Origin: a virus | Taxonomy: Duplodnaviria; Caudoviricetes | Length of the DNA stretch: 56,325 bases | Direction: 5' to 3' (one strand) | IMG/VR virus record: IMGVR_UViG_3300031524_001649 | Coordinates: 1-56,325 of that record | Shown: piece after piece, positions 1-56,325 of the stretch | Layout of the letters: each line of letters begins with the position of its first letter | Position numbering within the stretch: the first letter of the stretch is position 1 | Position numbers and translations under genes: made by a program | The notes under the pieces: generated by a model | Databases searched by the model: none | What the model was told of the DNA's origin: nothing | The model's input: only the letters and a program-made list of their open reading frames with translations

Positions 1-345
1 CTAGCGACGGTGACGATCGAGCGTCGGCGGCCGTGGCAGGTCGGCCCCCTGTTTGCGTTCATACGCCTCCAGGGCTTCGGGGAGAATGCGGATCGCCTTG
101 CCGATCTTGTAGCACGGCAATTCGCCACTGCGGCAGAGGTTGTAGATGGTGTGGATGCCAGTCCCAAGCCGCTGGGCGGCGAACCGGACCGTCAGCCCCC
201 GGGGTGCCGGGGTCTCCGCAACCGGGGTGGGCATGGGCCGGTCACTCTGCAACAGGGCGTCGGCCAGCGTCAGGCTTGCCGCGGCCGTCTTGTCGCCGGT
301 CTCTTGCAGGTATGCGCCATAGAGTTGCAGCACGGTGTCGTTCAT
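1..345 (-). CDS. Excisionase-like (HTH_17/MerR-type) DNA-binding protein
   Basis: LTVRFAAQRLGTGIHTIYNLCRSGELPCYKIGKAIRI matches the Xis-like winged HTH pattern. Confidence 0.8.
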   Translation of the reverse strand: MNDTVLQLYGAYLQETGDKTAAASLTLADALLQSDRPMPTPVAETPAPRGLTVRFAAQRLGTGIHTIYNLCRSGELPCYKIGKAIRILPEALEAYERKQGADLPRPPTLDRHRR

Positions 346-453
346 AGCACAGTTGCACGGTCAGCGTTCGGACGGTCGCGTCCACTCATTCGGCAACGAC
401 TTCGTTTTCATGCAGGAGTGGCCGCTCTTCCGAGTTCTCGCACAGCGGCGAAA

Positions 454-774
454 TCAGCCGTGCTTTTCATGGACCTCGTGGATGACGTTCTGAAGGAACC
501 GTCGCGCGGCCTTGAAGCGGAGGATCAGGGCACTTCCCAGGCATCCGCCCACCGCCATGCCGATGCCGGAGAGCGTCGAGGTTGCCAGATTGGTGAGCGT
601 CTGCGAGCGGTGCAGCACGGCGTAGGTCAACGCGGACACGGCGGCAGCCGTGACCACCACCAGGGCCAGCGCCCCCGTGGCATAGGCGACCAGAGTTTGC
701 AGGTTGGCTTTCATCGGTTCACGGGTGGTCATGCTAGGGAATCGGCCAAGAGCCTTGACGTGACTATCGTTCAC
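454..774 (-). CDS. Hypothetical membrane protein (2 TM); start may be at 732 or 714
   Basis: Two hydrophobic segments; packed in minus-strand operon. Confidence 0.55.
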   Translation of the reverse strand: MNDSHVKALGRFPSMTTREPMKANLQTLVAYATGALALVVVTAAAVSALTYAVLHRSQTLTNLATSTLSGIGMAVGGCLGSALILRFKAARRFLQNVIHEVHEKHG

Positions 775-775
775 T

Positions 776-1111
776 TCACGCGGCGGCCGGAGTCTTCAAC
801 TTTCGCCAGACGCGCTGCTCCGTGCGGGCGGCGTAGAGCTTCTTCCACGTCCGCTCCAAAGCGGTGGCAGCCGCGGCCTCGGCTTTTTCGATGTCGGCAA
901 TGGCCGTGGTGACGGCTTCGACTGCCTCTACGCGGACGGAAACCTCCGCGAGGACCGCCTGCTTGTCGTCCGTGCTGGCCCACTTCTCTTCAATGGAGCC
1001 ACGTAGCGTGGCCACCAGCTCTTGCAGGCGACAGCGGGCCTCGGCCAGGGCGGCGGGCGGGTTCTTTTCCAAGTCGGCAACGATGCGATCAACGGCTTCG
1101 GTCATGGTCAT
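776..1111 (-). CDS. Hypothetical coiled-coil protein
   Basis: GGAG RBS upstream; A/E-rich helical sequence. Confidence 0.6.
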   Translation of the reverse strand: MTMTEAVDRIVADLEKNPPAALAEARCRLQELVATLRGSIEEKWASTDDKQAVLAEVSVRVEAVEAVTTAIADIEKAEAAAATALERTWKKLYAARTEQRVWRKLKTPAAA

Positions 1112-1138
1112 GGGGCACTCTCCAAAGGGTGACAGGTT

Positions 1139-1843
1139 TCAAAAGGTCCGCAAACGCTTGACGCCAATACGTACCAGTCGCACGACCGCCAGGGCGTCTT
1201 CCAGGGCGGCGTGGGCCACTTGCGGGTTCAGCCCGGCCCGCTCGTAGCAGGTTTTGCTGTCGGGCAGTTTCGCATCACTCGCCAACCAAAAGAGCAATGC
1301 TGGGTCCAAGGTGCGGTGGGACAGTTTCACCACCTGCTCGAATCTCGGCAGCCGTTTCAGGAATTGCCGATCGAAGCTGGCGAAGTTCTTGCCGGCCGGG
1401 GTCAAGGCGGTTTGTCCGTCCCAACCGCAACCCTTCAACCAGGCGGCAAAGTCGTCGGCCACTTGGTCCGGGTCCAGGAAGAACGGCTCCCGCTCGCCGG
1501 AGAGGTGCTTCAATAGGTCGGCGTTGAGGGCCAAGGCGTAGGCGTTGCCGCGATACTCCTTGTGGACCACCAGCCGGCGATAGCTCGGCAACTGGTCGAT
1601 GGGCTTCGTCCAGTCGTCCCACACGGCTCCGAATTCGAGCATCTGGCAGCTTTCGGGATCGAGCCCCGTGGTCTCAATGTCGATCGAGATGTAAGGCATC
1701 TTCGGCGGGTTGACCGGCAGCGCCGGCTCGGAGGCCGCCTGCCGATAGTGGCCGCTCCAGCCACAGCCCGAGCACTGGCCTACTTCGGGGTTGCTGGTCG
1801 GCTTCAACAACTCTTCGCAGTTCGGACAGAGTTTCTTGGTCAT
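1139..1843 (-). CDS. DEDDh 3'-5' exonuclease with N-terminal Zn ribbon
   Basis: CPNC..CSGC; IDIETTG (ExoI), NFASFD (ExoII), HAALED (ExoIII). Confidence 0.85.
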   Translation of the reverse strand: MTKKLCPNCEELLKPTSNPEVGQCSGCGWSGHYRQAASEPALPVNPPKMPYISIDIETTGLDPESCQMLEFGAVWDDWTKPIDQLPSYRRLVVHKEYRGNAYALALNADLLKHLSGEREPFFLDPDQVADDFAAWLKGCGWDGQTALTPAGKNFASFDRQFLKRLPRFEQVVKLSHRTLDPALLFWLASDAKLPDSKTCYERAGLNPQVAHAALEDALAVVRLVRIGVKRLRTF

Positions 1844-2214
1844 GGCTGGTCTTCCGTCGTAATGCGGGGCGTCTGCCCAGTGAGGTACAGGTTCACGAGG
1901 GCTTGGGTGGCGTTGCGAGTTTCTCTCTGAATCCTCTGTAAGCTGGCTTGCATGGAGTTGTTTTCGGCCGCCATGTTGCGGGCTTTCACGCAGTATTGCT
2001 CGGCCTGGAGTTCGTCACGGCAGATTTTGCGGTACAACGCCAACGTCTGAATCAGGGCTTGCGCGGCACGGACTTGCCACGTGTCCGGCGGCGTCTGGGC
2101 AGTTTCCGTGTTGTCGCCGAACCACCCGCAGGCATCGCAGTAGCGGCAATCATCGCCGCTGGTGTCCACAGGTGTTCCGCAACGCGGGCAGAATTCAGCC
2201 GTAGGATCAGCCAT
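1840..2214 (-). CDS. Zinc-ribbon protein
   Basis: CPRC..CDAC; start MADPTAEF overlaps the upstream stop region. Confidence 0.65.
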   Translation of the reverse strand: MADPTAEFCPRCGTPVDTSGDDCRYCDACGWFGDNTETAQTPPDTWQVRAAQALIQTLALYRKICRDELQAEQYCVKARNMAAENNSMQASLQRIQRETRNATQALVNLYLTGQTPRITTEDQP

Positions 2215-2506
2215 GCCGTGGGTTCTTTCCTTCCTCGGGATCGCGCTGGATGCCCTTGAAGGTGAGGTTGAATTCGCGAATGGCGCGTTGCAATTCCGCA
2301 TCGCCGTACCGCTTCTTGATCTGATTCAGGACTGCCTGGGTCTTCTTGCCGCCGATGCCGCGGGCCTGGGCCTTGAGCGATTCGCGCAGTTTGGCCAGTT
2401 CGGTCTTGCCGCGGTCGTTCTGATTGCCGACCAGCATGTTTTGCTTGCGGGCCTGGGCGTCCACGGCCTTTGTCAGCGGCAGTTGTCGTGCTCGGGCCTT
2501 TGCCAT
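2207..2506 (-). CDS. Basic hypothetical protein, paralog of 2518-2838
   Basis: AGGAG RBS; MAKARA..KTELAKLRESLKAQA. Confidence 0.7.
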   Translation of the reverse strand: MAKARARQLPLTKAVDAQARKQNMLVGNQNDRGKTELAKLRESLKAQARGIGGKKTQAVLNQIKKRYGDAELQRAIREFNLTFKGIQRDPEEGKNPRHG

Positions 2507-2517
2507 TGCCGGGCTCC

Positions 2518-2838
2518 TTACAGTCGGGGATTTTTCTGGAGGCCATCCGCGATCTTCTCGGGGATCACGTCCATTCCCCGGTAGGTCGGGTTAATCAGCC
2601 GCAGGGCGGTCGGCGGTATCTTGTCCTTGCCCTTGGCAGCCGTCTTCTTCAGCGCGCCGGCGATCTTGGCCTTGCTCTGTGGGGTTTTGGCCTGGGCCTG
2701 GGCCTTGAGCGATTCCCGCAGGGCGGCTATTTCGGTCTTGCTGCGGCGGGCGGCCAGGGCCTTGCGGCGGCCACCGAGGGTGGTCGCTTCCTCCATGCTC
2801 ACTTTGTTGCCAGTTTGTTTGGCACGCGGTTTCGCCAT
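2518..2838 (-). CDS. Basic hypothetical protein, paralog of 2207-2506
   Basis: AGGAG RBS; MAKPRA..KTEIAALRESLKAQA. Confidence 0.7.
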   Translation of the reverse strand: MAKPRAKQTGNKVSMEEATTLGGRRKALAARRSKTEIAALRESLKAQAQAKTPQSKAKIAGALKKTAAKGKDKIPPTALRLINPTYRGMDVIPEKIADGLQKNPRL

Positions 2839-2847
2839 GTCATACTC

Positions 2848-3555
2848 CTAGTTCTTGGAGGCTGTGGATTTGCTCTTTCGTGAGCCGCTGGAGTGCTTCC
2901 TTGCGGCAGCGGACGAGCCGGTTGTAGTCCGCTTTCTCTTGCCGGTACGCTTGGAGGAGTTTCCGGTACGTTTGCCGGCACGCTTTTCGGGTCCCTTTGC
3001 CGCTGCCCGCACAGGCGGGACAGCCGTCTCCGTGGCAGTCAAGGCAAGGGTGGGGATTGCCAAAGGAACATCCGCAGGCGAGGCAGAAATGGGCAAAGTC
3101 CCGGTAACGTCACCGGGGCTGCTGCATGACTCGTCGTCCTCCTCGTGGTACTTCAAGGGGCGGTTGTCCATTAAAATGGCATACAGCCGGCGGTCGATGT
3201 TCTTTCTCGTCCACAAGGGCAAGCCATTGGGCAGCTTGCCGCCGAATAGTTCTCGCAAGGCCCGGATGCCCGTGGCTTCACACACTTTTGCCCAGAGCCG
3301 TTGGTGTTTCTCGCACTCCTCTTGCGCGGTTGCGAAGGTTTTGAACAACCGCCGTTTCGGATTCACGAAGTCCCACATCTGCCGCGGTACACCGTCGGTG
3401 GCTGGGACCAAGACTCGTACCGTCGCCTGAAAGCGTGGCGACACCGGAATGCCGTAGACTTCCCTGCGCCAGACGATGCGATACTGTTCTGGCGAGAACC
3501 AGAATTTCTCCATCGTGGCCCGCGAACCGCGCTTACGCTTGCGTTGGAACTCCAC
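2848..3555 (-). CDS. Hypothetical protein with basic low-complexity C-terminus
   Basis: GAGG RBS and GTG start; in operon. Confidence 0.65.
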   Translation of the reverse strand: MEFQRKRKRGSRATMEKFWFSPEQYRIVWRREVYGIPVSPRFQATVRVLVPATDGVPRQMWDFVNPKRRLFKTFATAQEECEKHQRLWAKVCEATGIRALRELFGGKLPNGLPLWTRKNIDRRLYAILMDNRPLKYHEEDDESCSSPGDVTGTLPISASPADVPLAIPTLALTATETAVPPVRAAAKGPEKRAGKRTGNSSKRTGKRKRTTTGSSAAARKHSSGSRKSKSTASKN

Positions 3556-3564
3556 TTACCCACC

Positions 3565-4017
3565 TCAGCCTTGGTTGGCGGCCATCTTGAGTCCCGGCGT
3601 CATGCGCTTGACCGGCTCCACGCTGAGTTGCCGGCTGATCTGCTTGAGGGCTTGGACGTACTTGCCTTGGACCTCCAGCGTGCGGTAGTGAGCCTGCCGT
3701 TCGGGGTTCGATAAGTTGGCCTCGTCTACCGCCTGGTTGCGCCGAAAGGCGCGGAACAGCTTGAAGCGGGCCAAGTCGCCGTGGCGAGCGTTGTACACGG
3801 CCGCCTCAGAGTCGGTGAGCACTCGCAACCCGCTCCCTTCGGTCTTGATTGTTGCGGGCCGGCCCAGGCACCGTAGCCCGTGTTCGATTTCCTGCCGGAG
3901 CTGCATCAGGGCGAACTGGTACTCGCGGGTGCCCTCCATTTCGCCGGTGATTTCCTCAATCTCGGTGGGCGAGAGGTAATCGCCCTTCTGCAAATGCTGC
4001 ACGTCGATGATCTTCAT
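3565..4017 (-). CDS. Hypothetical 150-aa protein directly downstream of the pentamer array; candidate accessory factor
   Basis: GAGGAG RBS before ATG at 4017 (MKIIDVQHLQ...); start is 23 nt past the last array repeat. Confidence 0.75.
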   Translation of the reverse strand: MKIIDVQHLQKGDYLSPTEIEEITGEMEGTREYQFALMQLRQEIEHGLRCLGRPATIKTEGSGLRVLTDSEAAVYNARHGDLARFKLFRAFRRNQAVDEANLSNPERQAHYRTLEVQGKYVQALKQISRQLSVEPVKRMTPGLKMAANQG

Positions 4018-4040
4018 AGTTCTCCTCGCATTGGAAGGGG

Positions 4041-4633
4041 GTTCATTCAAGGAAGCCCTCGCTTGCGAGAAGGCTTCGTGGAAGGAACCTTACCACGCCC
4101 TACCATGCCGCACCCGACCGGACCTTACCGTGGATTCATTCCAGGAAGCCCTCTCGTGAAAGAGAGCTTCGTGGAAGGAACCATGCCCAGCCATACCTTA
4201 GCCCGCCCCGCTCAGTCCAGCCTCGCCACGCCTTACCGAAACACGCCGTAGATTCATTCAAGGAAGCCCTCTCGTTGAAAAGAGGGCTTTGTGGAAGGAA
4301 CCTGACCGTACCAGACCCCACCTTGCCGCGCCGTACCCGGCCCCACCACAGAAGATTCATTCGAGGAAGACCTCGCTTACGAGAGGGCTTCGTCGAAGGA
4401 ACCGTGCCTTGCCTCACCAAGCCCAACCCCGTCCCGCCAAACCGCACCATACCGGACTCGGTTTCACCCGGCCCCGCCACACCATGCCCTAAAAGGTTCA
4501 TTCCAGGAAACCCTCTCGTGAAAGAGGGCTTCGTGGAAAGAACCACGCCTCGCTTCGCCGCGCCACACCTGGCCCCGCCACACCTCATCTCGCCCCGCCA
4601 TGCCTAGTTCCGGCCCTCTCGCAAGAGAGGGCC
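4041..4633 (-). repeat. Hairpin-repeat / GGY-NN pentamer array; putative multi-guide ncRNA, not a canonical CRISPR
   Basis: Five conserved repeats at 4041-4089, 4134-4182, 4252-4302, 4355-4403, 4496-4544 (minus-strand consensus GGTTCCTTCCACGAAGCCCTCT-loop-GAGGGCTTCCT(G/T)GAATGAAY). They alternate with tracts of 8, 13, 9, 17 and 12 phased pentamers at 4090-4129, 4183-4247, 4303-4347, 4404-4488, 4545-4604. A perfect 9-bp leader hairpin lies at 4612-4633. Confidence 0.93.
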
Positions 4634-4650
4634 AGAGCCGAGTTTCTCCA

Positions 4651-5226
4651 TCAGGCTGCCGCCACAATCTCGAAGCGGCCGAAGCGCGGCCGTCCATCCA
4701 ACAGGCCCGCCATGCGCCCGGCGGTGTCCACGAAGTCGATCACTTCCTTGGCGTCGAACACCTCCTCCAGGTAGTGGACGGTGAACTTGCACTCCCAATT
4801 CTTGAACATCGGCCGTGTCCGCATCACGCGGCTCTGTCCCACGACCACCCCGGCCACGTAGCGGAACCGCTCGTCTTCCCACAGGGTCTCGGGCGTCTTG
4901 GGACCGTCGTAGATCACCGGGAAATTGCCATCCACGATGATGGCGCTCTTGGCGTCCTTTCCCTTCTTCGTTTTCTTGGCCCCGGCGACGATGGTGCCTT
5001 CAATGACTTCGCCCGGAAGCACAGCCCGCCCCTGGTCGTCCGCGTACAGGCCGCCGAGGAACTCCAGGCGGGCCAGTTCGGCATGGTCTTCGTCGGTCTT
5101 CTTCCGCTTGCTGGTGACGGCCTTCATCGCCTTGGCAAACTTGTTCATGGGGTTGGCAAGTTGGCCGTTGTGCATCAGCAACGGGGCGACACCGCGAATG
5201 TGGAAGTCGATGGTCTTGTAGCTCAT
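4651..5226 (-). CDS. Solitary Cas7/RAMP-like RNA-binding protein (191 aa)
   Basis: GAGG RBS, ATG at 5226. N-terminal strand IRGVAPLLMHN, LPGEVIEGTI (cf. iPGSslKG of Csm3/Cmr RAMPs) and C-terminal Gly-rich loop AGRMAGLLDGRPRFGRFEI; abuts the array. Confidence 0.75.
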   Translation of the reverse strand: MSYKTIDFHIRGVAPLLMHNGQLANPMNKFAKAMKAVTSKRKKTDEDHAELARLEFLGGLYADDQGRAVLPGEVIEGTIVAGAKKTKKGKDAKSAIIVDGNFPVIYDGPKTPETLWEDERFRYVAGVVVGQSRVMRTRPMFKNWECKFTVHYLEEVFDAKEVIDFVDTAGRMAGLLDGRPRFGRFEIVAAA

Positions 5227-5304
5227 TTGGGAACCTCGTTTTTTTGAAACAGGGTACTTGAAAGTTTCGTTGTTCAAGGAGACCTTACCCCAACCAATCT
5301 TGTG

Positions 5305-5511
5305 TTATCCTTGACGCCCGATGCCCTTTCCGCGGCCAGCACGCGGGTGAAGCGGCGAGTAGTGGTCATGGTAGGCTGGCGGTTGGAGGAGCATGCGGTA
5401 GGCCCGCTTCTTGCCACACTTCGGACACTTGAAAGGACCCTTGGCGCTACGATCCTGCCACGCCTCGAAGTAGGAATCGCAGGCCCGGCAATGCACGTCG
5501 TACAGCGTCAT
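5305..5511 (-). CDS. FmdB-family zinc-ribbon protein
   Basis: MTLYDVHCRACDSYFE..KCPKCG pattern. Confidence 0.75.
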   Translation of the reverse strand: MTLYDVHCRACDSYFEAWQDRSAKGPFKCPKCGKKRAYRMLLQPPAYHDHYSPLHPRAGRGKGIGRQG

Positions 5512-5750
5512 GCGGGCACCTCCAAGGACTCGTAGCGCTTGACCTTCGGCGGAAACTTGTGCTTGACCTGCTTGGAAAGTTCCGCCAGGATGCAGTTGAA
5601 AGCGGCCATGTAGTTGGCGACGTGGTGCAGTCGGGTGAGCAGTTCCTTGCTCGGCCGCACGTGGTCGAAGACCAGGGCCTTCATCTCGGGCCAGAACGCC
5701 GGGTGGATGTCGTGTTGCTCAAGGATCAGTTCGAGTTGCTCACTGGTCAT
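5508..5750 (-). CDS. Hypothetical protein
   Basis: GGGAG RBS, start MTSEQ; stop overlaps the next start. Confidence 0.6.
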   Translation of the reverse strand: MTSEQLELILEQHDIHPAFWPEMKALVFDHVRPSKELLTRLHHVANYMAAFNCILAELSKQVKHKFPPKVKRYESLEVPA

Positions 5751-5792
5751 GGTTGCGTCTCCCGTGTGTCGTAGTAGTGGCCTCCATTTGGT

Positions 5793-5828
5793 ACAACAAC
5801 GTCCGTGCGACCAGTCAGGGTGAAATTC
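5793..5828 (-). promoter_or_regulatory. Phage promoter motif, copy 1
   Basis: GAATTTCACCCTGAC-N13-GTTGTTGT on minus strand; same spacing in three copies; GGAGG just downstream. Confidence 0.7.
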
Positions 5829-6066
5829 TGTCGCCAATCAAGCCTTTCAGCGTTCGGTAAAGCAAGTCCCACGCTAAAAGCCGCTTGCGCGGAAAATCTG
5901 TCACCATGCCGTGTCTCCAGGGGCGGCCGGCGGCGTCACGCAGGTCGGCGAAGTAGTTGCCGCGAGTCTGGCTTCCCGTGCCGAGGTTCGTGATGGTTCC
6001 GGTGGCAAGAGTCCGTTTCCGGGCCTCGCAGCCGCCGGGCCAGAGTTCGATCCGAATCACCAGCAT
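5815..6066 (-). CDS. Phage hypothetical protein (MLVIRIELWPGG...)
   Basis: Compact ORF just after the MTase stop; realistic composition. Confidence 0.6.
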   Translation of the reverse strand: MLVIRIELWPGGCEARKRTLATGTITNLGTGSQTRGNYFADLRDAAGRPWRHGMVTDFPRKRLLAWDLLYRTLKGLIGDRISP

Positions 6067-6068
6067 CG

Positions 6069-7343
6069 TCAGGATGACCCCCACACCGCGCGATGGGGGT
6101 AGTCGAGCGGCGAGAGGCCGTTTTCGGCGGCGATGCGCTGGCAATAGTCCCGGTCCAGTTCGATCAGCGTGCAAGGCAGATTGATGCGTTTACACACACG
6201 CAACGTCGTGCCCGTGCCGCCGAAGGGGTCCAAGACCTTGCCGCCCGGTGGCGTAGTCAGCTTGACACACCGCTCGACCAGCCCTTCGTTGAGTTGCGTC
6301 GGGTGCCAGGTGCGGCGCTGCTTGCTGTTGCCCGTGACCCGTGGAAAACTGAACACGTCGCTCAGACTGAGTTTTCCGGTGGCGTGCTGCCACGTCTTCC
6401 CTTCACGAATGCTGCGGATTACCGTGTCGCTCACGCCATATTGCGAGGCCAACTCGACATTTGAGCCGGTGGATTGATAGATGCGGACGGCATCTTCATT
6501 GCTCAGTTTTGCCAGTCCGTTCTGCTCCCCCTGGGGATGCTGTCCGCGGCCTTTGGCTTCCTTGTCGTTGTTATTGTCAGCATCGGAGCCGATAAACAGG
6601 TGGGCTGGATTGCAGCAGCCCGGATTGTCACAGCTATGCAGTACCAATTGGCCTACTGGGTCAGTGCCGTGTGTCAAACGCCACATAAGGCGTGTTGCCA
6701 CGTACAGCTTCTCGCCGATTCGGAAGCGGCCGTAGCCTTCGCGTTTACCGGCCAGCCACTCCCAGCATTCCGTCGCTCCGCGGCGGCCGATTTTGGCCAG
6801 GAACCGTTCAACATCCTCGGGGCTCCAAGGCGGCAGCGGAAGTGTGTTCCGGTCGTAACAATCACCCGAAGCCACGTCGCCGGGGACGCGCCCGCGGGGA
6901 TCGGCCCGCTTGTCGCCGTTCTCTTGCCGCCAACTCGGTACGCGGACCGCATCCGGGTAGAGTGGGGCGTGGCACCAGCGGAGCCGCAAGAGCGGCCGGT
7001 GATTGTTCCCCAGGTCATGGTGGTTGTGCTGCCCAAAGGTGAACGTTTGGACGCACGGCTTGGCCTCCAATTCTCCGGCCCGGAGCCCGACGATCTCGGT
7101 GACAATCCGGCCGACCTCGAAGGTCCATTTCGAGTTGTAGCTGAACCAGACCGTGCGGGCCTTGAGCACGAAGGCTTGGAGCCAGCGGCGCAGCATCGCT
7201 ATGTACTCACCCTCGTTCAGCCGATCCCGGTAGCTGTCGTAGCCCAAGCCGATGTTGTCAGGCGGGTCCCCGAACAGGGTATCCACGGGCGCAAGGGTTT
7301 CGAGCACGTCCAGGCAGTCGCCGTTATAGAGGTGATACTTCAC
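6069..7343 (-). CDS. N4/N6 DNA methyltransferase (beta class) carrying an in-frame HNH endonuclease insertion
   Basis: GTG start overlapping the upstream stop; GDCLDVL, DPPD (motif IV variant), HPTQ, LDPFGGTGTT; insert contains CWEW..GYG, LHSCDNPGCCNPAHL and an HTH. Confidence 0.85.
   Translation of the reverse strand: MKYHLYNGDCLDVLETLAPVDTLFGDPPDNIGLGYDSYRDRLNEGEYIAMLRRWLQAFVLKARTVWFSYNSKWTFEVGRIVTEIVGLRAGELEAKPCVQTFTFGQHNHHDLGNNHRPLLRLRWCHAPLYPDAVRVPSWRQENGDKRADPRGRVPGDVASGDCYDRNTLPLPPWSPEDVERFLAKIGRRGATECWEWLAGKREGYGRFRIGEKLYVATRLMWRLTHGTDPVGQLVLHSCDNPGCCNPAHLFIGSDADNNNDKEAKGRGQHPQGEQNGLAKLSNEDAVRIYQSTGSNVELASQYGVSDTVIRSIREGKTWQHATGKLSLSDVFSFPRVTGNSKQRRTWHPTQLNEGLVERCVKLTTPPGGKVLDPFGGTGTTLRVCKRINLPCTLIELDRDYCQRIAAENGLSPLDYPHRAVWGSS
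6354..6880 (-). mobile_element. HNH homing-endonuclease-like insert bounded by 8-bp direct repeats
   Basis: CACGTCGC at 6354-6361 and 6873-6880, 519 nt (173 codons) apart; removing the insert restores PGDVFSFPRV. Confidence 0.7.
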
Positions 7344-7588
7344 TTGTGGCTCCGTTTCACGGCCGCATAGGTGCCAACCCAGTTGCCCAGGCCGTAGGCG
7401 ATCACAGCGGGAATGCACCTTTCCACGATCAAGACCGTGGAAAAGAGCGTGCAGACGTAAAGCACGACGGCCAGGTTGGCAGCCAGAGCGGCGCACCGCC
7501 GTTGCACGGACTCGACGCACCAGGTCCACACGTAATCCAGCACTGTCCCGGCCACGAACGCGAGGAAGAAAATGCCGACATCGGTCAT
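7340..7588 (-). CDS. Small membrane protein (3 TM)
   Basis: Hydrophobic; overlaps both neighbours by 4 nt. Confidence 0.7.
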   Translation of the reverse strand: MTDVGIFFLAFVAGTVLDYVWTWCVESVQRRCAALAANLAVVLYVCTLFSTVLIVERCIPAVIAYGLGNWVGTYAAVKRSHK

Positions 7589-7845
7589 TGTCCGGGCAAC
7601 TCCAATCGGGGCTTCGTTGGGGATGGGACGGCCTTCCGCAACCCAAGAGTAAGAACAGGGACCAAATCGGCGTCGCCGAAGACCTCGCCGCGCAAGGTGT
7701 ATTCCAGCGTGATCGAGGCGTCTTCCGTGCCGTGCTTGTTGATGGCTGCCTCCAGGGCACGGAAGATTTCGGCGAGACGGGCCGGTGTGAGCTGGGCCAG
7801 TTGCACGCGCTGAAGGAGCAGAGGAGGAATTGCAAACATAATCAC
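7585..7845 (-). CDS. Hypothetical protein
   Basis: Translationally coupled in operon. Confidence 0.6.
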   Translation of the reverse strand: MIMFAIPPLLLQRVQLAQLTPARLAEIFRALEAAINKHGTEDASITLEYTLRGEVFGDADLVPVLTLGLRKAVPSPTKPRLELPGQ

Positions 7846-8840
7846 CTCTTGAACTGGGGTCGCGTTACCTCGTTGAACCAGTCGTCGTAGGCCCCGGCGG
7901 TCTTGCCCAGGCTCAGGGCCATGTCTTCCAGTACCTCGCGGCGGCTGGCGTTTTCATCGGGGGTCAAGTCGGCGAAGATGTTGCCGGAGGTGATGGCCTG
8001 CCAGCAACGGCCGACCCGATCCAAGAGCTTTTGTTGGTAGTCGGCCTTCACACGGGCGCGGTGGTTGGCGACCCGAAGCAAAGGAACGGGCTCGGCCGGC
8101 TTGCTGACGATCTCTTCGATCATGCCGACCACTTTCTCGTCACCGGGCTTCTCGCCCAGCAGCCAACCGTAGAGGCAAAGCTGGTCGGCGTACTCGTCGT
8201 TGCAGTGCTCCATGTAGCCGGCGTTGACTGTCAGGCCACGATGGTTGTATTCCAGGAAGTTGGTGTGCTGGGTATTGTGGCTCTTGCTCGGCTTGTCGCC
8301 CTGGTAGCCGTCCCGGCAGAGCATGTAGCCCTTCGACGGGCTGGCGGCATACTTCGAGCAGTAGCCCCGGACTTTCCAATCCAGGATGCAGTGGATCGGT
8401 CCCAGCCCGAAGTCGAGCACGAAGCGGCAGTCCGGCTTGCCGGTGAAGGGAGCACCCGCTATGACGCCATCGACCTTGAACTCGAAGCGTGGCGTCTCGA
8501 CGGATTGCCGGAGCAGGGACAGGAGTTCGTTGAAAGCACCCGTCAGCTTGTAGGCCCGAAAGACGTGCTTGCCGGCCTTGAGCGCGAAGTCCCGGTTGTG
8601 CGATTCGACCTGGCTCTCGAAGATTGCACCGAACTCGAACTTGGGCGATACGGCGGTGCCGTAGAGCGCGTAGTTGAGGGCCGTCTTCACGTAGGCGTCG
8701 AAGGCCGAACCCACGGCCATCGGTGGCTCTTGGGGCAGCCGTGGGGCCGCGTGTTCGGCCAGGTAGCGCAAGTAGAACTCCTCCGGGTTCTTTTCCCATA
8801 GGGTCATGGATGAATAGCTGAGGCGGCGTGGCGTCTTCAT
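7842..8840 (-). CDS. PD-(D/E)XK (RecB-like) phage exonuclease
   Basis: LSYSS..GSAFD..E..GKPD..LDWK..QLCLY motifs. Confidence 0.8.
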   Translation of the reverse strand: MKTPRRLSYSSMTLWEKNPEEFYLRYLAEHAAPRLPQEPPMAVGSAFDAYVKTALNYALYGTAVSPKFEFGAIFESQVESHNRDFALKAGKHVFRAYKLTGAFNELLSLLRQSVETPRFEFKVDGVIAGAPFTGKPDCRFVLDFGLGPIHCILDWKVRGYCSKYAASPSKGYMLCRDGYQGDKPSKSHNTQHTNFLEYNHRGLTVNAGYMEHCNDEYADQLCLYGWLLGEKPGDEKVVGMIEEIVSKPAEPVPLLRVANHRARVKADYQQKLLDRVGRCWQAITSGNIFADLTPDENASRREVLEDMALSLGKTAGAYDDWFNEVTRPQFKR

Positions 8841-8842
8841 GG

Positions 8843-9247
8843 TTAGGTCCAAAGATTCCCGCGGATGTTTATGAGCTTGTGGAGCATCCGGCTGTCTTGT
8901 TCGTAGTCGTCGTATTCGGCGTCGTTCCTGCGCGACTGCCACCAGAAGTAAAGTTCCCGGATCGTGTTCCAGTCGGCTTCACGCTCTCGGGCCATTTCCT
9001 CGCCACAGTCGAGATACAGGAGATACACGTCGTCGTAGAAATGCCCCTTTTCCCGTTGCACGAAGTCTTCCAGGATTTGAAAGACGGCATAAAGCAGCAG
9101 GTAGTCGCGGTCACACCAGGTCGGCGGCAGGGCCCGACACACGACAACGTTGTAGCGGTGCCATAGCCGGCATCGCAGCCAGTAGCAGGCGTCGTGCAGG
9201 CGGAAATAAAGGTGGCGCAGCCGGCGAAAGAAGAGTCGCTTTTTCAT
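8843..9247 (-). CDS. Phage hypothetical protein
   Basis: Start MKKRLFF with AGGT upstream; ends LINIRGNLWT. Confidence 0.65.
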   Translation of the reverse strand: MKKRLFFRRLRHLYFRLHDACYWLRCRLWHRYNVVVCRALPPTWCDRDYLLLYAVFQILEDFVQREKGHFYDDVYLLYLDCGEEMAREREADWNTIRELYFWWQSRRNDAEYDDYEQDSRMLHKLINIRGNLWT

Positions 9248-9251
9248 GGCG

Positions 9252-9515
9252 TTACCTGTGCGGGTGAGGCGGATTCGGTCGTGGGCCAGGGCGGGGCGGC
9301 TCCGGCCGCGGGCGGGACGGTTCCGGCCGCGGATGCGGTCGGCGGTCCGGGACGACGGGCACCACGATAGGGGCAGGCTCGGGTACGATGATCGGCACGG
9401 GCACGGGTACCACAATGCGTGGCCGCGGGCGCGGCACGGGCACGATGATCGGTCGGCATGGCTCCGGGTTGCAACCGGTCAGCGCGAAGAGTAGCAAGAC
9501 GGTAACGTATCGCAT
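9252..9515 (-). CDS. Pro-rich lipoprotein
   Basis: Signal peptide with lipobox LTG-C; PIIVP repeats; AGGAG RBS. Confidence 0.65.
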   Translation of the reverse strand: MRYVTVLLLFALTGCNPEPCRPIIVPVPRPRPRIVVPVPVPIIVPEPAPIVVPVVPDRRPHPRPEPSRPRPEPPRPGPRPNPPHPHR

Positions 9516-9537
9516 GGCGAGGCACTCCTATCTGGGG

Positions 9538-9714
9538 TTACACAATGACCGGGTGGCCGAGAATCTTGGCAACCACCACTTGTTCGCGGATGCCGGTCGG
9601 CAAGGCGGCCAATGTCTTGATCTTGTTCAAGCAGCACCTCTTGGCCTTTTTGCCGCTGCCACACGGGCACTTGGCATTACGACGCGGCGTAGTCGGACGA
9701 CGAATTGGTTCCAT
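9538..9714 (-). CDS. SEC-C motif protein
   Basis: RNAKCPCGSGKKAKRCC. Confidence 0.8.
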   Translation of the reverse strand: MEPIRRPTTPRRNAKCPCGSGKKAKRCCLNKIKTLAALPTGIREQVVVAKILGHPVIV

Positions 9715-9730
9715 CAGGGCTCTCCGAGAA

Positions 9731-9958
9731 TTAGTGATGTCGTGGGCCATGCGGCATTGCCGGCGGCCCGGAGAAGACGGGTGTCGGATTCGAGCGGCTC
9801 CACCATCCCCAGTCCCAGCGCACTTCCAGCCGATGGTCGGTTTTTCGCGGTTCCAAGTGCGGACGACCGGCGACCAGAAGGCCGCCGATGGATAAGGCCG
9901 TGCTAATCACGAAAGCCGCGACCCGGAAAACGGCATCCGAGTTCTCGTTCTGTCCCAT
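9731..9958 (-). CDS. Hypothetical protein with one TM segment
   Basis: GGGAG RBS; hydrophobic stretch. Confidence 0.5.
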   Translation of the reverse strand: MGQNENSDAVFRVAAFVISTALSIGGLLVAGRPHLEPRKTDHRLEVRWDWGWWSRSNPTPVFSGPPAMPHGPRHH

Positions 9959-9968
9959 GTTCTCCCTG

Positions 9969-10181
9969 TCACTGTTTGCCGAACGGAATCTGATGCCAGA
10001 CGCGCTCGTGGTAATAGAAGAGGATCAGCTTCACGATGAAGCACACGGCCGTAAATACGGCGCAACCACCGAGGTTGCCGAACATGGCGTAGGCCAGTCC
10101 AAAGCAGACAAGATTGCTGAAGGTCTCCCACGACAGCGCCTTGATGACCGACCGCCTGCGGGTGCTTGGATCAGGCTTCAT
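9969..10181 (-). CDS. DUF2061-like small membrane protein
   Basis: RSVIKALSW..LFYYHERVW..IPFG signature. Confidence 0.8.
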   Translation of the reverse strand: MKPDPSTRRRSVIKALSWETFSNLVCFGLAYAMFGNLGGCAVFTAVCFIVKLILFYYHERVWHQIPFGKQ

Positions 10182-10725
10182 GGGGGTCCTCGCCGGTGAA
10201 GTCAAAGAAGTACCAACGGTTGAGCCGATCGATCACCGGATCGTGGGCGATGTGCCGCAGGTATTGGTAAATCTCGTCCCAGGTTGAAAAGATCAGTTGA
10301 TGCGGCAGCATGGCCAGCAGCCAAAGCGGCGTGTATTCCTTGCCGCCGACGAGATGCACGATGATCGGTTTCTTCTGGCGGTTGGCGTTGGCGATCTCCT
10401 CGTGCGTCCCGAAAGTGGGCACGTCGGGGTCCAAGTTCACGACCAAGAAGTCGCTGATGTCGGTCATGCGGAGATCGACGCAGCGAATCGTCTTCATAAT
10501 GTTGCGCACGGCGTCATAGTCGTGGGCACGTCGAGCCTGAATCAACTCCTGCTTGGTCTCCAGCGTTTCTCGACCGATGGCGGTTGGTTTGTCGGTCGGA
10601 TCGAGCCAGCGAACGCGCAGGTCCGCCAGCGCGAGTTGAATGGCTTGCCGCCACTCAATTCCGTTGGTGGCGTCCTTCTCCATCGCGCCGGCGAGATAAC
10701 AACGGTTGTTGGCCAATCGGTTCAT
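10171..10725 (-). CDS. Nucleoside 2-deoxyribosyltransferase-like / dNMP N-glycosidase
   Basis: YLAGAM..W..DP..DLRMTDISDFLVV..GTHEE..KKPII. Confidence 0.8.
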   Translation of the reverse strand: MNRLANNRCYLAGAMEKDATNGIEWRQAIQLALADLRVRWLDPTDKPTAIGRETLETKQELIQARRAHDYDAVRNIMKTIRCVDLRMTDISDFLVVNLDPDVPTFGTHEEIANANRQKKPIIVHLVGGKEYTPLWLLAMLPHQLIFSTWDEIYQYLRHIAHDPVIDRLNRWYFFDFTGEDPHEA

Positions 10726-11423
10726 GGCAGCAGCTCCCTGTAGCGAGAGGACCCGAGTCGCGTGCAACCCAGACCGAGGTACAGCGCCGCATCGGCATAG
10801 GTCTTGATGCCGCCGCTGGCCTTGACTTGGGCCGCGCCTTGCACCGCATCCAGCATCAGTTGCACGGTCCCAGGCGTCGCGCCACCAGGCCCGAAACCGG
10901 TCGAAGTTTTCACAAAGTCCACGCCGCAATCCACGCAGAGTCGACAGGCATCCACGATCTGGCCCGGCTGGTAGTAGCTAGTCTCCAGCACGGCTTTGAT
11001 GAGAGCCCTCTTGGTGCGCGCCAACTGGACGATGCGGCCGAGTTCCTGGACCACGACCACTTCGCGGCCTTCCAGGAAGCGGCCGAAGTTTATCACCACG
11101 TCCAGTTCCGCGGCCCCGTCTTCCATCGCTGCCCGGGCCTCGGCGAACTTGACATCGGGCGACATGTTCCCGTGTGGGAAGCCAATGACCGAGCACACCC
11201 GCGACGTGATTTGCCGCGCGACGGCGACGTTGTAGCTGGTCACACAGATGGAAGCGCAGCCCATGTCTTCGACCGCGCGGGCGGCGGCGGTCACGTCTTC
11301 CAGCCGAGCGTCCGGCCGCAAGACGGCCAGGTCTAGCGCGTGGATTATCTGGTCTCGACTGATGGCCGGCCATTCTCGGTCCAGCAGCTTCTCTGTGATG
11401 ATGTCAGGGGCGTCGGACGGCAT
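10722..11423 (-). CDS. deoC: Deoxyribose-phosphate aldolase
   Basis: VIGFPHG, ELDVVIN, KAVLET, FVKTSTGF, VKASGGI, RLGSS. Confidence 0.95.
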   Translation of the reverse strand: MPSDAPDIITEKLLDREWPAISRDQIIHALDLAVLRPDARLEDVTAAARAVEDMGCASICVTSYNVAVARQITSRVCSVIGFPHGNMSPDVKFAEARAAMEDGAAELDVVINFGRFLEGREVVVVQELGRIVQLARTKRALIKAVLETSYYQPGQIVDACRLCVDCGVDFVKTSTGFGPGGATPGTVQLMLDAVQGAAQVKASGGIKTYADAALYLGLGCTRLGSSRYRELLP

Positions 11424-11500
11424 CGGACAACTCCAGGATGTATCTCAACGTGGGCGCATCTTGCGAGACCGTTGCACGCAGTTGCGGAATGCAACGGCGT

Positions 11501-11689
11501 CTAGCCGCGGCCTGATCCGCGCCAATCGAGATCGAAGTTGAGGGGCGTGAGGTAACCGTTGGCTTCCATTTCTTCGCGCACCTCCAGGTAGCAGAGGTAA
11601 CAGTATTTCCAGCCCTTGCGCGCCGGCTGACCGCAACGGGCGCATGGGTGCGTTGCCGGCGGATGGGGCTTCGGTGCTGTGTCCATCAT
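11501..11689 (-). CDS. Small zinc-finger protein
   Basis: CARC..CYLC; ATG overlaps the upstream stop. Confidence 0.55.
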   Translation of the reverse strand: MMDTAPKPHPPATHPCARCGQPARKGWKYCYLCYLEVREEMEANGYLTPLNFDLDWRGSGRG

Positions 11690-12426
11690 TCGCTTCGCAT
11701 CCGCTTCATCGTTTGGAGGTAGTAGGTCTCGCAGTTGCGGCACGCCTTGCAGTAACTTGATTCGATGCTGCTGCACATGCTCACCAGCCGGTTGTCTTGG
11801 TGGCGAGACATGACCCACCGCATGAAGTCCTTGGTCGGGCACCAGTACGAGTTGATATGGCGGACCCGCCACTCGTAGCACTGGCCCTTGAAGGTCAAGT
11901 CTTCGGGCACGACCGGCTCGCGGTCGTAGTAGGCCATGAAGGTAATGACCGCGGGCACCTTGGCGGCGGTCCAGGCTGCCACCGCCTGATCGACGAGTCG
12001 CAGGTTCGTGGCCGACGTGCGGAGCCGGACGAACATGAGATTGGGGGCCGGCGAGTGCCAATCGTCGCCATGCCAGTTCGGCATGGCATAGCTGCTCTCT
12101 TGCTCTTCCTTCGGGTTGGCCGTCAGGACGACCGGGCCGGGAAAGTCGAATCGCGGGATCGACGTGTTGAAGAAATACCGCCGATACCGCGTCGCGGTCT
12201 CAATCACCAGGTCGCGGTGGTTGTTGCTGTCGTTGCCGCAATTCATCCGCACGATGTCGTCGCCGACTTCCTCGGGCGTCGGGACGTGTGGCCGGTCAAT
12301 GGGCATGTAATACGCCCCGGGCCGGTTGTAGAAGCACTGATTACAGTCGATTGGGCATGGTCCAATCTGTGGGATGCAGTCGAAGAGGGACGTTCCGTCT
12401 TGTTTCGGATTGCGCGTGGTCGCCAT
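11686..12426 (-). CDS. Radical SAM-like Fe-S protein
   Basis: CPIDCNQCFY (CxxxCxxC) near the N-terminus; second C..CKACRNC cluster at the C-terminus; GAGG RBS. Confidence 0.65.
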   Translation of the reverse strand: MATTRNPKQDGTSLFDCIPQIGPCPIDCNQCFYNRPGAYYMPIDRPHVPTPEEVGDDIVRMNCGNDSNNHRDLVIETATRYRRYFFNTSIPRFDFPGPVVLTANPKEEQESSYAMPNWHGDDWHSPAPNLMFVRLRTSATNLRLVDQAVAAWTAAKVPAVITFMAYYDREPVVPEDLTFKGQCYEWRVRHINSYWCPTKDFMRWVMSRHQDNRLVSMCSSIESSYCKACRNCETYYLQTMKRMRSE

Positions 12427-12549
12427 GTATACGGCCTCGTTGTGTGAAGGAGGGTGCCACCGTCGATCAACGCGCCCGGCACCGTGGGCCAATGCCAACC
12501 TGAAGGAGGAGCAGGTCTGGTTGATTAGGGGCTCTGACGGCGTACCCAC

Positions 12550-13374
12550 TCAGAAGTTGGTGAAGAGAACTTCGATCTTGTTGCTGCACTCGCCCCGGCG
12601 CTCGCAGGCCCCGCGGCGGGGCGTGTCGCGCTCGATGCGATTCCAGTCGGCGAAGAAGCTGTCGGCGGCCGGCGACTCGGAAACCACCACCCTTGCGCTG
12701 GCTGCCTTCAGCAGCCCGACCATCGCCGGGTAGTCGATCCGGTAGCGATATTCCTTCTCATGCCCGACATACGGTGGGTCCACATAGATCAAGGTGTCCG
12801 GGCCAGTCTTGTAGACCCGCTCGATGGCCGCCAGTCCATCCTCGTGCAACAGTTCGACATCGCGGACACGATTGGCGGCCGGAAGCACCCGCAGGAACCA
12901 GTCGGCCCAGACAGAGGGCGACGGCTTGTGCGCGGCGGCGCACTTGTCGAGCGACCAGGTTGACGAGTTGCCGTTGCCGCAGTAGAACTGCGCGCCCTGG
13001 GCCATCAGCAACACCGCCTCCTCTATGTCACCCGGCGGCGGTAAATTGCGCCAATTGGCGGCCGTGTAGGGCGTGGCCCAAAGCAGGGCGGCCAATTGTT
13101 CGGGCTGTGACTTGATCGCCCGCCACATGCCCATGATGCGGTCGTCCAGATCGTTGATGATCTCGATGAACGCCTTTCGTTTGGCCAACAACACGGCGGC
13201 CGAGGCGCAGCACGGCTCCATGTAGACCCGGTGCTCTGGAAAGTGGGAGACAACCCACTTCGCGATGGTTGCCTTGCCGCCGTATTGGCGATAGGTAATC
13301 TTGGGTGTCGCCGTGCTCACAGTGTTTGCTCGAAGGTTGAGATAGTGACGGGCTGACCTAGGAAACACGCTCAT
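12550..13374 (-). CDS. Dam/D12-class N6-adenine methyltransferase
   Basis: YGGK, EP(CCASAAV), INDLD, YVDPPY; start may be GTG at 13320. Confidence 0.85.
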   Translation of the reverse strand: MSVFPRSARHYLNLRANTVSTATPKITYRQYGGKATIAKWVVSHFPEHRVYMEPCCASAAVLLAKRKAFIEIINDLDDRIMGMWRAIKSQPEQLAALLWATPYTAANWRNLPPPGDIEEAVLLMAQGAQFYCGNGNSSTWSLDKCAAAHKPSPSVWADWFLRVLPAANRVRDVELLHEDGLAAIERVYKTGPDTLIYVDPPYVGHEKEYRYRIDYPAMVGLLKAASARVVVSESPAADSFFADWNRIERDTPRRGACERRGECSNKIEVLFTNF

Positions 13375-13386
13375 TGTGGGTGTTCT

Positions 13387-13932
13387 CTATCGCCGCCTCT
13401 GGATCGCCGTGCAGTACGCGCCGTTCAGCGAGCTGTTCTGCAACAGTCGGGCGTTCTCCTCGCCGTAGGCCAGAAGCACGGATGGACCACCGGAGTTGCC
13501 CTTGGCCCTGGTTCCGTCGGGTCGATAGAAGTACAGTCGCCCCTCCAGAAACAAAGCGCCGACAACCTTGCCCCAGACATGCTCGAAGAACATCGCCGTC
13601 TCCGTCCGCGCGAAGACCAAGGCGATTCCGTTGCCGTGCCGGCTCAGGTGATCCAACCACAGACCGGTCTGTTGACCATAGGGCGGATTGAGCCAGATGC
13701 GGCCGAACCACCGCAGTTGCAGACCATCTTGCGGCGGGGCGTAGTGGTGCTTGGCCGTCATCCACGGCTGGCCTGGAGCGGCACAAGGGTCGAGGTCGAA
13801 GGACCCCAGTGTGTCGATTATTTCCGGCGGCGTCAGCCAGCAGTCGGTTTGTCCTTGCACGGCCCGGGTATGGCTTCCGATACCTGTCTTCGCTCCATGC
13901 CTCGCCCGTGCGAGCTTGACAGGTTCAGTCAT
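13387..13932 (-). CDS. Phage N6-adenine methyltransferase
   Basis: WLTP..FDLDPCA..WLNPPYG..ARTET. Confidence 0.88.
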   Translation of the reverse strand: MTEPVKLARARHGAKTGIGSHTRAVQGQTDCWLTPPEIIDTLGSFDLDPCAAPGQPWMTAKHHYAPPQDGLQLRWFGRIWLNPPYGQQTGLWLDHLSRHGNGIALVFARTETAMFFEHVWGKVVGALFLEGRLYFYRPDGTRAKGNSGGPSVLLAYGEENARLLQNSSLNGAYCTAIQRRR

Positions 13933-15247
13933 AGGTATCCGCCTGAAAGGTCGTGTGAACGCCGATTTCGATCCGCTGCCGAGCCGTCTCGAAGCTTTCG
14001 GGTTCGAGTTCTATCCCGACGAACCGATTGCCGGTCAGCAGTGCGGCGATGCCCGTCGAGCCCGACCCCATGAACGGATCGAGGACCAGCCCGCCGCCGG
14101 GTGGCGTGACGAGGCGGCATAGATATTCCATGAGTGCGCGAGGTTTGACGGTGGGGTGGTTGTTCTCGACCTGGCCTTCACACGTGCGGTCTCGCTTCGT
14201 GGCCTTGGCGCAGTAAAAGAAGCGTGAGGCACCGCCTGAATCGCCATGTTGGTTGTGCGGCCCGGAATGCCCGCGAAGGAAACTGGTCACGTTCTCACCG
14301 GGATACGGGGCGATAAGCCGTTTCATCGCGCCGCTTTTCGTGATGCCGCTTTGCTCGTCGAGCAACCTGCCCGCTTCCTCGTCCAATAGCAGATTGGCTG
14401 GCCAACGTCCCTTGGCATCACCGCCGCGTGGGCCGGGCGTCGCAGCGAAATTGGTCGAACCGCGGTCGGAGTAACGCTTGTTGGCCGTTGTCTCGCCGTC
14501 GCGCAGCCCGCCCTCACCGGTACCGATTCGCGAGCCGTCGATGTTCAGGCCCGCGACGCCATGGCGCTGCGCGTTCTCGGCGAATGTGCCATCGAGTGGC
14601 TTCATTGCCAGGATAATGGGTTCCCATGCCGGTTTCAGAGACGAGCCCCAGCCGTCCCAACGCCTGGCGATTTCGGTGGCCGGCGCCGTGTCGAGGATCT
14701 CCACGTTGCCGGTCTTGCCGTGCCGCTGGCGATTTTGGAAACTGTCGCCGCGGATGTCGGGTTGCTGGCGGCGGCCGACGCTTTCCCGGGTCGCCCCGGC
14801 CAGCTTGTCGAGGGCCTTCGACATATCGTGCGACTTGGGGAAGCCGGAACCGTAGAGCCACATCAGGCAATCGCGGATCTCGAAACCGGCATCTTCGATA
14901 GCACAAGTCAGACGGTGAAAAGTCCGCGTGCCACCAAACGCCAGGAGCATCGCCCCCGGCTTCAGCATTCGGAGCACCTCGGTCCAAAAGTCGGACTGAA
15001 AGGCCGTGTCGCCGCCGTCCCAGGTCTTGCCCATGAAACCCCGCGAGCCGATCCGCATGCGGCCAAAGGGTGTTTCCGGATCGTTGTTTCGCGGGCTTCC
15101 CTTTCGGCTCGCCTGCGTAAGGTGATAGGGCGGGTCGCAGACACATGCCGTGAACTGCCCAGCCTCTAGTGAAGGGAGCACCTCGCGGGAGTCCCCTTGG
15201 TAAATCGTGGCCTGGTCGAACGTGATGGACATGTGTTTGTCACTCAT
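13925..15247 (-). CDS. N4/N6 DNA methyltransferase (beta class)
   Basis: CDPPY, GFPKS, KPAWEPI, HPTVKP, LDPFMGSGST. Confidence 0.9.
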   Translation of the reverse strand: MSDKHMSITFDQATIYQGDSREVLPSLEAGQFTACVCDPPYHLTQASRKGSPRNNDPETPFGRMRIGSRGFMGKTWDGGDTAFQSDFWTEVLRMLKPGAMLLAFGGTRTFHRLTCAIEDAGFEIRDCLMWLYGSGFPKSHDMSKALDKLAGATRESVGRRQQPDIRGDSFQNRQRHGKTGNVEILDTAPATEIARRWDGWGSSLKPAWEPIILAMKPLDGTFAENAQRHGVAGLNIDGSRIGTGEGGLRDGETTANKRYSDRGSTNFAATPGPRGGDAKGRWPANLLLDEEAGRLLDEQSGITKSGAMKRLIAPYPGENVTSFLRGHSGPHNQHGDSGGASRFFYCAKATKRDRTCEGQVENNHPTVKPRALMEYLCRLVTPPGGGLVLDPFMGSGSTGIAALLTGNRFVGIELEPESFETARQRIEIGVHTTFQADTYD

Positions 15248-15390
15248 GGAATCAACCAAAGGAGAAGTCGAAGAATGGTGCCAACCGTCGATCAACACGC
15301 CCCAGCCAACCCGAATGAGGAGAAGTTGGCTCCCGGCCGCTTCGCACGGCGGCCCGCGTGCGGCTTATGGGCCTATTGGCGTAGTGGCGA

Positions 15391-16536
15391 TTACTCGGCG
15401 TCCCTCCGCCGCCAATACCTCGCCTCCTTGGGTATGCCGTCGTTCGTGAGTTCGCGGTACTTGAAGGTCACGGCTTGGCCCCGCTTGAAGTGCCGCCCCT
15501 GGAACCAGTCGGGCATGTCCACGCCGGGATTGGCCGATGCGAAGACTCCCATCTCGGCCGATGAGAACTCGCGCTCGGCGTCGGTCAGGCCGGAAAGTTC
15601 CAGCCGCTTGCCCGCGTACTCGGTAATAAGGGCACCGATGCGGCCGAGGTGCTTGCTCCCCTTCCTGGTCTCGCGGCCGGACGTGAAGCCGATGACGCGG
15701 GCCTCGGCATCTTTGAATGGTTTGTGCTTGAGGATGTTGCCGTGCCGTTTGGGCATCCAGGTCGCCAGCGGATTGCGGACCACCACACCCTCGCCACCAA
15801 GGTCCAAAACCCTTTGGAGAAAGGCTTCCACTTGGGCCGCGGCCTCTCGGGGAATGTCGAACAACTTCGTCTGCCGGTGCAGGTAACACTTCGACCCCGG
15901 GCCGTTATCCAGGTTGGCGTTGAGGAACTGCAACTCGTCCTCGAAGGTCGCGCCCTGCGGCATGTACTTGAAGTCGTCGCCAAGAGCCCGCTTCGGCACG
16001 GGCACGCCCTCATATCGCTCGGGTTTGGCATTGAGGCGATGGCGAATCCACTGCTCGCAGGCGATGAAGTCCATCGCCCGCACCATGTTGGCGTTCTTGA
16101 TCTCGCCGGTGCCAAAGACCGCTGACAGCGGCGGGCTGGAGTAGACCGCGTAGACGATCTTGTCCGTGAAGCGCGGGTCGGGCGTGTCGCCGCCGCAGAT
16201 CGACCGGCAAAGCTGGAAGTTCCCCCGCCCTGCCCACAATTCGCCGTCCAGTGGGCAGCAGGGCAACAGGTTCAGAAACGCATCGGGCGCGATGATGGGA
16301 TTGCCGTAGCGACTCCACAGGCCCGTGGCGACCGGTTTGATCTTGGCCTTCTTCTCGCCGGTCTTCGGGTCAATGATGCTGGCCCAGGGAATGGTGTCAG
16401 TCGGGAGCCCGCGGGTTAGGCCGCCGTCCCAGAAGCAGCGGGTGCCGTCGAGCTTCTCCGAAATGAACCACCCGGCCACATCATGCTTGGGCGGGTCGTA
16501 GTGCTCGGCCAGTTGCAGCAGTTCGCGTTTTGCCAT
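15391..16536 (-). CDS. ATP-dependent DNA ligase
   Basis: SEKLDG, LDGELW, EGVVVR, KHK; C-terminal OB fold ending GIPKEARY. Confidence 0.9.
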   Translation of the reverse strand: MAKRELLQLAEHYDPPKHDVAGWFISEKLDGTRCFWDGGLTRGLPTDTIPWASIIDPKTGEKKAKIKPVATGLWSRYGNPIIAPDAFLNLLPCCPLDGELWAGRGNFQLCRSICGGDTPDPRFTDKIVYAVYSSPPLSAVFGTGEIKNANMVRAMDFIACEQWIRHRLNAKPERYEGVPVPKRALGDDFKYMPQGATFEDELQFLNANLDNGPGSKCYLHRQTKLFDIPREAAAQVEAFLQRVLDLGGEGVVVRNPLATWMPKRHGNILKHKPFKDAEARVIGFTSGRETRKGSKHLGRIGALITEYAGKRLELSGLTDAEREFSSAEMGVFASANPGVDMPDWFQGRHFKRGQAVTFKYRELTNDGIPKEARYWRRRDAE

Positions 16537-16713
16537 CTATGCGGCCTTTGCCAATAGGGACTTGAGCAACATTTCCACGTCGGCCGTTCGTCGGGTGCAA
16601 ACCCGACGCTCCACCTGCATGGGCCGCGTGTAGATTTGCAGGCGTTCACCGCGCGAGGCGGTCCAGGCAGAGCGTTCGAGCCATTCGGCGGGAACAAACT
16701 CAGTGATGTGCAT
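16537..16713 (-). CDS. Small hypothetical protein
   Basis: AAGGAGG RBS downstream of promoter copy 2. Confidence 0.6.
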   Translation of the reverse strand: MHITEFVPAEWLERSAWTASRGERLQIYTRPMQVERRVCTRRTADVEMLLKSLLAKAA

Positions 16714-16733
16714 GACTTGGCCCTCCTTTTGTA

Positions 16734-16769
16734 ACAACAACAAAATGGCCGCAAGTCAGGGTCGAATTC
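16734..16769 (-). promoter_or_regulatory. Phage promoter motif, copy 2
   Basis: GAATTCGACCCTGAC-N13-GTTGTTGT, intergenic, just downstream of the sigma gene. Confidence 0.7.
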
Positions 16770-16777
16770 CGGCAAGA

Positions 16778-17407
16778 TTAGCAAGGTTTTTCAAGTGGCG
16801 TTGGATCGTTGCGGGTCCAATAGTCCAGGATGCGGGCCTTCACTTTGCGGAACATGAGATTCGCTGTGGCCCGCGAGACGCCGAGGCGTTGGCCGATCTC
16901 TTGGAAGGTGTAGCCTTTCTCGTGGAGCCGGAGGCATTGCCGTTCGATGTCCGACTGACAACAGGCATTCATCACGTCCCGTAAATCCACGACCGCGAAA
17001 TCAGAGCAGGCTTCCAGACTCTCTGAGAGCACGTTTGCGATGGCTGGGGCGGCGAGTGGGCATCCGTTGTGGCGAGCCAAAGCGCTGGATTGCCGCGGCA
17101 CCCGGATGGTGTGCTCAATGGGCAACAAATCCTGCATCTTGTTGTTAATGGCTCGTCCCAGCCAGCAATTCACTGCGCCCACGTGTACCTTGGGACTGAG
17201 CTTATTGACGGCCTGGACCAAGCCGACATTTCCGGCACTGACTAAATCGTCGCGGAGGTAAGCGATGCTCGGCATCCGACCAATCAAGGCATTGGCCTTC
17301 GTAACCACCAGGCCCAAGTTGTTGAGGATCATGGCCGTGCGGGCAGCGGCGTCACCGGCCACTACCGCCGGATACAATGCGTTGTTCTTCTCGATGGCTG
17401 ACACCAT
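16778..17407 (-). CDS. Sigma-70-family RNA polymerase sigma factor
   Basis: Region 2 NNLGLVV..DDLVSAGNVGLVQAV; region 4 YTFQEIGQRLGVSR. Confidence 0.85.
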   Translation of the reverse strand: MVSAIEKNNALYPAVVAGDAAARTAMILNNLGLVVTKANALIGRMPSIAYLRDDLVSAGNVGLVQAVNKLSPKVHVGAVNCWLGRAINNKMQDLLPIEHTIRVPRQSSALARHNGCPLAAPAIANVLSESLEACSDFAVVDLRDVMNACCQSDIERQCLRLHEKGYTFQEIGQRLGVSRATANLMFRKVKARILDYWTRNDPTPLEKPC

Positions 17408-17409
17408 GC

Positions 17410-17895
17410 TCAGACTCCGATCCTGTCAATACGCCAAAGGTGCCGGGTGAAAAAGCCGCGCTGCTCGCACGCTTCGCGGGAGTAGTCGTACTCGTGACCG
17501 TCCGGGTCGAAGATGCGACCCTGCTGGTAGGCGACCGCATGGCCGCAATGGCGGCCGACGCCTTCGATCACGCCACGGCTCTGCTGAATGACCCGCGCGA
17601 AGCGGACCCAGTTGTCGTCGGGGTAGGCGATGATGTAGTCACTGCCATCCGGCGATGAGCGCAGGATGGGGCACAACTCGACCCGCGTGGCGGCGTGACC
17701 GTGGTTCAGGCAAAGATGGATCAACTCTTGCGGATGGAATCCGCGCCGACATGTCGGCTCAGGCAGATCAGGCCAGATGATTTGGCTGCCATCGTGTCCG
17801 ATCTCGCTGAAAATGGCAGAAGGCGGCAGGTCCAGGGCCATCGCAAAGGATGCTGGCAGGCACATCCAGCGCTCAGCCTTGCGTAACAGGCGCAT
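17410..17895 (-). CDS. Papain-fold (C39-like) hypothetical protein
   Basis: CLPASFAM..GHAVAY..IFDP gives a Cys-His-Asp arrangement. Confidence 0.5.
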   Translation of the reverse strand: MRLLRKAERWMCLPASFAMALDLPPSAIFSEIGHDGSQIIWPDLPEPTCRRGFHPQELIHLCLNHGHAATRVELCPILRSSPDGSDYIIAYPDDNWVRFARVIQQSRGVIEGVGRHCGHAVAYQQGRIFDPDGHEYDYSREACEQRGFFTRHLWRIDRIGV

Positions 17896-17940
17896 AGTCT
17901 CTCCGCGGTTGTCAGTGGATAACGGGGGCGCGCGAACAGA

Positions 17941-18348
17941 TCAGGCCGAGCGGCCTTCGCGCGTTAGCTCGTCGAGCATCGTGTCGATCTCAGCAAGCGT
18001 GGGAATCTTCCAGCTTGCCTTGGCATACGAGCGCCAGTTCGGCGCGGCAAACAGCTTGTCGTATTCCGCTTGCGTGGCGGCCGTGAGAATCCAGATGCCG
18101 ATGCCGTAGGCTTCCCACACCGGCCACTTTTGTTTCTGCGCCCTGGTGAAGCTGTATTTCTGCGGTTGCTTGCAGTCGATCCAGCGGGTGCCCCACTTTT
18201 TGTGAGCCGCGTACAGGTCGGGGAAACCGGTCTGGTAGAGGTTGCCGTGGGTGTGTTCGACGTTCCACCCGCGGGCCTCCAGGAAACGGATCACGTCCTT
18301 CTGGATGTGCCATTCCGGGCCGTGAACCGGTTTGCAGATTCGAGTCAT
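17941..18348 (-). CDS. VRR-NUC-like PD-(D/E)XK nuclease
   Basis: EWHIQ..GW..GFPDL..WIDCK; follows the polymerase gene. Confidence 0.75.
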   Translation of the reverse strand: MTRICKPVHGPEWHIQKDVIRFLEARGWNVEHTHGNLYQTGFPDLYAAHKKWGTRWIDCKQPQKYSFTRAQKQKWPVWEAYGIGIWILTAATQAEYDKLFAAPNWRSYAKASWKIPTLAEIDTMLDELTREGRSA

Positions 18349-20912
18349 CACATCATCTCCGGGGCTCGAATCTTCACCGGAGCCTCGCCGCCCTTCTTCT
18401 CGGCCCAGTTCTCCATCCCCTCGAACCAGGTCATGCCGATCAGCGGCACTTTCGAGCGGTAGGATTCCACGACTTCGCGGACGCAGGCCGTGATGTTGTG
18501 GACAATGGACGGGTTGGCCACGACCATCAGCTCGTCGTGGACGTTGAGCGGGGCCAACATCAGCGGGTGGACGCCCGCAGGCTGCAAGTCCCACAGCCTC
18601 CGCTGGACGGCCTTCGTGATTTCGGCACCGGGCGACTGGATCTCATGGTTCGCGGCGGCCCGCATGTTGGCCGCTTGCATTTGGAATGCGGAGCCGTAGA
18701 GGGCACTGGCCACGGCACCGCTGGCCGTCTGCACGCGGTCCCGGCGCACGACCTTCACCTTTACGTCCCGCCAATGGCTGGGCACGTTGCGGGCAAGAGT
18801 GAACAAGGCTTGGCAGATTTTGTTTTCCAGGGTGAAGTAGCGGCGGAAGCCGAGGAAGGTCTCGATGTACTCGGCGGGGCTGGCCCAAATCACCGCACTC
18901 CCGATGCCTGCGGGTTGCCGCATGGAGCAGAAGGCGTCGAAGGTCTTGTTGCGGGCCTTGCCGATGCCGGGGTAACGCTTCACGAAGTCGGCATAGGCCG
19001 CCTTGGCACGGGCCTCGGTCACGCCGAGCTTCTGCACCAGGGTGTTCCAATCGCCGCCATACACCAGGGCGAACACGCCGCGTTTGCCCTTGTCGTACCA
19101 GTCGTTATCAGTGCCGGAGGAATTGATGACCTCCGCGTAGCTCAGCCCGGAAAGGGCCATGCCGAACAGGGCGTGGAGCTTCTGCGGCGTCATGCCGGTC
19201 GTCTCGCACTCGCCGCAGGGCTTCTTGCTCTTCTTGTCGATGCCCGTGCCGCCACACTTCGGGCATGGCCCCTTGGTGGTCAAGTCTTTGCGCAGGGCCG
19301 GATCGTTATATACCGCGTCGGCGATCGTGACCTCGAAACTGTCGAAGTCGCCGCCGCACAAGATCATGCCGGGCCAGAAGAGCGGGAACATCTTGCGCAC
19401 GTCTTTGGCGTGCTTGATGCCTTGCGGGTTGAGGCCGTCCGCCCCGGCCATGCGGCTAGAGAGGGTGCCAATCACCACAAAGCTGGCGTGGAACCTGCCG
19501 GCCAGCAGCAGCTTTTCGTATAGCTCGATCTCCTTGGCGGCGATCTTCACGTCCAGGATGTGCCTGGAGCGGATGGCCGCCGGGTGCTTGCCCGGCTGGA
19601 CAATGCCCGTACCGCCGCAACGGGCGCAGCCGGGCGTCCCTTCACATCGCCCGCACGGCTCCGGGGCCACGATCTCCCAGTTGTTGATGGCCTCCAGGTT
19701 GCTTTTCTTCGTGCTCTCTTCGAGGACGATCGTCTCCGTGGGGTCCATCGCCGCGGTGATGTAGGCCCTCACCTCGCCCGGTTTGTTGATGTTGACCGGA
19801 CTATTGGCGACCACGGCCTGGGCCTTGGCGAGCAGTTCCGCCATGCCCGCCTCGTTGATCTCGAAGCCGTGCCAGCGGACGACGGGAACCATGCAGGCCA
19901 GCGTGGAATCGTTGTCGCCCGGCCTCGGGTAGCCGAAATGCTTATCGAGGGCGCGGGTGTAAACGATGTCGTCGTTGGCATACTCGCGGGCGTCCGGCCG
20001 GGTGGCCCAGTGCTCGACGTGTTTGGCGATCACCGCTGGCCAGGCATAGCCCAGCAGCTTGTCTTCCGGGCCGACGCCGCGCGTTTCGTCATCATGCTCG
20101 CTGTCCAGAAGGATGCCGGGATCGGTCAAGACCTCTTCCACGGCCACGTTGATCGTGGGGCGGCCCTTCTTGCGGCCCCAGACTTCCCAGTTCTGCTGTG
20201 GGCTGGAAACTGCCAGGGCTGTGGGGGCGTAGCCCAATTCGTAGGGCCGCCAACTCGCAGGCGGCTCTACGTCCTTGAAGTGGTACTTCGGTTTGAAACC
20301 CATCGCGTGCTCGGCGAGGAACTTCAGTCCGCCGGCCGCGTGAAACTTGAGAACGACATCCTTGAAGTCGGTGTCGATGTCGCCGTAGCGATCCTTGCGG
20401 TCGAAGACCTGCCACTTGGGCGCGTTCGGATCGGCTGAACGAGCGAAGTAGATATTGTCCAGTTGGACGCGGCCTTCCAATTCGGCAGCCAGCGCGTAGG
20501 CCAACGCAGAAGGCACGCGCTTGATGCGGATGTCTTCGCGGGCCATGAGGGACTGGTACGGCCCCTTGCGGGAGTGGAGCATCAGGTCCAGGGCGCAGGC
20601 TGGCTTGACGCATGGCCCGTCCTGCCCCTTTGGCTCCAGCAAGGCGATCTCGTCGATGTGCTCCGCTGGAATCCAGTCCGGGTCCGCAAGGCGGAAGACA
20701 GTAAAGGTCTTGGCAATATGGAACCAATCGAAGGACAGATTAAACCCCACGACCGTGTGCTCGGTCAGCCATTCGATCAGGCGCAGCGTCTCGCGGATCG
20801 GCCGCCGCCAGACCTCGTGAAGCCGGATCGGGCCGTCTTCCTCGGCGTACTGCAACAGCACCATCATGTTGTGCAGCCCGCACGTCTCGGTGTCGAGATA
20901 GACCTTGCTCAT
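18348..20912 (-). CDS. Family A DNA polymerase with 3'-5' exonuclease domain
   Basis: LDTET, GFNLSFD, YANDD; motif A GDFDSFE, motif B KRGVFALVYG, motif C VHDE. Confidence 0.9.
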   Translation of the reverse strand: MSKVYLDTETCGLHNMMVLLQYAEEDGPIRLHEVWRRPIRETLRLIEWLTEHTVVGFNLSFDWFHIAKTFTVFRLADPDWIPAEHIDEIALLEPKGQDGPCVKPACALDLMLHSRKGPYQSLMAREDIRIKRVPSALAYALAAELEGRVQLDNIYFARSADPNAPKWQVFDRKDRYGDIDTDFKDVVLKFHAAGGLKFLAEHAMGFKPKYHFKDVEPPASWRPYELGYAPTALAVSSPQQNWEVWGRKKGRPTINVAVEEVLTDPGILLDSEHDDETRGVGPEDKLLGYAWPAVIAKHVEHWATRPDAREYANDDIVYTRALDKHFGYPRPGDNDSTLACMVPVVRWHGFEINEAGMAELLAKAQAVVANSPVNINKPGEVRAYITAAMDPTETIVLEESTKKSNLEAINNWEIVAPEPCGRCEGTPGCARCGGTGIVQPGKHPAAIRSRHILDVKIAAKEIELYEKLLLAGRFHASFVVIGTLSSRMAGADGLNPQGIKHAKDVRKMFPLFWPGMILCGGDFDSFEVTIADAVYNDPALRKDLTTKGPCPKCGGTGIDKKSKKPCGECETTGMTPQKLHALFGMALSGLSYAEVINSSGTDNDWYDKGKRGVFALVYGGDWNTLVQKLGVTEARAKAAYADFVKRYPGIGKARNKTFDAFCSMRQPAGIGSAVIWASPAEYIETFLGFRRYFTLENKICQALFTLARNVPSHWRDVKVKVVRRDRVQTASGAVASALYGSAFQMQAANMRAAANHEIQSPGAEITKAVQRRLWDLQPAGVHPLMLAPLNVHDELMVVANPSIVHNITACVREVVESYRSKVPLIGMTWFEGMENWAEKKGGEAPVKIRAPEMM

Positions 20913-21205
20913 GCGTCGTATTGCCCCAGGGATTGGAGCTTGGCGCGGGCAGCGGCGATTTCGGAGCCGGCGTTGAGAATGGCACCAGTGTCGCCGTCGT
21001 AGGTGGCCTCGCAGAACACCTCGTAGCCTAGGGCGTAGGACTTCCACGCATCGCGGGCGGTGGTTGCCTGGGCCGCCTCCAAGCCGAGTCGGCCGATTTC
21101 CGCCGCAAGGCGACGGATCTCGCGGTGCCGATACGACTCCATGATGAGCGCGGCGAGAGCACAGGCGAAGATTGCGAAGAGACAAACAGACATGGGATTC
21201 TCCAA
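20909..21205 (-). CDS. Hypothetical protein with N-terminal TM segment
   Basis: Stop overlaps the pol start; hydrophobic N-terminus then coiled coil. Confidence 0.6.
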   Translation of the reverse strand: MENPMSVCLFAIFACALAALIMESYRHREIRRLAAEIGRLGLEAAQATTARDAWKSYALGYEVFCEATYDGDTGAILNAGSEIAAARAKLQSLGQYDA

Positions 21206-21235
21206 AGGGTGTTTGGCCAGGGGAGTCCCGGACCA

Positions 21236-21577
21236 TCAAAACACGGCGTAATGCCAGTTCGCGCCCTCGACCTCTGCGGATGAGACAGGGGCCGACGTGT
21301 AGTAGCCGTTGCGGAAGCGGATCAGCATGAGAAGACCTTTGCCGATCCACCCTTCCACATCACGATCGGGCGGACAACGACCGCTAACGAACTGTCCCAC
21401 GGTGGGCGAGTGGAGTGGCGGATCGCTGGAGGTGATTTCCAGCAGGCCGGCATAGGGCAACACGACCTTCATCTCGTAGACGTGCTTCGCGGTCTCGACG
21501 AAGATGTAGGTGCCGGCCTTGAGCCGCCGCACGTCGATGCCGGGTTCCATTCGCAGTTTTTCCGCCAAGGTCGTCAT
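21236..21577 (-). CDS. Hypothetical protein
   Basis: GAGG RBS; coupled to the upstream gene. Confidence 0.65.
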   Translation of the reverse strand: MTTLAEKLRMEPGIDVRRLKAGTYIFVETAKHVYEMKVVLPYAGLLEITSSDPPLHSPTVGQFVSGRCPPDRDVEGWIGKGLLMLIRFRNGYYTSAPVSSAEVEGANWHYAVF

Positions 21578-22446
21578 AATGCCTCTCGCTCTGCCAACTC
21601 AAAGTTGCCGTCGCCCGTGAGAGCGGCTTCCTTAATATCACGCTCAATTTCTGCGTCACTGATGTACCCGGCGCACCAGGCCCCCATCCGCGGCCCCAGG
21701 CCGGTGATGCCGCGCCCCAGCATCTTGGCAACCATCCGATTGATCTCGCTTTTGGACTTGCGGTAGCCGAACTTGCGGCGGTACTTCGGGCTCAAGTGCC
21801 GCAGGGAGGCTGTCTTGCCATGTTCCTGTTTGGCTGCCACGATTTTGCGAGCGGCCTCGATCTGCTCGGCGGGGGTCTTCAAGGCAGTCAGCACCTTGAC
21901 GTTGCTGGCCGCCAGCAGGCCGGTGGCGGCGAGTTGCTGCACCTCTTCGGGGAGCGTCAGCAGGCGTTGGCGATCATGGACCCACTGAGTCGGCCGTTTG
22001 ATCTCCTTGGCGGCCACCCGCAAGGCCACCCCATTCGGGTAAAGCCGGCCGAGTGCCTGTGCCTCTTCCAGGATGTTCAGGTCTTTGCGTTCCAGGTTCT
22101 CGACGAAGTTCAGCATTCGGGCCTGATGGTCGCTCAACCCAGCGCGGATCATGGCTGGGATCATGGACCACTTCAGGAAGGTCTCGACGGCCTTGAAGCG
22201 GCGGTGCCCGGCGATCAGCCGGTAGTCGAAGCCCGCGGGTTTGTCCCCTACCATGTCCGCGATGGGCTGGACCACAACTGGGTAGTCCAGTCCCTTCAGT
22301 TCGACGCCGCCGCCCCGCAGTCGGATGCTTTCGGCCAAATCGGAGACCGATTGCAGTGTGAATTGGCCCCGGCAGTTGAAGTCGGCGTCGTAGTAGATGC
22401 GATCCAGTGGCAGCGGATAGGCGTCATACTGTTCCAAGCGTTGCAT
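21574..22446 (-). CDS. ParB/Spo0J-like protein
   Basis: LAESI..PVVV..LIAGHRR..ENLERKDLNILEEA plus HTH. Confidence 0.85.
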   Translation of the reverse strand: MQRLEQYDAYPLPLDRIYYDADFNCRGQFTLQSVSDLAESIRLRGGGVELKGLDYPVVVQPIADMVGDKPAGFDYRLIAGHRRFKAVETFLKWSMIPAMIRAGLSDHQARMLNFVENLERKDLNILEEAQALGRLYPNGVALRVAAKEIKRPTQWVHDRQRLLTLPEEVQQLAATGLLAASNVKVLTALKTPAEQIEAARKIVAAKQEHGKTASLRHLSPKYRRKFGYRKSKSEINRMVAKMLGRGITGLGPRMGAWCAGYISDAEIERDIKEAALTGDGNFELAEREAL

Positions 22447-23221
22447 GGTACGAAATCGCCTTTTCGCCCAGCCACTCCCAGACCGAAGCCTGGCCGTTGT
22501 CGGTGATAGCGACGTAGGTGTCGTGTCGACGGGCCCAGCAACCGCTGTTGAAGTGGTAGTCGCCAATGTTGCCCGGTTCGTGTGTATGGCCGTAGACCAC
22601 AACGTCGCACTTTTTCTCGCAGCGGAACTTCTCCACGCCTGCGACCATCTCGGTCTGGCGGTTGTGTTGGAAGGTCAACGTCCGCCACAGCGTCAAGGCG
22701 TTTTCCAGGGTCCCGACAAACTCGTCGGCCACGGCATGGCCGTGATGAACGGGCCCTTTGTTGCGATCCTCCAACATGCCGCTGATGATGGCGGTGATTT
22801 CGCCCACGCCGGGGTTCAGGTCGCAACAGTAGGGGTCGGCCTCGTGCCCGTGGAGAAAGGCGAACCGCTGGCCGCCGATTTCTTCTTCAAATGGATGGCG
22901 GGACCGCTCGAAGAGCGGGTGGTCGATCATCAGCGGCGTACCCATCAGAGGAGCGAGGGCATTGTCATGGTTGCCAACGATCCATTCGGCCCCCAGTTCA
23001 TCGAGCCGATTCAGGAGCGGCAGGTAGGCGCTAATCGCCGCGCCCACCGGCACCTGCCACCAATCCAGCAGATCGCCGAGGATCAGCAGCCGGCCACGGG
23101 ACTGCTCCACGAACTTGAGGAAGTGGTAGAACCGCTCTTCGCGGCCGTTGTAGGCGAAGTTGTCGCGGGGACCGCGGTCGCAAAGGTGCAGGTCGCTAAT
23201 GCAGAAGGTTGGCATAGGCAC
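22424..23221 (-). CDS. Calcineurin-like metallophosphoesterase (LpxH-like)
   Basis: SDLH, GDLLD, GNHD, HGH, GHTH. Confidence 0.88.
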   Translation of the reverse strand: MPMPTFCISDLHLCDRGPRDNFAYNGREERFYHFLKFVEQSRGRLLILGDLLDWWQVPVGAAISAYLPLLNRLDELGAEWIVGNHDNALAPLMGTPLMIDHPLFERSRHPFEEEIGGQRFAFLHGHEADPYCCDLNPGVGEITAIISGMLEDRNKGPVHHGHAVADEFVGTLENALTLWRTLTFQHNRQTEMVAGVEKFRCEKKCDVVVYGHTHEPGNIGDYHFNSGCWARRHDTYVAITDNGQASVWEWLGEKAISYHATLGTV

Positions 23222-23230
23222 ACTCGCAGG

Positions 23231-23356
23231 TCATGGGTCAATGTCCAGGTCGTCATCCCAATCGTCATCCTCCTCCTCGTCGTCGTCCCAATCGTCGTCC
23301 CATTCCTCGGGCTGCTCGTAAGGGGGTTGGTTCAAGAGATCGTCGTTGTTGCGCAT
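23231..23356 (-). CDS. 41-aa highly acidic peptide (not in ORF track)
   Basis: GGAG RBS; MRNNDDLLNQPPYEQPEEWDDDWDDDEEEDDDWDDDLDIDP*; fills the intergenic gap. Confidence 0.6.
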   Translation of the reverse strand: MRNNDDLLNQPPYEQPEEWDDDWDDDEEEDDDWDDDLDIDP

Positions 23357-23369
23357 GGGGCTCTCCGGG

Positions 23370-23624
23370 TTACTTGCACTTGGCGCGCAATTCGGCAATC
23401 ACCTCATCGAGCGTCTGGTATTGGCCTGCTGCAATGGCGGCCCGGCACTGGCGAGCCAGTTCGGCGTTGTACAGCACTACCACGTCATCCACGCTGTAGC
23501 AGCGGCCGAGCCACTGTCGCCAGACGCAGAAATGAAGCTGCCTGTCGCCGTCCCAATACCAAGTCCGATGGGTCAACGGCACAAGCTGCAACAAGTAATA
23601 GAGGACAGTGGCGAGAATCTTCAT
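23370..23624 (-). CDS. Hypothetical protein
   Basis: GAGGA RBS; in operon. Confidence 0.6.
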   Translation of the reverse strand: MKILATVLYYLLQLVPLTHRTWYWDGDRQLHFCVWRQWLGRCYSVDDVVVLYNAELARQCRAAIAAGQYQTLDEVIAELRAKCK

Positions 23625-23645
23625 GGTTGAGGGATTCCTCGTTGG

Positions 23646-23861
23646 TTAAAGGCAATCGTTTCCCATGTAGCGGTCCATGAGTCGGTCCATGACCTGATAC
23701 AGCGTCAGGCCGTGGGCGTAAATCAACGTGTCTCTGTAGCCCAAGAGCAATTCGTAGCGGACGACCTCACCGGTTTGCATTCGGGCGTCGATGAAATGTT
23801 GGTCGGTGTTGACCAGGCGTTCCTGCCCGTCGCACCGGCCGCCTATGAAGAACGCTTTCAT
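23646..23861 (-). CDS. Hypothetical protein (MKAFFIGGRCDG...)
   Basis: ATG overlaps the upstream stop; F.GG..DG start typical of small phage proteins. Confidence 0.6.
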   Translation of the reverse strand: MKAFFIGGRCDGQERLVNTDQHFIDARMQTGEVVRYELLLGYRDTLIYAHGLTLYQVMDRLMDRYMGNDCL

Positions 23862-24136
23862 GGTCGCCACCAGGGACCGTAATAAGGCGGCACGTAATAG
23901 GGTGGCCATCCCCACGCCTCGATCACGTGCATGTAGTCGGAACCGTTCTGGAAATACTGGTGGCGGTAGCCGCCCTCGTACACAGCCTCGCCCCAGGCGT
24001 AGGACGGGGCCGGGAGGCTGTATTGGTACACCCGCTCGCCATCGCGGTGCGTGTAGTAACTGGGCAGGAATATCCACTCCGCGTGTGCGGTCGTGCTGCC
24101 CAGCACAACCAAGGCCAACCAGAGAAGGGTTTTCAT
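23858..24136 (-). CDS. Small secreted Tyr/Pro-rich protein
   Basis: Sec signal ending AHA; WIFLPSYYTH..RVYQY resembles Planctomycete-type secreted proteins (from memory). Confidence 0.65.
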   Translation of the reverse strand: MKTLLWLALVVLGSTTAHAEWIFLPSYYTHRDGERVYQYSLPAPSYAWGEAVYEGGYRHQYFQNGSDYMHVIEAWGWPPYYVPPYYGPWWRP

Positions 24137-25446
24137 TGCAGCGGTCCAATCTCCCGGCCTCCGTCGATCAAGTAGCGTCGCGGGCCGTTCTTCTCGTTCT
24201 CGTGACGCAGCTTGACGTTCATCCGCCAGGTGATGCCATGCTTCGGGTTGACGCCGTGAATCCACTGAGCAGGTTCTCGATAGCCGGAGAGCGAGTTGTA
24301 GGCGAAGGCGTCGGTGCCCACCCACGAGCCGTTGACCAGCAGTTCGCCATCCACGTCGGACAAGGTGCTCGCGGCATGGTGGTGCCCCACGCAGAAATAG
24401 CGGCAGCGCTGTGCGCCGGCCGCAGCCCCCAACGCGATCAGGCCCTTCTGCCGGCGGACCATGCCGTACCAGGGGATGCCCAGATTGCTGCGGACATCAT
24501 CCCCGTGACTGACGTTGAACCCAACGCCGTTGATGTTGACGTTGGTGCTCCACGCATCGGGGATGGTGAAGTTGACGTTGCCCAACTCGCGGCAGTGCAG
24601 TCGTGCCACCTCGGCGACCAGGTAGTCCCAGTTGTCGTTCGCGCCGAGATAATCCTTCTTCGGCGTCCGCCGGCCGTGGTTGCCTGCCAGGTACAAGACG
24701 TGGATTTGCTCGAAGTGGGCCGCCAGATCGCGGTACATCAGGGCATGAAGCTGGCCGATGGCGAGGCAGTTCTTGAACTGGTTGCGGTAGTAGGACCGCT
24801 CACAGGCTTTGTGGATTTCGCCGCTGGTGTAGTCGCCGTAGGCCAGCACCCATAGCACTGGAAAACGAAACTTCGGTGCCAGGGTGTCTTGGGTCCATTC
24901 GACGACGCTATCCACGTAGCGCTCCGCCCGGGCGCAGGAGACCGGAAAGTTGTAGTCTTCGAGGCCGCCAACCTCCTCGGGCCGCACGACCTGATCGTGG
25001 TGGCCATCCGAAAGGTGTATCACGCAGTGCTCGACGATCTGGGCCTTGCGGCGGAAGTTCAAGGCGAAGGGGAGGGCCGCAAAGGGCTTGACCCGCTGCT
25101 CCATTTCGCCGACGACGGCCTTGAACAGGCCGGCAATCTTCGCCCCGGCCTTGACCTTGGCACGCTCGCGGTTGCGCTCCTCGGTGAGGTGGACGACTTC
25201 CGCTTCCAACTCCAAGACCCGCTTATCGGTCGGGTCGTAGCCCGGGATGTCCTTGTGCTGGCCGCCAGCCCGCTTAGGCGTCGGCCGTTCGCCGTTGGGC
25301 CAAGGCACATCCTTGTGGACCCGGCCTGTGGCGATGTCGGACACGAGCGAGCGACTGACGCCAAACTTCGCGGCGATGTCGGGCTGCTTGGTGCCCTCGG
25401 TGATGGCCGCCTTGATCCCAGCGACCTCTTGACTGGTTAGTCTCAT
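24133..25446 (-). CDS. HTH + metallophosphoesterase (phage nuclease-type)
   Basis: N-terminal HTH QPDIAAKFGVSRSLVSDI; SDGH, GD, GNHG, HGD, GHHH. Confidence 0.8.
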   Translation of the reverse strand: MRLTSQEVAGIKAAITEGTKQPDIAAKFGVSRSLVSDIATGRVHKDVPWPNGERPTPKRAGGQHKDIPGYDPTDKRVLELEAEVVHLTEERNRERAKVKAGAKIAGLFKAVVGEMEQRVKPFAALPFALNFRRKAQIVEHCVIHLSDGHHDQVVRPEEVGGLEDYNFPVSCARAERYVDSVVEWTQDTLAPKFRFPVLWVLAYGDYTSGEIHKACERSYYRNQFKNCLAIGQLHALMYRDLAAHFEQIHVLYLAGNHGRRTPKKDYLGANDNWDYLVAEVARLHCRELGNVNFTIPDAWSTNVNINGVGFNVSHGDDVRSNLGIPWYGMVRRQKGLIALGAAAGAQRCRYFCVGHHHAASTLSDVDGELLVNGSWVGTDAFAYNSLSGYREPAQWIHGVNPKHGITWRMNVKLRHENEKNGPRRYLIDGGREIGPLQ

Positions 25447-25513
25447 GGTGTTTCCTTCGTCAAGCGGCCGGGTGACGGCAGGGTATCGCCACCCGGCTCA
25501 GGTGCGGTCCGAA

Positions 25514-26443
25514 TCAACGTCCCACCCAGAGCCGCTTCGCCCAGCCAAGAGCCGCGTCGAAATCCAACGACGGTTTGAAGGCGGCGGGAAGGGGCTCACC
25601 CCGGAAGGAACCGCTCGGCGATCCGCCGTCTTCCACGGGCATGGCCTCGATCTCAGCCAGCGTGGGCAGCTTCGCCTGGGGGTCGATGGCCCACTCGATC
25701 TTGGCGGCCTTGGCAAAGGCGTGGATGCGCCGCACGGGGACGATGAAGTTGAAGCCTTGCAGCTTCATCACGCCCTGGGTCAACATGCCCACGTATTGGC
25801 CGTTGGCCTTGAGGAACATGCCGCCGCCAGACGAGCCCGGGAAGGCCACGGCGGTCACCTGGTCGAAGACCTTGACGTTGGCCCCCTTCATTTCCAGGGT
25901 CCGGCCGACCTGGCTCAAGACGCCCTCGGTGTAGCTGTTGGCACCGAACTGACCGAGCAAGCTGCCGCAGTGGCTCAATTCCACGCTGATGGCTGGAATG
26001 TAATTCATGCCCGTTTTGAACTTGGCCGAGACCGCCAGCGGGTAGGCGTTCGTGCGGCGGACCATCAGCAGGGCCAGGTCTTCGCCGAAATCGGGGTCCG
26101 AAAACTTGATGACCTTGGCGTCGAGCTTCGTTTCCCCGACCCGCCGCCCGTTTTGCTGGAATTCCTGGACGATCTGCGCGTCCCGAAATTCGATCACGGT
26201 GCGGGTGCCCCCGTCCGCGGTGATGACTTGGCGGACGACGCGGAGGTTGTCAACGACGTGGCCCGCGGTCCAGATGAAGGAAACCGTGTCGTCGCCGATC
26301 TTACGGGTGACGATGGTGCCGGAGCCTTGGGCATCGCCGGCCTTGATGGTGACACTGATCTGCTGCAAATCATCGGGCACGCCGGCAACGGCCATGCCGG
26401 TGAGGGAGAGGGCAAGGGCAAGAGCCAAGACAAGGTACTTCAT
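25514..26443 (-). CDS. Secreted trypsin-like serine protease
   Basis: Signal peptide; TAGHV, DLALL, PGSSGGG catalytic triad. Confidence 0.85.
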   Translation of the reverse strand: MKYLVLALALALSLTGMAVAGVPDDLQQISVTIKAGDAQGSGTIVTRKIGDDTVSFIWTAGHVVDNLRVVRQVITADGGTRTVIEFRDAQIVQEFQQNGRRVGETKLDAKVIKFSDPDFGEDLALLMVRRTNAYPLAVSAKFKTGMNYIPAISVELSHCGSLLGQFGANSYTEGVLSQVGRTLEMKGANVKVFDQVTAVAFPGSSGGGMFLKANGQYVGMLTQGVMKLQGFNFIVPVRRIHAFAKAAKIEWAIDPQAKLPTLAEIEAMPVEDGGSPSGSFRGEPLPAAFKPSLDFDAALGWAKRLWVGR

Positions 26444-26490
26444 TGCTGTAACTCCAGAGGTGAAAAGAATCGAGATCAGATGCAACAGGC

Positions 26491-26835
26491 TCAGATGTCA
26501 CATGGGAAGTCCTCCGTGTCAGGGTCGCCGATGATTTCGACTTCAATTTGACGTTCAGACTCCGGCTTCAGGCGGGCAACCAATCGCTTGCGAAGCTTCT
26601 CGACAAGTGAAACCGAGTCGTTGGGCCACCAGTCCACCAAGGCTTCAATGGTCACAACTCGACCCGCCGAATTCGGCTCGGTAAGCACGAATGCGATGTC
26701 CCACAGCGCACCCCTGCCAGCAACGGCCTCGTGAACCGCGGCACGAAGACGCTTGCCCCAACTGCGACGGAAGCCGGGCGTGCTGTCGTCCCAGCGGCCG
26801 GAATACACCAGAATGCGGCATCGAATGCACCTCAC
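26491..26835 (-). CDS. Hypothetical protein
   Basis: GTG overlapping the helicase stop; fills the gap. Confidence 0.45.
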   Translation of the reverse strand: MRCIRCRILVYSGRWDDSTPGFRRSWGKRLRAAVHEAVAGRGALWDIAFVLTEPNSAGRVVTIEALVDWWPNDSVSLVEKLRKRLVARLKPESERQIEVEIIGDPDTEDFPCDI

Positions 26836-28790
26836 CGCACGGCCTCCACGACTTCGAGGGTTCCTCCTTCGCCTTCGCTTTCCCACTGGACGCCGGCCAT
26901 CAACTCGCCCATCGTCATTAGCTCCAGCTTCCGGTTCTCGCGGATCACGTCCAAAACCCGCTCGTCGCTGGGAAGGTGGATCAGATCGACGATCAGACAG
27001 CCCTTGTTCAGGTCCATGCCGATGCGGTGGATGCGGTCTTCCGATTGGATGCGGTACTCAGGCTTCCACGAGTTGGACCAGTAAACCGCGGTCCGGGCCT
27101 CCACGAGCGTCAGGCTCATGCCGCCCGACTCGGGGTTCGCCGCGAAAACAACCCGCGGATGATCGAGGTTGGCCCAGTAGTCCAGAGGCTCTTCCTTGAC
27201 CTCTTCGCCATCGTGCGTGAGCACTTGGAATGCGCCTTGATCGCACCGCACGACGTTCCACTTTTCCTTGAGGCAGAGGTTGACAACTCGGTCCACCGAG
27301 CCGGTGAAACCGGCAAATGCTACCAGGCGGCCGGTTTCTTCGTTCTCGTCCAAGAGCATCCGCAGCGCCGCGTCCTTGGGACAGGGAATCTCGCGGGCGG
27401 TGCGGACCATCTTCGGCACCTGGCGGTCGCCGCCGCACACCGGGCAGGGCACGGTCTGCTCGACCAACCGGGCCACGACCTCTTTAGGCAGCAGACCGAT
27501 GCCGGGATAGCGATTCTCTGGCTCCTGCGGGTCGATCCACTCTCGCACCGTGCCGCCGGTGCAGTGCGTGCAGCGGGTCATACCGTCCTGCACTTCGCGG
27601 TACTGGAAGCCGTCGCTCAGCTCGCGGAGCAACGTCATGGCGGTGACGGCATTCGGGGCCGATTGCACGATGGCCTCGGCGACGCGCAACAGGCTCGCGG
27701 TTGGCTTACAGGTGATCTTGCGGTAGCGCTTGTCGGGCAGGTCGAGGCAGTCCTTCTTGTGCTTGATCGTCACCAGACCCTTGAGCCGCTTATTAAGGTA
27801 GGCGACCTCATTGATGCTGGGCACGAACTCGTGATAGCCCTCCGCGCACTCGTCATGTGACTCGTCGCCCCGTGTCTCGCCACACTCGGCACACTTCCGT
27901 TGGTCGTCCTTCCAGCCGATGCGCTTCTTGAACGCTCCCTCGTCCATCTGCTTGAGGACCATGAAGGCCAGCCGCTCTTCCATCGCCTTCTGACTGCCCT
28001 CCCGCAGGAAGCCGGGCCAGGCGATCTCGCACTGGCTCCACCAGTCCACCGGCGACTTCGGCGACGGCGTGCCGGACATTTCGATCACGAAGCCATGCTC
28101 CAGGCCGTACTTCTCGCGAATCATGTCCGCAAGCGACTGGCAGGCGCGAGAGCGTTGCGAGCCAGCGTTCTTACAACGGCTCGACTCGTCGCAAATGAGC
28201 CCGGCAGGGATCGGTTGACCCGGTTTCCAGTGCTCCACCCAGGTCTTCAACCCCTCGTAGGTGAAGAACTCGATGTTGAACTTCTCGAAGGGGAAGTGCC
28301 ATTTGCGGAACTCCCGCTTGATGTTCGGCAGACTGGTCTTCGGGCCGACCCAGAACCACCAGTCCACGCCTGACCGCTCAATGACTTCTTGCGCGGAGAG
28401 GGTCTTGCCCGTGCCCATCTCCGCCGCGAAGATGTGATAGTGGTACGTCAGTCCGGCGTCGGTCAAGTCCTTCTGATGGTCCTTCAGCGGCCGGGCGTAT
28501 TCGTGACGCACCAACGGCCGATCGAACCAGGCATACGCCTTCTCTCCCATGAGGAAGGAAAGCTGAAAACGGTTGCGCTGGCAGTCCTCCACGGACCACA
28601 TCTTCTGCGGATTGGGGTCGTCGTAGCCGTGCCACCGCGAGCCCTGCATCGCCTTGATTTCATCCTTCAACGAGTACGGCGATTTGACGAAGAAGATGCG
28701 GCCGTCCTTGTACTCCAAGGTGGCCGAGACCAGGATCGGCGTCCCGGAAGAAGTCTTCGTGCGTAGTTTGGTTTGGACGACCGACATCAA
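26832..28790 (-). CDS. SNF2-like (SF2) helicase
   Basis: EMGTGKT, DESS, SGTP, GGMSLTL, QSEDRIHRIG. Confidence 0.88.
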   Translation of the reverse strand: MMSVVQTKLRTKTSSGTPILVSATLEYKDGRIFFVKSPYSLKDEIKAMQGSRWHGYDDPNPQKMWSVEDCQRNRFQLSFLMGEKAYAWFDRPLVRHEYARPLKDHQKDLTDAGLTYHYHIFAAEMGTGKTLSAQEVIERSGVDWWFWVGPKTSLPNIKREFRKWHFPFEKFNIEFFTYEGLKTWVEHWKPGQPIPAGLICDESSRCKNAGSQRSRACQSLADMIREKYGLEHGFVIEMSGTPSPKSPVDWWSQCEIAWPGFLREGSQKAMEERLAFMVLKQMDEGAFKKRIGWKDDQRKCAECGETRGDESHDECAEGYHEFVPSINEVAYLNKRLKGLVTIKHKKDCLDLPDKRYRKITCKPTASLLRVAEAIVQSAPNAVTAMTLLRELSDGFQYREVQDGMTRCTHCTGGTVREWIDPQEPENRYPGIGLLPKEVVARLVEQTVPCPVCGGDRQVPKMVRTAREIPCPKDAALRMLLDENEETGRLVAFAGFTGSVDRVVNLCLKEKWNVVRCDQGAFQVLTHDGEEVKEEPLDYWANLDHPRVVFAANPESGGMSLTLVEARTAVYWSNSWKPEYRIQSEDRIHRIGMDLNKGCLIVDLIHLPSDERVLDVIRENRKLELMTMGELMAGVQWESEGEGGTLEVVEAVR

Positions 28791-28865
28791 ATCTCGCTTC
28801 CTCGATCAGGCTTACGCTGGCTCGTTTACGCACACTTCCTGCTCGGACATTGCTCCCCACTTGTT

Positions 28866-28901
28866 ACAACAACGAAACAGGGCCCCGTCAGGGTGAAATT
28901 C
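28866..28901 (-). promoter_or_regulatory. Phage promoter motif, copy 3
   Basis: GAATTTCACCCTGAC-N13-GTTGTTGT, intergenic, upstream of the helicase. Confidence 0.7.
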
Positions 28902-28934
28902 CGCCCGGAATTTGCCACATGGTTAAAATCGCTG

Positions 28935-30011
28935 CTACATTGAAGCCAGACGGGCGGCGGCAATTTCGCAGTGCCGCTCTTCCGACTCGATGCCGATGCA
29001 AGCACGGCCGAGCGTCTTGGCCGCCAGCAGGGTCGAGCCGCTGCCGGCGAACGGGTCCAGGACCAATCCGCCAGTGGGCGTGGACAAGAGGGTCAGGAGG
29101 TACCGCATCAGCTTTAAGGGCTTGACGGTGGGGTGGTCGTTCTTTGGCCCCCGGACCGGATTGCGTTCCTTCGTGGCAGCCTTGGCGACATAGAAGAACC
29201 GACTCGCGCCGCCCGTTCGCTCGTCCAGCACACGCGCCGCCTCTTCGTCCAAGAGCAGGTTGGCCGGCCAACGCCCGGACGCCAAGTCGCCTGCGGGCGA
29301 CCGTTTAGCGATTTTCCAGCCGGCGTCCGTGATGGAGTCTGAGGGCGTGCGGATTGTGCTGGCCGTGCCGATCCTGCTGGCTTTGACGTTTATTCCGGCC
29401 ACGCCCCAGGTCTCAGCGTTGTGGGCCAGCGTGCCATCCAGCCGCTTCATTGCGAGGATGATGGGCTCCCAGGCTGGCTTGAGCGCATTGGCCCAACCGG
29501 TCCATTGCTTCGCCAATTCCGTGGCCGGAGCCGTGACGGCGCACTCCGCGGCCGGATTGTGCAAGTCGCCATAGACCTCGTTCGTGCGGCCATTGTCCGC
29601 CAACGAATAGCCGGGCCGGCCCAGCTTGGTGCCGACGACCTCGCGCCGGGCTCCCTTCGCTTTGTCGATCAGCACGCCGATGTCCGGGGCCTTGGGAAAG
29701 CCCTGACCATAGAGCCACATCAGGCAGTCACGAATCGCCCATCCGGCATCTTCGATCGCGCAGGCAAGCCGGTGGCACGTTCGCGTGCCGCCGAAGGCCA
29801 GCATCAATGCGCCCGGCTTGCAGACCCGCTGAATGGCTTTCCAATACGGGACGCCGGGAACACCGTGGTCCCATTCATGTCCCATGAAGCCGAGGCCGTA
29901 GGGAGGATCGGTACAAACGAAGTCTACGGAGGCTTCCGGCAGCGTCGGTAGCACCTCGCGGTTGTCGCCGCAGTAGAGCGTGATGTTGTCTTTCTCGTAG
30001 TAAGGCTTCAT
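28935..30011 (-). CDS. N4/N6 DNA methyltransferase, paralog of 13925-15247
   Basis: Start MKPYYEK; TDPPY, GFPK, KPAWEPI, HPTVKP, LDPFAGSGST. Confidence 0.9.
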   Translation of the reverse strand: MKPYYEKDNITLYCGDNREVLPTLPEASVDFVCTDPPYGLGFMGHEWDHGVPGVPYWKAIQRVCKPGALMLAFGGTRTCHRLACAIEDAGWAIRDCLMWLYGQGFPKAPDIGVLIDKAKGARREVVGTKLGRPGYSLADNGRTNEVYGDLHNPAAECAVTAPATELAKQWTGWANALKPAWEPIILAMKRLDGTLAHNAETWGVAGINVKASRIGTASTIRTPSDSITDAGWKIAKRSPAGDLASGRWPANLLLDEEAARVLDERTGGASRFFYVAKAATKERNPVRGPKNDHPTVKPLKLMRYLLTLLSTPTGGLVLDPFAGSGSTLLAAKTLGRACIGIESEERHCEIAAARLASM

Positions 30012-30532
30012 CGTTGCGGCTTGTATTCCAGGAGGAGCGTGCGGTCGGGTGCCTCGCGGGCGCGGTAGTCGCTCCACACGTTCAGGCCCGCGCCGCAGAA
30101 AAGGCCGTAGACCTTGTTGAAGCCGGCGCGTACGGGCGGCTCGGCGTTCGTTACGGACCCTGCCGCCACGGCGTCGCGCCACTGGGCCAAGGTTCCCGTC
30201 ACCACGGCCGCCGTGACGCCGCGAACCGTGGTCTCGGCCGTGACGAAGGGCATCCCGGCGCAGCGTTCCAGAATGTCGAGCACGTCTCGCTCGTCGGCGA
30301 CGACAAACACGCTGAACGACACATGCGACAAGAGGTTTGGCGCGAGGCCCACCGGGGCCTTCTGGTCGCAAATCGCAGCCAGGCAGCTCAGGAACTTTTC
30401 CGGCTCGGACAGCTCGCGCGACGAAGCATCGGCCGCACGCGCCGGGGAATAGCCTAGCACGTGCAGGCACGCGCCCAGGAAGGCGCGAAAGTTGACGGCC
30501 GGCGTGGTGATGAGCAACACTTCGGGATTCAT
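30008..30532 (-). CDS. Hypothetical protein, possible degenerate ThyX fold
   Basis: LLSHVSFSV and VVTGTLAQWR resemble ThyX EH.sfsF and vtgNlRew segments; no RHR motif. Confidence 0.4.
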   Translation of the reverse strand: MNPEVLLITTPAVNFRAFLGACLHVLGYSPARAADASSRELSEPEKFLSCLAAICDQKAPVGLAPNLLSHVSFSVFVVADERDVLDILERCAGMPFVTAETTVRGVTAAVVTGTLAQWRDAVAAGSVTNAEPPVRAGFNKVYGLFCGAGLNVWSDYRAREAPDRTLLLEYKPQR

Positions 30533-30698
30533 CGCGGAGCCAGGGGAAGTGTCCACGCGAGCGGCGGAACTGCTCCCGCCATTCACGCAGACCGGTGATG
30601 CCCGCCCACGAACAGTGCAGCGGGTGTGTTCTCCAAGAAACCCCGCCGGGGCCCCGGGCCACAGTACCGGGGCATGTCCGGCGGGGAGCAAATGACAC

Positions 30699-31436
30699 CT
30701 AGCGGGCACGGTCGTCGTCAGCGACGGCGGCACGTTGGACCCCGTTGTCCTTAACAGTCAAGAAGGTCACAATCTTCTTGTTGACCCGATCCTGCTTGGG
30801 GAAATTCGTGAACGCCGTGCTGCACTTCATCACCACGGGAACGTGCCACGAGTAGGTGCCCTTCTCCACCAGCCGGCTTGTCAGTGTGAGCGGCAGCGGG
30901 CCGTGCGGCACTAGTTCGCTCACGTCGTCGCCGTTGGCCGCCTTGGTGTCGATGTCGGCTTGCGTCAGCGGGAGGTAGGGGTAGATTTTCTTCGCTTCCT
31001 GGCGGCTCGACTTGTTGCCGCAGAAGAATTCCAGGAACAGGCCGCGCGAACGCTCGAAGACGAGGAACGACGGGCCAAACATGCAGTGGCTTTCCTTTTC
31101 GCACGATTGGGCCTTGATCCGCTCGAACTCGGCGTTCCTGGGGTCATAGTTGACGATGATCGCCTCGCTGTCGGTCATGTCGATGGCCTTCGGCCGGCGA
31201 GCCAAGGGAACGATGTCGATTGTGTCGCCCAGGTCGTCCACCTCCTCGCCGGTGGGAATGCCATAGTTGCCAGGGCCGACCAGCCGCTTGTTGACCGCCT
31301 TACCCTTGGTATAGAGTTGCAGCCGGCCGAGGTAGTCGGCGCTTTTGGCGAGATCGGCGAACTGCTCGTCGCTGCCGATCTGTGTGGAGGGAAGTTGGTC
31401 AAGGTTCACGGGGACCATGTTGGTGTTGTCGGACAT
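30699..31436 (-). CDS. Hypothetical replication-region protein (possible SSB)
   Basis: GAGG RBS; beta-rich sequence with acidic tail; located among replication genes. Confidence 0.5.
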   Translation of the reverse strand: MSDNTNMVPVNLDQLPSTQIGSDEQFADLAKSADYLGRLQLYTKGKAVNKRLVGPGNYGIPTGEEVDDLGDTIDIVPLARRPKAIDMTDSEAIIVNYDPRNAEFERIKAQSCEKESHCMFGPSFLVFERSRGLFLEFFCGNKSSRQEAKKIYPYLPLTQADIDTKAANGDDVSELVPHGPLPLTLTSRLVEKGTYSWHVPVVMKCSTAFTNFPKQDRVNKKIVTFLTVKDNGVQRAAVADDDRAR

Positions 31437-31486
31437 TGATAGCGCCTCAATATGGATGCAAGCCAATGGAGAAAAGAGAGACGTGA

Positions 31487-32380
31487 CTAGGGTTGCTTGT
31501 CGAGTGCCTCCTTTGCGCGTTTGCGCGATCGGTTCATCACGGCTTGACGCTGAACCTCAAGGCTCTCCCGGTCCAGGTGCAGCACCCACGCAAGCGCCGC
31601 CCGCCAGGCGTCAGTCAGGGTTTTGCAGCGCTCGGCCACCAAGACCAGGGCGGCGCAAGTCGGTTTCTCCAACTCCGCGACCACTTGCTTCAATGGGTGC
31701 ATGTACGCCACCGGCTTGAAGTCTTCTGTGAAGAAGGCGTCCAGCTTCCCTTGCCGCACAGCCTCTTGGAATCGCTTCAAGAAGGCTTGGGCCGTCGCGC
31801 GGAACTCCGCAACCGGCATGGTGCGCGCGGCGTCGAAGAACTCGGCCTGGTGCTTGTAGGGAATGCGGGCCAACTCGTAGGCGCACCCCAGTGGCATCTC
31901 GCCGCGGTCCACGGCGGTCTGGAAGTCCTTCCGCAAACACAACAGGCCCAACGTTTCGCCAATCCACTTGGGACCCTTGTGGAGAATGCTGCTGCTAATC
32001 TCCGCCAAGGTCGCCTGCGGTCGGGCGTCCATGATCTTCTTGATCTGGCGAGCGTATTCCATCGGCGTCGTCTCAGGACGCAGGGCGTTCGCCTGAATCT
32101 GGATCGCCAGCAAATCATCGTCCGTCAAATCCTTCACGAGACAGGGCACGGGTGATCGGCGCACCTCGCGGCAGCAGGTCACGCGATAGAGCCCATCCAC
32201 CACATCGTATTTGTCCGGGACGCGAGCGGATGGACGCACCAGGATTGGATTGAGAAGACCGCGATCCGCGATCGAATCGCGCAGTTCCATGTAGGCGACC
32301 GACCCGTGCTGCACCAGGCGGAGCACCACGGGCGGGTCAACAAGCTGATCGATCGGAATCCACTTCAATTCGTCGGCCAT
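31487..32380 (-). CDS. ParB-like protein
   Basis: ELRDSIADRGLLNPILVR..VVDGLYR..AN..R. Confidence 0.8.
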   Translation of the reverse strand: MADELKWIPIDQLVDPPVVLRLVQHGSVAYMELRDSIADRGLLNPILVRPSARVPDKYDVVDGLYRVTCCREVRRSPVPCLVKDLTDDDLLAIQIQANALRPETTPMEYARQIKKIMDARPQATLAEISSSILHKGPKWIGETLGLLCLRKDFQTAVDRGEMPLGCAYELARIPYKHQAEFFDAARTMPVAEFRATAQAFLKRFQEAVRQGKLDAFFTEDFKPVAYMHPLKQVVAELEKPTCAALVLVAERCKTLTDAWRAALAWVLHLDRESLEVQRQAVMNRSRKRAKEALDKQP

Positions 32381-32459
32381 ACCTAACCAAACGCCAAAAC
32401 CCGGAGGATTTCTAACGCCGCCTGAGAAAGTCTTGGGTTTTTGGCGTTTGGTTAGGTAT
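32379..32459. repeat. 21-bp perfect inverted repeat in the divergent intergenic region
   Basis: ATACCTAACCAAACGCCAAAA (32379-32399) and TTTTGGCGTTTGGTTAGGTAT (32439-32459), with partial inner pairing. Confidence 0.9.
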
Positions 32460-32526
32460 CGCGACAATCGCGAGGAAGCACTGCATTCGCGCGTTTACAC
32501 GCTGCCCCCGAGGACGTGGAGTCGTT

Positions 32527-35199
32527 ATGCCGACTGTCAGCGAAGCTCTCTACAAGTTCCTCCACGCCCGGAAGACGCCTGCGAACGCGGATCTCATTGA
32601 TCGCTGGGGCATCAACATGGAGACGCAGGTCAACGTGGCGGTCAGCGACGGGGAACCTGTGGCCGGGAAGCGATCCACGTTCGCCAAGGGAGCCGATACG
32701 TGGCACTCCATCCGTGTTCCCCGCGACGCCAACTCGGAGCCGCATTGGGACGACTACGAACTGCGATACTCATTCACGGAGCACGCCGAAGGCATCGGCA
32801 TGACCGGCTGGGACTGGCAGAACCGGCGGTCTCGGTCGGTGGCCTTTGATTTCGACGCTTTGACCGGCCACGCCAAAGGCGTGGGTGTCACCGACGAAGC
32901 CCTGGAGCAGGTCAAGCAGAAGGCGATGCAGCTTCCTTACGTGGAGGTACGACGGAGCACCGGCGGCAGCGGGCTACACCTCCGCACCTACTTTGACGCG
33001 GCCGGCATTCCCACGGAGAACCACACGGCCCATGCCGCCTTGGCCCGCTGCATCCTGGGCATGATGTCCAGCGAGTGCAACTTCGACTTTGCCAGCCAAA
33101 TCGACGCCCTCGGCGGCGTGATGTGGGTTTGGCACCGGAAGATGACTGCCGAGAACCACGGCCTGGAGATCGTCAAGCCAGCCACCAAGGTGCTCACGGC
33201 GGCCGACCTGCCGGCCAACTGGCGAGATCATATTGATGTCGTGACACACAAACGGAGCAAAGTGCGGATCAACGAGGTCCAAGACGACGACTTGGACCCT
33301 TTCGAGGCCCTGGCCTCGGCACAAAAGATAATTCCCCTGGACGACGCACACAAGGCCCAGATCGAGGCCCTCCAGCGCTCCCATTACACCACCCTCTGGA
33401 TCGCCGACCACCACCTGCTGCAAACGCACACCTGCGCCCTCAAAGAGCTAATGGAGGGGCGGGAGGGCAAGGAGTTGAAGCTGGTCGGCATGTTCGACAC
33501 CAACTCGCAGGGCCGGAACCCGGGCAACCCCAACTGTTTCCTTTTCGCCCTGCCCAACGGTGCGTGGCGCGTCTACCGCTTCTCGCCCGGCATTGCGGAG
33601 GCCGAGACGTGGGAGCAAGACGGCAAGACCTGGACCACCTGCTATTTCAATCGCCGGCCGGAGCTGGCCGTGGCAGCCAAAGTCTATGGTGGCATCGAAG
33701 ACCCAGAAAAAAGGGAATACGTCTTCAAATCCCCTGACGACGCCTTGAAGGCCGCCAAGGTCTTGGGCCAACCGGATACAAGCCTGGACCCGATGTTCGA
33801 GGGGCGCAGGACCACGCTCAAGCCCCACAAGGATGGCCGCTTGGTCGTGGAAATCGAGCGCGTCAAAGGCGACGCCGACCAACCCGAACCCAAGGGCTGG
33901 CTCGCAAAGAAGACGAAGTGGGTCCGCGTCTTCGAGACAGTGCTCACCAAGCAGTCGGACGAGGAAACGGAGGCGATGCAGTACGATCACACGCTTCGGG
34001 CCCTCAAGACACCGGCCCAGCAGTTTCTCGGATGGCGCACGAAGGACAAGAGCGGTAAATGGGTCGGCAACCCGGCCGCCAACGTCAAGATGTTGTTGCA
34101 AAACCTCGGCAACCCAAAAGACAAAGCGGAGTGCATCATGGGTGGCGCAATCGACCAGAATTGGGAACTAGTCAGTCTGCCTTTCCGCGACGAATACCCC
34201 GGCGGCCGACAATGGAACCGTGATGCCGCGCAATTCCGCGTCCCGCCCGCAGCCCTGGAGCCGGACGAAGCTCCGCACCATCCCTACTGGGATTTGGTCT
34301 TTAACCACATCGGCATCGAATTGACGCCGGCGCTCCGCGGTCTGCCCTGGGCCGAGAAGTCCAACATCACAACCGGGGCCGACTACCTGCGGGCGTGGGT
34401 GGCATGTGCTTTCCGTGACCCGTTCGAGCCAACCCCCTATTTGTTCCTCTGGGGCAACGAGAACAGTGGTAAGAGCATCTTCCACGAGTCGTTGGAACTG
34501 CTGGTGACCAAGGGCGTTGTCAAGGCCGACAAGGTGCTTACCAGCCACAACGAATTCAACGGGGAGTTGGCCGGGGCCATCATCTGCGTGGTGGAAGAGA
34601 AGAACGTCGCTACGACCCCCGGCGCGCACGCCCGCATCAAAGAGTATGTGACCGCACGCACGTTGTCCATCCGTGAGATGCGGACCAACACCTACCAAAT
34701 ACCCAACACCACCCATTGGATTCAGTGCGCCAACTCTCAGCGGGACTGCCCCGTAATCCCCGGCGATACGCGGATCACGGTCATTGAAGTCTGCGACCTC
34801 TTGCCCGAGCAGGAAGTCCCCAAGCTGACCTTGTTGGCGAAGCTCAAGGAGGAGGCTCCGCACTTCATGTACACGCTGATGAACCTGCAACTGCCGCCGG
34901 TCATTGGGCGAATGCGGCTGCCGGTGGTCCGCACGCCGAGCAAGGCCCGCACAGAAGAACTCAACAAGAGCCCCTTGCAGCAATTCCTGGAAGACTGCTG
35001 CATCGTCAAGGAAGGAGCACGCCTCCGCTTCGGCGAGTTCTACGACGCCTTCGAGAAGACGGTGGACGCGGGCGAAAAGCACGAGTGGTCGAGAACCAAG
35101 GTGGCCCGGCTGCTGCCCAACCGCCACCAAATCTACAAGACCCACGGCCAAAAATGGGTTCCCAACGTGGCCTTCAAGGCATCGGAGGCCGACCAATGA
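32527..35199 (+). CDS. Primase-helicase (AEP-like primase + C-terminal P-loop NTPase)
   Basis: FDFD and RSTGGSGLHL primase motifs; Walker A GNENSGKS; HNEFNGEL..EE. Confidence 0.8.
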   Translation: MPTVSEALYKFLHARKTPANADLIDRWGINMETQVNVAVSDGEPVAGKRSTFAKGADTWHSIRVPRDANSEPHWDDYELRYSFTEHAEGIGMTGWDWQNRRSRSVAFDFDALTGHAKGVGVTDEALEQVKQKAMQLPYVEVRRSTGGSGLHLRTYFDAAGIPTENHTAHAALARCILGMMSSECNFDFASQIDALGGVMWVWHRKMTAENHGLEIVKPATKVLTAADLPANWRDHIDVVTHKRSKVRINEVQDDDLDPFEALASAQKIIPLDDAHKAQIEALQRSHYTTLWIADHHLLQTHTCALKELMEGREGKELKLVGMFDTNSQGRNPGNPNCFLFALPNGAWRVYRFSPGIAEAETWEQDGKTWTTCYFNRRPELAVAAKVYGGIEDPEKREYVFKSPDDALKAAKVLGQPDTSLDPMFEGRRTTLKPHKDGRLVVEIERVKGDADQPEPKGWLAKKTKWVRVFETVLTKQSDEETEAMQYDHTLRALKTPAQQFLGWRTKDKSGKWVGNPAANVKMLLQNLGNPKDKAECIMGGAIDQNWELVSLPFRDEYPGGRQWNRDAAQFRVPPAALEPDEAPHHPYWDLVFNHIGIELTPALRGLPWAEKSNITTGADYLRAWVACAFRDPFEPTPYLFLWGNENSGKSIFHESLELLVTKGVVKADKVLTSHNEFNGELAGAIICVVEEKNVATTPGAHARIKEYVTARTLSIREMRTNTYQIPNTTHWIQCANSQRDCPVIPGDTRITVIEVCDLLPEQEVPKLTLLAKLKEEAPHFMYTLMNLQLPPVIGRMRLPVVRTPSKARTEELNKSPLQQFLEDCCIVKEGARLRFGEFYDAFEKTVDAGEKHEWSRTKVARLLPNRHQIYKTHGQKWVPNVAFKASEADQ

Positions 35200-35237
35200 C
35201 GGCGATTACCTCGAAGTTGCACCCGGAGACGAAGAAC

Positions 35238-35681
35238 ATGAGTAAGTACGGCATGACCGACAGCGGGAAACGACAATCTTTTGGCGAAGGAATGGCGGTC
35301 CGCGACACGGCCGACGACAAGCCGCGGCCCGACCTGATCTCCCCTTTCGCCGAAGAGCGCCAGGGCCACTGGCTCCGCATGGGAGCCGCCAAGTATGCCG
35401 AGCGCAACTGGGAGAACGGGATGCCGTTCTCGCGCTGCGTAGCCTCGCTCAAGCGGCATGTGATGAAGTACCAGCAAGGCAAGCGCGACGAGGACCATCT
35501 GGCCGCGATCATGTTCAACGCGATGGCCCTGATCCACTACGAGGAAATGATCGAGCGCGGCCGGCTGCCGGCCAAATTGAACGACATGCCGGACTACGGT
35601 CCGGTCGCCAGGGCCGCTTTGAGGGGCGCTGGCAAGCGGGCAAGGACGACCCGCAAGACTCAGAAGCCTCGGAAGCAGTAA
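35238..35681 (+). CDS. DUF5664-like dATP/dGTP diphosphohydrolase
   Basis: KPRPDLI..GAAKYAERNWENG..RH..EDHLAAIMFNA; alternative start 35196. Confidence 0.8.
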   Translation: MSKYGMTDSGKRQSFGEGMAVRDTADDKPRPDLISPFAEERQGHWLRMGAAKYAERNWENGMPFSRCVASLKRHVMKYQQGKRDEDHLAAIMFNAMALIHYEEMIERGRLPAKLNDMPDYGPVARAALRGAGKRARTTRKTQKPRKQ

Positions 35682-35749
35682 CCTTTCATCCCGGCTCCGG
35701 CCCTGCGACAGCGCAGGGCCGGAGGCAAACCGACCGAGCGAACCGAACC

Positions 35750-36361
35750 ATGCAAACCTATCCTGGCCTTTTGCACTTGAACGGGAACCTGCTGGTTTCC
35801 GTGGACTTGGAGACGACCGGCCGGCAACCGGACCACCACGAGATCATCCAAATCGCCTGTGTGCCGCTGGGACCCGACTTGAAGCCTGCCCAGGGGCTCA
35901 TGCCCTTCTATACCGAGATCAAGCCGGATTTCCCCGAACGGGCCGAAAAGCAGGCCATGTGGAAGCACAACATCCCGTTGGAGCAGTTGCTCCTCCACGC
36001 CCCGAGCCAGGACAAGGTGCGCGACCTGTTCGTGGAATGGTTCGAGCGGCTCGACCTCCCATTTAAGAAGAGCCTGGTGCCGATGGCCCACAACTGGGCC
36101 TTTGAAGCCAGCTTCCTGAAGGCGTGGATGGGCGTCCAACTCTTCGAGGAACTCTGGTACAGCCACGCCCGCGACGGGATGCTGCTGGCCATTGCCATCA
36201 ACGACAAGGCGGCCTTTCGCGGCGAGGCGCTCCCCTTCAACAAGGTTGGGCTGGGGTCGCTGTGCAACAAGTTCAACATCGTCAACGCCAACGCCCACGA
36301 CGCCTTGGCTGACGCCCTGGCCGAGGCGGAAGTCTATCGGGCGCTCTTGCAACTGTATTGA
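35750..36361 (+). CDS. DEDDh 3'-5' exonuclease
   Basis: VDLETTG, AHNWAFE, AHDALAD. Confidence 0.88.
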   Translation: MQTYPGLLHLNGNLLVSVDLETTGRQPDHHEIIQIACVPLGPDLKPAQGLMPFYTEIKPDFPERAEKQAMWKHNIPLEQLLLHAPSQDKVRDLFVEWFERLDLPFKKSLVPMAHNWAFEASFLKAWMGVQLFEELWYSHARDGMLLAIAINDKAAFRGEALPFNKVGLGSLCNKFNIVNANAHDALADALAEAEVYRALLQLY

Positions 36362-36371
36362 GAGGTGGATT

Positions 36372-37007
36372 ATGGATCAGGTTTGGACGCGGGATGACTG
36401 GAACCAGCTCATCCGCGATGTCAACCAGGTGTTGCAAAACCCGCCGGCCAGTACAAGCTGTAGCCCCATCGACCCGCTCGACGAGGTGGACGAGGGCCAC
36501 GTCTGGACCAAAAGCGACATCCGCACCATGCAGGACAAGCTCAAGCAGACCTGCGCGGACATCAGCTTCGACGACATTCCGGACAAGTGGCTCCAGTCGA
36601 TCATCGACGACATTAAGGCCGCTAAGGACAAGGCGTGGTGCCACTGCAATCCAAGCGGGGGCGGGGGTGGCGGTGGTGGCAGCGGCCTTCCGCCTTCCGC
36701 CTCCGGCCACTGGGTCATCGTGCTCTGCGATTGCGAATCGGGGAGCATTCGGATGTCCGACGATCAAGGCAATTGCATCCCGTTTTGTGAAGGCTGCGTC
36801 GGTCCCTTTGGCTACAACATCAACGTCCTCGGGTCCTTCTCCAATGGTGGTGTCGTTCAACAGGTGTGCGCCTCCTACAACGCGAATGAGTACGACTCTT
36901 GCACCCACGCGCCGCTGTCGCCGTACCGCATCCTCTCCCAGGAAACGTGGACGGCGATGGTGACGGGACAAAAGGGCCCCTGGATCGGTTCTTGCTCCTG
37001 CGGCTAG
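36372..37007 (+). CDS. Cys-rich hypothetical protein with poly-Gly linker
   Basis: GAGG RBS, start MDQVW. Confidence 0.65.
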   Translation: MDQVWTRDDWNQLIRDVNQVLQNPPASTSCSPIDPLDEVDEGHVWTKSDIRTMQDKLKQTCADISFDDIPDKWLQSIIDDIKAAKDKAWCHCNPSGGGGGGGGSGLPPSASGHWVIVLCDCESGSIRMSDDQGNCIPFCEGCVGPFGYNINVLGSFSNGGVVQQVCASYNANEYDSCTHAPLSPYRILSQETWTAMVTGQKGPWIGSCSCG

Positions 37008-37015
37008 AGGAAACC

Positions 37016-37576
37016 ATGTCACTGCCCCCATGCGTCATGCGCGATGCGAAGCCGTTCCCGGACGGCAGCACCCAGCACTATTGCCGGCATCCACAGTACC
37101 CCTATCGCCTGCGGCTGCTGGCGCTCCACCCCGACCATTGCCAGACCTGCCCCCTGCGGCAGGAGACAGGATCGCCCCCGCCACCGCCGCCCGCGCCGCC
37201 CAAAACACCCGATCCGGCCGCCTACACGCCGGGCCGACCGCGGCCGGACCTCCAGGCTATCGAACTAACGCTGCCACCCTACCAAGAGAACCGAGACCGG
37301 CAAGTTTGCTTCGAGCCAGACGGCAGCATCGTCTACGAGAAAGGGGAGGGAGAATGGGAACCGCCCCGCCCCATCAACGGCTACATCCGCGACGCGAGCA
37401 ACGCTTGGCGATTCTCGCCACTGTGGCTCCCCTGCTCGCTACGGCACGCTTCGGCCGTGCGGCTGGTCAACTGCGGTTGTGTGGAAATCATCATGCGATG
37501 TAACAACCCTGCCTGCAAGCTGTTTGCGGATCGGGTGAACTACGCTGCCTGCCAGACCTGCCCGCACCGGAGTTGA
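37016..37576 (+). CDS. Cys-rich hypothetical protein, paralog of 37580-38011
   Basis: GAGGA RBS; PDG..Y, GY, P.W..C..R, C.NP, C..C. Confidence 0.65.
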   Translation: MSLPPCVMRDAKPFPDGSTQHYCRHPQYPYRLRLLALHPDHCQTCPLRQETGSPPPPPPAPPKTPDPAAYTPGRPRPDLQAIELTLPPYQENRDRQVCFEPDGSIVYEKGEGEWEPPRPINGYIRDASNAWRFSPLWLPCSLRHASAVRLVNCGCVEIIMRCNNPACKLFADRVNYAACQTCPHRS

Positions 37577-37579
37577 ATC

Positions 37580-38011
37580 ATGCCGTGTGAAAATTGCCCG
37601 GAAACCAGCCCATCGCCGAGACGTGCCCAGATTGCCTTGGTGATTTACACCGGCGGGCCGTCGCACGCTCAATTCGTGGCCCTGGGCGCAGCCATCCCGC
37701 CGCTGGACACAAACGTTCGGCTGCAATATGGTTGGCCCACGGTGCGGCCGGACGGCTGCCTGGAGTATCGTGGCGGCCAAAAGCCGCCCGTGCCAGAAGG
37801 CTACGCGGCCACCATCGACCCGCACGTTCTAAAGCCCGTGTGGCCGTCCTGCGCCCGCCGGATGCTCAAAGTCCAGATGCAGATGGACACCGGACTCTTA
37901 CAGATCGACGGCGTATGCTGCAATCCGGCCTCGGGCAAGACCGGCCGCGACCTCTTGACGCTGGCGCACTGCCAGCAATGCCTGGTCCGCAGAGTAATTC
38001 GCGAGGCGTAA
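37580..38011 (+). CDS. Cys-rich hypothetical protein
   Basis: GGAG RBS; same motif series as 37016-37576. Confidence 0.65.
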   Translation: MPCENCPETSPSPRRAQIALVIYTGGPSHAQFVALGAAIPPLDTNVRLQYGWPTVRPDGCLEYRGGQKPPVPEGYAATIDPHVLKPVWPSCARRMLKVQMQMDTGLLQIDGVCCNPASGKTGRDLLTLAHCQQCLVRRVIREA

Positions 38012-38144
38012 AACTGCGTGTGGGCCATCCCTGCCCTGAGTGATACCCGGCGACCAAATTTGACCATACCAAATTACATATCCCGCTCGCAGATGACAAC
38101 GCACTGTCCGAGGAATACGGCGAAGCACTTGCGGACGACATTTA

Positions 38145-39206
38145 TCAATCGCCTCCCGAACACCCCGCGGCCACGTCAATGTAACTGAGATCGAGCGGGA
38201 CGGTCGAGTCGTCGCCGCGCCTCAGCGCCGTGAACCCCGCCTCGTACATCATCTCCCGGCAGTCGTCCATGTCGATACCACGATTCCTGGAGGTGTCGGC
38301 CTCGGTGTCCCTAGGATTTGCACCCGTCTCGGCGTAGACCACATTAGCCCCCGCAGTCAAGCCGAGCAGGTTTGGCTCGTGGACGGCAATGTTTTGCGTC
38401 TCCGAGCAGCACAGCGTGGCAAGGCTGACCACAGCCACGATTTGGGCGAGGCGAAGCTCGGTGATTTGGCCCCGGCTGCTCAGCGGCATTCCCGGCACGA
38501 ACACACGCCGCATCGCGGCGTGCTGGAAGCACCCGTACTCGATTCCCAGGAACATCTGTTCTACCAGTTCCTCGGCCGTGTGCTCCGGACCGATGGGTTC
38601 GCAGCAGTAATAGAAGTCGAGTCCCGCGTCCCGGATCGTGCGGAAGGTCTTTTTCCGCTCTTCGGGTGCAAGCTGCGTGTCTGTGCCTTCCCGGAGGCGG
38701 CAGACGTGATACGCCCCGTGGACGCCTGCTTGTCGAAGCTCCTTCGCTTGCACAGTGTCGAAGTCCCCAATGTTCACCACGATCTGGGTCTGCGGCGGAA
38801 TGGACCTGCGTGCTGCTCGGATTACTTCGAGCAGGTGATCCAAGGCGAAGTCGTGCATGGTCATCAAGAACAAGGCATACAGATCGCCTTCTCGGGCGAA
38901 CGCCTTCGCTCGCGCGAGGATTTCTTCGAGTGGCATCCGACTGCTCGGAAACTGGGTGTGGCCCTTCCCGAAGACGCAGAAGCCGCAATTGCCGGGGCAT
39001 GGGGCAGTCTCGATGCCGATCTGTCCCAGGAGCATCGCTTGATTGCCGAATCGCCTCCGGGAAGCTTCATCGGCGACCGCCATGAGGAATCGCGTCTCCA
39101 AGGATCGCTCCGGGAACCCCAGGAGATACACGCAATCCTCCTTGGTTGGTCCATGTCCATCCAAAGCCGACGAGAGAATCCGCGAGAGTCGTTGCGGTAT
39201 TTGCAT
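38145..39206 (-). CDS. Biotin synthase-like (BioB/HydE/PylB clan) radical SAM protein
   Basis: CPGNCGFC; AGANVVYAE..NPRD C-terminus; GGGAG RBS. Confidence 0.8.
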   Translation of the reverse strand: MQIPQRLSRILSSALDGHGPTKEDCVYLLGFPERSLETRFLMAVADEASRRRFGNQAMLLGQIGIETAPCPGNCGFCVFGKGHTQFPSSRMPLEEILARAKAFAREGDLYALFLMTMHDFALDHLLEVIRAARRSIPPQTQIVVNIGDFDTVQAKELRQAGVHGAYHVCRLREGTDTQLAPEERKKTFRTIRDAGLDFYYCCEPIGPEHTAEELVEQMFLGIEYGCFQHAAMRRVFVPGMPLSSRGQITELRLAQIVAVVSLATLCCSETQNIAVHEPNLLGLTAGANVVYAETGANPRDTEADTSRNRGIDMDDCREMMYEAGFTALRRGDDSTVPLDLSYIDVAAGCSGGD

Positions 39207-39453
39207 CAGTGAATCTCCCCAAGTCTTCCAAGCAGACCGGACGACGTTTCAAACCACTGCCAAATGCAGCCCACAAAGCCGTGTAGCGGTGCCCCACCGC
39301 AGGCGGCAGAGTTTGCCGGGCATGCGCCGTAAACGCAAGAGTTTATATGACATGCTCCGATATTGGAATATGTCGTCTAATGTGCGCGGCGAGGGTTACG
39401 AATTCCGCCACCGGCGGCGGTGCGAAGCATTCCCACCGATCAGGGGGATAAGA

Positions 39454-40851
39454 ATGCGTGTTCGCGTGGCTGTCGCGACGTATTGGGTTGCCATTTTCAT
39501 CGTGGCGGCACCCGGCTTCGCACAAACGCCGGAGCCATCGCCGCTCTCCCGGGCGTTGTGGCTATCCGAAAGAGACGGCATCACGCAGCCGGCTGCGTCC
39601 GATCCCCCGCCTGTGGATTTGAATGCGGAGCAACCATCGCCGACACACGAAGGGCCGACCGGGGGGAATCCGCCACCATCGTCCGCAATGTCTCCCCCTC
39701 CAAGCCAAGACGAAGCCAACGGCGCATGGCTTAATACGCCCCTACTGAAAGACAGCTTCCTGGAAGATTGGGGACAAGCCGTTGCGAAATGGAAATCCCA
39801 GTGGCCGCTATCCGTGAGCGGCGGGGCCTACAACTGGTGGCACGTCAACAACGGTGGGCCCTTGGCGAGCGGATACGGCGTCCCGTCGATGCCCGGCACC
39901 CACTCCTATTACTTGTTCGTCGATAACGAAGAGCCTGTTGAATGGGGTGACATCACCAAGATCGGCGCGCACGTCCAGGCGCGATTCCGCGACAGCGGCG
40001 TACCATTGCGGCCGTTCTACGTCAACGATGATTTCTGGCTCTGGGAAGCATACGGCTTCCTCGATACGCCGCTCGGACGCCTCAAGATGGGTTCCGTTTA
40101 CCGACAGTTCGGTCTGTTCTGGGACGATTCTTGGTGGGGCAACGTGCAGTACATGGACGGCCTGAAGCTTCGCAGCGATTACGGAGTCTCGTTGGAGGAC
40201 ACACCTGACTTCAAAGACGACTTCAAGATTGATCGCTACTTTCAGTTCTTTTTCGCCCAGAGTCGTGTTAGCGGCGCAATCCTCGGTGCCGATTCCGACA
40301 GCTTCGCCGGTTCAGAAGCACGGAATACCTTCATCGCGCGTGTGGTTCCTACGTGGAAACTGGGCGAGAAAGAAACCTTCGCAGCGGGCCTCTCGGCGAC
40401 CGTGGGCGAAATCGACAATCAGCCAACGCTGATCGAGTACGGAACAAATCAGGTCTTTGCCAGTCCGGGGGATCAGACCGTTTCCGGTTGGGCGGTCGAT
40501 GGCACATGGACCAAGGGTCCATGGAAGCTTTTCGCGGAAGTCTCCCAACTCTACGGCACGCTCACTCCCAGTCACTACATTTCTGGTGGCCCGAGCAACC
40601 GCTATACGGACGGGCTGGCGGGGATCACCTACACGCGAGGCCCCCTGACCTATCGTTGCGTCTACTCCTTTGGCGTCTACGACAATCCTTATGGACGCCA
40701 GGGGATGCTCGTTCCGGGAATCACGGCTAAGATCACCAGCAACGTCACACTCTGGTTGGAGTACACCTATTGGGACTCGCAAGCCGGTTCCTCGTCACCA
40801 TGCTCAGTGCTGGAAAACGGCTATCAGTTGGTTCTGGACTGGCATTTCTGA
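39454..40851 (+). CDS. Outer-membrane beta-barrel / porin-like protein
   Basis: Signal peptide, Pro-rich linker, alternating aromatic beta strands, terminal LDWHF. Confidence 0.7.
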   Translation: MRVRVAVATYWVAIFIVAAPGFAQTPEPSPLSRALWLSERDGITQPAASDPPPVDLNAEQPSPTHEGPTGGNPPPSSAMSPPPSQDEANGAWLNTPLLKDSFLEDWGQAVAKWKSQWPLSVSGGAYNWWHVNNGGPLASGYGVPSMPGTHSYYLFVDNEEPVEWGDITKIGAHVQARFRDSGVPLRPFYVNDDFWLWEAYGFLDTPLGRLKMGSVYRQFGLFWDDSWWGNVQYMDGLKLRSDYGVSLEDTPDFKDDFKIDRYFQFFFAQSRVSGAILGADSDSFAGSEARNTFIARVVPTWKLGEKETFAAGLSATVGEIDNQPTLIEYGTNQVFASPGDQTVSGWAVDGTWTKGPWKLFAEVSQLYGTLTPSHYISGGPSNRYTDGLAGITYTRGPLTYRCVYSFGVYDNPYGRQGMLVPGITAKITSNVTLWLEYTYWDSQAGSSSPCSVLENGYQLVLDWHF

Positions 40852-41003
40852 CGGAACCGCCAAAGCAAAACAGCACTCTCGATCAGCGACGACCAAGGAT
40901 GATCGCGCGGCCTGACGGCAATGACGCTTGACGCATTGCTTTGTTTCGGCGATGCTCAGGCTAATCAAGATATAGGATCAACGCCAATAATGGAGTCATC
41001 CGT

Positions 41004-41429
41004 ATGCCCGACTTTCCTGATTGCCCCTGTTCGGGTGGTACGCTGGATAAGTTGATTCAACCCGCCATACTGGCCGTGCTTTCTGAAGGGCCATCGCACG
41101 GCTATCGAATTGCCGAGAGCATTGGCGAGATGCCCAACTTTGTCGGGGAAAAGCCCGACGTGTCGGGAATCTACCGATTCCTCAAGAACATGGAATCCAA
41201 AGGGCTGGTAATCTCTATCTGGGATGCGCCAGGAAAAGGTCACGCCAAGCGGCTGTACGAAATCACCACGTCCGGTGAGGCGTGTTTGACCCGGTGGATT
41301 GAGACCTTGGATAGATACCTCACAACCATCAATGCGTTGCTCACATCGGCCCGGACAGCGGTGTCTCGCATGTCCCGAGAGAAGACTGGTAGTACAAAAC
41401 GGGGCAGACGGCCTGCCACTACCGCCTAG
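41004..41429 (+). CDS. PadR-family transcriptional regulator
   Basis: ILAVLSEGPSHGY..GIYRFLKNMESKGLV..KRLYEIT..G. Confidence 0.9.
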   Translation: MPDFPDCPCSGGTLDKLIQPAILAVLSEGPSHGYRIAESIGEMPNFVGEKPDVSGIYRFLKNMESKGLVISIWDAPGKGHAKRLYEITTSGEACLTRWIETLDRYLTTINALLTSARTAVSRMSREKTGSTKRGRRPATTA

Positions 41430-41486
41430 CCAAGGCGACCACGCAGACCACGGCGGATTCAATCGCAACCTCCGAACATAAAAGAC

Positions 41487-41525
41487 AAAAGGGCATCCAG
41501 GCTTCGTGTGCCTGAATGCCCTTTT
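41487..41525. terminator. Bidirectional intrinsic terminator
   Basis: AAAA-GGGCATCCAGGC-loop-GCCTGAATGCCC-TTTT between convergent genes. Confidence 0.75.
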
Positions 41526-41548
41526 CGCACTTCTGATTGCTTCCGTGC

Positions 41549-41731
41549 CTACGGGATCGGAACCGGGCAGTCGGGGTCGGGCCCCAGGGCTGCCACGCGC
41601 TCGTTGCGAATGGCCTCGGCCGCCGCCCGCGCCTGTTGAACGTCCTTGTGGACATCCTCGGGGTCGCGGCCTTGGGCCGGAATCAGAGCCATGTCGCTAT
41701 GGGTTGGCTTGGGAGCGCCGATGGTTTGCAT
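41549..41731 (-). CDS. Small hypothetical protein (repeat family)
   Basis: GGAG RBS; PKPTHSDMALIPAQGRDP. Confidence 0.65.
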   Translation of the reverse strand: MQTIGAPKPTHSDMALIPAQGRDPEDVHKDVQQARAAAEAIRNERVAALGPDPDCPVPIP

Positions 41732-41734
41732 AGG

Positions 41735-41920
41735 CTACTCCTCCTGGTCATAGACCCACTGCGGGCCAGCGGCCGGACTGACCGCCCGGCGGGCTTCCCG
41801 CGCGTCTTGGACATCCTGATCCACGGCCTGGGGGTCGCGCCCCTGGGCCGGGATCAGGGCCATGTCGCTGTGGGTGGGTTTGGGGTCGCTGCAAATGTCC
41901 TTCATTACAGGTTCTTCCAC
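41735..41920 (-). CDS. Small hypothetical protein, paralog of 41549-41731
   Basis: Identical PKPTHSDMALIPAQGRDP. Confidence 0.65.
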   Translation of the reverse strand: MEEPVMKDICSDPKPTHSDMALIPAQGRDPQAVDQDVQDAREARRAVSPAAGPQWVYDQEE

Positions 41921-42093
41921 TCGCCGTCGTACTTGGCGGCCTTGTTGACCTCGGGGGCCTTCACGTCGCCGGACTCCTGCATCGCCTCGCTGAAGTCCGA
42001 CTGGCGATCCGAGTGGTCGCCGGTGCTGCCTTCCGCCTGCACGAGAATGTTGTCAAGCGAGCCGTTGTCTTTGGGGGGACCGATGGTCTGCAT
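41905..42093 (-). CDS. Small hypothetical protein
   Basis: GAGG RBS; starts MQTIGPPK, like MQTIGAPK of 41549-41731. Confidence 0.55.
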   Translation of the reverse strand: MQTIGPPKDNGSLDNILVQAEGSTGDHSDRQSDFSEAMQESGDVKAPEVNKAAKYDGEWKNL

Positions 42094-42134
42094 CGTACTG
42101 TACCTCATGGTTGTGAAAACTTCAAACACGAACG

Positions 42135-42320
42135 CTACTTCTTGCCCTTGCGGTGCTGGGCAAACTCCCGCAGACGCCGCGCCAACGCGACCTGCCGGTT
42201 GGTCGTCGGGTCCTTGTGCTTCTCCCGCATGAACTGCGAGAGACTCTCGCCCGCCGCCTTGGCCTTGGCGGTCAGGGCTCCAGGGTGCTTGATGGCACCC
42301 TGAATCCACTTGTCGGCCAT
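42135..42320 (-). CDS. Small basic phage protein (KWIQ.AIK.PGAL type)
   Basis: AAAGGAG RBS; motif I recall from other phage genomes. Confidence 0.7.
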   Translation of the reverse strand: MADKWIQGAIKHPGALTAKAKAAGESLSQFMREKHKDPTTNRQVALARRLREFAQHRKGKK

Positions 42321-42343
42321 CTGTCGTTGCTCCTTTCTGGGGA

Positions 42344-45300
42344 TTAACCACCACTTCCGCCACTACCACTGCCACTGTCGTCTTGCAAGAACGCCGTCCC
42401 TGCGCCGAGCACGTCGTTGTCTTCGTCGTACTCGTAATCGAACTGCGCGCCGTCCGGGCAATCGTCCGTTATGATCTTGGCGTTGCCGTCGAGCATCAGT
42501 TCGTTCTGCTGGACCTTCAGCACGTGCTTCAGCAGCAAATTGGCGTTGGCCCCGCTGCTGTCACTATCGTCACCGCTGCCCCCAGTCGAATCCTGAACCT
42601 GGGCCTTGCCGGCGTCGATCTGCAAGCCCCCGTTTGCCCCCAGTGCGAAGACCTGACGCAAGGTGCCATAGTTCCGTGTGCCTCCCTTGGAATCCGTCAC
42701 CTTCGTCTGCGTCAGGTCGATCACCACCGGCGTGGCGGGGTCCGGGTAGATCACCATCGGGTCCGCGGGAGGCGTTACGTAGGGCGGGATCACCACCAGC
42801 CGGGCGTTGGCCGCTTGGCTCGTCGCTTGTCCCGTGCTGAACGAACTCGCGGGGAGAAGCGGCTGTGCGGAAAAGCCCTCGTCGCCAGGCGTCCGGTCGC
42901 CCCAGTCGCTTTGGCCACGGAAAACGATGTTGGGACCGCCCACGAATATGCTGCCCGTCAGCGTGATCCCATCGGTGTTGCCCACCGGGAGCGCCCCCGT
43001 GGCCCGCAGTCCGATGCCGCCCCCGCCCGCGTTGCCCGCGGCAATGTCCGCTTGCGACGGATACGTTACAGTCGGCGACAAGGCCGCCGGCCAATAGTAC
43101 GGGTCTGCCGCCAACGCGCCCGCCTTCACCGGGGTCGCGCATTCGATGTCGATGCAGTTGTTCGCGGAGTCATACTCCGCCCGCTCGACGATCACGCTGA
43201 CCGGGCCAGAGGCGACGTAGCCCAGTGCGTTGAAGTTCACGCAATCGAGCGCCTCCAGGTTCAGATGGTTGAGATAGGTGCGGAACTTGAGCCTCTTCCA
43301 GGTGTTCGACAACCGGTTCAGCCAAAAGGTCGCCATCTTCAGGATGATGTCCGGCTGGTTGAAGATGTACCACTCGTAGTCCTTCTCCAACAGACCGTAG
43401 TGAGCGACGTTGTGCCGCAGGATCATGTACTGCGGCAAGGCTTCCTGGCCCGCCGCATACTGCTCCGCGCCAGGCACATACGTCATGTACCACTTGACGT
43501 TCATCTTCGTCACCACATCTTCCATGCGGGTGAACTCGACCTCCATGCCTTGTTCGGCGTCAATGTCGCTGACCGTAATCGTGTCCACCGGCGTCGGCGC
43601 TTCCGCCAGGTACTTCAGGTAGACCACATTGTCTTCCAGCCAGAACGCGCACCGCGACTGAAAGGCAATCTCCTTCAAGACCTCCACGACGTTCTTCCGC
43701 TGCAAGAGTGGGAAGTTCGCCGGAAACGGGGCCAGCTTCGTGCGGACATAGTTGAAGCTGGTCGCGTCGTAGGTCAGGGTCGTGTAGTTGTCGATGATGT
43801 ACTCCAGAATATCGACAATGTTCGGCCCGACCGTGGACTGGAAGGTGACGTACAGGTCGTCCGACCAACCCTGGATCAAGTCGCCGTTGGCGTCCTGATA
43901 GGCCACGGTGCTCAAGAGCTGCGGCAGGACGATCTCGACGGCGGTTATGCTGCCGTAGTTGACCGTCTGGACCGTGTACATATCGGGGGTCAACACCACC
44001 AATTGTCGTGCGCCGTTGTAGGTGCGATACGCTTTGACAGCCAGCACGGTGCCCGGCGTAATCGACGCGATGTAGGTGACCCCCGTATACAACTTGACCG
44101 TCGTGCCCGCGTCCGCCCAGAACTGCTTGAGAATGTAGGGGGTGGCAGGCGTCGGCACGCTCGGCGTGGTGATCGTGATCGCATCGTAAATGGCGATGCA
44201 AGGGTTGCCGAAATCGCCACAGAACGAGTCGCAGGGAACGGGGGCTTCGTAGTGGACGTGGCTCGACGATCCGACCGGCTGGCAGGCAGGAAGGTCGCGG
44301 TTCAAGCTGTAGTCGAGCCACTCGTTGTACCAGGCGTTTTCAATGGCAAGCGTCGCCGTGGGATCGTTGCTGGACTCGATGTAGAACCATTCCCCCTCGA
44401 AGTGGCCCGTGAAGAGCGCGCCCTTGATGTCCAGAGTGACGGTCTGGTTCTGGGGGAAATCCTCGCCGCCGAGAATCTGCACGGGGTTGGCACCGGAGCC
44501 CAGCAGCAGTTGATGGGCGCGGTCGTACTGCTGGACGCGCTTCTCCTGCGCACAGGCCGCCGCCCGCACCATGCCCGCCTCCTGCTGGCCGATCTGCGCA
44601 TAGATTGCATTGGCCTGATTCAGGTATTTCTGCGACGTGGCGGCATCGGCCAAATCCCAACAGAAAGACACGCTGAGCAGAAAGCCCGCATGAATGGTCT
44701 CCTGGGCAAGCTGCGCCAGACTCTTGGGGTCATAGGCCGGCTGGGCACCATTGAGGGCCGTATTCGTGCCGTACTCGGTGACGATCCCGACCCCTTGCAA
44801 TAGCGTGCCCTCCACGGCGGCCCCCAGTGACAGCGCCGGGTAGTCGTACACCAAACCGAAGACCTGCGGCCACGCCTTGCCCACCAGGTCAGCCGGGATG
44901 TAGGGGAAATTGCCCTCCTCGGCCGAGAAGCCGCACTCCAAGTCCTCGATCTGCGAGAGGACCGTGATCTTGACGGTGCGGTCCCGCTCGCTCCAACTCA
45001 CCGGACTGTTTATCAACCCCACGAAGGTCACGAACCGGTCGCTCCAGGCAAGACCAGTGAACCACTGGTAGAGGCGGACCGTGCGCTTGGTGATGTCGTA
45101 AGAATCGAAGAGGGCCTTGATCGAGCCGTCCGTGTCGTCCAGCGTGGCCTCGATCTGTTTGGACGAGTTGTTCCAGGTCGTCACGTCAATCGCGTCGTCC
45201 AGGTTGCCGATCTGGATGATCGCCCCGGGGATCACGGTGCCATCGGGAAGCGTGATGGTGCGATCCGCGTACTGCTTGGGCTGCACCCCGTCGCGCCAGT

Positions 45301-45379
45301 CCACTTCCACGATCATAATCGGCTCGTTGCCGAGCCGCTGGGCCAGCGTGGCAAGGCCGTTTGCAGAGATGTTACGCAT
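42344..45379 (-). CDS. Large tail tip / baseplate hub-like protein
   Basis: 1011 aa, start MRNISA; position downstream of tape measure; beta-rich virion composition. Confidence 0.65.
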   Translation of the reverse strand: MRNISANGLATLAQRLGNEPIMIVEVDWRDGVQPKQYADRTITLPDGTVIPGAIIQIGNLDDAIDVTTWNNSSKQIEATLDDTDGSIKALFDSYDITKRTVRLYQWFTGLAWSDRFVTFVGLINSPVSWSERDRTVKITVLSQIEDLECGFSAEEGNFPYIPADLVGKAWPQVFGLVYDYPALSLGAAVEGTLLQGVGIVTEYGTNTALNGAQPAYDPKSLAQLAQETIHAGFLLSVSFCWDLADAATSQKYLNQANAIYAQIGQQEAGMVRAAACAQEKRVQQYDRAHQLLLGSGANPVQILGGEDFPQNQTVTLDIKGALFTGHFEGEWFYIESSNDPTATLAIENAWYNEWLDYSLNRDLPACQPVGSSSHVHYEAPVPCDSFCGDFGNPCIAIYDAITITTPSVPTPATPYILKQFWADAGTTVKLYTGVTYIASITPGTVLAVKAYRTYNGARQLVVLTPDMYTVQTVNYGSITAVEIVLPQLLSTVAYQDANGDLIQGWSDDLYVTFQSTVGPNIVDILEYIIDNYTTLTYDATSFNYVRTKLAPFPANFPLLQRKNVVEVLKEIAFQSRCAFWLEDNVVYLKYLAEAPTPVDTITVSDIDAEQGMEVEFTRMEDVVTKMNVKWYMTYVPGAEQYAAGQEALPQYMILRHNVAHYGLLEKDYEWYIFNQPDIILKMATFWLNRLSNTWKRLKFRTYLNHLNLEALDCVNFNALGYVASGPVSVIVERAEYDSANNCIDIECATPVKAGALAADPYYWPAALSPTVTYPSQADIAAGNAGGGGIGLRATGALPVGNTDGITLTGSIFVGGPNIVFRGQSDWGDRTPGDEGFSAQPLLPASSFSTGQATSQAANARLVVIPPYVTPPADPMVIYPDPATPVVIDLTQTKVTDSKGGTRNYGTLRQVFALGANGGLQIDAGKAQVQDSTGGSGDDSDSSGANANLLLKHVLKVQQNELMLDGNAKIITDDCPDGAQFDYEYDEDNDVLGAGTAFLQDDSGSGSGGSGG

Positions 45380-45776
45380 ATTGCTGGACTCCCTCAAACT
45401 CGATTTCGATGGCCTGTAGCTCGCCGCGAGGCATGGGGGCAATCGCCGGCTGGGCCGCGTCGGGCGTATCAAACTCGAACGGGTTGTTGGTGAAGTTCCC
45501 CGCCCACACCCGGCCGTTGTGATCGGTGGCCTGCACCTTGGCGGCAAAGTAGGCGAAGATAAAGGCCCGCAGCTCCAGGGCTTTGTTCCGCGAGAGCCAG
45601 AAGGTCCACTTCAACTTCCGCCGTCCACCGCGGCGCTTCACATAGGTATAGCGCGTCCCGTCCATCGCCAGTTTGCGGCTCACGGTGTCCAGGATTGCTT
45701 CAGAATCGCTGAACTGCGGACTCGGCAAAAGCGTCGTGGTCTGGAGCGCCGGATAGGGGGCGGAGAACTGAAGCAT
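45372..45776 (-). CDS. Minor tail protein
   Basis: Resembles the C-terminal domain of 45785-47416 (SR....GT ... W.G...N ... EFEG). Confidence 0.6.
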   Translation of the reverse strand: MLQFSAPYPALQTTTLLPSPQFSDSEAILDTVSRKLAMDGTRYTYVKRRGGRRKLKWTFWLSRNKALELRAFIFAYFAAKVQATDHNGRVWAGNFTNNPFEFDTPDAAQPAIAPMPRGELQAIEIEFEGVQQYA

Positions 45777-45784
45777 CGCTGCAC

Positions 45785-47416
45785 CTACGTCACTAACTCG
45801 CCTTCAAACTCGAAACTCGCCGTGTACATGCCCCGCCCGTCCTGGGTCATGGGCTCCGAGGTGTTGGTAATCACGCCCGTCCACAGGCGTAGTTCCCAGT
45901 CCACGTAGCCGATTTCCAGGCCCAAATGCGTGGTCATAAAGTCCAACAGCCCGCGGGCCTCGGTCTCGTTCAAGCCGCTGAAGGTCAGCACTTGGGTCTG
46001 GACCTTGGGCCACAGCGGGTCGGCGAAAACGATCAACGTGCCGCCGCGGGTCTCCCGGCTGACGCGGTTGAATTGCAGCCGGTCCTTGTTGCCTAGTTCC
46101 GGTGAACGTAAGGTAACCCAATCGCTGTAGGGCGGTGCGGCTGGATAGACCAGCGTGCCCGCAGCCACGCCGGCTACCGGCGAATAGACCAGTGTCGCGG
46201 GCGGCGGCGTGGGCCAACCGGACGAAGGCGTCCCGATAAACGGGTGGTACCGCCACTCCCAATCCCGGCGGACCACGATGAAGGCGACGGCCTCTTCCAG
46301 CGACAAAGGCGACGAGGCCGACACGTTCCGAACACCGGTGACCTGAGCCACGTCACCCAACGTCAGGGCATCTCGTAGCGCCTTGACCGCCACAGCGGAC
46401 GCCGCATCGGCCAGCAACAGCGCGCTGGCCGCCGCAGGCACCTGATTCCGAGCCGCCGCAGACGTGAACACCAGGGTGTCGGAGGCCGCGGCGGGAATCG
46501 CCGCCGCGCGAATCACGATCCCTACGGCCTGCTCGCCGAACGACAACAATTGGCCCGCCGTGCGCGCCTGGCCAGGCACCAGGGCGGCCGAGGCCGTGTC
46601 CTGGAGCCCGACGACATAGGCGATTGCTCCGGCCGCCGGATCGTAGCTATAACGGGTCTGCGATAACAGGTCGCCGGCCGAGGCGTAGATCGGTCCGATG
46701 CAGGTGGCCTGATCTTGGAGCGTCGCCAGGATGTCGAGACACGACACCGACGGCTTATGCACCACATGCGCAGTGATCGCCGCTTGGTCGGCAAGCGCCA
46801 ACTGCGACTGGACTGTCACATTATGGATCGTGGCCCTGACATAGCCCGGGGCCAAATCGGTCAGGCTCAGTGCGTCAGTACGCCGGCACGCCAGGACGAT
46901 GTTCCGGCTGGCCGTGTCGGCGAGCGCCAAGGTGTCAACGAGGTGCTTGGTCTTCTCGACCGTGGCCGTGTCCGCAAGCGACAACGCAATAAACGACACC
47001 TGGCACAGGTTGACGGTCCCCGACTGCCCCAGGCTGAGGCTGTCGGCTGCGCTGCAAAGTTTCGGCCTGGTCCTTGAGCCAACCGACGCATCCTGCACGT
47101 TGAGGCTGTCAATGGCCCGATTGCGCTTGGTGCCATTGCACAGGTTGCTGTCGGCAAGATTCAAGGCGTCCTGAATCTTGCAGGGGATCGGCGTCAAATG
47201 GGCCGTGTCCGTGAACGTCAGCGCGTCGGCTGCGGCAACATTATGGATGCCGCTCGGGGGAGCCGTATTGGAGATCAGGTACTCGACGTACTGTCGGCTG
47301 ACCCGGGCCTTGCCGCTTCCCGTGGCCAGCACCTCGGCGACCTGCCGCGTGACCCGCACCTTCCCGGCACCCTGGACGAGCGCCTCTGCGTATTGTCGAG
47401 TGGCGCGGAGCGTCAT
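45785..47416 (-). CDS. Tail fibre-like protein with D.L.L.D.A repeats
   Basis: Repeated DALTFTDTA / DTLALADTA / DALSLTD motifs. Confidence 0.65.
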   Translation of the reverse strand: MTLRATRQYAEALVQGAGKVRVTRQVAEVLATGSGKARVSRQYVEYLISNTAPPSGIHNVAAADALTFTDTAHLTPIPCKIQDALNLADSNLCNGTKRNRAIDSLNVQDASVGSRTRPKLCSAADSLSLGQSGTVNLCQVSFIALSLADTATVEKTKHLVDTLALADTASRNIVLACRRTDALSLTDLAPGYVRATIHNVTVQSQLALADQAAITAHVVHKPSVSCLDILATLQDQATCIGPIYASAGDLLSQTRYSYDPAAGAIAYVVGLQDTASAALVPGQARTAGQLLSFGEQAVGIVIRAAAIPAAASDTLVFTSAAARNQVPAAASALLLADAASAVAVKALRDALTLGDVAQVTGVRNVSASSPLSLEEAVAFIVVRRDWEWRYHPFIGTPSSGWPTPPPATLVYSPVAGVAAGTLVYPAAPPYSDWVTLRSPELGNKDRLQFNRVSRETRGGTLIVFADPLWPKVQTQVLTFSGLNETEARGLLDFMTTHLGLEIGYVDWELRLWTGVITNTSEPMTQDGRGMYTASFEFEGELVT

Positions 47417-47417
47417 G

Positions 47418-48443
47418 TCAGCCCACCTCCACTCCAAACTGGACGGCGTTGATCGCCGCGGCCGACCACGCGCTGCCGGTATTGGGGTCTGTCTCGCTGA
47501 TCCGCGTCGCGGTCACATAATTCGTCAACACGATCGCCTGGGCCGCGCCCGCACTCTCGGTTCCCCCAGACTTGATCTGCGTCTTTACGTTAAAGGTATT
47601 GAGGTCCGTGTCGCGGCAATCGGTGTTGATCTGGACGCCCACGATCGCGCCCACCGTGGGCAGCGACCCGTAGTGCCAAAGCTCTTCCTGACCCGTCGTC
47701 ACGCTTTCCAGGTAGGTGGCGTCGTCGTTGGCCGGATTCTCATTGACCATCGTATAATGGTCCCCGGAGCCGCTGGGCGTCCATTGGGACTGGTCGCCAG
47801 CCGCATTGGGGAAGATCGCCAAGACTTTCACGTTGCCGAGGAAGTCGTTGTTGGCGGACCCGCTGCCATCGCAGACGTAGAAATCGTCGAAGAAGGGGAC
47901 GTAACCAAAGGCGATCGCCAGCTTGACGATGTTATGGTAGTTGTCCGAGCCCGCCTTGGTGTTCCCCGTGTAGCTGAACACGACCTGGCTACTGCTCCGC
48001 ACCACAATGGAGCCGGCCGCAGCGTCACAGACAACCTTCAATTCGAGGTACGCCCAGAAGCCCAGCCGCACCTGTGCCCCCGAGGTGGTGCCGAGGTGGG
48101 TGCTGCCCAAGTACACGTCCAGTTCCGTGCTCCCGGGCGTGTAGGTAAGGTTGACGCCCAGGGTCGAGTTATCCATGAAGCCAATCACCGGCCCGGGGGC
48201 AGTGTACGGCTGAAAGCCGATGCCCGCGATCAACGTATTGCTGGTGGTAAGTGCCGGGGTGTGAATTTCCCAGGAACCGGAGGTCGGTTGAATGCCCCAG
48301 CCGCCCGTGCGGCCTAGCACTAGCTGGCAAGAACTGGCGGCGTTGGAGTAAGCGTAGCGGCGCGCCAGACAGTCGCTCGGCAACACGCTGTTGAGGTTAC
48401 CGGTGCCATAGCCCTCGAACCCGTCGATCCATAATAGCGCCAT
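47418..48443 (-). CDS. Virion/tail protein (lectin-like), paralog of 48530-49561
   Basis: AAAGGTG RBS; MALLWIDGFE...QFGVEVG. Confidence 0.7.
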   Translation of the reverse strand: MALLWIDGFEGYGTGNLNSVLPSDCLARRYAYSNAASSCQLVLGRTGGWGIQPTSGSWEIHTPALTTSNTLIAGIGFQPYTAPGPVIGFMDNSTLGVNLTYTPGSTELDVYLGSTHLGTTSGAQVRLGFWAYLELKVVCDAAAGSIVVRSSSQVVFSYTGNTKAGSDNYHNIVKLAIAFGYVPFFDDFYVCDGSGSANNDFLGNVKVLAIFPNAAGDQSQWTPSGSGDHYTMVNENPANDDATYLESVTTGQEELWHYGSLPTVGAIVGVQINTDCRDTDLNTFNVKTQIKSGGTESAGAAQAIVLTNYVTATRISETDPNTGSAWSAAAINAVQFGVEVG

Positions 48444-48529
48444 GATCGCACCTTTTTTGGAGCCGCTGCCAAAACTGTCCCGCTGCCAGCCCAGTGACCG
48501 TGGGAAACCAAGGTTGTGTTCGATCTCCT

Positions 48530-49561
48530 TTAGGCCAGTTGCACGCCGAATTGGGCCTCGGCCAGCGCCGTGGGCGTCCAAGGGGAGCCCGTGTTGGGAT
48601 CAGTTTGGCAGACCCGCGACTGCGTTAAATACGCCATACTACCGATCACCTGCGGTGTGCCGGCACTGGTGGCCGTGCCCGATTTAATCAACGTCTTGAG
48701 GCAGAAGTTCTCGGCGTCCGTCTCGCGGCAGTCCGTATTGACCTGAATCCCCAGCACTGAGGGGCAAGACACCGGGTCTTGATAATTCCAGAGTTCCTCC
48801 GCACCCGACTGGTCGGTCTCGACGTAGCTGGCGTCGCTGTCCAGGGGATTTTCATCGACGTATCCATAGTGGGCACCGCCACCGCTGCCGGTCCATCCAG
48901 CCGCGTCTCCGGCGGCGTTGGGCAGCAGGAGGCCCACCTGCACGTCGCCGAGGAAGTTGTTGTTCACAGTGTCGCTATTGTCGCAGACGTACCAGTCGTC
49001 ATACGTCGGTATCCAGCCACCGGCTGCCGCCAGCGCGACGACATTATGGTAGTTGTCGGGACCGGCCTTGGTATTGACACCGGTAAGTGAGAGCTTCGTT
49101 ACGCCACCGACCCGGACCTCGACCGTGCCGGCCGTGGCATGACACTTGACCTTCACCTCGACGTAGGACCATGTGCCTTGCGCCAAGCCGGCCCCGCTGG
49201 TCGTTCCCAGCAGGGTGTAGTTGTATCCGCAGTAAACCTGTATTTCGCCACTACCGTTGTAGTTGAACGATACGCCCAGGGTCGGGCCATCATAGAGCAA
49301 GAGGATCGGGCCGCCGTTGTAATACGGATTGATTCCCAGTCCGCAAATGAGGGTGTCAGCGGCCGTCAACGGTGCGGTACGGATGGTGAAGGTACCGCTG
49401 TCGCCCCGCATGGCGTAGCCGCCCAGGCGGCCGGCACAAATGATGTTCCACTGCGGCACGACGCTGTATGGATACTTGCCGGCCAAGTAAGTTGTGGGCG
49501 TTGACTGACTACCAAGACTAGTGCCCAGGGCCTCAAAGCCTTCAATCCAGAGTAGCGCCAT
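48530..49561 (-). CDS. Virion/tail protein (lectin-like), paralog of 47418-48443
   Basis: GAGG RBS; MALLWIEGFE...QFGVQLA. Confidence 0.7.
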   Translation of the reverse strand: MALLWIEGFEALGTSLGSQSTPTTYLAGKYPYSVVPQWNIICAGRLGGYAMRGDSGTFTIRTAPLTAADTLICGLGINPYYNGGPILLLYDGPTLGVSFNYNGSGEIQVYCGYNYTLLGTTSGAGLAQGTWSYVEVKVKCHATAGTVEVRVGGVTKLSLTGVNTKAGPDNYHNVVALAAAGGWIPTYDDWYVCDNSDTVNNNFLGDVQVGLLLPNAAGDAAGWTGSGGGAHYGYVDENPLDSDASYVETDQSGAEELWNYQDPVSCPSVLGIQVNTDCRETDAENFCLKTLIKSGTATSAGTPQVIGSMAYLTQSRVCQTDPNTGSPWTPTALAEAQFGVQLA

Positions 49562-49635
49562 GGCACGCCTCACACAAGAACGGGGCCGGGCCAGCCACAA
49601 GACGCCGGCCCAGCCCACGAGGGAGAACACCCAAA

Positions 49636-50211
49636 TTACGCGCTGACGGTGTAGGTGACCTTCAACTGGTCGCCGTTGGCCACGGTCACGGTGCCGCTGG
49701 CGAACTGGGCCTCGGCCCACAGCGTCCCGCCACCGCTGTGATCGTTCTTCGTGCTGGGGGCCGAGCCGCCGCCGACCAGGAACAGGCCGTAGACGCTTCC
49801 CGAGCCATTGATGTCGAAGACCGCGGGGCTGGCGTTGGTGACAGATTGGGCGGTGGACGTGCCGTTTCCCCACCCCAGCCGCGTGGTCTCGGTGAAGGCC
49901 ACGAACTCGTTCCAGCCGTTGGTGCCGCCGATCTGGGCATACGTGTCGCCCGCCGCCAGGGTCGGCGTCCCCGAGCCGTCAATCAGCCCGATGAACCACG
50001 CCGTAATGGGCGTGGCGGAGTTGAACATCACGTTGAAGAGCTTGTTCTTCCCCTCGTTGACGACGGAGTTGGGGAACTCGTACTGGCCGATCTTCTGGCC
50101 GTTGCGGAAGTGCTCGACCACGAACCGGCCGCGGGGCTGAAGATGCTCTTCGCTAGCGCGGGCACGGACCATCGAGCAGCCCGCCGACTGCTGAACTCTC
50201 ATGTTGTCCAT
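49636..50211 (-). CDS. Virion structural protein
   Basis: N.VVNEGKN..W.IGL..GDQLKVTYTV pattern typical of tail-associated proteins. Confidence 0.7.
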   Translation of the reverse strand: MDNMRVQQSAGCSMVRARASEEHLQPRGRFVVEHFRNGQKIGQYEFPNSVVNEGKNKLFNVMFNSATPITAWFIGLIDGSGTPTLAAGDTYAQIGGTNGWNEFVAFTETTRLGWGNGTSTAQSVTNASPAVFDINGSGSVYGLFLVGGGSAPSTKNDHSGGGTLWAEAQFASGTVTVANGDQLKVTYTVSA

Positions 50212-50283
50212 TGGATTTCCTCTCAAGAAATGAAGCGGGCCGCTGGAAGCGGCCCACGAATAGCTCAGCCGGCTTGCACGGCG

Positions 50284-53200
50284 TTACAGGATCGAAGTGC
50301 CGCGGCGCAACTCGCGCCGCAGTTCGTTGGCGATGGACCGGGCTGTCTGCCGGCCGGTCCCGCCCCCCTGGACTGTCACGTTGATGTCGCCGACGTTGGT
50401 GACGTGGCCGCCCTGGCTGTGGTAGGACGGCTTCACTCCGGCGTTCATCGCCGTAAGCTGGCTGGAAAAACGGCGGGTCGTCGCCGCGCTCATCACCATC
50501 TCCCCCGGCGAGAGCATCGCCGGGATTACGTCCGTACCCTGCGGGCGTCCGCCGCCCGCTAGGAAGACCGTGCCTCCGTGCGCCGCCGTCAGTTTGCCGC
50601 CGCCCATGCCGGGCGGCTGCACGCTGGCCGCGGCTGCGGCCAGGTTACTCATGGCGTCAACGGACGCTTGGATCGTCGCCAGGAACGACTGCATCGCGCT
50701 GTTGCCCGCGCCAATCGCGGTAGTCGTCTGCGAGAACTTGTCGGTCACGTCCTGGACTTGCCGACCGGTATTGGGCACTGCCTGCTCCAGGCGGTTCATG
50801 CCCTGGGTGGATTGCTGGATTTGCTGATCCAGGTTGGGGAACTTCGATTGAATCCCCCGCACCCGCTCGGCGTAGTCGAACATCTCCTTGAGCGTTTTGA
50901 GGTTGGCTTCCGTGCTACCCATGTTTAGGTCCAGCGACCAGGGCATGTTCTTCTTCAGGTCTTGGACCTTCTTCATCAGTTCTTCCATGCCTTTGGCGTC
51001 GATCTGGAAGGGGTGCGACCGCATCTGCGAAATCGTCTCGTTGATCTCGCGGAATCTCTTGGCCGCCACGTCCAGGTCAGCCTTGCCCGTGGTCCCGAAC
51101 ACGCCGGCGAGCATGTTTGCGCCGATCTTGAGCGCCTGGAACACGCCAACGGCGTCGTCCTTCTGGACTGCCATGTTGCCGGCGATCTGCCGCTGGCGGC
51201 TCTCGATCTGCGCCAAGGCGTCGTGCTGGTCGTCGTAGGCTTGCTTGACTTCCTTGCTTAGGGTGCGCTGTCGAGACAACGACTGCTCGGCTGTATGGAA
51301 CTGCTCCTCCATCGACTTGCCGGCCAGTTTGGACGGGTCGCCGACGAAGACATCCAGGTTGATCTTGCCCAGGCCGGTGGTAATCCGCTGGTTCAACTCC
51401 GCGAGTTTTCCGGGGGCCACGAACAGGTCGCGGATCTCGGCCTTGGTGACCGCCCCCTCCATCGTCTCCCGCATCTTGCGTTTCATGGCGTCGAAGTTGA
51501 GCCAGTCGGAGACCTCCCACTTCTTGCCCGCGAACATCAGGTTTTGGAATTCCCGCAAGTCCTGTTTGGTCTTGGCGATGGCCTTCTCGCGGTCCTCACC
51601 GGCGAGGGGCTGTCCCTTCTTGTCAAACAGGTCCATTTGCTTGGCCACGTCCTTGGCCAGTTCCCGCATCCGAGTGACGCGCCGTTCCTCGTCGGCCGCG
51701 GCCTTGGCCGCCGCCTGGGCCTGCGATTGCCGATTGGCCTGCAAGGTCTTCTGCGCGTCCAGTTGGCTGCGCAGCACCCACTCGATCGCCCGTTCGGCAT
51801 CCTCCTCGCCGAGCGCATCCTTCCGCCGTTGGGCAAGCGACATCGACTCCTGCGCAAACGCCTCAGCCCGCTTGTAGATGCTCTGCGCCACGTCGGTGTC
51901 TTGGGGCGTCTTGGCCTTGGACATCTGCTCTTGGGCCTGGTGCGCCAATTGAAGGGCGCGATTGGCGTAGTCTGCCTGCTGGTCCCAGCCGCCCTTTCCA
52001 TGCGTCTCGTTGAAGCGAAACTGCGTATCGGCCAAGGTGCCGGAGATTTCCTTGCTCCGCTTCACGGAATCCGTGACGGCCCGCTCGGCTTCCTGAGCCA
52101 GGTTCCGCAGGACGTGGACTTCCTTCTCCGCCTCTTCCACGATCTTGTTCATCGTGGCGTGCGAATCGTCCGTCAGCCGCTTGTTGTCCCCTTTGGTGTC
52201 GTCCACCATTTGGAAATAGGCTTTGCGCTGCGCGGCCAGGGCTTGGTTCGCCCGCTGGACGATGGCCTGGTTCGCGCGGTCCTCTTCCTCGATCCGCTGC
52301 TGGGCGGCAGCCCGGACCATTTCCAACCGCTCGTTCTCCGCGTTGCGGAAATCCTCTTCGACCTGACGGATGCTCTGGATGATCCGGGTGTTGGCGAAAT
52401 CGAAAGCGGCGTAAGCCGTCAGCCCCACCAGTAGGCCATTGACGGCAAGCCCCAAGGGACCGAGCCCCAGGGTGACCAGCCGGGCGCTCATCGCCATCGC
52501 GCCCATTGCCACGGCGAAGCCTCCAAAGGCGGTCACGGCCGCGCCCAAAACGGGCACCAGTGCCTTGATGACCGCGCCGAGGGCATCCGCGCCGCCAACA
52601 AAGCCCAGGAATTGATTGACCGCCTGGACGATCGCGGCCCCCAGGTCCGTTGTCAGGAAGGTCTTCAGCTTGTTCATCTCGGTGAGCGTCTTCTGCGCGT
52701 CGCTGTCGATGAACAGCTTGTACTTTTCGTTGAACGCCGCCACCGTCATTTCGTGGAGGTGTTCCAGGGAGTCGGCCGTCCGCTTGCCGTCCTCGTCCGT
52801 CTCGCGCAGGGCACCGCTGATCGCCCGAACGTTGGGGATCAACTTGGCGAAGGCCGCCATGTTCTCGTCCGTGCTTTCGCGGAGCGTGAGCAGCGCGCCC
52901 TCCAGGCCCAGGGCGGCGATCATTTGCGGGCCGGACTCGAAGCCCAGGCTCCGCAGTTCCTTCGACAAGTCCTGGGAGGGCTTTATCAACGCCATCATGG
53001 CGGATCGGAGCGCCGTGGCGGCCTCGGCCGGCTTCACGCCAGAAATGGTCAGCGTGACCATCATGGCGTTCAGCTCGTCCAGCCCCACGCCCAATTCGCT
53101 CGACACGGCCGTCACGCGACCGAGCACCGAGGCCAATTCCTCGCCCCGCACGCGGCCGACCTGGATCGTCCCAAAAAACTTCGCCGCCACTTCCTCCGCC

Positions 53201-53970
53201 TGGCTGGAACTCATGCGGTAGGAATTGAGCGTCCCGGCGACCAAGTTCACCGCCGCGCCGGCGTCCATCACGGCCACCTTGGAGAGCTTGAAGGCCGCCG
53301 TGAGCACTTCGGCCTGTTGTGCAGTAGAGGTGAACTGGTTGGAGATCGCCTGGTACTGGGCCTCCGCGACCTGGGCCAGCGGGATGTTGAACTGCCGGGA
53401 CAACTCGGCCAAGTGCTGCGAGATCGAATCGAGGCTCGTGCCCACGCCCGGCGCAACGGACTGGATCTCCGCCACGCGGGTCATAAATTGCAGATTGGAG
53501 TCGAATGCCTCGTGCATCGCGTCGCGCATGGCACTGAGCGCGCGGACGATGGCCTGGGTCATTACGACGCGGCTTAACGTCTCCCACGAGACGACGAAAT
53601 GGGCCGCCGCCTTGTCGGCATCCTCGATCGGTGTCTTGTCGATCTGCGGTGTGACCTTCGGCACTTGCGTCGGCGTGACCGCCGGGACCGGTTGGCCGGG
53701 CGTTTGTCCTGGGGTGGCCGGACCGGCGGCCGGCTGGGCGCTAAAGGCCGAGGCCAGCTTCGCCATCGCGGCGGCGGCCGAGGTGGCATTGGACGCAATA
53801 TCCTTGAGGATTTGCACCGTCTCGGCGGCCTTGGCGTTCCACGTCGCCATTGCGTCGCCCACGGAGCCCAAACGGGCCTCGAAGCTGCCCAAGGCGCTGT
53901 CCATCTTCGCCAGCGCATCGAGTGCGGCGGAGGCGTCGAAGCCCAGACTTTGGACAATTTCATCCGCCAT
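50284..53970 (-). CDS. Tail tape measure protein
   Basis: 1228 aa, Ala-rich helical; TP901-like core; C-terminal GTDVIPAMLSPGEMV. Confidence 0.9.
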   Translation of the reverse strand: MADEIVQSLGFDASAALDALAKMDSALGSFEARLGSVGDAMATWNAKAAETVQILKDIASNATSAAAAMAKLASAFSAQPAAGPATPGQTPGQPVPAVTPTQVPKVTPQIDKTPIEDADKAAAHFVVSWETLSRVVMTQAIVRALSAMRDAMHEAFDSNLQFMTRVAEIQSVAPGVGTSLDSISQHLAELSRQFNIPLAQVAEAQYQAISNQFTSTAQQAEVLTAAFKLSKVAVMDAGAAVNLVAGTLNSYRMSSSQAEEVAAKFFGTIQVGRVRGEELASVLGRVTAVSSELGVGLDELNAMMVTLTISGVKPAEAATALRSAMMALIKPSQDLSKELRSLGFESGPQMIAALGLEGALLTLRESTDENMAAFAKLIPNVRAISGALRETDEDGKRTADSLEHLHEMTVAAFNEKYKLFIDSDAQKTLTEMNKLKTFLTTDLGAAIVQAVNQFLGFVGGADALGAVIKALVPVLGAAVTAFGGFAVAMGAMAMSARLVTLGLGPLGLAVNGLLVGLTAYAAFDFANTRIIQSIRQVEEDFRNAENERLEMVRAAAQQRIEEEDRANQAIVQRANQALAAQRKAYFQMVDDTKGDNKRLTDDSHATMNKIVEEAEKEVHVLRNLAQEAERAVTDSVKRSKEISGTLADTQFRFNETHGKGGWDQQADYANRALQLAHQAQEQMSKAKTPQDTDVAQSIYKRAEAFAQESMSLAQRRKDALGEEDAERAIEWVLRSQLDAQKTLQANRQSQAQAAAKAAADEERRVTRMRELAKDVAKQMDLFDKKGQPLAGEDREKAIAKTKQDLREFQNLMFAGKKWEVSDWLNFDAMKRKMRETMEGAVTKAEIRDLFVAPGKLAELNQRITTGLGKINLDVFVGDPSKLAGKSMEEQFHTAEQSLSRQRTLSKEVKQAYDDQHDALAQIESRQRQIAGNMAVQKDDAVGVFQALKIGANMLAGVFGTTGKADLDVAAKRFREINETISQMRSHPFQIDAKGMEELMKKVQDLKKNMPWSLDLNMGSTEANLKTLKEMFDYAERVRGIQSKFPNLDQQIQQSTQGMNRLEQAVPNTGRQVQDVTDKFSQTTTAIGAGNSAMQSFLATIQASVDAMSNLAAAAASVQPPGMGGGKLTAAHGGTVFLAGGGRPQGTDVIPAMLSPGEMVMSAATTRRFSSQLTAMNAGVKPSYHSQGGHVTNVGDINVTVQGGGTGRQTARSIANELRRELRRGTSIL

Positions 53971-53973
53971 TGG

Positions 53974-54462
53974 CTACACCTTGATCTTCGTACACTTCAG
54001 GCACGTAAAGGGATCGGGTAGGCGCAGGTTCTCCGCGAACTTTCGGAACGCCGCCTCCCCCTTCTTCTGAAAGTCGTAGGGGCCGGGTTTCTTGAGGTGG
54101 AAGCCCCATTGCGTGGCGTCTGCGACCTCGTTGATGCACAACCAAGGCAGCGTGGTTGAGTAATTGAAAACGTAGCGCCCCTTCATCGCGTCGGTTTCCA
54201 GAGAACCGCTGCTCTCCGCTGTCCCGCGACCGACGCGGCTGGGGGCCACCGGCGAAATCGGGATGTTGTACTCGATGTTGCGGGCGAGCGCCAGGAAGGT
54301 GGCCCGCGACGCGCCGCTCCACACCGGCACCTCGGCGATCACCGTCGCTTCCAACCACTCGACGATCGCCTGGGCAAGGGTTTCCCGCAGATGCTTGTCG
54401 AGCACCCGGCGGTACTTGTCCAAGTCGATGCGGGGTGCGCGAAGGGTGCCGGTGAACTTCAT
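53974..54462 (-). CDS. HK97 gp10-like neck/tail protein
   Basis: PVWSGASR motif; position in tail module. Confidence 0.5.
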   Translation of the reverse strand: MKFTGTLRAPRIDLDKYRRVLDKHLRETLAQAIVEWLEATVIAEVPVWSGASRATFLALARNIEYNIPISPVAPSRVGRGTAESSGSLETDAMKGRYVFNYSTTLPWLCINEVADATQWGFHLKKPGPYDFQKKGEAAFRKFAENLRLPDPFTCLKCTKIKV

Positions 54463-54478
54463 GGCCAGAAACCTCCGC

Positions 54479-54724
54479 TCATTCGACCGCGCCGGGCATC
54501 CTTGCCCCCAGCAGGCGAGCCTCCCGCTCGGACTCGTCGTAAGCCCGCGTCTGGTCGAAGGCCACGATCAGGGCTTGCGTCTGGACGCCGCAATCATCCC
54601 ACGCGGGCTTGACGCCCGGCGGCAGGATGCCTAGGCGCTCGCAGGCGCACCAGACGGAGTATTCGGCGGTGCGATGGGGAGGCCAGAGGATGCGACTTTC
54701 GCTGCCTCCCCAGCAAGAAAAACC
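54479..54724 (-). CDS. -1 frameshift extension of the tail assembly chaperone (gpGT-like)
   Basis: -1 frame stays open from the slippery site G-GTT-TTT (54718-54724) to the stop at 54479. Confidence 0.65.
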   Translation of the reverse strand, partial: GFSCWGGSESRILWPPHRTAEYSVWCACERLGILPPGVKPAWDDCGVQTQALIVAFDQTRAYDESEREARLLGARMPGAVE

Positions 54725-55155
54725 TCGCGGGCCTTCTTGAGCTTGGCCTCGTCGAGGCAATTGGCCTCCAAGACCAGGTTCATCACTCGCTGGCACTCGA
54801 TGTCGCTGAGGCCGCCGCCGCGGAGGTCCGTGGACCAGTTCTTCCACGTGCTGGGATCGGCCAGGTTGACCGTATCCCACTCGACGTTGCTGGGCTCCAG
54901 CGACTTGGCGATCATGTAGCCCAGCCGCTTCTGGCCCCATTCGGACATGACTTGCTGGTAGGTCGGGTCGTCGGCCAGCGGCACCCAGCCATCGCGGGTC
55001 ATCTTGCCCGGCGGCACCGGACGCGGGCAGAGGGCCTCGAACTCCTCCATGCTCGGCACGGGCCGGGCGCGGATCACAATCTCCTGGTCGCCGCGAGGCA
55101 GGACCAAGAACACTTCGGTGGGCAGGCTACTCGGGTCGATGCCGCCAATCTTCAT
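54631..55155 (-). CDS. Tail assembly chaperone (gpG-like)
   Basis: GAGGGAG RBS, start MKIGGID; between major tail and tape measure genes. Confidence 0.75.
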   Translation of the reverse strand: MKIGGIDPSSLPTEVFLVLPRGDQEIVIRARPVPSMEEFEALCPRPVPPGKMTRDGWVPLADDPTYQQVMSEWGQKRLGYMIAKSLEPSNVEWDTVNLADPSTWKNWSTDLRGGGLSDIECQRVMNLVLEANCLDEAKLKKAREVFLAGEAAKVASSGLPIAPPNTPSGAPASA

Positions 55156-55190
55156 AGGTTTTCTCCCTCGATAGATGCGAAAGACAAGAT

Positions 55191-55224
55191 CGGCAGCGCC
55201 GGCGCTCGGATGCCGGCGCTGCCG
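55191..55224 (-). terminator. 13-bp perfect hairpin after the major tail gene (terminator or processing site)
   Basis: CGGCAGCGCCGGC-N8-GCCGGCGCTGCCG; only a weak U-tract. Confidence 0.5.
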
Positions 55225-55278
55225 GCTAGTCGGGTGGCTAGCAAAACCGGCCATTTCAGAAAGAGGGCCGGGGAGTCG

Positions 55279-56325
55279 TTACACGTTGTCGCAGTCCGTG
55301 CCGCGGTAGACGGTGGGCTCCTTGGCCATGCACTTGCCGGTGAGCACGATGGTTGCCGCGTTATAGTTCATCTCGCGGGTCTCGGCCCGGAACATGGGGA
55401 ACACGCTCGTCTCCCGATTGACCGGGGCGCAGGGCGGGTCATACTCCACCAGCACGTCGATGCAGTACGGCTCGCACTGGTCGGGCGAGGAACTGACCCA
55501 CTCGACGGCGCTGTTGTGGCCCTTCAAGGCGTCCATCGGGCACACGGCCTCGCTGGTGCCGCTGGTGATGTGCTCGTACACGGCGTCGAGCTTCACGTCC
55601 ATCGGCACGTCCTTCGGCTCGCGCACCGTGTCCAACAGTCCGCGGTCCAAGAGGTAGGTGTAGTCCCGATGCTCGGTGTACGTCAGGTTCCCTTCGCCGA
55701 TCTTGACGTTGATCTGCTGCGGCTTGAACGTGATGGCTGCACTGGCGGCATAGGTGCCCGCGCCCAAGGCAGGCGAGATGGTGATGCTGGTGGTGCCCCC
55801 GCCACCGCTCGGCGCAGTGCCCGCCACTGTCTCCGCGATGGCGACGTAGGCGTCGGTGCCGATCAAGTTCGAGGTGTCCGCCGTCAGGAGGGCCTGCGGT
55901 GCGTTAGCCAACGTGCCTTGGAACACCACCGTCCAGGAGCCGAGCGTTCCCGTCACGGCGACGTTCGACATCGCGCCCACCAGCGGTGCCAACGCCGCCG
56001 CGACCGTCGGCGCGTCAGCGTCGTAGGCAATCTCCGTGGTCTGCGAACCATTCCACAACAGCTTGAGTGTGCCACCGGTGGCGTTGGTCACTGCCACCGT
56101 CTGCGTCTCGTTAGCTCCGCCGGTGCCCGTGCCTTGCACGCGGGCGGTGACCGTGTGGTCCACCGGAGTCGTCTCGCCCGCGATGCGGAGCCGAGCGCCC
56201 ACGGGAACGGTTCCCGAGTTGAGGCTGTTGAGCGCCACCGACGTAAGGGTGAGGCTAGTCGCCCCGGCAACCGGCGCGGTCACGGGACCAACGGCGGTCC
56301 CCTTCAGGCCATCCTGGAAACGGAT
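55279..56325 (-). CDS. Major tail (tube) protein, N-terminus beyond the window
   Basis: Frame open to the window end; Ig-like insert NETQTV..GGT..L; C-terminal tube-like domain; upstream of the chaperone. Confidence 0.65.
   Translation of the reverse strand: MRFQDGLKGTAVGPVTAPVAGATSLTLTSVALNSLNSGTVPVGARLRIAGETTPVDHTVTARVQGTGTGGANETQTVAVTNATGGTLKLLWNGSQTTEIAYDADAPTVAAALAPLVGAMSNVAVTGTLGSWTVVFQGTLANAPQALLTADTSNLIGTDAYVAIAETVAGTAPSGGGGTTSITISPALGAGTYAASAAITFKPQQINVKIGEGNLTYTEHRDYTYLLDRGLLDTVREPKDVPMDVKLDAVYEHITSGTSEAVCPMDALKGHNSAVEWVSSSPDQCEPYCIDVLVEYDPPCAPVNRETSVFPMFRAETREMNYNAATIVLTGKCMAKEPTVYRGTDCDNV

Follow-up and report, generated by a model that had tools for sequence, protein, structure and literature searches.

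Introduction

Systems named VIPR (for Viral Interference Programmable Repeat) are described in three bioRxiv preprints of 2026, including 10.64898/2026.04.26.720920 and 10.64898/2026.04.26.720927, which report GGY/NN repeats that are each bound by one protomer and in which the NN dinucleotides form the specificity code. The preprints define a vrRNA as a run of at least 4 YNNGG repeats followed by an invariable 3' tail, and they report frequent internal degeneracy of vrRNAs. The type II exemplars are the systems of the Escherichia phage SUSP1 and of a P. fulva prophage (10.64898/2026.04.26.720920). In the preprints' account the SUSP1 vrRNAs are ~100 nt long, SUSP1-type tails contain a pseudoknot, and the vap1 product is a predicted DNA-binding protein. 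The published relatives are reported to act on the dsDNA of other elements, with no self-targets reported, and the structure preprint describes a Vipr filament that is also able to pair with ssRNA (10.64898/2026.04.26.720927). The reported experiments include ones done in E. coli with the SUSP1 and P. fulva systems and with representatives of types III and V.

We analyzed a stretch of 56,325 bases (the window), which is the full length of a virus record from an uncultured phage. Positions 3565-5226 of the minus strand very probably hold a complete VIPR locus of the SUSP1/P. fulva kind. This conclusion draws directly on the sequence anatomy, both protein homologies, the RAMP fold, the contact residues, the covariation of the tails and the co-occurrence of arrays in related loci. 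An earlier reading made from the sequence alone (the sequence-only reading) had named phage 'VIPR' systems as a match, and the 2026 preprints agree with it. The locus is a new example of a known system, not a new kind of system, and leaves the VIPR concept unchanged. It adds a clean example with five guides, carried by an uncultured peat phage of high GC content.

Results

The source record was present in peat, bog and permafrost metagenomes and had a GC content of 62%. PHROGs annotation of the record showed genes for a tape measure, DNA polymerase, helicase, primase and ligase, which places the locus in a viral genome. No tRNA genes were found in the phage, and its DNA polymerase had no relative in the phage genome collection. 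In transcript order, vipr and a leader hairpin came first, followed by five vrRNAs and then the vap1 homologue (Table 1).

Table 1. Predicted features of the candidate VIPR locus, in transcript order
Feature	Position	Strand	Basis
vipr gene, 191 aa, RAMP/Cas7-like predicted guide-binding protein	4651-5226	-	phmmer, PHROG, AF2, Foldseek
Leader hairpin of 12 bp with a GC-rich core of 9 bp (4633-4612)	4609-4636	-	MFE z -4.0
vrRNA1 guide tract, 12 GGYNN units (10 canonical)	4545-4604	-	script recount
Tail 1, 50-nt rod hairpin	4495-4544	-	MFE -32.1 kcal/mol, z -8.1; covariation
vrRNA2 guide tract, 17 units (14 canonical)	4404-4488	-	script recount
Tail 2	4354-4403	-	fold, conservation, covariation
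vrRNA3 guide tract, 9 units (9 canonical)	4303-4347	-	script recount
Tail 3, 52 nt	4251-4302	-	fold, conservation, covariation
vrRNA4 guide tract, 13 units (9 canonical)	4183-4247	-	script recount
Tail 4	4133-4182	-	fold, conservation, covariation
vrRNA5 guide tract, 8 units (8 canonical)	4090-4129	-	script recount
Tail 5	4040-4089	-	fold, conservation, covariation
vap1-like accessory gene (P0002), 150 aa	3565-4017	-	profile-profile hhalign

Vipr protein

The phmmer search matched Vipr at full length (residues 4-187) to PDB 36pp_D, 'SUSP1 Vipr protein', with E 2.2e-36. Identity to the phiSUSP1 and wV8 homologues was 39-40% (40% to wV8 gp95), and the protein matched PHROG 4652 with E 1e-58; no Pfam or NCBIfam family was found for it. 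The AF2 model had a pLDDT of 94.1 and gave 78 PDB matches at E<=0.001 in Foldseek, with Csm3, Cmr4 and type VII Cas7 at the top (E 6e-6 to 4e-4, TM 0.44-0.57, identity 10-18%). In this predicted model Vipr is a Cas7/Csm3-type RAMP, built like these proteins on an RRM core with a glycine-rich loop and a thumb, which together with its homology to published Vipr gives it the features of a minimal RAMP. According to the preprints, both Cas7 RAMPs and published Vipr polymerise on guide RNA with a fixed period. The sequence-only reading had called the gene RAMP/Cas7-like and had proposed a Foldseek comparison; the homology to SUSP1 Vipr and the Foldseek matches to Csm3, Cmr4 and Cas7 agree with that call.

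The structure preprint lists the SUSP1 contact residues H17, K33, R39, E71, K82, G87, K88, R138, D177 and R179 (10.64898/2026.04.26.720927), which aligned here to H19, K35, R41, E73, K84, G89, K90, R138, D177 and R179, and these ten were kept in 21-33 of 33 Vipr family members. Among the residues that bind GGY in the SUSP1 account (H17, D177, R138, E71, R179 and W178), the counterparts H19, D177, R138, E73 and R179 were kept. Thus 10 of the 11 mapped contacts were retained and W178 alone, whose aromatic side chain stacks on G2 in SUSP1 (10.64898/2026.04.26.720927), was replaced, by G178. The residue at this position varied across the 33 family members (W 12, G 8, F 6, Y 4).

Guide tracts

A script recount found five in-phase pentamer tracts of 12, 17, 9, 13 and 8 units on the minus strand. 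GGY began 50 of the 59 units and the other 9 were not GGY, against a minus-strand GGY background of 0.052 per position; all 59 carried C or T at position 3, and positions 4-5 used 15 of the 16 possible dinucleotides. The recount reproduced every tract and unit count of the sequence-only reading, as well as the constant phase and the free variation at positions 4-5 that it had described. A purpose-built tract caller found no other such tracts on either strand of the window, and 0 tracts arose when each of 80 related loci was mononucleotide-shuffled once as a control. Tandem Repeats Finder reported only multiples of 5 (periods 15 and 20), inside the first tract, because just three of the five positions are conserved.

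The tracts show the marks by which the preprints recognize vrRNAs: at least four GGYNN units, hypervariable NN, a conserved structured 3' tail and a place beside vipr. The predicted vrRNA lengths were 90-135 nt, compared with the ~100 nt given for SUSP1.

Leader and tail hairpins

The leader hairpin lies between the vipr stop and the first tract. Its 9-bp core, GGCCCTCTC/GAGAGGGCC, begins 17 nt past the vipr TGA stop, as had been noted from the sequence, and the pairing extends to 12 bp. The leader stem GCCCTCTC/GAGAGGGC has the same sequence as the tails' inner stem. In related loci L081 and L101 there was no room for a leader, and the first tract began ~16 nt past the end of the vipr match. 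The leader half-hairpin was specific to the window.

All five tails kept 21 pairs, with compensatory changes among the copies, such as a C-G to G-C change in the middle stem of tail 2 relative to tail 1. The start-to-start spacings of the tails were 93, 120, 101 and 141 nt. An 18-nt tail motif had 8 matches in the window where 0.04 were expected; these were the five minus-strand tails and three plus-strand matches within three of those tails. The base of the hairpin, GGUUC/GAAUC, takes in the last in-phase GGY unit. A search of Rfam found no family and returned one row, mir-145 at E 0.69. The sequence-only reading had described a conserved hairpin of ~49 nt closing each tract; a hairpin was present after each tract, with a size of 50-52 nt and 21 bp.

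The vap1-like gene

The sequence-only reading had described a solitary RAMP gene within 3565-5226. Its account of vipr and the array in this interval stood, but it had left the conserved gene at 3565-4017 uninterpreted, and with a vap1 homologue beyond the array vipr is not solitary. We compared a profile of 25 members of the family of this gene (P0002) with a profile of the genes directly after vipr in SUSP1, wV8, LESphi2, Medea1, LittleE and Trine, and hhalign gave a probability of 95.2%, E 2.6e-8, over 119 columns. Significance was reached only profile against profile: compared with wV8 gp94 alone, P0002 had a BLASTP E of 0.037 and an hhalign probability of 1.8%. The SUSP1 gene directly after vipr is presumably vap1, because it is the only other gene between the vrRNAs. 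By this profile match the locus has a counterpart of the vap1 accessory gene, a mark of VIPR type II. The putative type II (SUSP1/P. fulva) assignment rests on the two proteins, as compared with the type II exemplars of the preprints. Of the 106 related loci, 44 had a P0002 family member next to vipr and on its strand.

The AF2 model of P0002 (pLDDT 88.7) combined a long helical hairpin with a small alpha/beta domain at the N terminus. Foldseek returned nothing at E<=0.001 for it, and several of the weak rows were transcriptional regulators (MntR, MexR, GntR family) or ScpB. VIA-align matched the helical hairpin alone (Z<=7.6), and neither Foldseek nor VIA-align established a winged-helix or DNA-binding fold. 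There was no Pfam or NCBIfam family for P0002 and no tblastn match in the phage genome collection, and the ESM Atlas gave unnamed viral clusters only.

Related loci

Of the 106 related loci, 85 carried GGY tracts; 262 tracts lay on the strand of vipr and 0 on the opposite one, so the check for adjacent pentamer arrays beside homologues that the sequence-only reading had suggested came out in its favor. Like SUSP1 VIPR, the locus is phage-borne and has a full-length Vipr homologue, a vap1-family gene and, on the gene strand, several vrRNAs of GGYNN units with a conserved structured 3' tail. However, the vrRNAs of SUSP1 and wV8 flank an adjoining vipr-vap1 pair, whereas here the five-vrRNA array lies between the two genes. 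The tail also differed from the pseudoknot tails that the preprints describe for the SUSP1 type, being a 21-bp rod hairpin unrelated in sequence. The vipr-vap1 pair thus tolerates another position of the array and another kind of 3' cap.

The nearest chromosomal relative was a cassette in a planctomycete MAG (Pirellulales, L081), with Vipr 79% and the Vap1-like protein 62% identical and three vrRNAs with the same tail type. The flanks were unrelated, the cassette alone being shared, and the guide sequences differed.

Transcription

Direct hints of RNA came from two metatranscriptome contigs only. Contig X19 covered 4536-4779 with 0 differences and bridged the 3' end of vipr, the leader and all of tract 1, and contig X20 covered 4649-4813. 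Both are contigs from RNA libraries, which show no RNA ends and may include DNA carry-over. Neither a sigma-70-like promoter nor an intrinsic terminator was found on the minus strand in 3300-5700.

Target searches

Targets were searched for by the published xNN rule, in which every GGY is replaced by one wildcard, with the threshold of at least 80% NN given for the scan-identity scorer (10.64898/2026.10.15.759431). The best NN match of the five guides in the phage's own 56-kb genome was 0.62-0.78, below the 0.80 threshold; SUSP1 VIPR is likewise reported by the preprints to have no self-targets. Exact patterns of vr1 full, vr4 full, vr2 units 1-12, vr2 units 6-17 and vr3 full gave 0 matches in the viral contig collection, and vr1 full gave 0 in the metagenome contig collection. 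The full vr5 pattern matched 5 loci in the viral contigs, which came from 3 unrelated sequences (33-55% GC) whose flanks did not extend the match, and these were judged to be chance matches. When 241 guides from related loci were run against the phage, the best score of 0.80 equaled that of the reversed-guide controls. The five guides showed nothing above the shuffled null in 125 collected loci, except in loci fetched by the patterns themselves.

Units 1-10 of vr1 gave 1 match in the viral contigs. It fell within the portal gene (phrog_1216) of an unrelated phage whose genome is complete at 42,962 bp. This match had 21/24 NN and ran antisense to that gene, and its skip base occupied codon position 1 instead of the wobble position. 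In the genome of that phage, the remaining four guides were at the null level (P 0.44-1.0). A codon-aware model put the chance of such a match at ~3e-11 per position in that phase, and ~0.2-0.3 hits were expected, a figure that rests on a rough guess of the collection size. Because of this expectation the portal gene was judged not statistically significant as a target of vrRNA1.

Among 401 genomes from the order to which the Pirellulales MAG belongs, 29 were matched by vr1 with up to 3 mismatches, whereas the reversed control gave 3 matches. The places were scattered, 27 with 3 mismatches and 2 with 2. We rejected this excess as a target signal; it is in line with the period-3 composition of coding DNA rich in GC, a feature absent from the reversed control. 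Since the phage and the MAG have only the cassette in common, the host guess that motivated this search is weak. Across the collections searched, no natural target was found at 80% NN or more above chance level.

Discussion

By homology with the published systems, we infer transcription boundaries, processing, RNP assembly, DNA targeting and target identity as follows. The region would be transcribed on the minus strand and would yield five vrRNAs of about 90-135 nt, each consisting of 8-17 GGYNN units and a 50-nt rod hairpin that caps the 3' end. Vipr protomers would polymerise, one per pentamer, sequestering G1 (by H19 and D177), G2 (by R138) and Y3 (by E73 and R179) and presenting the NN dinucleotides. 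Such a filament would read dsDNA by the xNN code of the preprints, which passes over one target base in three, with footprints of 24-51 bp. The expected outcome is that transcription of a competing mobile element is silenced with help from the Vap1-like protein. The tail has a different sequence from SUSP1-type tails and is a plain hairpin where SUSP1 has a pseudoknot, and therefore 3' capping may differ from that in SUSP1.

It is highly unlikely that the locus is a decaying or inactive VIPR remnant that inherited the genes and the array and lost guiding. The 9 degenerate units among 59, the glycine in place of W178 and the failure to find a target in any collection searched would fit such decay. 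However, the preprints report internal vrRNA degeneracy as frequent, the other 10 mapped SUSP1 contacts are kept, and the vipr and vap1-like ORFs are both intact with Shine-Dalgarno-like sequences. The 21 pairs maintained by compensatory changes in the five tails also argue against decay, as does an 806-nt contig from a bog run (X8) without a single difference over 4041-4846; two shorter contigs from X8, over 3902-4068, differed at 8 and 12 letters.

Less probable still is the reading that a derivative of VIPR serves to regulate genes of the phage itself, or works on RNA, instead of silencing competitor DNA. No natural targets were identified, which would suit this possibility, as would the reported pairing of the filament with ssRNA (10.64898/2026.04.26.720927), but none of the five guides had a site in the phage's own genome at 80% NN, and the published relatives are reported to act on dsDNA of other elements.

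We give almost no credence to the array being a degenerate CRISPR array or a repeat that encodes protein (the 150-aa ORF at 4136-4588 on the minus strand): an ATG ORF of this length overlaps the array and the tails are regularly spaced direct repeats, but a period of 5 is no multiple of 3 and rotates the frame with each unit, tract lengths vary freely among relatives, the inter-tail sequences are GGY-constrained and not free spacers, and neither Cas-annotated genes (PHROGs scan of vipr, the vap1-like gene and 49 of the 62 ORF calls) nor CRISPR-like arrays or repeats were found in the 56-kb record. The sequence-only reading had likewise held that this is not a CRISPR. Class 1 CRISPR-Cas systems are marked by a CRISPR array with cas5, cas6, a large subunit and cas1/2, and their effectors have a 6-nt period with 5 informative bases. 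Here the period is 5 nt with 2 informative bases, the guide is a repeat-constrained RNA, and the set is a minimal two-gene one, vipr and one accessory gene, without a CRISPR array or other cas genes.

Taking the locus as a VIPR locus of the SUSP1/P. fulva kind, its hairpin tail with compensatory changes offers a handle on what tails do, whether capping, processing or filament termination. A tentative and on the whole unlikely extension of this reading is that the peat phages and the Pirellulales MAG represent a distinct VIPR sub-architecture, that the hairpin is a filament stop and processing signal, that the leader half-hairpin is the 5' boundary of the first guide, and that vrRNA1 silences the portal gene of a competing phage. 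The sub-architecture may be marked by the array between vipr and vap1 and by a 21-bp near-palindromic rod hairpin in the place of the SUSP1 pseudoknot. Because the base of the hairpin includes the last in-phase GGY unit, it could serve both as a filament stop and as a processing signal, and the rod could, for example, be a substrate of two helical turns for a double-strand-specific RNase. The Pirellulales cassette differs from the window locus in having no room for a leader hairpin, and between its array and vap1 lie a gene for a large serine recombinase and an ORF with an HTH.

VIPR Locus and Published Systems

The minus-strand locus at 3565-5226 is a genuine VIPR locus and is apparently intact. 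The preprint that defines VIPR describes a phage-borne minimal RAMP (Vipr) together with a vap accessory gene and vrRNAs; in each vrRNA, 9-16 YNNGG repeats precede an invariable structured tail, and through a 1-nt-skip code these RNAs read dsDNA and repress transcription (10.64898/2026.04.26.720920). Filament structures were reported in 10.64898/2026.04.26.720927, and a vrRNA caller and phage-satellite competition in 10.64898/2026.10.15.759431. This description of a RAMP with repeat-built vrRNAs agrees with the VIPR match that the sequence-only reading had proposed, and its overall interpretation of a VIPR-like RNA-guided locus is supported by protein, array and literature evidence. The window locus was most like the published type II VIPR systems; its array is embedded and its tails are hairpins, and it adds to a system already known.

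Features of the VIPR locus and of the repeated intergenic motif
Feature	Position	Strand	Description
vipr gene (P0001)	4651-5226	minus	191-aa ORF
Leader hairpin	4636-4609	minus	9-bp core, extends to 12 bp; z -4.0
vap1-like gene (P0002)	3565-4017	minus	150-aa ORF 3' of array
45-nt intergenic motif, copy 1	5784-5828	read on minus	
45-nt intergenic motif, copy 2	16725-16769	read on minus	
45-nt intergenic motif, copy 3	28857-28901	read on minus	

Vipr Protein

P0001, the Vipr protein, matched no family in Pfam or NCBIfam but belongs to PHROG 4652 (E 1e-58), whose function is unassigned in PHROGs, and its family gave 1,353 matches at E<=0.001 in a large protein collection. Against PDB sequences, residues 4-187 matched 36pp_D, deposited as 'SUSP1 Vipr protein', at E 2.2e-36, and identity was 40% to gp95 of the SUSP1-like phage wV8 and 39% to phiSUSP1. 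The AlphaFold2 model (33 input sequences) had a pLDDT of 94.1, and Foldseek against the PDB returned 78 matches at E<=0.001, with Csm3, Cmr4 and type VII Cas7 chains at the top (TM 0.44-0.57, identity 8-18%). The full-length 36pp_D match and these leading folds bear out the RAMP/Cas7-like call made from sequence.

In the reported SUSP1 Vipr structure, G1 is held by H17 and D177, G2 by R138 and W178, and Y3 by E71 and R179, while K33 contacts the skipped target base and K82, G87, K88 and R39 the non-target strand (10.64898/2026.04.26.720927). The 36pp_D alignment placed H19, D177, R138, G178, E73 and R179 of P0001 at the repeat-binding positions and K35, K84, G89, K90 and R41 at the remaining ones. 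Every contact residue was retained except W178, a position that varies among 33 family members (W 12, G 8, F 6, Y 4).

Pentamer Array, Leader and Tail Hairpins

A script parse of the minus strand from 4660 to 4001 showed that the TGA stop of vipr is followed by 17 nt, a GC-rich hairpin and five pentamer tracts of 12, 17, 9, 13 and 8 units, with a single phase inside each tract and a conserved tail at the end of every tract. GGY was present in 50 of the 59 units and C or T at position 3 in all 59, while 15 of the 16 possible dinucleotides occurred at positions 4-5; the recount thus reproduced the tract sizes and tallies of the sequence-only reading. Background GGY on the minus strand was 0.052 per position. 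With a simple caller, no other such tracts were found in the 56,325-base record, all five lying on the minus strand, and one mononucleotide shuffle for each of 80 related loci yielded zero tracts. The leader hairpin stem has the same sequence as the tail inner stem. Two related loci, L081 (the cassette of a Pirellulales MAG) and L101, have no room for this hairpin because their first tract begins ~16 nt past the end of the vipr match, and it looks like a half-tail peculiar to the window's lineage.

The tail alignment comprised 22 sequences, drawn from the window and six related loci (L081, L001, L100, L101, L104 and L105). All fit a single structure in which a 5-bp base (GGUUC/GAAUC), a middle stem of 5 bp and an inner stem of 11 bp are separated by two 1x1 loops, and a loop of 4-6 nt caps the inner stem. 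Paired cells made up 93.7% of the alignment versus 37-58% with partner columns slid, both-side changes occurred in 8 of 21 pairs, and the covariation score was reached by 0 of 500 shuffles, figures that come from related sequences and a structure derived from those same sequences. Window tail MFEs were -22 to -32 kcal/mol (z -4.4 to -8.1); the folds of tails 1, 2 and 4 followed the consensus, and tails 3 and 5 left two middle-stem pairs open. In the middle stem, a C-G pair of tail 1 is replaced by G-C in tail 2, a compensatory change. The wV8 tails are unrelated in sequence to the window tails, and the SUSP1-clade tail is described as containing a pseudoknot (10.64898/2026.04.26.720920; 10.64898/2026.04.26.720927).

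Two RNA-library contigs, each possibly DNA carry-over, cover part of the locus: one (4536-4779) spans the vipr 3' end, leader and tract 1, and the other covers 4649-4813. The bog run X8 contained an 806-nt contig over 4041-4846 identical to the window; two others from that run, shorter and covering 3902-4068 (tail 5 and the beginning of the vap1-like gene), had 8 and 12 different letters, which points to strain variation adjoining the array.

Accessory Gene

P0002 matched no family in Pfam, PHROG or NCBIfam. Of the 106 related loci, 44 had a member adjoining vipr and on its strand according to a P0002-family HMM, compared with 28 by plain tblastn. In the phages SUSP1, wV8, LESphi2, Medea1, LittleE and Trine, the gene directly 3' of vipr encodes a protein of 146-267 aa, and these proteins are mutually alignable. 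The SUSP1 gene was taken as the preprint's vap1 since it is the sole other coding gene between the vrRNAs. Profile comparison of P0002 with the six-phage proteins gave an hhalign probability of 95.2% (E 2.6e-8, 119 columns); sequence-to-sequence comparison gave no significant match. The P0002 model (pLDDT 88.7) combined a small alpha/beta domain at the N terminus with a long helical hairpin, and structure comparisons of this model established no DNA-binding fold.

Related Loci and Targets

Among 106 loci with Vipr relatives (80 viral, 10 genome and 16 metagenome contigs), 85 carried at least one strict GGY tract (66, 8 and 11, respectively), and the 262 tracts called all ran in the same direction as vipr, with 0 on the other strand; GGYNN arrays do lie next to homologues in these loci. 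Many of the 21 tract-less loci were incomplete at their ends or had degenerate repeats. L001, a 59% identical relative, carries five tails of the window's hairpin type at 4150-5100, and none of its repeat tracts passed the strict GGY caller; these repeats may represent one of the preprint's alternative consensus types (10.64898/2026.04.26.720920). The 10 nt preceding the L001 tails read tgtgaagttt, tgtgatgtaa and similar.

No natural target of the window guides was established. The single lead, vrRNA1 against the portal gene of an unrelated complete phage (21/24 NN, the specificity bases at positions 4-5), is compatible with chance.

Phage Setting

The window is the complete virus record (56,325 bp, 62% GC) and encodes a tape measure protein, DNA polymerase, helicase, primase, ligase, several methyltransferases and ParB-like proteins; no tRNA genes were found in it, and a phage collection searched with its polymerase gave no relative. 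Among the matches listed, the stretch was present in 20 runs from 19 studies labelled as peat, bog, permafrost or wetland metagenomes.

The nearest genomic relative of the cassette was L081, with a Vipr 79% identical. The window and this MAG have just vipr and vap1 in common, so the MAG does not identify the phage host, and this sharing of the cassette alone suggests that it travels as a module. Between the L081 vrRNA array and vap1 homologue lie two ORFs (5350-6996 and 7042-7527 of that locus): one for a large serine recombinase (Pfam Resolvase, Recombinase, Zn_ribbon_recom), the other with helix-turn-helix matches that are weak (HTH_17 falls short of its Pfam cut-off; AbiEi_4 narrowly exceeds its own).

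All three copies of the 45-nt motif stand directly upstream of minus-strand gene blocks and consist of GAATTYSACCCTGAC, 14-15 nt, GTTGTTGTWMCAARWGG and then a GGAGG-like ribosome-binding site. The start of vipr is ~560 nt downstream of one copy, which precedes a 109-aa ORF and an FmdB-type zinc-ribbon ORF. Possible roles of the motif are a phage-specific promoter or a leader, either of which could drive the vipr operon. A sigma-factor-like protein is encoded at 16778-17407.

At least five window ORFs have DNA-methyltransferase PHROG matches (6069-7835, 12550-15298 and 28935-30698), one of them fused to an HNH endonuclease region, and the anti-restriction load of the window is unusually heavy.

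Follow-up and report, generated by a model that had tools for sequence, protein, structure and literature searches.

On the minus strand of a provirus genome, five tracts of GGY triplets separated by variable dinucleotides (NN) are located next to a small protein-coding gene. This raises the question of whether the dinucleotides are mere spacers or spell a code, and at which DNA such a code would be aimed. The locus was analyzed in the IMG/VR record IMGVR_UViG_3300031524_001649 (Duplodnaviria; Caudoviricetes); the window, i.e., the whole stretch of DNA under analysis, comprises 56,325 nt. The record is classified as a provirus with an estimated completeness of 55% and carries phage replication, methylase and tail genes. 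Metagenomes of peat, bog and permafrost contain at least part of the stretch (20 runs, 19 studies). In the initial annotation, each NN had been read as two bases followed by a skipped one (NNx), so that codon wobble positions could be ignored, and repressor genes had been suggested as targets.

The region is very probably a VIPR array of guide RNAs, carried by a provirus with a probable host among the Pirellulales (Planctomycetota); the GGY-NN tracts with their tails adjoin a Vipr gene and are thus read as a VIPR vrRNA array. VIPR (Viral Interference Programmable Repeat) is a CRISPR-like DNA silencing system described in bioRxiv preprints of 2026, which are not yet peer reviewed. According to two of these (10.64898/2026.04.26.720920; 10.64898/2026.04.26.720927), the small RAMP-like protein Vipr polymerises on a vrRNA with one protomer per pentamer, and the vrRNAs consist of 9–16 YNNGG repeats and an invariant structured 3′ tail. 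Vipr is reported there to sequester GGY and to present NN for pairing with double-stranded DNA; in each unit one base of the target, mostly the codon wobble base, is skipped. This “1-nt skip rule” was demonstrated in the same preprints by binding assays, GFP repression and cryo-EM on homologous VIPR systems. Targeting is described as possible on either strand and without a PAM, binding as repressing transcription, and rival phages, prophages and satellites are given as natural targets (10.64898/2026.04.26.720920; 10.64898/2026.04.26.720927). A match of ≥80% of the NN serves as the target criterion in one preprint, which reports no self-targets in the described systems (10.64898/2026.04.26.720920). 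The NNx code with wobble skip proposed in the initial annotation is correct and corresponds to the published rule (10.64898/2026.04.26.720920; 10.64898/2026.04.26.720927); it was inferred independently from the raw sequence, but was already known.

Repeat tracts, hairpin tails and the adjoining vipr gene

Five modules were identified on the minus strand between positions 4040 and 4604, each consisting of a (GGY-NN)n tract followed by a hairpin tail of 50–52 nt (Table 1). When the tracts are cut in 5-nt steps from each hairpin start, the register is unbroken through every tract. The five NN lists obtained (12, 17, 9, 13 and 8 NN) all differ from one another and are identical letter for letter to those of the initial annotation, and the degenerate peptides derived there from the NNx reading are arithmetically correct. 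Each tract exceeds the minimum of four tandem units for a vrRNA. Degenerate GGY units are present in tract 1 (two), tract 2 (three) and tract 4 (four), and tracts 3 and 5 contain none. Six consecutive GGYNN units were matched 11 times in the 56-kb record, always on the minus strand and inside 4087–4584; the plus strand and a backwards control gave no match. With a looser tract caller, no further tracts were detected elsewhere in the window on either strand.

Table 1. Positions of the array, the vipr gene and further features discussed in the text (window coordinates).
Feature	Position	Strand	Remark
Candidate vipr-accessory gene (vap)	3565..4017	-	150-aa ORF beyond the array
Tail 5	4040..4089	-	conserved hairpin tail
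vrRNA5 guide tract (guide 5)	4090..4129	-	8 NN
Tail 4	4133..4182	-	conserved hairpin tail
vrRNA4 guide tract (guide 4)	4183..4247	-	13 NN; spells V-S-K/N-V-D/E-C/W-C/W-G-G-K/N-I/M-W-I/M
Tail 3	4251..4302	-	loop 2 nt longer
vrRNA3 guide tract (guide 3)	4303..4347	-	9 NN; spells G-R-T-A-K/N-G-L-T-Q/H
Tail 2	4354..4403	-	conserved hairpin tail
vrRNA2 guide tract (guide 2)	4404..4488	-	17 NN
Tail 1	4495..4544	-	interrupted hairpin GGTTC...GAACC
vrRNA1 guide tract (guide 1)	4545..4604	-	12 NN
Short hairpin	4609..4636	-	just past the vipr stop; inverted repeat and direct repeat family
vipr gene, RAMP-like protein	4651..5226	-	191 aa from Met18; ORF of 208 aa runs to 5277
Primase-like gene of the window phage	32527-35199		DUF5906; phrog_1829 DNA primase
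The phage's own guide-4 site	33091..33128	+	inside the primase-like gene

Tandem Repeats Finder reported only weak periods of 15 and 20 nt, confined to tract 1, and for this reason the tracts are not regarded as ordinary microsatellites. As the NN change in almost every unit, the earlier statement that the tracts are not slipped microsatellites holds. No Rfam family reached the gathering score in the whole window, and around the array two chance-level miRNA rows were obtained (E = 0.69 and 9.3). No match to the array was found by blastn among 50,697 phage records. An eight-unit GGYNN pattern was found in at least 134 viral contigs, in which the tracts are often clustered and separated by conserved, locus-specific linkers.

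The sequence GGTTC closes every tract and at the same time opens its conserved tail (five copies). For the analysis of the tail fold, the five tails of the array were aligned with 15 tails from three related loci: L044, a viral contig with the same tail type and two vrRNAs; L335, a Pirellulales metagenome-assembled genome (MAG) with the same tail type, three vrRNAs and 79% Vipr identity; and L255, likewise a viral contig of this tail type, in which 11 tail-like motifs follow degenerate repeat units and from which ten tails were aligned. These 20 tails share an interrupted hairpin of 19 pairs, the outer arm of which is the last GGTTC unit. In this alignment 97.1% of the cells are paired, compared to 38–60% in slid controls. 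Covariation is seen in 40 cells in which both partners have changed; shuffles gave 12.5 such cells, and none of 500 shuffles reached 40. The tail type is common to the clade that shares the Vipr of the window phage. A scan of viral contigs with tail 17-mers returned 103 stretches, and among those scanned only L044, a true relative, has a run of at least five GGY units; the remaining stretches were taken as chance, without a one-by-one check. The stem of the short hairpin between vipr and tract 1 resembles the inner stem of the tails, and this hairpin may mark the 5′ side of vrRNA1.

The gene just upstream of the tracts, on the same strand, was assigned to vipr. Its ORF product matches PDB 36pp_D, annotated as “SUSP1 Vipr protein”, over residues 21–204 (E = 2.7e-36), and the protein shows 39% identity to agp039 of phage SUSP1 and matches phrog_4652 with E = 1.6e-58. 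In total, 1167 homologs were found at E ≤ 1e-10. As their length is mostly about 190 aa, translation probably starts at Met18 (position 5226). Eleven contact residues, which are named in the structure preprint and hold the GGY and DNA strands in SUSP1, were mapped onto the protein. Nine of them are identical (H17, K33, R39, E71, K82, K88, R138, D177 and R179), and the other two are changed from M72 to Val and from W178 to Gly. In SUSP1, W178 is described as stacking on the second G (bioRxiv 10.64898/2026.04.26.720927); Gly at this position is the consensus of an alignment of 46 sequences of the clade.

A single-protein search of viral contigs detected no Vipr relatives, which were found only with an alignment as query. 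The 138 Vipr-homolog loci that were collected comprise 80 from viral contigs and 58 from genomes. Tracts with at least six perfect GGY units are present on the vipr strand in 110 of these loci and on the other strand in one. Counted by tract, 304 lie on the vipr strand and one on the opposite strand. The order of vipr followed by the array is kept in the relatives L044 and L335.

Beyond the array lies a 150-aa ORF. In 36 of 140 Vipr-homolog loci, including L044 and L255, a homolog of this ORF adjoins vipr on the same strand (tblastn, E ≤ 1e-3). For this reason the ORF is considered a candidate vipr-accessory gene (vap); in type II systems, vap products are DNA-binding. The similarity of its product to vap1 of SUSP1 is weak (BLASTP E = 0.037, hhalign E = 0.16), and a sequence profile search against the PDB gave no match. 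The AlphaFold model has a pLDDT of 86.8, and no Foldseek match to it reached E ≤ 0.001. Several winged-helix proteins are among the weak best matches of this fold search.

Neither a sigma-70-like promoter nor an intrinsic terminator was detected inside the array, which would fit a co-transcription with vipr followed by processing. A contig from an RNA library is identical to positions 4536–4779 and spans the 3′ end of vipr and tract 1. It is a weak hint of expression, as a carry-over of DNA is possible. The RNA runs X19 and X20 cover only small parts of the stretch, and such contigs cannot show transcript ends.

Proposed mode of action and relation to known systems

In the proposed mechanism, vipr and the five vrRNAs would be transcribed from the minus strand, each vrRNA being a run of GGY-NN pentamers capped by its hairpin tail. 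One Vipr protomer would bind per pentamer, holding GGY and presenting the two N. The resulting filament would pair NN by NN with double-stranded DNA, with one target base per unit flipped out (NNx), and the transcription of the bound gene would be silenced. Filament, skip rule and silencing are taken over from the preprints on SUSP1 and Pseudomonas fulva.

The closest comparison is the type II VIPR of the E. coli phage SUSP1 (Vipr, vap1 and vrRNAs; PDB 36pp). A homologous Vipr is common to both systems, whose vrRNA arrays adjoin vipr and share its strand; the vrRNAs are composed of GGY-NN pentamers in which NN is hypervariable, and end in a structured 3′ tail that is invariant. Self-targets are lacking in both, and the near-targets, here those of guides 3 and 4, lie in frame in coding sequence, where it is the wobble base that would be skipped. 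The vrRNAs of SUSP1 itself look alike. In contrast to SUSP1, the host here is probably a Planctomycete in peat, and Vipr carries Gly instead of W178 and Val instead of M72. For SUSP1 a pseudoknot was reported, whereas the tail found here forms a long interrupted hairpin in which the last GGTTC serves as the first arm, as judged by a pairing analysis of the hairpin only. The gene order is vipr, array and 150-aa gene, compared to vipr, vap1 and array in SUSP1, and the NN numbers include 17 and 8, compared to the reported range of 9–16 repeats. The system also resembles the VIPR of the P. fulva prophage in being prophage-borne, in having guides that would act against rival resident elements and in its Vipr, which is of the same family; it differs in that the targets reported for P. 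fulva are mostly lysis-lysogeny regulators, while the leads obtained here are a primase gene and a serine recombinase. Vipr homologs of Pseudomonas phages show about 38% identity to the Vipr of the window, and this likeness of 38–39% to the SUSP1 and Pseudomonas proteins suggests a type II system.

With Class 1 CRISPR systems (crRNA and Cas7), VIPR has in common that a RAMP protein assembles along a guide RNA and flips out bases at regular spacing, and that a conserved handle caps the variable guide. The period differs: in VIPR it is 5 nt, with three guide bases sequestered and one target base skipped, and in Class 1 CRISPR it is 6 nt, with one of each. The locus is not a member of CRISPR, as it is without cas genes, a repeat-spacer array and an adaptation module. 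None of the 51 ORFs scanned with Pfam belongs to a cas family, and in place of identical direct repeats with unique spacers of near-constant length, the “spacers” here are 40–85 nt long, in multiples of 5, and GGY-periodic. Binding sites of TRAP (trp RNA-binding attenuation protein) also have a 5-nt period with a conserved triplet and a 2-nt spacer. Here, no TRAP-like gene is present, the spacers carry information and the partner protein is Vipr. The readings as TRAP-like ring, CsrA-type sponge or G-quadruplex were dropped given the Vipr gene and the VIPR preprints.

Target candidates of the five guides

For the target search, large collections were scanned with exact seeds, and mismatch-tolerant scans covered 251–351 genomes of the likely host order. 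No perfect or >90% natural target in a plausible rival was found for any of the five guides, and guides 1, 2 and 5 gave nothing above chance in the collections searched. In 1.45 Mb of fetched loci no target of the five guides was detected, and the same result was obtained for three whole related viral records and 120 kb of related prophage, the guide 4 lead described below aside. Guides 1, 4 and 5 had either no matches in five records or as many as the control. In the window, with the array masked, there is no self-target of ≥80% at gap 1; the best scores of guides 1 to 5 are 17/24, 23/34, 14/18, 17/26 and 12/16 (≤78%), and all scores lie within the shuffled null. The best self matches of guides 2 and 4 are both located in the ORF 39043–40851 and were set aside as chance because this ORF has no homolog in the relatives. 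The five guides of the relatives have no target in the window either.

The eight 3′ units of guide 1 have at least 120 viral matches, which were rejected as a composition effect of G-first, codon-like triplets; their extension (0–6 of 8) is as expected by chance. Guide 2 in full was absent from 351 genomes at up to three mismatches, and its nine 3′ units had no exact match in viral contigs. For guide 5, five exact viral matches were found, none of which lies in a long in-frame ORF, so that the resemblance of its peptide to the LexA wing seen in the initial annotation gained no support. Gap-2 matches of guides 4 and 5 in the 1.45-Mb set are isolated, lie in unrelated AT-rich loci and were likewise attributed to chance.

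The best lead for guide 4 came from the scan of the three related viral records and the 120 kb of related prophage and is an in-frame match of 20/26 in a homolog of the primase-like gene of the window phage. The phage's own copy scores 14/26 at this site, compared to 16–21/26 in rival homologs. Of 151 genomes of the likely host order, 17 carry homologs of the gene, and the same in-frame primase site is the best site of the whole locus in 23 of 26 homolog loci, often with the last seven units perfect (“CGGNMWI”). The top score of 21/26 (81%) was reached in frame in three loci. In a 1.2-Mb set of rival (pro)phages, guide 4 has 17 sites with ≥19/26 at gap 1, which are homologs and not independent events, compared to none, two and none at gaps 0, 2 and 3. 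Shuffled versions of the guide gave a mean of 0.56 and a maximum of four such sites, and none of 300 reached 17. The best score taken alone is moderately significant, as 21/26 was reached by 7/500 and 5/500 shuffles. At up to three mismatches, guide 4 was found in none of 251 genomes of the likely host order. From these comparisons, guide 4 appears to be aimed at a conserved “...VD-x-CGGNMWI” primase site of rival (pro)phages or satellites, and the phage's own primase copy would escape through 12 mismatches. A replication gene of rival elements is the best-supported target of the array, and guide 4 points to a primase gene and not to a repressor gene of the kind suggested in the initial annotation.

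For guide 3, the peptide had been likened to the start of an XRE-type helix-turn-helix (HTH) protein. This likeness is real: among 14 exact metagenome matches, five lie in frame in one conserved protein, a tested member of which matches HTH_3 with E = 1.5e-13, with an MBF1 match just below the cut-off. As a target, however, this protein is doubtful, since the exact matches look like eukaryotic MBF1 genes and not like rivals of a Planctomycete phage, and the near-matches in the likely host order recur in serine recombinases. The Pirellulales MAG contains two in-frame guide-3 matches of 16/18 (89%), one in an HTH_3 gene and one in a serine recombinase gene that is located 3.4 kb from a primase homolog. 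Members of the recombinase family were detected in 55 of the 151 genomes from the likely host order. Its homologous “LDRLGRTAxGLTA” site is the best site of guide 3 in 20 of 30 loci. A score of 16/18 in frame was reached in eight of the 30 serine-recombinase loci, with the last NN mismatched in every locus, and this recombinase count is not unbiased because the family was chosen after a guide-3 match. The excess is found only at gap 1 (11 sites with ≥15/18, against a null maximum of two), and the best score alone was reached in the rival set by 22/500 and 35/500 shuffles (16/18). An exact match of guide 3 is absent from the viral contigs, and at up to one mismatch 301 genomes of the likely host order gave four matches, compared to 12 for a backwards control, all of them out of frame. 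Most likely, guide 3 would be directed against a serine recombinase of rival elements; the alternative is an XRE-type regulator of such elements.

That the guides are in general aimed at repressors, i.e., an XRE-type HTH protein for guide 3 and a LexA-like protein for guide 5, is therefore unlikely. The five in-frame HTH_3 matches, the 16/18 HTH_3 gene of the Pirellulales MAG and the P. fulva-clade guides, which are reported to match mostly lysis-lysogeny regulators (10.64898/2026.04.26.720920), argue in its favour; the eukaryote-like character of the exact matches, the out-of-frame near-matches below the control, the eight recombinase loci at 16/18, the missing long in-frame ORF for guide 5 and the primase lead of guide 4 argue against it. 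It is possible, if rather doubtful, that guides 3 and 4 are instead directed at two neighbouring genes, serine recombinase and DUF5906 primase, of one family of Pirellulales integrative elements; the two genes are 1.4–3.4 kb apart in two genomes. If true, the provirus would provide a second example, phylogenetically remote from the first, of a VIPR system that acts on a satellite-like parasite or a rival prophage.

At the level of the family, 234 guides with at least 12 NN from the fetched loci were compared with 2.2 Mb of sequence, with the tracts masked and a length-aware E-value. Four matches with E < 0.01 were obtained, all of them at gap 1; the other gaps (0, 2 and 3) and the shuffled guides gave no such match. 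One of the four, the match of guide 1 of the window, was discounted because the locus had been fetched with a guide-1 seed. Two of the other three form a reciprocal pair: a guide of L345 matches L278 with 38/48, and a guide of L277, which is of the same phage type as L278, matches L345 with 29/34. Both matches are in frame and lie in the major capsid gene of the respective other phage (Phage_cap_E, E = 4.9e-124), where the proteins differ. When raw identity thresholds were applied in an all-against-all comparison on a 1.25-Mb set, none of the gaps gave an excess.

The comparison of gaps 0–3 with shuffled guides, which had been suggested as a check of the code, therefore turned out positive in part. 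An excess exists only at gap 1 and in frame, for guides 4 and 3 and for three independent guides of relatives, but guides 1, 2 and 5 show none, and no match exceeds 90% in a plausible rival. At the primase sites of guide 4 and the recombinase sites of guide 3, the skipped base falls on codon position 3, as had been anticipated. Together with the Vipr gene adjoining the tracts, this gap-1, in-frame excess is further evidence for the NNx code.

Alternative readings and significance of the locus

Two further readings accept the repeats as functional RNA but assign them another role. The tracts could be decoy or sponge RNAs or a protein-loading array, in which a ring or filament protein would recognise GGY at 5-nt spacing and the NN would only separate these triplets, without carrying information. 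The 5-nt period would fit one subunit per pentamer, as for TRAP with its GAG/UAG triplets, and a perfect target in a plausible rival was not found. The neighbour, however, is Vipr, a protein with published, reportedly NN-dependent DNA targeting, guides 3 and 4 exceed their shuffles in frame and at gap 1 only, and guides of relatives match rival capsid genes with 38/48 and 29/34, all of which makes this reading very improbable. Equally little weight is given to the view that the vrRNAs are real but mainly redirect or jam the VIPR of other phages instead of arming the phage's own Vipr. Standalone, satellite-borne vrRNAs that redirect a phage's VIPR are described in a preprint (10.64898/2026.10.15.759431), but here an intact vipr immediately precedes the array on its strand, the order is the same in L044 and L335, and the tail is shared by the clade with this Vipr. 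Hardly credible at all is an origin as slipped microsatellite or G-rich structural DNA (two-tier G-quadruplexes, origin iterons) without an RNA role. A GG repeated at 5-nt intervals might in principle give G2N3 quadruplexes, but the NN vary in nearly all units, the Tandem Repeats Finder periods are weak, in 110 of 138 relatives the tracts are tied to the vipr strand and a covarying, RNA-type hairpin ends each tract.

The preferred reading is thus that of a vrRNA array serving the adjoining Vipr. As judged by the closest homologs of Vipr and of the primase, the host is probably a bacterium of the Pirellulales (Planctomycetota). The locus is a further VIPR system and adds no new principle. It illustrates that the gapped VIPR code is readable from raw sequence alone, and its tail and G-loop variant differ from the solved SUSP1 complex. 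Furthermore, it offers testable natural guide-target pairs, namely a rival replication gene (own copy 14/26, rivals up to 21/26) and a recombinase. With a Planctomycete as the probable host, VIPR would reach phages of these bacteria in peat and bog soils, far from the systems of E. coli and Pseudomonas.

Array structure and variation among strains

A contig assembled from a bog metagenome (sequencing run X10), which derives from a relative and carries 68 differences, joins position 4404 to position 4625. The end of vipr and one tail are common to both, and the intervening tracts (4404-4625 of the window) fail to align, as would be expected for guides that are hypervariable among strains.

At locus L144, 142 units with the GGY period follow one another without a break and in one register (positions 1451-2160, 710 nt). 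This tract is far longer than every vrRNA in the descriptions consulted in the VIPR preprints, and it may represent a staggered or overlapping array. L255, a related viral contig, contains 11 consecutive tail-like motifs (4190-5320), and in many of the repeat units ahead of these tails the GGY is degenerate (GAT, AGT, TGT). This array could be decaying or could follow a variant consensus.

Further genes of the window provirus

Five ORFs of the provirus are DNA methyltransferase-like, all of them on the minus strand. On the minus strand, 10171-11423 combines nucleoside 2-deoxyribosyltransferase-like matches, which are weak and do not reach the Pfam cut-offs, with an adjacent DeoC-type aldolase; this pairing might point to modification of nucleotides or DNA bases.

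For a 602-aa ORF no family match was obtained. A signal-peptide-like stretch lies inside the protein, and the C-terminus (...DWHF) resembles that of an outer-membrane barrel. When guides 2 and 4, two of the dinucleotide (NN) strings of the window's vrRNAs, are matched to the window itself, both score best inside this ORF; these hits were taken as chance.

Coordinates of ORFs in the window and of gene pairs in Pirellulales genomes
Feature	Location	Strand	Remark
DNA methyltransferase-like ORF	6069-7835	-	HNH endonuclease domain inserted or fused
DNA methyltransferase-like ORF	12550-13374	-	
DNA methyltransferase-like ORF	13387-13932	-	
DNA methyltransferase-like ORF	13925-15298	-	
DNA methyltransferase-like ORF	28935-30698	-	
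602-aa ORF	39043-40851	+	between the phage's replication and tail genes
Recombinase and primase pair	G001:C2:889834-894454		guide-3 near-target family and guide-4 target family
Recombinase and primase pair	G035:C160:32230-35032		guide-3 near-target family and guide-4 target family

Guide matches in other elements

Genes for a serine recombinase and a DUF5906 primase homolog are separated by 1.4-3.4 kb in two genomes of Pirellulales, and these pairs may belong to one family of integrative elements. A guide of 13 NN from the viral contig L159 matches another Vipr locus, L273, with a score of 23/26 at position 1474 (plus strand). The site lies in a 327-aa ORF for which no family was found in Pfam, and the match is in frame 0.

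Reciprocal matches were found between the related phages of the viral contigs L277/L278 and of L345, a contig of an Acidobacteria MAG. With a 1-nt skip after each dinucleotide, the major capsid gene (Phage_cap_E) of each phage is matched by a vrRNA of the other (38/48 and 29/34), both times in frame, and the two capsid proteins differ where the matches fall. The pattern resembles reciprocal targeting with self-avoidance.
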